IMG/VR virus record: IMGVR_UViG_2711768001_000013
Direction: 5' to 3' (one strand)
Source: a virus
Taxonomy: Duplodnaviria; Heunggongvirae; Uroviricota; Caudoviricetes
DNA length: 38,859 bases
Below are positions 1 through 38,859 of this stretch, one piece after another. Every line of letters begins with the position of its first letter. Position 1 is the first letter of the stretch. Made by a program: the position numbers and the translations under genes. Under the pieces are notes generated by a model. The model searched no databases, was not told the DNA's origin, and saw only the letters and a program-made list of their open reading frames with translations.

Positions 1-2901
1 CTGAGACAATACGGCCCGACCACTGGCAGGTTTGCCCTTAATCGTCCAGCCACGCATATCAGGGATCACACCTGACGGATAAACGGCTGCAAGTTTCGGG
101 TAAGCAGATTTGTCAAAAGTCTGTCCCTGCATCAGGGCATAACCAGACGGAACGGTATCTGATGGCCACGGGATTGGTGCACCGACTGGGTAGCTTTCTG
201 GTGGAAGATTTTTCGAGGTATAAACTTCTGCCCAGTCTTCCTCAAAACCATAACCGTCTCTTGAAGAACGGTAGAACAGACCACCATTTCTGTAATGCGC
301 CTTCATCTGCAAGGTCCGGCAACTTCCGACTCCGGTATAGAAGTTAACCAGAATATAGCTGTTGCCAGAGCGGGTGACATTGTAAGCGCCTGATTCGGCA
401 TTCCATGGAACGCCACCATCCGCATCGGCATATGTATCCGTTGCCCTTCTGGCAAAAGCAGCCACATGCGCGGCGGTTAAAGTAATATCTTTGGAACCAT
501 CAAACTCAACACCAGAAACCAGTCTTGGCGTTTGCAGCTTTGTTGCTGTCAATGCGTTACCGTTCAGACTTGCAGACAGTTTGGTTCCAATAACCAGTTC
601 GCCGGTTGCGTTATCAATAACAAACGGTCTTAATGTATTCCAGCCACCATAAACATCACCTTGATTGGTAAGCAGCAGGTAAGTTTTAGCGCCATCATTA
701 CGCCATAATGCACCATACTCCCCACCTATCATTCGAATCTGATTACCACCACGCGCTACAATTTCGTCTGTGGCAAAAAGTTTTTTGCACGACAAGTTAT
801 CGTTAACGATTAACGAATGAGACTCATAAAAACCACGCCCACTCTTAAAATCAAGGATAACGTCCGCCGCGATACATTCAGTCGCCGGATTTGTTGCCCC
901 AAACTTATAGGTCGTATCATTAACAACGAGATCAGCACCAGGTGCGGATATTGACAGGCCATCTTCGAGAAACGCAAAAACAGGGAAAGCAGCGCCATCA
1001 ACATAGAACACAGAGCGCAAATCATCGCCCTTATTACTCATCATTATTGAGTGGATGGCTCGTTCATTGTTTTGATATTGCCAGAACATTCCATAAGCAT
1101 AACGCCCCCTGTCAGTCCAGCCACCAGGCATAACAAATCCGTTAAACTCGCAGTTATTCATCGGATCGCCTGCGATTCGCGTTGCCGTGGTGATAATGAC
1201 CCTTGATGCCAGTTCGCTTACTGAGCCAGCAGAACGCATAACAACAACAGGGTAATATTTTCCAGATGTTGCACCTGCAGGAGCGTTAACCCGCACATAA
1301 CGCATACCACGCTTATCAGCAAAGTCTGTTTTACTGACCGCGTTAATGTTGTTCAGGAAGCGTCCCTTATCGGGTATATCAGCGCCGTTCTGGTCTTTCT
1401 GCAGACGTTTCTCAGCATTGTCATTGGCTGCTTTTACTGCCTTTGGCGTTGCCGCCAGCGTTTCAGACGTGCTATTAGTCGCACTACTGAGCTGTACTAT
1501 CCCCTTTTTCGTCGTGCTCGCATCCTCAAGCGCCACGGCGGATGCAATATCCTCTGCACGTTTTGCCGCTGTCTCGGCGCGCGTTGCCGCGGATTCCGCC
1601 GTACTTTTGCTCTGTGCTGCCGCCGTCGCACTGCCAGCAGCCTCTGTCGCCTTCGTGGATGCTGTCGTGGCGCTGCCCTTCGCTGCGGACGCTTGTCTGG
1701 TCGCCTCATCTTTTGAAGCAGACGCCGATGATGCCGATGACGCCGCCGAACTGGCGGACGATGCGGCAGCCGTTTTTGAGGATTCTGCGCTGGTCTCCGA
1801 CGCTTTCGCGTTCGTCTCCGATGTCTTCGCTGCGGAAGCAGACCTCGCTGCTGCACTGGCCTGTTCAGTGGCTTCGCCAGCCTTCGTTGTGGCTGTTGAA
1901 GCGGACGATGCGGCGCTTTCTGCCGATTTTCCGGCGGCGCTAGCACTGGCTGAGGCCTGCCCGGCACTTGTTGACGCTGCACTGGCAGACGACGCAGCCG
2001 CTGTTTTTGAGCCTGCTGCTGCGGAGGCACTCTGTGCTGCTGCCGTTTCAGAGGACTTAGCGTTTGTCTCAGACGTCTTTGCCGCCTTCGCGGAATTTCC
2101 TGCCGCCGTTGCCGAGGAAGCGGCATTACTGGCGCTCGAAGCTGCGCTCGTTTCTGATAATTTTGCCGCCTCTTTTGAAGCCGACGCATCTCTGGCTGAG
2201 GTGGCTGCTTCTGACGCTTTCGTGGTCGCGGTGGATGCAGAAGTGGCAGCTGATTGTTGTGACGCTGCCGCATTCGTTTCTGACGTTTTCGCCGCACCGG
2301 CACTGGTGGCCGCCGCGCTTTTTGAGGACTCTGCAGCGGCAGCACTTTTTGATGCTTCAGTGGCCTTTGCTGATGCCGTTCCTGCGCTGGAAGACGCAGA
2401 CTGAGCCGACGAAGCGGCCTGTCCGGCTGACGTGCTGGCTGCTCGTGCTGAGCCTGCAGCATCAGTCGCACGGGTTGCCGCCTCACGGGCTGATGTGCTG
2501 GCATCGCTGGCTGATTTCTTCGCGGCTGCCGTGTTCTGTGCCACCGCGGACGCGTTACGCGCCACCTCTTCCACCATCAGTTCAAAGCGGCGCAGTGCCT
2601 CAGGACGGGCATCATCCTCCGTCATGGCACCGAGAAAATCATTCAGCGTACCGGGTCGGGAATCTTCATACACGGTGATGGTCCCGGCATGTGACGGCGG
2701 GAATCCTTCCACCAACAGAATAACGCTGTACTGACCGTACTCAACGTCCATGCTGTAACGCCCGGCTTCATCCGGATTTTCTGAGGCCAGCGTGTTCACC
2801 ACCACCGTGGTGCTGTTACGTTTTGCTTTCAGCTGGATTGTGCAGTTCTGTACCGGTTTTCCTGTGCCGTCTTTCAGTACACCTGAAATCTTTACTGCCA
2901 T
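1..2901 (-). CDS. stf: side tail fibre protein Stf, N-terminal ~965 codons; C-terminus lies beyond window start
   Basis: Minus-strand frame from ATG ~2901 ([19 protein letters not shown]...) runs through Ala/Ser/Thr-rich repeats to ...[20 protein letters not shown] at position 1 with no stop. Matches lambda Stf from memory. Absent from the ORF track because it is open at the edge. Confidence 0.8.
1300..2540 (-). repeat. in-frame Ala/Ser/Thr-rich tandem peptide repeats within stf
   Basis: Repeated motifs of the type [14 protein letters not shown] / SAAxSASxAxTSA in the stf frame; the GC-rich repeat DNA produces long spurious ORFs in other frames (1346..2404 +, 1497..2504 -). Confidence 0.7.
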
Positions 2902-2918
2902 ATTCACCCCACAAAAAA

Positions 2919-2938
2919 GCCCGCCTGAACCGGCGGGC
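2919..2938 (-). terminator. intrinsic terminator downstream of lom
   Basis: 7-bp GC stem gcccgcc/ggcgggc with 6-nt loop; run of A on plus strand (2911..2918) gives a T-tract on the minus strand. Confidence 0.55.
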
Positions 2939-2965
2939 TGTCATAACACTGTGTTACCTGGCTAA

Positions 2966-3565
2966 TCAGAATTTATAACCGACACCCACGATGAAACCGT
3001 CAGTGCGCCAGTCGCCACTGCCGGAGCCTTCATAAGCAATATCAATGGCCACGGATTCGGTCGGGTTAAACTGCACGCCAGCTCCCCACGCCAGAGACGT
3101 GTTGCTGTGGCGACCGTCATCACTTCCGGTCAGCACATCGTGCGTTTTCCCCTTGTTGTCAGTTACGCGAAGATAATCCCCGGAGAAAGTCGACACACGG
3201 CTGTAAGCCACACCCGCCATCGCATACGCGCTGAACCATTCATTCACGCGCACAGACGGCCCCGCCATTACGCTGAACCAGCGGTTACGAACGGAATCTT
3301 CATGCCAGCGGGTATCGCTGTAACGGGTCAGCTGGCGATTCTTGTCTCCTGCATAGCTGAATGACGTCACCAGCCCCAGTGTGTCCGTAAACTCATAACG
3401 GTATTTCACGTTAATCCCGTTCAGATCATCACTGCCGGGGACGTTCGTCGAGGCATGAAGATACCCCGCGCTCAGCGTGGACTGATGTTCAGACGCCCAT
3501 GCAGGCGCACCGGATACGGCCAGGCAAATGGCTGCGGACAAAATTGCTGCACAAACTTTACGCAT
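2966..3565 (-). CDS. lom: outer-membrane protein Lom (Ail/OmpX family)
   Basis: 199-aa ORF MRKVCAAILSAAICLAVSGAPAWA... with signal peptide, ending ...IVGVGYKF; recalled as lambda Lom; sits between J and stf as in lambda. Confidence 0.9.
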   Translation of the reverse strand: MRKVCAAILSAAICLAVSGAPAWASEHQSTLSAGYLHASTNVPGSDDLNGINVKYRYEFTDTLGLVTSFSYAGDKNRQLTRYSDTRWHEDSVRNRWFSVMAGPSVRVNEWFSAYAMAGVAYSRVSTFSGDYLRVTDNKGKTHDVLTGSDDGRHSNTSLAWGAGVQFNPTESVAIDIAYEGSGSGDWRTDGFIVGVGYKF

Positions 3566-3595
3566 AATTACCTCTCGCTTTTCTGCAATAAAAAA

Positions 3596-3613
3596 GGCGT
3601 CATTCCTGACGCC
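3596..3613. terminator. bidirectional hairpin between J and lom
   Basis: Stem ggcgtca/tgacgcc with loop ttcc; A-run upstream (3589..3595) and T-rich ctttatt downstream. Confidence 0.5.
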
Positions 3614-3635
3614 CTTTATTGGGGTTATAAATATT

Positions 3636-6600
3636 TCAACGAATACTGATGCCGGAAGCGGCTTTTTTGGTCACAATCACCGTACAGTCGGTGATATTGC
3701 CTGCCCCCTGATTGCCTTTCTGGAAAATCTTAAACTCCAGAGTGACGCTTCCCCTGCCACTCGGCATATCAATAACTGCACTGTAACTACCGGGAATGGC
3801 CCCTTTAGTTTCTCTGGATGCGATTAATACGCCGTTTTTGCGAACTTCAAAACCATAACCCGTGTATCGCGTGCCTCCTGGGTTATTTCCGCTCCCCGGA
3901 TCGTCATACGCTATACCGTTAAAAATAATGGGCGGAATAATAATCTGGCGGTCAAAGTTATGATCATCGCTGATGGTGACTGTAACCGTACCGTTTGGTG
4001 TTTCCGTGTTACCCCACGTACCGACTTTTTTCGGGAAGGCTTTTGATACAGCTTTAACGAAATCTCCTCTGACCTGGGTCGCCTCCAGCATGCCCTTAAT
4101 CGTACAGTTCTGGTTAATCGTGACATTGTTGAGCGTCCCTGAATTTGCATTCACATTACCGCTGATATCCGCATTTTTAGCGGTCAGCTTTCCGTCTGGT
4201 GTCAGGGAAAATGCCGGCGGATTTCCACCGCTGGTAATGGTGGGAGCCGTCAGGCGTTTCAGGAACACGTCATTCATGAATATCTGGTTGCCCTGCGCCA
4301 CAAACATCGGCGTTTCATTCCCGTTTGCCGGGTCAATAAACGCGATACGATTGGCGGCAACCAGAAACTGGCTCAGCTTGCCTTCCTCCGTGTCCTCCAT
4401 GCTGAGGCCAATACCCGCGACATAATGTTTGCCGTCTTTGGTCTGCTCAATTTTGACGCCCCACATGGCATTCCACTTATCGTTGGCGTCCTTCCACTCT
4501 TTCGAAAACTCCTCCAGTCTGCTGGCGTTATCCTCCGTCAGGTCGACTTTTTCCAGCAGCTCCTGGCCGAGATGGGATTCGGTTATCTGGCCTTTGAAAA
4601 AATCCAGGTAACCTTCCGCATCATCGCTCGCCCGACCGACAGCCTCCACGAATGCTGATTTGCCGACGGTGTTCACACTGCGGATATAAAAGTAATAATC
4701 ATGGCCCGGCTTAATATTGATACTGGCGGCTATCCAGTACAGCCCCGTGCCAAGGTAGCGGGCTGTGGTTTCAACCTGCCTGATATCCGCAATCCGTTTT
4801 TCCGAGAACCAGAACTCAAACTGTACCGTCGGGTCATAAACCGCAAGATGCGGCGTGGCGGTTATCTGAAAATAGCCCGGCGTCAGCTCAATCCGCGACG
4901 GCGCTGCCGGTGCGGCAATCCGGAACGATACCGACGCCGGATCGCCCTGCTGCCCCCACGCATTTACTGCCCGGACTGTCAGCCTGTAGTTCCCCAGAGC
5001 CAGTTGTGTGAAGCGGTAAGTGGTTTCCGTCGTCCGGGCCGTGCTGACCAGCCGCTCACGGCCGTCATCCGCTGCCACGGTCAGGCGAAGCAGGAAGCTC
5101 ACGCCCTTCACCACCTTCGGCGTGTCCCAGCGGGCCAGCACCTGGTATTCCCCGCTGTCTGCGGTGACTTCTGCGGTCAGGTGCTGCACCGCTGGCGGCG
5201 TGACACCATTTACCGTGCCGCTCTGGTCGCCGTCAAAGTGCGCCCCGTTATCCACGATGGCCTCTTTTTCCGGTACATGCTGCACGGCAGTGATGGCATA
5301 CGTGCCGTCGTCGTTCTCACGGATACTCACGCAGCGGAACAGGCGCTGGCGCAGCGTCGGCAGCTTCAGCCCCCATACGCTGTATTCAGCAACGCCGTCA
5401 GGAACACGGCTCACTTTCACCTTCACGCCGTCGGTGACGGACTGAACCTCCACGCTGACCGGACTCCCCTGCCCGTCAACCAGGCTTATCAGCGTGGTGC
5501 CGGAAGATGGCAGCGTGATTTCACGGTCGAGCGTCAGCGTCCGGGTCTGGCTGTTTACCGCCAGCACGCGCCCGCCGGTGCGGATACCGGCATAGTCATC
5601 ATCGCAGATTTCAATGACATCGCCCGGTACATGGCGAAGCCCTTCGGCACCCACGCTGAAGTCCACGGTCTGCGTTTCCAGCAGTTCTGTTTTAATCAGC
5701 CACAGCCCGGCGCGGTGTGCCTGCCCCCGGCTGGTACAGCCAAAAGCATCCATCTTCGTGACGTTACGACCGTAACGGGCAATGGCCTGCGTGTCCTCCA
5801 CAAGCTCTGTCGCCGTCTCCCAGCCGTTATTCGGGTCAATCCAGTTCACCTCAACGGCATTATGGCGGTCTTTCAGGGCGCTGAAGCTGTAGCGGAACGG
5901 CGCACCATCATCCGGCATCACCACATTACTGCGGTTATAGGTCCACACCTTATCCGACGGTCGGTCCTGCACGAACGTCAGCGTCTGCCCGTTCCATACC
6001 GGCATACAGCGCATCGCCGAGCAGAAATCACTGAGCACATCCCACGCCTTGCGCTGTGTGGTCAGGTACGCATTACAGGTGATGCGCGGCTCCGTGCCGC
6101 CAAAACCGTCCGGCACCGACTGATCGCAATGCTGGCCGATGACATACAGCGCCCATTTGTCCACATCCNCCACAGACACCAGGCCATGTTGTTGCTGTAT
6201 GCTGGCTTAAACGTTCCGTCCCAGATACCGCTGTATTGCCGCGTCTGCGGGTTATAGCTCGACGGCACCTGCAGAATGCGCCCGCGCAGATGATAATTAC
6301 GGCTCACCTGCTGGCTGCCGAACTGCTCCGAATCCACCTGCACGCCGACCAGTGCCGTGTTCGGGTAGCACTGTTTCACATCGATGATTTCGGTGTATGA
6401 CGACCAGAGCGTTTTGTTCTGCAGCTGGTCTGTGGTGCTGTCCGGCNGAGGTGGTTTCCACCAGTGCCTGTACACCGAAGGTAAAGCGCAGACGGTCGAT
6501 GTTTGCCGACGTGATGGTCCGGGTGATCGGCGTGTCGTATTTCACTTCCGTACCCAGTACCGTCTCGGAACCTGATGATTCAAATCCCTCCGGCGGTGTC

Positions 6601-6824
6601 TGTTCCTGCTCACCTGCCCGGAACACCACCGTGACACCAGAGATGTTGGTATTCCCCTCACTGTCCAGCACCGGTGTACTGTTCAGCAGCACGCTTTTTA
6701 ATCCATCCACCGGACCTTCAACCGGCCCTTCGCTGATGGTATCGATCACACTCAGCAACTGCGTGGACTTCAGGTTGTCCTTTGCTTCGCGCGGGGTATG
6801 CCCCTTACTGCTGCCTTTACCCAT
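3636..6824 (-). CDS. J: tail tip / host-specificity protein J, broken into three frame segments by single-N positions
   Basis: Track ORFs 6297..6824 ([24 protein letters not shown]...), 6062..6475 (...[36 protein letters not shown]...) and 3636..6179 (...[12 protein letters not shown]...) are collinear with lambda J as I recall it. Frame breaks coincide with the N at 6446 and 6170, where J residues appear to be missing. Confidence 0.85.
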
Positions 6825-6884
6825 TCCTCACGCTCCATAAACGACAAAACCGCCCGCAGGCGGTTTCTCATAAAACATTTTGCA

Positions 6885-7532
6885 TCAGCGACCAATCACC
6901 ACAACCTGACCACCATCCCCTTCGTCTGCCGTGCTGATCTCCTGAGAAACCACACGTGACCCCACGCGCATTTCACCGTACAGAACAGGCAGAACATTGC
7001 CCTGGGCAACCATGTTATCCAGTGAGGAGAAATAGGTGTTCTGTTTGCCGTTATCTGTACTGGCTGCCGTGGGCGTCCTGGCTTTCGGTGCCAGCATCTG
7101 CGCCACTCCGCCCAGGATCATACTGGCCCCTGCCGCATACATGCCCGATACAGCCGCGGCCCCCAGCCAGCCCACAGGGTTCCACCATGCCACCGCAATC
7201 AGCGCCGCCCCAAGCACCACCTGAAACACACCGCCACTTTTAGCTCCCGCCAGACGCGGCACGATGTGGATCACGGCACCATTTGCCAGCGGCTCATTAA
7301 GACGGGCAGATAATTCATTTTCGCCTGCATCACGCCCGGCAATGCGCACCTGATACCAGCCCTCATTCAGTTTCTGACGAAACGCCGGGATCTGCATGGC
7401 CAGCGCCCGGATGGCTTCGGACCCCGTTTTCACTCGAAGGTCGATGCGGCGGCCAAATCGTTGTAAATCCCCGTAAAGGCAGATGCGTGCCATGCCCGGT
7501 GACGCCAGAGGGAGTGTGTGCGTCGCTGCCAT
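6885..7532 (-). CDS. I: tail assembly protein I
   Basis: 215-aa ORF MAATHTLPLASPGMARICLYGDLQRFGRRIDLRVKTG... ending ...EGDGGQVVVIGR, as lambda I; overlaps K by ~100 nt as in lambda. Confidence 0.85.
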   Translation of the reverse strand: MAATHTLPLASPGMARICLYGDLQRFGRRIDLRVKTGSEAIRALAMQIPAFRQKLNEGWYQVRIAGRDAGENELSARLNEPLANGAVIHIVPRLAGAKSGGVFQVVLGAALIAVAWWNPVGWLGAAAVSGMYAAGASMILGGVAQMLAPKARTPTAASTDNGKQNTYFSSLDNMVAQGNVLPVLYGEMRVGSRVVSQEISTADEGDGGQVVVIGR

Positions 7533-8173
7533 TTGTCGGTATACCTCTCTCGTTTGCTCAGTTGTTCAGGAATATGGTGCAGCAGCTCGCCGTCACCACA
7601 GTAAATGGCGGCATGATTCGGCACCGATGAACCAAAACAGCACAGCAGCACATCGCCCGGCTGCGCCGCTGACAACGGCACCTGATACAGCCCTGTAGCC
7701 TCCAGATTATCCAGATAGAGATTCTGACCGTGACGCCACCAGTCATCCCCGCGATGAAAATCCGGCATCTCAATCCCCGCCAGATGGTAAGCATCCCGGA
7801 ACAGCGTGTAACAGTCCGTCACCCCGTGCTCAAAGCGCCGCCCGGTAAGATGTGGCACACAGCGGAACTTGTGAATCGCCCCCCGGCAGACCAGCCACCA
7901 CGGCAAATCACTCTGCACCTGCAGCCGCCGGTCGGCCTCACTCAGCCAGGGCAGACCACCGGGGTGGCTGTGGACCAGCGCCACAATCTCACCCTGCATC
8001 TCTGCCCGCAGCCAGTCCTCCGGCGACATCCGGAAATACTCCTCCGGCTCACCGGAGATATTCACGCAGGGAAAATATCTTTCCCCCTCCGGTGTTCTCA
8101 CCACGAAGCCGCACGACTCCGCTGGCGCACATCGCCGGGCGTGCGCCAGAATCGCTGATTCTGTCTCTGTCAT
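7430..8173 (-). CDS. K: tail assembly protein K (JAMM/MPN plus NlpC/P60-like)
   Basis: ORF MTETESAILAHARRCAPAESCGFVV... with HSHPGG motif; position between L and I. Start may be further downstream. Confidence 0.8.
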   Translation of the reverse strand: MTETESAILAHARRCAPAESCGFVVRTPEGERYFPCVNISGEPEEYFRMSPEDWLRAEMQGEIVALVHSHPGGLPWLSEADRRLQVQSDLPWWLVCRGAIHKFRCVPHLTGRRFEHGVTDCYTLFRDAYHLAGIEMPDFHRGDDWWRHGQNLYLDNLEATGLYQVPLSAAQPGDVLLCCFGSSVPNHAAIYCGDGELLHHIPEQLSKRERYTDKWQRRTHSLWRHRAWHASAFTGIYNDLAAASTFE

Positions 8174-8178
8174 GGGAT

Positions 8179-8877
8179 TTACTGCGAAAGTTTGTTAATG
8201 GAAAGGAAGCCGCCAAAGTTGCCGACGTTATTGCGAAACTTACAGCCGCTCAGGCATTTGCTGCATTTATCCTTCGTGATATCGGACGTCGGCTGATCAT
8301 ATTCATCCGCGACCGCCGGACCGTGATAACCGCACTCATCGCCGCGATAGGTCCAGGTGCAGGTGTTGGCCAGCATGATACGTCCCGGAAAAACGGCACC
8401 GTCCGTTTCCGTCGGCGTGGACAGTACAAAAGAGGCACTCACCGCGCTCAGTTCGCTGCACTGCTCGATGCGCCAGCGGCTGATCACCTCCTGCTCCGGA
8501 TCGGCGTCACTGTTTCCGTTGACGAAGTTCACCGCATCCAGAAAACGGGCGTAAACCTTACGCCGGACCACCGTTCCGCCGACCAGACTCTGCAGATCTT
8601 CCGCCATCCCGGTGACCATGCCGTGCAGGTTAGAAACCGTCAGTGTCGGACGGGCAGCACTGCCCTTGCCGTTCAGTTCAAATCCCGTCCCCTGAATGGG
8701 ATACGCCTGATACTGTCGCCCCTGCCAGGTGACCGGCTCACCTTTTTCGTTCTGCTCATTACAGAAAAAATAACGTTCTCCACCGACCTCTGTCAGATCG
8801 ATTTCCCAGAGCACCACCTGGGCTGACTGAGTGAGGCGTGTCGTCTCATGATGTGTTTCCTGTGGAATATCCTGCAT
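8179..8877 (-). CDS. L: tail tip assembly protein L
   Basis: 232-aa ORF MQDIPQETHHETTRLTQSAQVVLWEIDLTEVGGERYFFCNEQNEKGEPVTWQGRQYQ..., recalled lambda L. Confidence 0.9.
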   Translation of the reverse strand: MQDIPQETHHETTRLTQSAQVVLWEIDLTEVGGERYFFCNEQNEKGEPVTWQGRQYQAYPIQGTGFELNGKGSAARPTLTVSNLHGMVTGMAEDLQSLVGGTVVRRKVYARFLDAVNFVNGNSDADPEQEVISRWRIEQCSELSAVSASFVLSTPTETDGAVFPGRIMLANTCTWTYRGDECGYHGPAVADEYDQPTSDITKDKCSKCLSGCKFRNNVGNFGGFLSINKLSQ

Positions 8878-8886
8878 CAGAGACTC

Positions 8887-9216
8887 CTATGCCACGACCT
8901 GTTCAAAATCTGCCGTTATGGTTACCCACAACGCCCCCACGCTTGCCGACCATTTACGACAAACCACCCTGATCGGCTTCCAGTCATAAGGTGGCGTCCA
9001 CTGAAATGCGCGGACGCCACCGTGCCGTTCCAGAAAGGCTTTTAAAGATGGGTGTTCACATTTACGAACACGTATCGTCACGCTGTAAGTCGACAACTGG
9101 TTATTCAGTCCCGCCGCACGACGCTGTTCATAACCATCGCCCAGCTTCACTGTCACCACTTTCGGCTCTGATACCACATTCATATCCGGGCGCACTTTCC
9201 AGTGAAACGTCTCCAT
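8887..9216 (-). CDS. M: tail tip protein M
   Basis: 109-aa ORF METFHWKVRPDMNVVSEPKVVTVKLGDGYEQRRAAGLN..., lambda M-like; start overlaps H stop by 1 nt. Confidence 0.9.
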   Translation of the reverse strand: METFHWKVRPDMNVVSEPKVVTVKLGDGYEQRRAAGLNNQLSTYSVTIRVRKCEHPSLKAFLERHGGVRAFQWTPPYDWKPIRVVCRKWSASVGALWVTITADFEQVVA

Positions 9217-12200
9217 TACCGATATGCTCCACTTAACCGACCACCATCACGGGCCTGCTGTTGCATAAAGTCCGCTGCCGCTTTTTTCCCAAGGTCATAA
9301 ACCACCTTCAGGGCAGCCGGACCTATCTGCCCGTTCGTGCCATCGTTATTGATCTCGATGTTGTACTGCGGGGCAAACATCGCCATACCTGAACCACCAA
9401 TATCCGCCACAACCCCCAGCTTACCGTCAGCACCACGACGCAGTGGCAGAATGGCTTCAGGTCCCGCTTCCCCCATCACACCCGCGCCTTTTGCAAAAGC
9501 AAAAAACGTCGGACGGTTAACCACCGTGCCACTGTAACGACTCAAATCAGCAGACTGATAAATCCCCCCATTGGCATTCAGGGAAAGGCTGCTGAGATCA
9601 AATCCCAGTACACTGCCAATCCCTTTTATCGATTTCATCATGGTTGCCTGCGCCAGGATTTTCGCCATATCTGACAGCACAGAAGAGGTGAAGGATTTGA
9701 AATTGAGTTTGCCGGTAGTGACAAAAGTTGCCAGGCCATTTCCCATGTTGCTGAAGGCTGACGAGAACACCTGTTCTGCTGTTCCTGCCGTATTATCTGC
9801 ATCCACGGTAAAATCCTGAAATGCACGCAGGACTCCGTTTTTCCAGTTACCCTGCACAACTTCAAGCTGTTGCCAGTAACGGCGATTCTCATTCAGTTGT
9901 CGGTTCAGGCTCTCCGTCAGCGCCTGCTCGGCCTTTCTGTAGTCATCCGTGTTATATGTTCCTTTCTGCTCACTATCCCGCCTCAACTGCTCCAGCTGTT
10001 GCTGGTATTTCTGGCGAAGACTCAGTTGTACCTGATATCGCTGCCGCTGCTGATCACCCATACCCACCGTGGCGATATCCAGGTCATGTTGCTGACGCTG
10101 AGCGCGCTCTTCTTCAGCCAGTTGACTGGTCAGCTGAATTGTTTTTTTCTTCAGCTCGTTGAGTGCCGTCTGTTTCTGAAGCTCCTGCTGTTTTACATCC
10201 AGCAGCGTCAGTGCCTGAATCAGTTCATCTTTACGGGCCAGCACACTCTTTTCATCTGCCGTCAGTTTTTTCCCGTCCAGGTCGCTGATGCGCTGCTGCA
10301 GAGCCAGAAGCTGTTTATGCGCTTCTGTCATCCTTTCCGTGGCAATGCCTGCTGACTGTCTGGCAGCAGCAATCTGTCCTTCCACCTGTGCCTGTTGCTG
10401 ACTGTACTGCAGCAATAACCGGGTGGCCTCATCATTACGGGGTTCGCGTGTTTTTTTCTTACCGGATGCCAGGGCTTTCTCGTAACGTTCATTTTCACGT
10501 TGTATCGCCGCATCCCTGACAGCCTGATCGGCGTACTGCATGGAATTAATACGCGCAATTTCACGCTGATGTCGTGCTGCTTCCGTTTCATTCATCCGGT
10601 TCAGTGCAGCATTTTCAGCATTACGGCGTTTCTGTTGCTCCTGATAATTCCGCTCTGCCTGCTCTTTTGCATCCTGCAAATCCTTCTGGCGTTTTTTCTC
10701 CTGAAGCTCGTTAAGACGCTGCTGATCGTACTCAACCTGAGAAGATGATGCCGTCCAGGGGAGTCTTTTCGCCCGCGACACTTTCTCCTGTAAAGCGGAA
10801 ATCTGTTCATCCAGCGAGTCTTCACGACCAATATTCATGGCCGCATCCCAGAAACGACTCCATAAATCAGACAGATACTTCAGCGTACTGCCCAGCGCAT
10901 TGAGGTTATTATCAATATCCGCAGTACGCCGACCGGTTTCCTCTGCCAGTGCAGACATGGCTATCCGTGCCGCATCACTGGACCGCCCCTGTTCCCCAAG
11001 GACGCGTATCTGCTCAAGCTGAGTGGCAGTAAGAAAATGCAGCTCATTGTCCAGAGCCTTCGCGGCATTTACAGGATCATCCTTCAGCCGCTTAAACTGA
11101 TTTATGGTATCGCTGACCGACTGGCCAACCGATCGCTCCATCTGTGCGGCAGCTCTCGCCACCATACCGATATCGTTTCCACGAAATGCACCACTCCCCA
11201 CCACCTGAGCCAGCGCACCGGCTGCAGCATGTTGCGTAATACCATTCCCGGAAATAGCACGACTGAGCGTCCACAGCTGCCCGGCAGTGACTCCGGCATA
11301 ATGCCCCGTCAGCGACAACTGGCGGTTAAATTCTTCCCCCTCCTTCTGACCGTCATACCAGGCTTTACCCAGACCATAGACAGCCGCGGCAATACCGCCA
11401 ATAACCCCGCCCAGCATCATGCCTTTCGGTGACATCAGTGTGTCTATCCATCCGGCACGGTTAGCCAGCGTTATTCCGGACCCCCTCAGCGCCCCTAAAT
11501 TGCCGCGGGCCAGTTCACCTATCAGAACGCCTATCTCCTGGCGGGCTGCTGCACTTTTCAGACCCAGCGAATGCGTGGCTTTTCCTGCCTGCTCCATTTT
11601 GCGGATATACACTTCTGCAGCACTGCTTACCCCCAGCTGGGCAGCCTTAGCACGAAGCAACTCAGAAGATGAAAGATTCTGGCGGGTTGCCTGCTCTTTA
11701 AGCTGACGGATAAACGCCACTTTCTGTCGGGTAGCCTCTTCCTCAGCCTGTGTAAGAACACGGGTTTTCGCCGTAACCTCAGAAATCAGCGCCAGATAAT
11801 CCTGCTGACCAATCCCGCCACTGTTTCTGGCCTGTCGGATCTGCTGCTGAATACGCTGTAATTCCTGCAGCCCCGCACTGGCCTGTTTCACACTGTCAAT
11901 CTGACGATAAAACGCAGCAGCCGCTTTATCCTGAGCCTCCGCCAGAGCCATGGCCTGCGCCTGTTCCTCGCGCATTTTCTGGCTCAGTGCCTCCATGCGC
12001 TGGCGGGTTTTCTCCACCTCGCGGGACATGCGTTCATGAGCCTGTGCGTTCTTCTCCACCGTCTGCGCATGGACGGATGCGGCTGTTGCAGCCGAAGAAG
12101 CCGCCTGCGTTGTCTGCCGGGCGGCCTGAGTCTGACGCTCCATAAAACGCTGCATACGGGCAGAAGACCGTTCTGCATCGCTGGCTGCACCATTCAGAAG

Positions 12201-12281
12201 GTTTTTGATACGGGGAATTTCATTTTTAAACTCTGCCGCATCAATCCCCAAATCAATGACCAGGTTGGCTATCTGGTCCAT
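9216..12281 (-). CDS. H: tail tape measure protein H
   Basis: Over 1000 codons, coiled-coil-rich (QQ/EE/RR heptads), position between G/T and M. Track ORF begins at a non-ATG codon (12311); an in-frame ATG ten codons downstream follows a GGAGG. Confidence 0.9.
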   Translation of the reverse strand: MDQIANLVIDLGIDAAEFKNEIPRIKNLLNGAASDAERSSARMQRFMERQTQAARQTTQAASSAATAASVHAQTVEKNAQAHERMSREVEKTRQRMEALSQKMREEQAQAMALAEAQDKAAAAFYRQIDSVKQASAGLQELQRIQQQIRQARNSGGIGQQDYLALISEVTAKTRVLTQAEEEATRQKVAFIRQLKEQATRQNLSSSELLRAKAAQLGVSSAAEVYIRKMEQAGKATHSLGLKSAAARQEIGVLIGELARGNLGALRGSGITLANRAGWIDTLMSPKGMMLGGVIGGIAAAVYGLGKAWYDGQKEGEEFNRQLSLTGHYAGVTAGQLWTLSRAISGNGITQHAAAGALAQVVGSGAFRGNDIGMVARAAAQMERSVGQSVSDTINQFKRLKDDPVNAAKALDNELHFLTATQLEQIRVLGEQGRSSDAARIAMSALAEETGRRTADIDNNLNALGSTLKYLSDLWSRFWDAAMNIGREDSLDEQISALQEKVSRAKRLPWTASSSQVEYDQQRLNELQEKKRQKDLQDAKEQAERNYQEQQKRRNAENAALNRMNETEAARHQREIARINSMQYADQAVRDAAIQRENERYEKALASGKKKTREPRNDEATRLLLQYSQQQAQVEGQIAAARQSAGIATERMTEAHKQLLALQQRISDLDGKKLTADEKSVLARKDELIQALTLLDVKQQELQKQTALNELKKKTIQLTSQLAEEERAQRQQHDLDIATVGMGDQQRQRYQVQLSLRQKYQQQLEQLRRDSEQKGTYNTDDYRKAEQALTESLNRQLNENRRYWQQLEVVQGNWKNGVLRAFQDFTVDADNTAGTAEQVFSSAFSNMGNGLATFVTTGKLNFKSFTSSVLSDMAKILAQATMMKSIKGIGSVLGFDLSSLSLNANGGIYQSADLSRYSGTVVNRPTFFAFAKGAGVMGEAGPEAILPLRRGADGKLGVVADIGGSGMAMFAPQYNIEINNDGTNGQIGPAALKVVYDLGKKAAADFMQQQARDGGRLSGAYR

Positions 12282-12615
12282 AACGCACACCTCCGGAAAT
12301 ACCTTCCCCAAGATGCATCAGTTCTTCGTCCGTTCGCTCCGGTATCCCGTTCTCTTCCGGTAAAAGGCTGAAATCAGCCACCGCAGCATCACTGCTGCCG
12401 GACACCATTCTCACGATCAATGCCTTCAGCGAGGCAAACTGCGCATCCATCCACACATCACTGAAGCTCTGCATCCGGAAATAATCGCCCCACTGACCAA
12501 GCTCAGTGGCCGACATTTCCGACAGCATCCGCCGCCAGTCTGCCCGCCGGAACTCCCGGGCAAGCCGCATGACAAACTGCATTTCCCGCGTCAGGACTTT
12601 TCCGGCGTCAGCCCC
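12253..12615 (-). CDS. T: T-frame extension of tail assembly chaperone, expressed as a G-T fusion by -1 frameshift
   Basis: ORF in the -1 frame relative to G, overlapping the G 3' end and running into H; frame arithmetic (G first bases = 2 mod 3, T = 0 mod 3 on minus strand) fits a -1 slip. Confidence 0.7.
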   Translation of the reverse strand, partial: GADAGKVLTREMQFVMRLAREFRRADWRRMLSEMSATELGQWGDYFRMQSFSDVWMDAQFASLKALIVRMVSGSSDAAVADFSLLPEENGIPERTDEELMHLGEGISGGVRYGPDSQPGH

Positions 12616-12980
12616 TCATGCTCCAAATCCCCGGCATTATCAATGGCCCCCATACCGCTCAGCGACAGAACCATCTCCGCCCCCGCACCCAGGGCATCAT
12701 ACGACCATGTTGTAATAACGGATGCGTAAAGCGTCTCAACATCCTGAGACTGTTCCGCATTCCACAGTGAGCGGGAAACCAGCCAGGCATTGATATCCAT
12801 CCCCATCCGCAGAAAAGCAATCTGTCGTTCAGCCTCCGGCAGTTCTCCCTCCCCGGCATCAAACTTTGCCGTTCGCTGCTGAACAAACGTCAGATATTCA
12901 ATTCTCTGCAGCCCGGACAGCTCACTGAGCACCACGGACTGTTTTTCATAATTAAACGTGTCCTGTTTCAGAAACATCAT
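12591..12980 (-). CDS. G: tail assembly chaperone G
   Basis: ORF with internal start GGTGGAGaacATGATGTTT (MMFLKQDTFNYEKQSVVLSEL...), ending ...EGLTPEKS; position between V and T/H. Confidence 0.8.
   Translation of the reverse strand: MMFLKQDTFNYEKQSVVLSELSGLQRIEYLTFVQQRTAKFDAGEGELPEAERQIAFLRMGMDINAWLVSRSLWNAEQSQDVETLYASVITTWSYDALGAGAEMVLSLSGMGAIDNAGDLEHEGLTPEKS
12597..12603 (-). other. candidate -1 programmed frameshift site (G GAA AAG) for G-T fusion
   Basis: Only lysine-codon slip candidate in the short G/T overlap (ccg gaa aag tcc tga); differs from the canonical lambda G GGA AAG by one base. Confidence 0.4.
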
Positions 12981-13037
12981 GTTCTCCACCTGTAAAAAAG
13001 CCCCGAATAACCGGGGCAAATGATGAGTATCGTCCTG

Positions 13038-13781
13038 TTAACCTGCTGCGCTGACAGTCACCGTAGCCACTGCCACAAAATTCCCGTCAGCGGTCATGCC
13101 CACAATGCTGACACTGCCCTGCTTCACGCCTTTCACCGTGGCCACAAGCCCGTTCAGGGTCACCGTGGCAGTCTGTGGATCTGTCGAATGCACACTGATC
13201 GCTTTGTCACTGGCTCCGTCAGGTTTTACTGTAAAGGTCAGCGTGGTGGTTGCTCCCACTTTTACACTGGCAGATGCCGGTGCCACCGTCAGCCCGGTAA
13301 CGCTCACTGTTTCAGTGCCTTCCTCTGCCAGATACGGACGCCCCACACCGCTGATTTTCACTGTGCGGGTCATCACGTCTTTTGAGGCAATGGTTTTACC
13401 CAGTGAACTCAGCCAGCCACGGAAAACATCAACAGTACCGTTGGGATATTTGATACGAAACGCGCAGACTTCACCGGAGTCGAACAACTGAACCAGTTTT
13501 TTCTGCCCGCTGTCACCCGGACGCCAGGCCAGCGTCGCCGAAGTATCACCAACGGATTTCTGCCCCTGGGTTGTCGTTTTCCAGTCTGCATCTTCATCAT
13601 CGAGATAAGTGTCATCTTCTGCATCAGCGGTCATTTCGCCAGGTTGCAGATCCTTCACCATCGCAAGACGCAGCCAGTCAGTGTCCGATAAAGGGTTCGC
13701 AAACGCATCGCCCTTGCCGGTATACATCCAGAACGTCGTTCCCGCACCTTTCGTTTTTGCCAGTGGATTTGGTGTGGTCAT
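13038..13781 (-). CDS. V: major tail protein V with C-terminal Ig-like domain
   Basis: Start AGGAGGTGgtaATGACC (MTTPNPLAKTKGAGTTFWMYTGKGD...); C-terminal Big_2-like segment; position matches lambda V. Confidence 0.9.
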   Translation of the reverse strand: MTTPNPLAKTKGAGTTFWMYTGKGDAFANPLSDTDWLRLAMVKDLQPGEMTADAEDDTYLDDEDADWKTTTQGQKSVGDTSATLAWRPGDSGQKKLVQLFDSGEVCAFRIKYPNGTVDVFRGWLSSLGKTIASKDVMTRTVKISGVGRPYLAEEGTETVSVTGLTVAPASASVKVGATTTLTFTVKPDGASDKAISVHSTDPQTATVTLNGLVATVKGVKQGSVSIVGMTADGNFVAVATVTVSAAG

Positions 13782-13791
13782 TACCACCTCC

Positions 13792-14193
13792 TTAATTCGT
13801 GTACGTGATCTGGTACGTGATTTCCGCCATCGCCCAGGTGGCCATCTCATTATCACGTTGATAGTTAAAACCGAGTGGGATCAGGGTGTCGATGAGTCCG
13901 GAAAGTGCTGGTACATCATTCAAGGCCGGGAAAATGGTGCTCTCCATCCACATATCCAGCTCTGAATCCGGTGCCTGTGCCCGGATGAAGACAGCAATAT
14001 GCAGAACAGCCTGCCAGTCATCTTCATCCGTCATTTTTCCGGTGTACTGAGCATCACTCAGCCACACCGCCACGGCAGGCAGTTCCTGCGCATCAACAAA
14101 TGCCGGAAGCCCGTCAAAAAACGTGGCGCTGTCTCCACACTGTTCCCGAAGGCGTGCCAGTACGACCTGGCGGATTTGTGTATGTCGGTTCAT
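13792..14193 (-). CDS. U: tail terminator protein U
   Basis: ORF ...MNRHTQIRQVVLARLREQ...ATFFDG...AVAVWL...; ATGA overlap with Z stop favours the internal start. Confidence 0.85.
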   Translation of the reverse strand: MNRHTQIRQVVLARLREQCGDSATFFDGLPAFVDAQELPAVAVWLSDAQYTGKMTDEDDWQAVLHIAVFIRAQAPDSELDMWMESTIFPALNDVPALSGLIDTLIPLGFNYQRDNEMATWAMAEITYQITYTN

Positions 14194-14768
14194 CGGGTCA
14201 GCCATAACCTCAGTTGTTGTTTCAGTGCATACCCCAGCTGTTTCGGCATTTCCGCAGCAATGATGCGGTCGCGGGCATCTTCAAATGCCTGTGTCAGCGG
14301 TCCGGACAGCGGGATTTTCACCACATCAATGGGGTAACGATTTTTGCCATCAATACGCCGCATCACATGCCAGCGACCATTCGCCAGTTGCTGAATAAAC
14401 GCATCCCGGAAAAGATATTTACCCACCTTCAGCACACTGCCACGGTACTGCAGTTTTCCACCACGCCGGGCCAGTCTGACCCGGGCTGTCCCCAGCTTAA
14501 TGGCGGGCAGATTGCCCCGGTTAACGCGGATCCTGGCCGTCATTTTTCCTGACGGACTGGCTTTAAACACCCGGACACGCTGACGTACCAGTTTCAGGGG
14601 GATCCCTTTCACCTGGTTATCTCCCGCAACGGTATTCCCGGCAACCTGCCGGGTGGCAACCGAGACCGCTTTCTGTGCCACACGGTTTATCGCCCATGCG
14701 CTGGCCTGTGGCACCATACGGGTATCAAGGCTGTTCAGATTGCGGATGGCATTCTCAAGCCCCTTCAT
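14190..14768 (-). CDS. Z: tail completion protein Z
   Basis: 192-aa ORF MKGLENAIRNLNSLDTRMVPQASAWAINRVAQKA..., same length and position as lambda Z. Confidence 0.85.
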   Translation of the reverse strand: MKGLENAIRNLNSLDTRMVPQASAWAINRVAQKAVSVATRQVAGNTVAGDNQVKGIPLKLVRQRVRVFKASPSGKMTARIRVNRGNLPAIKLGTARVRLARRGGKLQYRGSVLKVGKYLFRDAFIQQLANGRWHVMRRIDGKNRYPIDVVKIPLSGPLTQAFEDARDRIIAAEMPKQLGYALKQQLRLWLTR

Positions 14769-14779
14769 CCCACACCTCT

Positions 14780-15055
14780 TTACTCAATAAAGATCATTGG
14801 CTTACCGTTAAAGCGTTCATGCCGTGTGACCGTCCATTGTTGTCCGTCATAAACAACGCGATCCCCGCGCCGTGGGCGGTATCCCGAAGAAAACACCACC
14901 AGAGAGACCGCAGGTCCGGACAGAGCATTCAGCTCTGCCAGTGTTTCTCCCGGGATCACAGTCATATCGACATCATTAATCGAGGCTGTCTTTCCCATCT
15001 TTCTGACCGTGATCGCATCCATACGCGCTGCCAGCCGGGAAAAGGGATCAGACAT
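14780..15055 (-). CDS. head-tail joining protein (FII-like)
   Basis: 91-aa ORF between capsid genes and Z; assignment is mainly positional. Confidence 0.6.
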   Translation of the reverse strand: MSDPFSRLAARMDAITVRKMGKTASINDVDMTVIPGETLAELNALSGPAVSLVVFSSGYRPRRGDRVVYDGQQWTVTRHERFNGKPMIFIE

Positions 15056-15371
15056 TGAGTTTTACCGGCACTTCTTCTGCACTGGTTCCGGCATCTGCCC
15101 AGACAACCCCGACCAGCGGATCAGAGCCGCTGTTAGTCAGCTGAACTTTTCCGGACTTCAGATAAACCTTCTTACCCGTTTTCATGTCATCCGTTTTCAG
15201 CTTAGGCAGCATAAACACACCTTCGGTCAGGCCGTCGCCTGTTTCACCCTGTGGAATATCGGTCAGTGCCACCGCAAAAACATCACCCACCTGCACCAGA
15301 TCTCCGCTGCTGATGGCTGCACTGGCAACAATCGCCACCGTTTTTCCTTCTTCTACAAAATTCTTTGCCAT
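15048..15371 (-). CDS. DUF2190-like small head-associated protein
   Basis: Start GGAGacagttATGGCAAAG (MAKNFVEEGKTVAIVASAAISSGDLVQVGDVFAVAL...); family recalled from memory. Confidence 0.55.
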   Translation of the reverse strand: MAKNFVEEGKTVAIVASAAISSGDLVQVGDVFAVALTDIPQGETGDGLTEGVFMLPKLKTDDMKTGKKVYLKSGKVQLTNSGSDPLVGVVWADAGTSAEEVPVKLNV

Positions 15372-15414
15372 AACTGTCTCCGCACAGCCCCGTTCAGGGG
15401 CTGATTTCAGGTAC

Positions 15415-15435
15415 AAAAAAAGCCCTTACGGGCCA
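15415..15435 (-). terminator. hairpin plus T-tract downstream of capsid gene
   Basis: Minus-strand ggccc gtaa gggct followed by ttttttt. Confidence 0.45.
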
Positions 15436-15457
15436 TCAGAGTTGTTGTCTGCGACGT

Positions 15458-17416
15458 TTACGCCGTACATTTCACCAGACCGCGGTGATCAACTGGCGCG
15501 ACACCGGCGTCAATACGCACTTTCGTTGTCACGCCATCCACACTGAAGCCCTCCATCTGATCAATATATGGCGTATCCACACCGTTGAGATAAGCCACTT
15601 CAATCGTATCGGAGCCTTTTGACGCAGCCAGGTAGAAGGTGGTCTGGCTGTTATCATCAAGACGAGGCTCTGCAATAACGGTCGCAAAATCTTTCACCGG
15701 GTTAATAATACCGGCGTTAATGTCGGCCCCCTTGACACTTGAGGAGCGAATGACCTGGTTAGCAACAGACTCCATCGCCGTCGGTACCAGTACGAACGCA
15801 GGACGAATATTCAGATGACGCTCCCCCTCTTTCTGAACGCGCATCAACTGGCGGGCTTTATCCAGCGATGCCACGTCCATTGCAGCGCTATCCAGTACGT
15901 TTGCATGTTTCGCTTTATCGAACAGACTTACATTATCTGTGGAGATTTTCGGGTTAGACGTCAGAATGGCATAAACCAGATCGGCAATAGTGGATTTCGC
16001 CGCACGGCCCAGTTTCATCGGGACATCGGTCAGCATATTCAGATCATCATTGATAATGGCCTGACGGGTGATACTGAACAGCTCGCCATAGGTCGCCAGT
16101 GCAATAGTGGCCTGTTTATCTCCGGTGGTGACGTATTTATATTCCGCCCCTTCACGCACCTGACGCAGAGCACTGAAGCCCCCCATACCCACACGATGGG
16201 CAATTTTAAAATCAGACAACTGACCTTTCCGCGTCCACTGTTCATAGGTTTCAGGGGCATCTTCCCAGCCCTGCAGAATGGCTTTGTTCGCAACATCCAG
16301 CAGAATATTACCGAAGTCAGACGTACTGTGTGTGAACGCCGCACCGACCATCTGCATCGGGTTATAACTGGAAACCCCAATACCCCGTTCAGTCAGTGAC
16401 ATACGGGCATATTCACGCAGGGTCATCCCGTTGTAGACATTATCACGTTCGGTTTTTTCAAATCCGGCACGCGCCATCAGCGCCTGGCGGATCCCGTCCC
16501 CCACAAAATTACCGTTTCCGGCATAAATATGAGCCGGGGTATTTTTATTGGATGGCGTGGACTCGCGCCCCATCTCGTTCAACAGCTTTTCGCGGGCCTG
16601 CTCCAGCGAACATTCAGGATCGGCAAGACACTGAGCCTGCAGCGTCTGATAACGCCCGCCAAACATGGCAAACAGATCATTAATACCGTTTACACGCGCT
16701 TTTTGCTCTGCCAGTACCTGCGCACGGATACTGTTTTCATCCACCACGGGTGCTGCTGCCTGCACTGGCGTCCGGGAGGCTGCAGGTTCATCATCCTGTA
16801 CGCGTGGAGCACTGTTGCGTGGCGGAGTAATCATGTTTCGAATGGATTCCGGCATCTTTTTAAATTCCTCTGTACGTTTTGACTGAATACATGCCATTGC
16901 CTTAACGGCTGGCGTCACCTGATCAGCAAATCCCTGTGCCAGACATTCGGCACCGGACATCCAGGTCTCATCCGCCAGCATGGCAGCAATTTCATCGGTG
17001 GTTTTCCCGGTTTTCTGTGCATAAGCGGGTAACAGAACCGCCTCAACCTTATCGAGCAGGTCGGCATAGGTGCGCATGTCCTCCGCATCACCGCCCGTAA
17101 AGCCAAATGGTTTATGAATCATCATGAAGGTGTTTTCCGGCATAATGACCGGGTTTCCCACCATCGCAATGACCGACGCCATTGACGCCGCCACACCGTC
17201 GACATAAACGGTAATGGACGCACCATGTGTTTTCAGCGCATTAAAAATGGCGATGCCTTCAAAGACATCGCCACCCGGTGAATTAATATGGAGATTAATG
17301 TGGGTGATATCGCCCAGTGCATTCAGATCACTGATAAACTGCTTCGCTGTAACACCCCAGAAACCAATCTCGTCATAAATATAAATATCCGCGTCACTCT
17401 GGTGACCAGCCTGCAT
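15458..17416 (-). CDS. prohead protease (ClpP/S14-like) - scaffold - HK97-fold major capsid fusion
   Basis: N-terminal protease-like region (INSPGGDVFEG..AASMASVIA), middle linker, C-terminal capsid-like region; the track ORF extension to 17677 overlaps the portal and looks non-coding. Confidence 0.8.
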   Translation of the reverse strand: MQAGHQSDADIYIYDEIGFWGVTAKQFISDLNALGDITHINLHINSPGGDVFEGIAIFNALKTHGASITVYVDGVAASMASVIAMVGNPVIMPENTFMMIHKPFGFTGGDAEDMRTYADLLDKVEAVLLPAYAQKTGKTTDEIAAMLADETWMSGAECLAQGFADQVTPAVKAMACIQSKRTEEFKKMPESIRNMITPPRNSAPRVQDDEPAASRTPVQAAAPVVDENSIRAQVLAEQKARVNGINDLFAMFGGRYQTLQAQCLADPECSLEQAREKLLNEMGRESTPSNKNTPAHIYAGNGNFVGDGIRQALMARAGFEKTERDNVYNGMTLREYARMSLTERGIGVSSYNPMQMVGAAFTHSTSDFGNILLDVANKAILQGWEDAPETYEQWTRKGQLSDFKIAHRVGMGGFSALRQVREGAEYKYVTTGDKQATIALATYGELFSITRQAIINDDLNMLTDVPMKLGRAAKSTIADLVYAILTSNPKISTDNVSLFDKAKHANVLDSAAMDVASLDKARQLMRVQKEGERHLNIRPAFVLVPTAMESVANQVIRSSSVKGADINAGIINPVKDFATVIAEPRLDDNSQTTFYLAASKGSDTIEVAYLNGVDTPYIDQMEGFSVDGVTTKVRIDAGVAPVDHRGLVKCTA

Positions 17417-17429
17417 CCTGAACCAGGAA

Positions 17430-18938
17430 TTATTCTTCGGACTGGTCGTCGGTGTGCTGCGGCTCCTGTCGTTTCGTTGCGGCACTGCTGCCTCCTTTAT
17501 CACTGGCCGGATCGGTATCAAATACCAGATCCAGCTTGCGGTTTTCATCAATTTCGGCCTTGCGCCGACGTTTGACATCATCCGGATTACGACCACCTGC
17601 ACGTACCCAGTCTGATTCTGTCGCCGCTCCACCACGAATCTGGATTTTCCAGGCCTCAGCCTCCTTAACAGGGTCAATCCACGGCATCACCGGTCCGGAA
17701 TACACCGCGGTATACAGTGAAGAACGGTCAAGATCGCGGGGTAGCCTGATAACACCGGATGCCACAGCCTGTTTCAGCCATGCACGATACATCGGGCGGG
17801 TGACGGCACCAATAAACCAGTCCTGCAGGATCAGGTAGCCATCAGTAGATTCAACCAGCTCCTGACGCTGGGCGCTGTAAGTGCCGTTATAGTTGCGCGC
17901 TGTACTGGAAAAACTCAGACGACTGCCCGCCGCCACGGCACGCAACTGACCATTACGAAAAGTTTCAAGGTTAGGATTGGGGCGATCCGACTTCACCATT
18001 CCGATTTCTTCGCCGGGTTTCAGATCGTCGTAAATAATGCCTGGCTGAATGGTAAGCTCGCGTTCCTTATCCTTGCTGCCATTACCATCCGGTTCATAGC
18101 TCTGCCCGTCGCCTTTGCGGATGTACATCCCCAGAGCAGCGGCGATCCTTGCTGCAGTCAGCTCATAATCTTCATAATCTTTCAGGGCACTGAGGCGGAT
18201 CAGCACACCGGACAACAAAGACGTCCCGCGCATCTGGTGCAGACGGCGAACAAATTTAAGATGCAGCATTCGCTCTGCATCCACTTCTTTGGTTTCCATC
18301 TGCCGTCCGGATACGGGACGGCTTTTATACACCAGATATTTTTCGGGACGCCCCCAGTCATCAACAAACACGCCCTGATTCAGCCTGTTGCTCTCATCAC
18401 TGGTCATGGGAATAAAGTCCGGCTCGAGCGCCTCCAGCCAGAAATGAACACCGGCAGAAGGCGTCAGGCTGTTTATGCGCCCGGAAACCATCTGGGCAAA
18501 CACCTCACCATCGCGCAGCCAGGTACGCAGCATCAGACGTTCCAGCATCGGACGGGTAAACTGCCCGGTGACTTCCGGGCTGACAGACCATTCACTCCAT
18601 CGGGTGCGAATCTCCGCAGCCAGGTCACGGGCAATGGCCCCATTGCGTAATACCGGATGTGGCTCGACAATAATCCCGTTTTTCCCCACCACCCGTTCTT
18701 CCAGCTTGTCAAATACACCAATAACCAGATCGTGGTTGTTATCAAGGTAACGGGCCTGCTCACGTAACGACACGGCCCCGTACTGGCTTAACTGGTCGGC
18801 AGTTCGGTTTTCCCGCCGGCCTTTGTGTGTCCGCGTCGTTTTTACGGCCTCATAAGCCTGGATCACCGCACGGGAACGCAGCCTTGCCGCTTTCCATCCT
18901 GGTGAAAAAACGCCAATCACATCATCAAGAATTGCCAT
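17430..18938 (-). CDS. portal protein (lambda B-like)
   Basis: ~500 aa between W-like gene and capsid; internal start MAILDDVIGVFSPGWKAARL makes an ATGA overlap with the upstream stop. Confidence 0.85.
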   Translation of the reverse strand: MAILDDVIGVFSPGWKAARLRSRAVIQAYEAVKTTRTHKGRRENRTADQLSQYGAVSLREQARYLDNNHDLVIGVFDKLEERVVGKNGIIVEPHPVLRNGAIARDLAAEIRTRWSEWSVSPEVTGQFTRPMLERLMLRTWLRDGEVFAQMVSGRINSLTPSAGVHFWLEALEPDFIPMTSDESNRLNQGVFVDDWGRPEKYLVYKSRPVSGRQMETKEVDAERMLHLKFVRRLHQMRGTSLLSGVLIRLSALKDYEDYELTAARIAAALGMYIRKGDGQSYEPDGNGSKDKERELTIQPGIIYDDLKPGEEIGMVKSDRPNPNLETFRNGQLRAVAAGSRLSFSSTARNYNGTYSAQRQELVESTDGYLILQDWFIGAVTRPMYRAWLKQAVASGVIRLPRDLDRSSLYTAVYSGPVMPWIDPVKEAEAWKIQIRGGAATESDWVRAGGRNPDDVKRRRKAEIDENRKLDLVFDTDPASDKGGSSAATKRQEPQHTDDQSEE

Positions 18939-19156
18939 CAGAACCTCGCCAGCCGGTACCCGGGATGCCCCCGTCGTCGTGTAATCAGAGCCGCAAGGCG
19001 GCGCTCCCACTCCTGCCGTCCCTGCCGGATCTCAGATAAGTTTTCCATGGTCATCTGCTGACCATTAAAGGTGACGGATTTTCCGTCCAGCACCGCCATT
19101 TCAGCTTCCGTATAACGCTGAATCATGGCTTCAATATCATTCTGGTTCATAACCAT
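18938..19156 (-). CDS. head-tail joining protein W-like
   Basis: 72-aa ORF MVMNQNDIEAMIQRYTEAEMAVLDGKSVTFNGQQ... between terminase and portal. Confidence 0.75.
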   Translation of the reverse strand: MVMNQNDIEAMIQRYTEAEMAVLDGKSVTFNGQQMTMENLSEIRQGRQEWERRLAALITRRRGHPGYRLARF

Positions 19157-21249
19157 CCTCCGGAAGTCAGCCAGGGGTTAACATCGTCAGTTACTGTTTT
19201 CTTCCGTTTTTGTTTTTTAACAGGCGTGGATACCGGTTCCGGTGAGGGTGACGGTTCGGTACTGTCCGGGACACACTCCAGCCAGGTTTCCCGGCTCGCC
19301 CACTCCGGTGCATCCGGCCAGCGGATCTTTTCGTATCCATGCAGAATGACCAGAGCCTCGGCATACACCATCAGGTCAAAAGCTTCGTTGGCACCGCGAC
19401 CCGGCTTACTCCATTTCCCGTCACTGCTCCGCTCTTCATACGTCAGTTCGTCGTAAAACCAGCTCCCCAGCCAGTCAGGGAAATGCACATAGCCGGGACC
19501 TGGCGAGTCACGCCATAACGCGTTATTCACCCGGTCTTTCAGTGCATCCGTCTGAAGAAGCCAGAGCGGCACATCACCTGCGGCCTGCGCCCGTCGGCCC
19601 GTTCGTCCGGTGTTATCAGGGAATGTACGGGTGATCAGTTTTGCGCGCCGGATGCTGTCGCCCTTAAACAGGTAAATACGTTTACCAAGGCCATCACGAC
19701 GGCAACGACGCCAGAATTTATAGGCATTATCAGTGACCCCGTCTTCACCGCCGGAGTCCACCGCCATTGCCATCAGTCGCATTTGTTGAGAAGGATCGGA
19801 GGCCAGCGGCCAGCTTTTATGAAAAACATCCGTCAGCAGGACATCCCAGTCTTCCGGATAGCTGGCCGGATCAATTCGCTGGCTCTCCCCGTCGCTGTCA
19901 CCGCGCAATGACTGCGTGATGTTGTAACGATCAATAATCCAGCGTTCGCCACGGCTGCCATAGCCCGTTACCTGAACCACAAAACGGCGATGACGTCCCG
20001 CCTGCACATCCACTGTCGCCACAAGGAAATTAACGCCATCCGGCACACTGCGGGAAGGAACTGGCTCTGCCCGCTGCTCAAGCAGTTCACTTTTTCGTTG
20101 CTCCATGCTGGCGCGGGGAAGATAAGGTAATCCCCAGTCGGTATTGATAACCGTCTTGAGTGTTTCTTCACTTCCGGTTGTCTCGTATTCCTGTTCTGCA
20201 GTAAGCAGTTTGTAAACGAGTTGCGAGAGTGTCTGGTAAGCAGCTGCCGGACCCTCCATCCAGAATGACGCAATACGTGAGCGTCGGGGATCACCATAAC
20301 GACTGCCATCCGCATTGATGGATTCACCATCCCGCAACCAGACCCCACGTCCGTTCAGCTCACGTTTGTGTTCAGGCATAATCCGTCCTGAACAGGAAGG
20401 ACACTGAATATAAGCCGCCTCACTTGCCAGCACGGGATCGGCAATATCACGGAAACCAGCAACCACATCGCCGCAGGGCTGAAAATACTCACCACAGTGT
20501 GGACAGGGCCAGTACCAGCGACGGCGATCGCCACGGTTATAGAGCGACAGTATCCCCGTGGTTGGTGGAGCCTCATGCGGTGAAGTCCGTCGCCATTTCA
20601 CATCCTTCACATCCCTGCCGGGGGAACTCTCCACAAGCGTCATACCACTGGACATAAATGTTGTGGTACGTTTTGAGGCAAGAGAGAAAGCATCCCCCTC
20701 GCCATCAATATCTTCCGGAAAACGGTCATAATCCGTCAGCGCGACGCATTTATAATCTGATGAGGACATGATATTGACTGACGGCCAGCCGATTTTCAGG
20801 TAGTTACCAGCAAGGAATGTTCTGTCATAAACGTTGTTGTCATTTTTGTTCGGACTCAGGCGACTGACCACTTCCGGGCTGACGCGAAACGTTCTGGCGA
20901 GTCGTTTTTTGGAGTGTTCGCGGGCTTTTTCCTCCGTCATCTGAATGATCAGCATATCAGCAGGATCGCAAATCACGTTGTAAATCACCCAGCCGTCAAT
21001 CAGGCCGATAGTCTTGCCGGTTCGTGCCGGGCCAACAAATATCACTGCGTCGTATTCACGCGAGGCCAGGCAGTTCATCGGCTCAATAACATACGGTGCC
21101 ACCAGCGGATCCCACGGGACTGAGTTCCCTGCCCCCATGGGCACCCGCATATACTGAGCAACGGCATCAGCAACCCGCATTCGTCTCGGTGCGCGAAGGA
21201 TATAACCTGAATCGGTTCGTGCTGCCTTTGCGGTTTCCTGATTCAGCAT
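19147..21249 (-). CDS. A: terminase large subunit (gpA family)
   Basis: 700-aa ORF with Walker A GPARTGKT, directly downstream of the small subunit. Confidence 0.9.
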   Translation of the reverse strand: MLNQETAKAARTDSGYILRAPRRMRVADAVAQYMRVPMGAGNSVPWDPLVAPYVIEPMNCLASREYDAVIFVGPARTGKTIGLIDGWVIYNVICDPADMLIIQMTEEKAREHSKKRLARTFRVSPEVVSRLSPNKNDNNVYDRTFLAGNYLKIGWPSVNIMSSSDYKCVALTDYDRFPEDIDGEGDAFSLASKRTTTFMSSGMTLVESSPGRDVKDVKWRRTSPHEAPPTTGILSLYNRGDRRRWYWPCPHCGEYFQPCGDVVAGFRDIADPVLASEAAYIQCPSCSGRIMPEHKRELNGRGVWLRDGESINADGSRYGDPRRSRIASFWMEGPAAAYQTLSQLVYKLLTAEQEYETTGSEETLKTVINTDWGLPYLPRASMEQRKSELLEQRAEPVPSRSVPDGVNFLVATVDVQAGRHRRFVVQVTGYGSRGERWIIDRYNITQSLRGDSDGESQRIDPASYPEDWDVLLTDVFHKSWPLASDPSQQMRLMAMAVDSGGEDGVTDNAYKFWRRCRRDGLGKRIYLFKGDSIRRAKLITRTFPDNTGRTGRRAQAAGDVPLWLLQTDALKDRVNNALWRDSPGPGYVHFPDWLGSWFYDELTYEERSSDGKWSKPGRGANEAFDLMVYAEALVILHGYEKIRWPDAPEWASRETWLECVPDSTEPSPSPEPVSTPVKKQKRKKTVTDDVNPWLTSGGWL

Positions 21250-21743
21250 TACTCCTCCTGCTGTAATTCCTCCTCATCATCCGCACCTGCTTCAGTCACC
21301 CGCAGGGCTATCTGATCGCGCAGATCATCAATAATGGACTGAACACGGCTCACAGCGGCAGGCTGCAGACCGCAGTCACGTTCCAGAATATCCGGTAATG
21401 TCTCCAGCACCTGCACGACCGCTTTTGCCCAGATGGCAAACTCCCGTCTGACATCACTGGCCGGAATGAGTTGTGCCGTTTCCTGTTCGAACTTAAGACG
21501 CTCACGTTCAGACTGATACCAGGCTTTGCGCTCATGCGCGTCCATTTCGCCTTCTGCAACCGGCGGTGGCAATGCCAGAAATGCCGACACAATATCAACC
21601 ACCCGATAAAGCTTGAGGTTGCTTTCATGCCCCCCTGCAACGGGTAGATTTTGCAGCCTTGCCGCAGCAGTCTGGCGATGTACACCTGACAGTGCCGCCA
21701 GTTGACTGATATTCAGCGTCAGATTTTTTAACTCTCGATCCAT
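21249..21743 (-). CDS. terminase small subunit (Nu1-like)
   Basis: 164-aa ORF with N-terminal HTH-like LNISQLAALSGVHRQTAAARL and acidic C-terminus; immediately upstream of the large subunit. Confidence 0.75.
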   Translation of the reverse strand: MDRELKNLTLNISQLAALSGVHRQTAAARLQNLPVAGGHESNLKLYRVVDIVSAFLALPPPVAEGEMDAHERKAWYQSERERLKFEQETAQLIPASDVRREFAIWAKAVVQVLETLPDILERDCGLQPAAVSRVQSIIDDLRDQIALRVTEAGADDEEELQQEE

Positions 21744-21846
21744 ACCCGCTCCAGAATGTTTTAAACATGCATCTCGCGAACAACTTTAGGCAAACGGTGT
21801 TAGTGATGAACAAAAAACAATCAAAATCGACACCATAAAAACAAAA

Positions 21847-21935
21847 CCACTGTAATATCAATCTATTACAGTGGTGGTGATGACGAATGAAATTTCAAAA
21901 ACTAGCCTTTTTCCGCGACGCTCCCGCCCCGTGGC
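21847..21935. promoter_or_regulatory. candidate cos region (cosB-like palindrome plus GC-rich cosN-like segment)
   Basis: Perfect 11-bp inverted repeat ccactgtaata/tattacagtgg (~21847..21874) and ccgcgacgctcccgccccgtggcagg (~21908..21933), 100-190 bp upstream of the Nu1-like start. No exact lambda cosN. Confidence 0.3.
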
Positions 21936-22558
21936 AGGCCACTCCACCGGGAGGACCCGTCAGCCTGACAGACATGACGAACGTCTGATACAGCGCCTTG
22001 CATGAATGGCATCGGGATAATCCAGAAAGGAATAGCATCGTGCCCACAAGAATCTGTGTGAGTATCCTGTTTCTTCCACCCCCGCACAGGACTGGCGAGC
22101 ATGAGGGACAAACCCGCGAACCATAAACGCGGTAAAAACCCGGTGTGCATCGTTTTTGATTATTCCCGCACACTCTCGCAGAAGGAGTTCCCCGTCGGGC
22201 TACGGTCTCTGTTAATACGGGAATACGGCGACGATACAGCGCATGATGTGTCAGGCTTGAATACCTTTATCCGTTAAAAGGGATATCAGTTAAGTTATCC
22301 CGTGTAGGGTATAAGCCATTATCAAAGCCACTCTGTAGGGAGTGGCTTTTGTAATGGCAATAAAAAGCCCCGCGAATGCGAGGCTAAATCCAGGTATTTT
22401 TAATGACTGGCTCTTATTTCAACGCAGCCCCTTACCGCGCGCCAGATGCTCAACTTCAAGCATCAGCAATGAGATGTTTAATCTGGATTCACTCCAGAAG
22501 TGATCACCACCCTGTCTACAGAGCCAAATGTGAAGGATGATGAGTAAAATTATCGCTA

Positions 22559-23041
22559 TCATCGAAGGCATTGCGTCCTGATATATTCCTGAAGCGTTCT
22601 CAGTGCTGTCTGGTCTCTGATGATTCCGTCCCGGATACCGAGAACGTTTCGTCCAGCAACTGGAGAGAGTTCGACGGTGGCATCATTGCCCATGCCGGAG
22701 GCGCTGGAGGTTTCGGCTGAGGATGGCACAGGGCATTTTCCTTTGACGAGCACCCGACCACCATTATCAAGCTTGCGCCGAAGAGCATCATTTTCAGCTT
22801 TCGCATCAGCCAACTCCTTCGTGTATTTAGCATCGAGTACATCAGCAGCACGCTGGCGTTGCTGCATGTCAGTAATGGTGGCGGTCGCCTGCTTCAGCTC
22901 ACTGACTTTTTTATCACGCTGTTCTTTGTAGGCGATGGCGTTATCACGGTAATGATTGACCGCCCACGACAGGCAGACGATGATGCAGATAACCAGAGCA
23001 TAAATAATCGCGGCGACTCTGCTCACTGATCTATCCCCCAA
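22559..23041 (-). CDS. Rz: i-spanin Rz
   Basis: ORF ...[39 protein letters not shown]..., like lambda Rz from memory. Confidence 0.85.
22600..22806 (-). CDS. Rz1: o-spanin Rz1, embedded in Rz in the +1 frame
   Basis: [22 protein letters not shown]... lipobox followed by Pro-rich [11 protein letters not shown]. Confidence 0.75.
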
Positions 23042-23556
23042 CAGGCTAATGCGCTTTCCTGGTCACGACGAATAACCTGTCCATAGCAGTTATTTGAACG
23101 TATGCGGCAATCGCGCCCACCATCTTTTATCCACCAGCGAATCGCCTCGCATGCACCTTTACGATCACCAGCATTCAGCCGCTTATAAAACGTCGACGGA
23201 AAACACTTACCGGGGCCAATGTTATAGGGACAAAATGACGCGATACCCGCTTTTTGTGGCTCGGTCAGTGGTACTTTAATATTGCGCTCCACCCATGCCA
23301 GCGCCTTATCACGCTCAATGGCGTTGACCTGGTCGCATTTTTCCTTCGACAGTTTCATACCGGGAAAAACGGGTTTTCCATCCACCATCGTGGCACCCCG
23401 ACAGATGGTCCAGATGCCGGACCCATCGCGGTATGCCGTTGTGTGGTTACCTTCTTTTTCATCCAGAAACTGGTCGAGAATATCAGGCGCGGGCGCACCG
23501 ACGGCAATCAGTGCCAGAACGGCAGCCGACAGGCCGTATCTGATTTTTGCGTTCAT
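23023..23556 (-). CDS. R: SAR endolysin (lysozyme, phage-21 R-type)
   Basis: N-terminal weakly hydrophobic Gly/Ala-rich segment [17 protein letters not shown], then E-x8-D-x5-T ([16 protein letters not shown]). Confidence 0.8.
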
Positions 23557-23611
23557 GGATATTTATCAGGATTTATCGGTTTCTGCCCACGGACAGGTTT
23601 ATCTGTTCCGG

Positions 23612-24097
23612 TCAGTGACTTAAGGTTGTGATTCCGGAGGAGTCTTCAGAGAACCAGTAATTCTTCCTGGTAGCTTTCCTTTGTAGGTTATCCNNNNNNN
23701 NNNNNNNNNNNNNNNNNNNNNNNNNNNNNNNNNNNNNNNNNNNNNNNNNNNNNNNNNNNNNNNNNNNNNNNNNNNNNNNNNNNNNNNNNNNNNNNNNNNN
23801 NNNNNNNNNNNNNNNNNNNNNNNNNNNNNNNNNNNNNNNNNNNNNNNNNNNNNNNNNNNNNNNNNNNNNNNNNNNNNNNNNNNNNNNNNNNNNNNNNNNN
23901 NNNNNNNNNNNNNNNNNNNNNNNNNNNNNNNNNNNNNNNNNNNNNNNNNNNNNNNNNNNNNNNNNNNNNNNNNNNNNNNNNNNNNNNNNNNNNNNNNNNN
24001 NNNNNNNNNNNNNNNNNNNNNNNNNAAACCAGTACCCGGCACTACCTGCTGAGGTGCCATAGGCGACACCCGTTGTTAACTTATCCATGGATTTCAT
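23612..24097 (-). CDS. S: pinholin (S21-like), interrupted by the N-run
   Basis: [24 protein letters not shown] dual-start N-terminus reads into the N-run; a basic in-frame tail ...[26 protein letters not shown] emerges after it. Confidence 0.65.
23694..24025. other. run of 332 N (assembly gap or masked sequence)
   Basis: Literal n characters in the sequence. Confidence 1.
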
Positions 24098-24164
24098 AAC
24101 CCCACCTCGCAGATGCGGGTGCTGTGTAATGGAAATAAAAAGGCCACCTGACGTGGCCACCAGA

Positions 24165-25217
24165 TTATTTCCCCACCAGCTCGTTTATCTCTTTCACTGT
24201 CTGATTAAACCGCTCTGACTCAAGCTCAACACCTAAGGCCCGACGCCCCAGCGCCATTGCTGCTTTTATTGTGGAACCGGATCCCATAAAAAAATCAGCA
24301 ACCAGATCACCTGGTCGACTACTGGCATTGATTATTTGCCTGAGCATATCCGCCGGTTTCTCACACGGATGTTTCCCCGGGTAGAACTGAACGGGTTTAT
24401 GCATCCAGACATCGGTATAAGGCACGGAGACTGATACGGAGAAATAGCGCCGGAGAGATTTAAACTCATCCAGCAATTCAGAATATTTACGATTCAGTGA
24501 ATCATAAGATGCCACCAGCTGGTGGTGTGGTTGTTCCAGTTGTTGTTCCTGAAACTTCTCTGCCGCTATACGGGAAAACAGTGCCTGTAACTTCCGATAG
24601 TCAGCCTCATTCGGCAACTGCCACTGACTGGCACCAAACCAGTGGGAAACCATATTTTTCTTACCTGTGGCTTCGGCAATTTGTTTTGCCGTTATACCCA
24701 GTTCGGCACGAGCATCCCTGAAATACGATATCAGCGGTGCCATTATGTGCTGTTTGAGTTCCCTTTCTTTTGCCGCATAGCCGTCACTTTTGCCGCGATA
24801 TGGCCCCTGGTAATGTTCAGCAAACAGAACGCGCTCTGTGGCAGGAAAATATGCGCGCAGACTTTCTTTATTACACCCATTCCAACGTCCGGACGGCTTC
24901 GCCCAGATGATATGGTTAAGCACGTTGAAACGTTCACGCATCATGATCTCAATATCAGATGCCAGGCGATGCCCACAGAACAGGTAAAGGCTTCCGGCAG
25001 GTTTCAACACCCGCCAGAACTGGGCCAGACAGTGGTCCAGCCACTTAAGGTAATCTTCGTCCCCTTTCCACTGATTGTCCCAACCGTTGGGTTTCACCTT
25101 GAAGTAAGGCGGATCGGTAACAATCAGGTCAATGGAATCATCAGGCAGGGACTGAATAAAATGCAGGCAATCAGCGTTGATTAAATCAACACTGTTTATT
25201 TTTACAGTATTTTTCAT
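24165..25217 (-). CDS. orphan DNA methyltransferase, beta-class N6-adenine/N4-cytosine
   Basis: DPPY motif near the N-terminus ([10 protein letters not shown]) and FxGxG AdoMet motif near the C-terminus (DFFMGSGST); no adjacent restriction gene. Confidence 0.8.
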
Positions 25218-25367
25218 GGATCAGTAAGCGTAACTCTGGTAGGCTCACTCTGCTTTTGCGCTAAAGCAGTGGGCCGTGGTTCGCTTGTGACCAGTAAGCA
25301 TGAGCGAATGGCTGGCAGGTGCTACCAACACCCACCAGCCGCCCATTTTCACAGCAGGAAACCGCCA

Positions 25368-25571
25368 TTACTGGCAGCGTCTGAATTTATTCCCGTACCC
25401 GCCGTTATCCTTCGCCAGACCCGCCAGAACTAACTGAGTCAGTATTAACTGGCACCGGGCTTCGCTTACTCCGGTAGTTCTCGTCATCATGCGTGGCGTT
25501 ACCCACTTGTCAGCAGGTAAGAAATGAAGGACTGCGGCGGCGGTTTCTGTCATATCTTGCTGTTTTAGCAT
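25368..25571 (-). CDS. small hypothetical protein, possibly winged-helix
   Basis: AAGGGAaaaagacATG start (MLKQQDMTETAAAVLHFLPADKW...); no family recognised. Confidence 0.4.
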   Translation of the reverse strand: MLKQQDMTETAAAVLHFLPADKWVTPRMMTRTTGVSEARCQLILTQLVLAGLAKDNGGYGNKFRRCQ

Positions 25572-25699
25572 GTCTTTTTCCCTTCTGGTTAACATGACAT
25601 ACCAATAACTCTTGTCTAAAAAGCCAGCAAGATAAAAAGTCAGTATTCACGACCACCAGCGTGTTTACTGTACTGCACCAAGTTTACGGGTACAAAAAA

Positions 25700-25715
25700 C
25701 CCGCTCAGTGGCGGG
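25700..25715 (-). terminator. intrinsic terminator after lipoprotein gene
   Basis: cccgc/gcggg stem; plus-strand A-run 25693..25699 gives a minus-strand T-tract. Confidence 0.55.
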
Positions 25716-25794
25716 TTGCTATCACAGCTATATATTTACTTATTATGCCGTTACTAACATTTATCTTCGACATATAATCGAAAACAAGGTTTGC

Positions 25795-26220
25795 TTAAAA
25801 CTCTGCTTTCATTTTATCCGGGAATTTTTTATTTGCAGCATAATAACTACCAAGTACATAAGCGTTCATTTGCTGCTCTACATCAACCCGACATGCCGCA
25901 CTAGAACAAGCTCCACTGATAAGCCCAAAAGAACTCCCTTTAGCAGAGAGATCAGCTTTGATTTCCTCTACAGTGTTTTTCCCCATAGCAACTACACACC
26001 CTGTCACAATATATCTAGCTTTCACATCATCCATGCTAAGGATAGTAGTTTTCGCAATTTTGCTGTATCCATCATTTTTATAAACATCCATGGCAAACGC
26101 ACGGCAATCTGTATAATACGGACTTGCTTTAACTTGCGAATACTCAGGTAATTTCATACCTGCACAACCAACTAAACAAAAACCTATCGCTGCTATTAAT
26201 ACCTTTTTCATTACAGTCAT
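25795..26220 (-). CDS. lipoprotein of unknown function
   Basis: MKKVLIAAIGFCLVGCAG lipobox signal; visibly AT-richer than flanking phage genes. Confidence 0.6.
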   Translation of the reverse strand: MTVMKKVLIAAIGFCLVGCAGMKLPEYSQVKASPYYTDCRAFAMDVYKNDGYSKIAKTTILSMDDVKARYIVTGCVVAMGKNTVEEIKADLSAKGSSFGLISGACSSAACRVDVEQQMNAYVLGSYYAANKKFPDKMKAEF

Positions 26221-26365
26221 AACCTAGAAGCATCATTGAAACTAATTTATTAAATAACCATCGAGTTTCTGGAATACAGACGTTAACCATCTCTCCAAAA
26301 TCTAAAAGATAATAAGAAAAAATGTTTAACGCACCAATCCATTTCATAGTTTCATGAGACATCAG

Positions 26366-26396
26366 GCACAAAAAACCCGCTCAGCGGCGGGTTTTT
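26366..26396 (-). terminator. tR'-like intrinsic terminator downstream of Q
   Basis: Stem cccgc/gcggg with A-tract and T-tract on both sides, ~100 nt downstream of the Q stop. Confidence 0.55.
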
Positions 26397-26439
26397 GACA
26401 TTTACCAACGGTAGACATACAAGGCCCATCGTTGAGAAA

Positions 26440-26468
26440 ATCTTATCCATATTTTTTGAAAAATGCAA
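26440..26468 (-). promoter_or_regulatory. candidate late promoter pR'
   Basis: Minus-strand TTGCAT - 17 nt - TAAGAT between the Q stop and the terminator. Confidence 0.4.
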
Positions 26469-26499
26469 GTATCACGTCGACATCTTCGGCGAAAATTAT

Positions 26500-27252
26500 C
26501 TATCTTGTCACTTTTCTCAATTGCGATTCAGCATACGCTTCTTCCTGCCAGCACTTTGTAACCAGTTTATTAATAACGTCTGCATATCCTTTGTACCACT
26601 GATAATCCGTCAGGTCCGGTACCAGTTTCTGGACATGATGCCGCGCCAGTGTGGTTGGTAAACGGCTAAACCGGTTGCCATTGCAACGCCCACAAATCTT
26701 ATAAACAGGCACACCATGAAGCCGGGTTCTTTTTTCATCCAGGACAATACCTTTACCCTTACACCCTCTGCACGCTGTGCTGACTTCTCCCTTACCATGG
26801 CAATGCTGACATAGTTCCTTCACCCACTCTTCCTTGATAACAGATTCCCCGCTTCTGGAGTGTTTCACCACTTCGCGCAATACATTATGAAATCCAGTAC
26901 CAGCACAATGCTCACAGCGAGCCTTACTTGCCGCAGACCTGGAATAATCAGCAAAGGCAAAATTCACAAGGTAAGGGATGATCTGTAACCGGGTTTCTTC
27001 ACTCAATTTGTTCAATGTCGGGTTATCCAGTGCCATCGCGTAATTGAGCAGACCTTCAATCGCAAATTGAGGATCCTGAACACCAACTTTTGCCAGGAAT
27101 AAGGCAAACCCAAGCGGTGCTTTCGACTGCACCATCCCCTGCGCAGCCATCACATCCGTAATCGTTAAACCACCTGAGCCTGTCGCCGGTGCGTCATCGC
27201 TCAATTTTGGAGATTTTGGGGAGTAATATTTTGGTAAGGCTTCAAGGTTCAT
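26500..27252 (-). CDS. Q: late antiterminator Q (933W/DLP12 type)
   Basis: MNLEALPKYYSPKSPKLSDDAPATGSGGLTITDVMAAQG... with C-terminal Cys-rich zinc motif (CQHCHGKGE..CRGCKGKG..CGRCNGN). Confidence 0.85.
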   Translation of the reverse strand: MNLEALPKYYSPKSPKLSDDAPATGSGGLTITDVMAAQGMVQSKAPLGFALFLAKVGVQDPQFAIEGLLNYAMALDNPTLNKLSEETRLQIIPYLVNFAFADYSRSAASKARCEHCAGTGFHNVLREVVKHSRSGESVIKEEWVKELCQHCHGKGEVSTACRGCKGKGIVLDEKRTRLHGVPVYKICGRCNGNRFSRLPTTLARHHVQKLVPDLTDYQWYKGYADVINKLVTKCWQEEAYAESQLRKVTR

Positions 27253-27265
27253 GCTCGTTCTCCAC

Positions 27266-28261
27266 TTACGCCAATACGCCAATTGCCAGCGCACGATCGA
27301 TAAAACGAAATATCAGCTCCAGCTGGGAGCCATACTTCTCTTCAAATGCCACGGTATCCGCATGCAGCTCGTCGTGATGCTTTCTGCACAAAGGCAACAC
27401 AAAGAGGTCATGCGCTTTTGTACCCATTCCACCCTGACCGTGGCCTATCAGGTGGTGGGGATCATCAGCAGGCTTTCCACAACATGCACACGGCTGTGTC
27501 TTAACCCAGCGCGTGTACTTTTCATTAACCCAGCGGCGGCGTTTTGGGCGTAACATAAAAGACTCCGGCGACTCCGGATCCACTTTCAGCGCCAGCACCT
27601 TTTTTGCCTTATCCTGGATGATGCTGGTGGCAGGAACCGAAGGCACAAGGTCACTTTCCCGGGTGACAGACGGCACAACAGGCTTTGGTAATCTCAGTGC
27701 CTTACGGGCTGCACTTTCCGGTAAGGCATCCGCCAGGTCATTACGAATCAGCCACCAGCACAGTTCCGGCATTGTCACAACGTGACTATCATCAAAACCG
27801 AGATCCCGACGCACAACAGACAACACCCAGCGGGCACAGTTATCCGTTGCCATTGATTCCAGCCGTTCCGTGAACTGATCGCGCAGCTGGTTATCGCAGT
27901 GCCAGCACAGACGGATTGCGCCCGGAGCGTGTCGCATTGTGGTCATGTTCTCGCTGTGCCAGTCGGAATGAGGCCACTGGCAGCCTTTTTCACGAAGTAA
28001 CCAGCTTTCAAGACATTCCACGCCACCAGCACGACGGATCACTGCCTCATTGCGGAACACGGCCCGAACGGCAGGATCATCCGCCAGCGGTTGTGATGCC
28101 GCCGGAACGGCACCACTGGCGAAAGATGAATAACGTTCCGGCTCAGGCTCCAGCAGAACACGCCCCTGCATAAACAGGGGCATCAGCTCTGAACCTGGCC
28201 TGAACAATACGATCCCCATACGCGGGGCAATTTCAGGGGTCAGTAGTGCTCTCACGGTCAC
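27266..28261 (-). CDS. DUF968-like protein with C-terminal HNH-like Cys/His motif
   Basis: 331-aa ORF ending ...CACCGKPADDPHHLIGHG...CRKHHDELHA; recalled as YdfU-type. Confidence 0.6.
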   Translation of the reverse strand: MTVRALLTPEIAPRMGIVLFRPGSELMPLFMQGRVLLEPEPERYSSFASGAVPAASQPLADDPAVRAVFRNEAVIRRAGGVECLESWLLREKGCQWPHSDWHSENMTTMRHAPGAIRLCWHCDNQLRDQFTERLESMATDNCARWVLSVVRRDLGFDDSHVVTMPELCWWLIRNDLADALPESAARKALRLPKPVVPSVTRESDLVPSVPATSIIQDKAKKVLALKVDPESPESFMLRPKRRRWVNEKYTRWVKTQPCACCGKPADDPHHLIGHGQGGMGTKAHDLFVLPLCRKHHDELHADTVAFEEKYGSQLELIFRFIDRALAIGVLA

Positions 28262-28262
28262 C

Positions 28263-29072
28263 TCAATGAACGGTATCGAGCAGCTTTAACAGCTCAGGGA
28301 ATCGGGATTCGAAGAAATGCGGCTGCGTCTCGCGCGGATTTGCAGGACTGGTGATGTTCTTGCCGAACATGCAGCCTTTCGCCGTCAGCGACCAGAATTT
28401 TTTGATGTTGTTAATCGCGGTACGGCTGTATCGTTCGCGTTGTTCAACGATCCCCAGCTTCACCATCTGGTGATATGCCTGATTAGCCGTCAGGCGGATA
28501 CCATACTGCTTCAGCAGTGCACTCAGCGACAGCGTGGGGCGACTTGAGCCATCAGGCGCGTCAGCAGGAGCATCAATGGCATAGCGCGGTGCCAGATTCG
28601 GTAAGCCAACAGCCTCCTGAAGCTTCTGACAGGCTCCAAGCACTGATGAGTTAGACAGATTTAATTCCCGGCGCATAAAGTCCAGCAGGATCACGCCAGC
28701 CTGCATCTTGTCAGCAGCCTGTCCGGATAATTTTTCCGGTGCGCTGGTTACCATGTCGAAAGTACGGATCACCTTCAGATGGAATGACGGGCTGATCCAC
28801 ATTGCATAGGCATACACCAGTTCTTTGCAGACATACGTCCCCTGGTTATTTCCGCCATTAATGACGCTAACTGGTTGATTTTGTTCCAGAGGCGGAATTC
28901 CACCCTCGGTGAAAAGTTGTTCAATCAATTCACAGGTTTGCTTATTGGAGAGCCAGTATTTCGGGCGGTTTTTTTGTTCTCCCCCGGCTGCCCTGTGCAG
29001 ATCGTTCAGGCTGTAACGCCCATAAGCATCACGACGAACTTCAATACCATCAATGACCATCAGATTATTCAT
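28263..29072 (-). CDS. KilA-N domain protein
   Basis: MNNLMVIDGIEVRRDAYGRYSLNDLHRAAGGEQKNRPKYWLSNKQTCELIEQL N-terminal pattern. Confidence 0.7.
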   Translation of the reverse strand: MNNLMVIDGIEVRRDAYGRYSLNDLHRAAGGEQKNRPKYWLSNKQTCELIEQLFTEGGIPPLEQNQPVSVINGGNNQGTYVCKELVYAYAMWISPSFHLKVIRTFDMVTSAPEKLSGQAADKMQAGVILLDFMRRELNLSNSSVLGACQKLQEAVGLPNLAPRYAIDAPADAPDGSSRPTLSLSALLKQYGIRLTANQAYHQMVKLGIVEQRERYSRTAINNIKKFWSLTAKGCMFGKNITSPANPRETQPHFFESRFPELLKLLDTVH

Positions 29073-29091
29073 ACTTCGTTTCTCCTCTTGA

Positions 29092-29481
29092 TCAGGCGGC
29101 TGCACCCGCCGGTTTCTCATACTTACTGATAGTGATCTCGACCTTCCCTTTCTGGATAACCGGTCCCCACTCCACCAGCATTCTTTTCACCTGGCTGTCG
29201 TCTTCCCACACCCCCGCGTGGGTCAGGGCGTCAAACAGCGCCTTGTTATAGTTGTCCAGATCGCGGATCCGGTTATCCGGAGGAAACAACACGATCTCCA
29301 CTGAAGCAGGTGCCGACGTTGGTTTTGGCAGACGACGTAACTGCTCAACTATTGCTGCGCACGCCGCGCTCTGAAATTTTCGCCCCGCCGCGCTTATCAG
29401 GCTCTTACCAGCAAATGCCCCTTTGTTGGGGTGTCGCCAGTACGTGTTCACGCTGGGCGGGAAAGGCAGGATCAGCTTCAT
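29092..29481 (-). CDS. rusA: Holliday-junction resolvase RusA
   Basis: 129-aa ORF MKLILPFPPSVNTYWRH...DLDNYNKALFDALT..., like RusA from memory. Confidence 0.8.
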   Translation of the reverse strand: MKLILPFPPSVNTYWRHPNKGAFAGKSLISAAGRKFQSAACAAIVEQLRRLPKPTSAPASVEIVLFPPDNRIRDLDNYNKALFDALTHAGVWEDDSQVKRMLVEWGPVIQKGKVEITISKYEKPAGAAA

Positions 29482-29804
29482 ACTTTCAGGCCTCTCTCAT
29501 GTAACCAGTGGGTTGCACGCAGCCTGGCGTTTTCCTCACCGGCAAGCAGTGAGCGGATAATCCCGACCGCCTCGCTGTCGTCGTCCTTCACCGCGGTATG
29601 AAGAGTGATACCCCGGGCCATGCCACGCTTTATCGTGATGACGCCTTTTTTCTCCAGTGCGCGAAGATGTTCCACCGCTGCATTCACTGAACGGTATCCC
29701 AGCATGGTTGCCACCTCCTGATTGGTTGGCGGGAAGCCACGTTCTTTCTGGTAAGAAATCAGCATATCCAGCACCTGCTGCTGGCATTGAGTTAACGTCG
29801 TCAT
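29478..29804 (-). CDS. LexA N-terminal DNA-binding-domain-like protein, no peptidase domain
   Basis: MTTLTQCQQQVLDMLISYQKERGFPPTNQEVATMLGYRSVNAAVEHLRALEKKGVI parallels the LexA N-terminus; only 108 aa. Confidence 0.6.
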   Translation of the reverse strand: MTTLTQCQQQVLDMLISYQKERGFPPTNQEVATMLGYRSVNAAVEHLRALEKKGVITIKRGMARGITLHTAVKDDDSEAVGIIRSLLAGEENARLRATHWLHERGLKV

Positions 29805-30454
29805 GCCGCCATCTCCCTGACCAGTTTTTCCGCCTGCTGGCGAACCTGCGCCAGAAACGCCTCACCACATGCCTCAAGTTCATCGCGCCCGATGTAGCTG
29901 ATTGCCGGTCCCTTCCAGGTCTTGTCGAAAACAGCAATAGCACCAGCGAAGAAAGCGCCTGTCGGCACCTGCTTCTCGTCCTTCGGGATAAACCAGGCAG
30001 GCAGTTCAAAACCAATACGCCCGCGAATAAAAGCAATATGATCTGCATCTTCCGGCCACCACACTTCGCTGGTGGCAGCTTTGATCAGGAAAACATAGCG
30101 TCCGCCCTTATCACGCATGGCACTGGCATGTTTCATGATGTAACGCATGCCGGTGATGTATTGCCCTTCATGCTGACTGGCGCGGCTGTACGGGGGATTA
30201 CCAAAGGCAGCACCTTTAAGCTCCGCAAGACGTTCAGACCAGTCATGCGCCAGCGCGTTGTCTTCCGCAGTGTAATAAGCGGCACATTTGGCGTTATCAC
30301 CATCAGTGAACAGATCCAGAACAAACGGGCCAAACAGGGTGTTAATTCCCCAGAAAATGTTATCCGGCGTGCGCCACTGATCGCCCACTTCCTTCAGTTC
30401 ATGGGCTGGTTTGTTCCGCAGCTCCACCAGCGCCTGGCAATATTTATTACTCAT
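29801..30454 (-). CDS. phage Dam-type DNA N6-adenine methyltransferase
   Basis: NPPY motif (FGNPPYSRA) preceded by DLFTDGDNAK; start MSNKYCQ... Confidence 0.75.
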   Translation of the reverse strand: MSNKYCQALVELRNKPAHELKEVGDQWRTPDNIFWGINTLFGPFVLDLFTDGDNAKCAAYYTAEDNALAHDWSERLAELKGAAFGNPPYSRASQHEGQYITGMRYIMKHASAMRDKGGRYVFLIKAATSEVWWPEDADHIAFIRGRIGFELPAWFIPKDEKQVPTGAFFAGAIAVFDKTWKGPAISYIGRDELEACGEAFLAQVRQQAEKLVREMAA

Positions 30455-30948
30455 TAAGCCCCCACGTAATTCCCTGACAGATACCACTCTTCACCCGATG
30501 CAGCGCGCTTGCTGCTTTTCCGTAAGCACCGCTCACGACGCGCCAGAAAATTGTTTCGTTCTGGCTGGGAGTGGCTTTCACGGAATGCCGCCATCCACAC
30601 CGTTGCAGCACGACGGTATAAGCCCCTGGACTCCAGTTCTTCCGCCTGGCGGGTCAGGCACAAAATCACCCGGGGATCGTTAGTGCCGACATAGAAATTG
30701 CGCACAGGTCTGGTTTCACGAACTGGTTGTGGTTCCGGCTCCTGCGCTCTCTCAGTCAGGCGTGGGAAATGTCTGCGTGTATCTCCTTCATAACGGTGAG
30801 CCACACGCCCACTCTGACGTAACTTGCTTGCTGACTGCAGAACGCGCTGCCGTGAGTAACCTGCAAAAGCATCCGCAATGTCTCCGGAAGTACACCCCGG
30901 ATGGGCTTCAATGAATTTCTGAACTTCATTCAAAAGACTCATGATCAC
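30454..30948 (-). CDS. PerC/Pch-like regulator
   Basis: C-terminal EELESRGLYRRAATVWMAAF...RRERCL resembles the PerC pattern as I recall it. Confidence 0.45.
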   Translation of the reverse strand: MIMSLLNEVQKFIEAHPGCTSGDIADAFAGYSRQRVLQSASKLRQSGRVAHRYEGDTRRHFPRLTERAQEPEPQPVRETRPVRNFYVGTNDPRVILCLTRQAEELESRGLYRRAATVWMAAFRESHSQPERNNFLARRERCLRKSSKRAASGEEWYLSGNYVGA

Positions 30949-38290: not shown

Positions 38291-38859
38291 GATAATTGCA
38301 AAGAAAATTCCTTAAGTTTCTGAGATTCTTCCATTTTGCCAATTATACGATTAGCCTCATCCTCGCTTTTACCCTCACTGATCAGCATTTCTTTCAGGTC
38401 TATAGGCTTACGAGAATTGCCAGGATTGTGCCACTCTGGACAAACGCTTTCTAAATGCGTCATGTTTGCGAGATCAAATCGGTTCATATGCCCATACAGA
38501 GAATAGATTTCATCTAAAATCCGGATATCTGCACGGCTCAACTCATCAAAGACCTCGTCTGCATCCATTTCCCTCGGATCTGAACGCAACAACACATCAT
38601 GCCCGTTCGTCTCTATCAGGTTGTACCAGTAGTCACCAATACCTTCAGCCTTACCACGAATCAAGTTCAGCGTATTCGACATGACTGGACCAAATTTCAT
38701 AGAGTAAAGGCTATCTTCGCCGATCATCCTGCCATGCTTCAAAATCGACTTGCGGTTAGACAGATAGAGCAGCTTCATCAATTTCAGATATGCCATGCGC
38801 CCACCTCGCTTAAGAAGTAGGTATGCAGCCATTTGAGCTACTTTTTCTTCGCAAAACAT
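38287..38859 (-). CDS. Panacea (DUF4065) domain antitoxin-like protein
   Basis: MFCEEKVAQMAAYLLLKRGGRMAYLKLMKLLYLSNRK...SLYSMKFGPVMSNT matches the DUF4065 pattern as I recall it; start codon sits at the last bases of the window. Confidence 0.6.
   Translation of the reverse strand: MFCEEKVAQMAAYLLLKRGGRMAYLKLMKLLYLSNRKSILKHGRMIGEDSLYSMKFGPVMSNTLNLIRGKAEGIGDYWYNLIETNGHDVLLRSDPREMDADEVFDELSRADIRILDEIYSLYGHMNRFDLANMTHLESVCPEWHNPGNSRKPIDLKEMLISEGKSEDEANRIIGKMEESQKLKEFSLQLS

Follow-up and report, generated by a model that had tools for sequence, protein, structure and literature searches.

Accessory genes in the early-right region of a lambdoid prophage encode a YfdN-type protein, a phage Dam-type methyltransferase and a candidate SOS-box-binding LexA-domain protein

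The closest known counterparts of the locus described here are orf40, dam and orf42 of phage SfV and the equivalent region of phage mEp460. The cryptic prophage CPS-53 of E. coli K-12 has kept yfdN and yfdM, but its Dam gene is truncated after the NPPY motif, its LexA-domain and rusA genes have been lost, and it differs in this from the present locus, where Dam is intact. PerC of EPEC and PchA, PchB and PchC of EHEC, which share the PerC domain, are prophage- or plasmid-encoded activators of LEE1/ler; group 1 pch genes are 315 bp long, and the non-group-1 homologues PchD and PchE barely activate ler (PMC5931665). Phage Dam homologues such as M.EcoVT2Dam were reported to methylate GATC (PMC6602927), and M.EcoGI and M.EcoGII, from prophages of E. 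coli O104:H4, are non-specific adenine methyltransferases. The sole characterised LexA-domain-only protein of a phage is gp6 of the Bacillus tectivirus GIL01, which recognises a palindrome other than that of LexA and works as a transcriptional activator (PMC6182141). A search of the literature found no experimental or functional study of the three proteins considered here.

The window, that is, the whole stretch of DNA that was analysed (38,859 nucleotides), carries the three genes on the minus strand at 29478-30948. All three open reading frames were recovered in the ORF scan where a sequence-only reading had placed them, and its label of nin region is a fair one, the genes lying between an O-like replication gene and rusA/DUF968/Q. 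On one side the trio is flanked by the O-like replication initiation gene (30945..31763, minus strand; HTH_36/DnaD_N matches; phrog_270, E 2e-88), which heads this stretch of the early-right operon and whose stop overlaps the start region of the YfdN-type gene. On the other side is the gene for the Holliday-junction resolvase RusA (29092..29481, minus strand; PF05866, E 2.4e-15). Every junction is an ATGA or TAATG overlap with Shine-Dalgarno-like runs, and a scan of the minus strand of the three-gene region detected no promoter-like or terminator-like site. The trio would be transcribed together with the replication gene once the repressor is lost, and its translation would be coupled through the overlapping stop and start codons. 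Because the repressor of the prophage belongs to the S24 LexA family, induction of the prophage coincides with cleavage of LexA. The phage also encodes a Q antiterminator, and the LexA-domain gene, a member of the delayed-early operon, is situated a short way upstream of Q.

Roughly half of the complete E. coli genomes carried the trio at an identity of at least 95%, as did phages SfV, mEp460 and cdtI and Stx2 phages, with the same annotations; of 5426 complete E. coli genomes, 1610 had all three genes together at a coverage of at least 80%. The 2.7-kb stretch from the O-like gene to rusA was 97.6-98.3% identical to SfV, mEp460 and Stx2c phages. These three ordinary accessory genes, from a lambdoid prophage common in E. 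coli, are already annotated under the same labels in thousands of genomes, and since annotation pipelines already label them alike they do not constitute a new kind of system. The interest of the stretch lies in its abundance, Shiga-toxin phages included, and in the fact that no function has been reported for either the YfdN-type or the LexA-domain protein.

Gene content within the stretch was variable. In 80 viral-contig loci, all of which were at least 98% identical and therefore inform on the presence or absence of genes and not on deep conservation, Dam was absent between the PerC and LexA-domain genes in 24, and rusA was directly downstream of the LexA-domain gene in 79. The pair formed by the LexA-domain gene and rusA was also found in a Citrobacter prophage (65% identity) with no Dam between the PerC and LexA-domain genes, in Klebsiella phage Kp4866-6, which has a C5-type methylase in the Dam position, and in mEp390 (47% identity), where PerC and Dam are both missing. 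Each of the three genes is mobile independently of the others, and they do not form a functional unit; the one combination that persists is the LexA-domain gene with rusA. The contiguity of the three genes, their translational coupling and their joint occurrence in the complete genomes could be taken to mean that they form one co-adapted regulatory module, for instance one for methylation-sensitive control of SOS-type operators, but the losses of Dam, the lack of both partners in mEp390, the replacement in the Klebsiella phage and the absence of GATC from the strong SOS box of the window (25190-25209) all count against such a module, which is considered highly improbable. The reading cautiously favoured for the locus as a whole is that of separately mobile early-right accessory genes of an SfV/mEp460-type lambdoid prophage, comprising a YfdN-type regulator, a phage Dam and a LexA-domain SOS-box binder.

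Profile searches with PerC, Dam (PF05869) and LexA_DNA_bind all gave matches above the curated cut-offs, and the notion that the motifs named in the sequence-only reading were chance similarities was not supported. The YfdN-type gene (30454..30948, minus strand) was listed as an ORF of 164 aa starting from GTG 30948. A better and probably the real start is ATG 30942, which is preceded at 6 nt by a GGGGG Shine-Dalgarno-like run and yields 162 aa. The protein matched Pfam PerC (PF06069) over aa 100-151 with 36.1 bits (gathering threshold 22.6, E 7.7e-9) and phrog_1324, annotated 'transcriptional activator' (E 6e-78), and was 97% identical over 164 aa to YfdN of E. coli K-12 (b2357). The motif LESRGLYRRAATVWMAAFRESHSQPERNNFLARRERCL corresponds to residues 105-142. 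The PerC domain itself (aa 92-151; 30496..30675, minus strand) includes the LESRGLYRRAA...RRERCL motif and residues invariant across homologues, and was modelled by AlphaFold as a three-helix bundle (helices 92-107, 111-124 and 128-150) with pLDDT >90.

The AlphaFold model placed three helices and a two-strand wing at the N-terminus (aa 5-58; 30775..30936, minus strand), with pLDDT of about 72-83, and a weak MarR-type match covered aa 8-71 (phrog_1687, E 2e-5). A Foldseek search of the PDB with the YfdN-type protein gave no hit with E lower than 0.3, the hits being generic three-helix bundles of the TPR/MIT-like kind, and the winged-helix fold of the N-terminus is therefore tentative. This YfdN orthologue would consist of a winged-helix N-terminal domain, a disordered linker and a three-helix PerC domain. 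PerC and the Pch proteins are small and single-domain, whereas the YfdN-type protein has 162-164 aa with the additional winged-helix-like region and linker; of the PerC/Pch-like assignment made from the sequence, the domain and the motif stood, but the small Pch type gave way to a two-domain YfdN type. Identity with PchD or PchE of EHEC was considered and rejected: the published cloning primers could not be placed in the window even when 3 mismatches were allowed, and the gene is of the YfdN type. In the literature, a ler-lacZ reporter strain had yfdN deleted, but only as a precautionary measure (PMC5931665), and activity on ler was not reported for YfdN. The protein is presumably a transcription regulator, and it may act on a host target.

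The Dam-type gene (29801..30454, minus strand) encodes a predicted phage N6-adenine DNA methyltransferase of 217 aa. The start in the ORF list, GTG 30487, runs into the upstream gene; the ATG that gives 217 aa is joined to the stop of the YfdN-type gene by a TAATG overlap, and this start was supported because the PADLOC/REBASE-derived model PDLC03263 covers residues 1-217 of 217. The protein scored 155.7 bits against PF05869 (cut-off 28.1, E 1.1e-45) and 255.6 bits against the NCBIfam equivalog TIGR01712, phage N-6-adenine-methyltransferase (cut-off 97.05). The NPPY catalytic motif IV, an instance of (D/N)PPY, was read from the sequence at aa 86-89 (30188..30199, minus strand) within FGNPPYS (aa 84-90), bearing out the earlier description of an NPPY Dam-type enzyme. 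The first 89 aa are 100% identical to K-12 yfdM (b2356). Sequence search found no solved structure for the Dam family.

The full-length, equivalog-level match, the NPPY motif and the prophage location are features in common with phage Dams of the M.EcoVT2Dam type (TIGR01712/PF05869), and so is the lack of a restriction partner: the neighbours carry no nuclease or restriction signature, the flanking genes being the PerC-like and LexA-domain genes. Judged by its family, the enzyme most likely acts on GATC in replicating phage DNA. The GATC count of the window was 0.76 of the Markov expectation, a value that is uninformative for Dam specificity.

The third gene (29478..29804, minus strand), with ATGA overlaps to Dam upstream and to rusA downstream, encodes a LexA N-terminal-domain-only protein of 108 aa belonging to PHROG 362 (phrog_362, E 4e-59). 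It matched LexA_DNA_bind (PF01726) over the complete domain, 1-65 of 65, with 69.5 bits (cut-off 23.7, E 2.1e-19), and scored 71.3 against the LexA equivalog TIGR00498, which is below the cut-off of 110.95. With E. coli LexA (1lea, 3jso) it shares the winged-helix fold and recognition-helix residues. The N-terminal domain of LexA, 1lea, was matched in the PDB at E 9e-16, and superposition of the AlphaFold model on LexA in its DNA complex (3jso) gave an rmsd of 1.0-1.2 A for 67-70 residues, about 50% of them identical. The LexA-type winged helix-turn-helix occupies aa 1-69 (29598..29804, minus strand), with helices at 6-22, 28-35 and 40-52 and wing strands at 56-58 and 66-68. The recognition helix reads RSVNAAVEHL, as against RSPNAAEEHL in E. 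coli LexA, so that S39, N41, A42 and E45 are kept and P40V and E44V are changed; in view of these two changes, the specificity of the protein may have shifted. Among family members down to an identity of about 40%, S39 does not vary and N41 hardly does.

The protein ends at residue 108 with no Pfam Peptidase_S24 match. Where E. coli LexA has its S24 protease/dimerisation domain, the 108-aa protein has instead a conserved 40-residue helical tail, and the description of a protein reduced to the LexA DNA-binding domain consequently held for the loss of the protease but not for the idea that nothing else is present. The family-specific tail comprises two model helices, 74-88 and 93-103 (aa 74-103; 29496..29585, minus strand), with pLDDT of about 85; the pTM of the monomer model was only 0.56. 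The pattern hhRxLLxxxxxAxxxAxxWL recurs in homologues that are 40-50% identical, all of which have A97 and L101, and the tail may serve as a dimerisation element. A retained LexA cleavage site, which would make the protein a trans-cleavage substrate or decoy, was considered and rejected. A88-G89 aligns with A84-G85 of LexA, but the Ala-Gly pair is not conserved, the glycine being replaced by asparagine in several members of the family, and it lies in a predicted helix.

The constant adjacency of the LexA-domain gene and rusA, their translational coupling, and the fact that this is the only invariant pairing, always joined by a 4-nt overlap, would be explained if the 108-aa protein worked with RusA in phage DNA recombination or repair, e.g. 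as a resolvase accessory or regulator. We know of no RusA partner of the LexA-domain kind. Lambdoid nin gene order is strongly conserved through mosaic recombination alone, and a winged helix with the reading-head residues of LexA indicates sequence-specific binding; a partnership with RusA is regarded as very unlikely.

The most likely role of the 108-aa protein is to bind SOS boxes without being cleavable itself, its DNA target being inferred from the residues kept in the recognition helix. With the LexA reading head retained and the cleavage site and S24 protease replaced by the two-helix tail, it would take the place of LexA on SOS-box DNA of the CTGT type, insensitive to RecA, at the time when induction leads to cleavage of the host's own LexA. 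Weighing against this role are the two altered recognition-helix positions, the different operator and activating action of gp6, the presence of a single strong SOS box in the window, which phage phiNP shares, and the lack of enrichment of CTGT palindromes at any spacing. Kim & Little in 1992 reportedly observed that the free N-terminal fragment of LexA still binds operators, and Neher et al. in 2003 are said to have found that this fragment represses SOS genes if shielded from ClpXP. When antibiotics or DNA damage induce Stx prophages, a non-cleavable LexA look-alike supplied by the phage could alter the course of the SOS response.

The main rival to SOS-box binding is that the 108-aa protein is a phage transcription factor of the GIL01 gp6 kind, with an operator of its own, that activates or times late or accessory promoters and leaves host SOS boxes alone. 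In GIL01, the truncated LexA homologue gp6 is the activator of the late promoter P3 and has GaCACAnnTGTGaC as its binding site (PMC6182141); the position of the LexA-domain gene just upstream of Q is the place expected for a timing regulator, and two recognition-helix residues differ from LexA. The domain content of the two proteins is comparable, but gp6 comes from another phage family with a Gram-positive host and has no helical tail, which the family of the window protein adds as a conserved 40-aa element. The specificity of gp6 has diverged through K38, on which it depends, whereas the family considered here keeps the LexA-like residues S39, N41, A42 and E45. Late control is moreover already served by the phage Q antiterminator, and no repeated or palindromic candidate operator was present in the window: CTGT/ACAG palindromes with spacers of 0-16 bases, searched in both orientations over the whole window, occurred at chance level. 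A gp6-type role for the protein is accordingly rated as possible but rather unlikely.

The window encodes a second orphan methyltransferase, of the M.EcoGI/GII-like beta class of N6-adenine enzymes (350 aa; 24165..25217, minus strand; PF01555 N6_N4_Mtase, E 2.2e-42), located between Q and the lysis genes. Its neighbours, a small ORF without Pfam matches and the lysis genes, show no nuclease or restriction signature, and the proposal that the prophage carries two orphan methyltransferases was thus upheld, neither this enzyme nor Dam being beside a nuclease or restriction gene. The protein was 81% identical to the methyltransferase of phage 1720a-02, which has been called very similar to the non-specific M.EcoGII (PMC5778455), and through this homologue and its PF01555 class the window enzyme is, as judged by sequence, M.EcoGII-like. 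An Rfam search for a conserved leader upstream of the gene gave no match at an informative score.

A strong predicted SOS (LexA) box, TACTGTAAAAATAAACAGTG, lies over codons 3-9 of the second methyltransferase gene (25190..25209). It scored 22.6 bits with the PSSM, compared with 10.2 for the next best site in the window and 19.95 for the top of 100 shuffles, and was the only strong SOS box in the window. The paper on M.EcoGII makes no mention of an SOS box (PMC5778455). In an extended form of SOS-box binding, the 108-aa protein would mimic the LexA N-terminal fragment in a stable, RecA-insensitive form, dimerised by its tail, and would re-repress SOS boxes during lytic growth and time the M.EcoGII-type methylase. 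This extended form is speculative and judged improbable. If it were true, the re-repression would dampen repair and mutagenesis in the host, competing elements would have their LexA-controlled antirepressors or bacteriocins silenced, and expression of the hypermethylase would be timed through the conserved box in its first codons.

The idea that the box is a dedicated operator of the 108-aa protein was weakened by Citrobacter phage phiNP, which has the same methylase gene with an identical box and whose annotated nin region contains no LexA-domain gene; the box therefore does not require the phage LexA-domain protein. In the opposite case, the Citrobacter prophage and mEp390 encode the LexA-domain protein, and this methylase was absent from the regions read. 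In diverged homologues of the methylase the box is preserved as CTGT-N8-CCAG.

Exactly three ORFs, all on the minus strand, filled window 29478-30948. Profile searches for PerC, Dam and LexA_DNA_bind were all significant, each over its curated threshold; the observation and the domain assignments of the sequence-only reading were right, and the functional ideas it attached to the trio appear reasonable from the sequence. The first gene, of the YfdN type (30454-30948, minus strand, 164 aa from a GTG), carried the PerC-like motif that had been pointed out, within a match to PF06069 at residues 100-151 (36.1 bits against a gathering score of 22.6, E 7.7e-9). An ATG at 30942, with GGGGG 5′ of it, is more likely the start than the GTG at 30948; the O-like replication gene ends 3 nt upstream of this ATG, its stop codon overlapping the GTG. 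The Dam gene (29801-30454, minus strand, 217 aa from ATG) was extended in the mechanical ORF list to a GTG at 30487, overlapping the upstream gene; the ATG start is supported because the REBASE-derived PADLOC model matched residues 1-217 of 217. The LexA-domain gene (29478-29804, minus strand) encodes 108 aa.

The stop of the YfdN-type gene overlaps the Dam start as TAATG, and the Dam stop with the LexA-domain start, and the LexA-domain stop with the start of rusA, each overlap as ATGA. Every start at these junctions was preceded by a purine-rich Shine-Dalgarno-like run, and neither a promoter-like nor a terminator-like site turned up on the minus strand of the three-gene region in a consensus scan. 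With their compact junctions and no such internal sites, the three genes therefore look like members of a single long early-right operon, in the order cII-like, Ash, O-like, YfdN-type/Dam/LexA-domain, rusA, kilA-N, DUF968/HNH and Q.

The 1471-bp region matched 2675 of 5426 complete E. coli genomes and was covered over at least 80% of its length in 1610 of those 2675, with identities of 95-99% in nearly all. The 2.7 kb running from the O-like gene to rusA were 97.3-98.3% identical to Stx2c and Stx2a phages, mEp460, SfV, phiSTEC1575-Stx2k and 1720a-02. RefSeq labels the three products 'PerC family transcriptional regulator (yfdN)', 'phage N-6-adenine-methyltransferase' and 'LexA family transcriptional regulator/LexA repressor'; the whole stretch is very common, and is already known and annotated thus in public phage and E. 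coli records.

The AlphaFold model and the profiles divided the YfdN-type protein into two domains, and each half also stands as its own family in PHROGs. Residues 5-58 were modeled as three helices with a two-strand wing, and this N-terminal part gave a weak match to a MarR-type PHROG (E 2e-5). Residues 58-81 (pLDDT <50) would fit a disordered linker, and residues 92-150 were predicted with confidence as a three-helix bundle, the PerC domain. A Foldseek search of the PDB returned no significant match to the fold; the weak ones were helical bundles of the TPR/MIT-like kind, a type of module that usually binds proteins. The PerC domain (window 30499-30660) also scored 23.6 bits, below the cut-off of 32, against the ANR family NF033650 (AraC negative regulator, Aar-like), which hints that PerC and ANR may be distantly related small helical regulators.

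With K-12 YfdN of the cryptic prophage CPS-53 the protein shares 97% identity, and it is presumably a transcription regulator. Cloning primers for EHEC pchD (ECs1388) and pchE (ECs1588) (PMC5931665) had no match in the window, and the gene was therefore assigned to the YfdN type and to none of the studied Pch groups. Functional data exist only for other Pch groups, such as the effects on flagella and curli when PchE is over-expressed (PMC7369912); yfdN, termed 'the K12 unique PerC homologue', was deleted only so that a ler-lacZ reporter stayed clean (PMC5931665).

The Dam-type enzyme matched PF05869 (E 1.1e-45), with the previously recognized NPPY at residues 86-89, and the NCBIfam equivalog TIGR01712, 'phage N-6-adenine-methyltransferase' (255.6 bits against 97). 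By family, with M.EcoVT2Dam as the comparison (PMC6602927), it most likely methylates GATC. K-12 yfdM corresponds to its first 89 residues at 100% identity and ends just past NPPY. GATC is mildly under-represented although the prophage carries its own Dam-type enzyme: it occurs 144 times across the whole window, where a Markov estimate gives 190 (ratio 0.76). The gene is labeled 'phosphoadenosine phosphosulfate reductase' in RefSeq phage records NC_003444, NC_019716 and NC_009514. A PAPS reductase domain was rejected as an annotation artefact, the label appearing to be carried over from the PHROG 33262 profile (495 positions), which Dam matched only over the C-terminal methylase part, positions 283-492.

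The claim that a second methyltransferase is present was also borne out: the M.EcoGII-like gene, on the minus strand at 24165-25217, after Q and before the lysis genes, matched PF01555 (E 2.2e-42). Both enzymes are orphans, a nuclease-like neighbor being absent at either gene. A run of 332 N at 23694-24025, just downstream of this gene, and single N at 6169 and 6447 are masked or unresolved bases, and genes there are unreadable.

Gene identities, architecture, operon position and distribution are shown here; the role of the widespread LexA-domain-only protein is inferred. The 108-aa protein covered the entire 65-position PF01726 model (E 2.1e-19) and matched the E. coli LexA N-terminal domain 1lea (phmmer, E 9e-16). 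Its AlphaFold model (pLDDT 82.9) superimposed on LexA in the LexA-operator complex 3jso at 1.0-1.2 Å over 67-70 residues with about 50% identity. As had been proposed, it lacks the protease: no S24 peptidase domain was found, and its score against the LexA equivalog model was 71.3, under the cut-off of 110.95. The predicted structure does not stop at the DNA-binding domain: the wing is followed by helices at 74-88 and 93-103, and a full-library HMMER search found the hydrophobic pattern of these tail helices kept in homologues at only 40-50% identity. The two-helix tail could plausibly stand in for the missing dimerization domain. Opposite the LexA cleavage site the alignment places an Ala-Gly pair; a conserved cleavage site was rejected, the pair lying in a predicted helix and Gly being replaced by Asn in several family members.

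The recognition helix reads RSVNAAVEHL in the 108-aa protein and RSPNAAEEHL in LexA. Of the residues shared with LexA, S39 never varies in the family and N41 hardly does. The N-terminal fragment of LexA, once free, is known to keep its operator binding and to repress when spared by ClpXP. Because the reading-head residues are retained and the free fragment behaves in this manner, the 108-aa protein is most likely a non-cleavable occupant of CTGT-type SOS-box DNA. The main rival is that it would act like GIL01 gp6, the only characterized phage LexA-domain-only protein, which evolved its own palindromic site and activates a late promoter (PMC6182141).

A third possibility, that the protein is functionally tied to RusA, is suggested by the invariant pairing of the two genes. 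Among 80 viral contigs in which the LexA-domain gene was 98-100% identical, rusA came next in 79. In 53, Dam lay upstream of the LexA-domain gene, with PerC on its other side in 51; in 24, PerC was followed directly by the LexA-domain gene. In a Citrobacter prophage, whose LexA-domain protein is 65% identical, PerC, the LexA-domain gene and rusA are present and Dam is missing; phage mEp390 (47% identical) lacks both PerC and Dam and runs from a replication gene to the LexA-domain gene and rusA. In Klebsiella phage Kp4866-6 (1363-4201) a 656-aa C5-cytosine-methylase-like ORF precedes the LexA domain, here fused to an unrelated C-terminal region of ~90 aa, and then rusA; neither the tail nor the methylase neighbor of the LexA domain is therefore constant. 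The trio is not a unit, and the only constant linkage is that of the LexA-domain gene with rusA.

The immunity repressor (window 33708-34382, plus strand) is an S24 LexA-family protein of the ymfK/e14 type, and the prophage is probably induced by its RecA-stimulated self-cleavage; since the repressor belongs to this family, induction should coincide with RecA-stimulated loss of host LexA. The early-right genes, trio included, would then be expressed as host LexA is lost. The prophage has two LexA-related genes with opposite LexA halves, the S24-domain repressor and the DNA-binding-domain-only protein.

The window was scanned with a matrix derived from 20 E. coli LexA boxes. A candidate SOS box, TACTGTAAAAATAAACAGTG (25190-25209, minus strand), scored 22.6 bits, within the range of the better-scoring half of the training sites; the runner-up in the window reached 10.2 bits, and the top of 100 block shuffles was 19.95, none reaching 22.6. 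The box spans codons 3-9 of the second methyltransferase gene. At the same gene the box is TACTGTAAAAATATCCAGTT in 1720a-02 and TACTGTAAAAATATCCAGCA (22.9 bits) in Kp4866-6, both keeping CTGT-N8-CCAG, with the common CCAG half-site, despite changed encoded residues. Citrobacter phage phiNP has an identical box and no LexA-domain gene in its annotated nin region, and the candidate is therefore more likely a site for host LexA than a private operator of the 108-aa protein, though both proteins could use it. No promoter adjoining the box was identified. The 1720a-02 enzyme, 81% identical to that of the window, has been called 'very similar' to M.EcoGII, a non-specific adenine methylase that is silent in lysogens and harmful if expressed; LexA or SOS is nowhere mentioned in that paper (PMC5778455). 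The box, if functional, may explain this silence.

The ~150-nt leader 5′ of the second methyltransferase (25218-25370, minus strand) was better conserved than neighboring coding sequence across E. coli, Citrobacter and Klebsiella phages, in a comparison of four sequences, too few for a covariation test. It folds as long hairpins, one of which pairs with the stretch just before the ATG, where there is no obvious Shine-Dalgarno sequence; the leader had no Rfam match. Elsewhere on the minus strand, Rfam matches over the gathering score were obtained for the C4 antisense RNA (32277-32364, 82.3 bits) and the Hfq-binding RNA isrK (32389-32465, 64.2 bits), both within the early-right operon's long 'Ash' ORF of 278 aa. 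They point to an RNA immunity or antitermination element of the P1/P4 type; the long ORF itself may be in part a spurious call.
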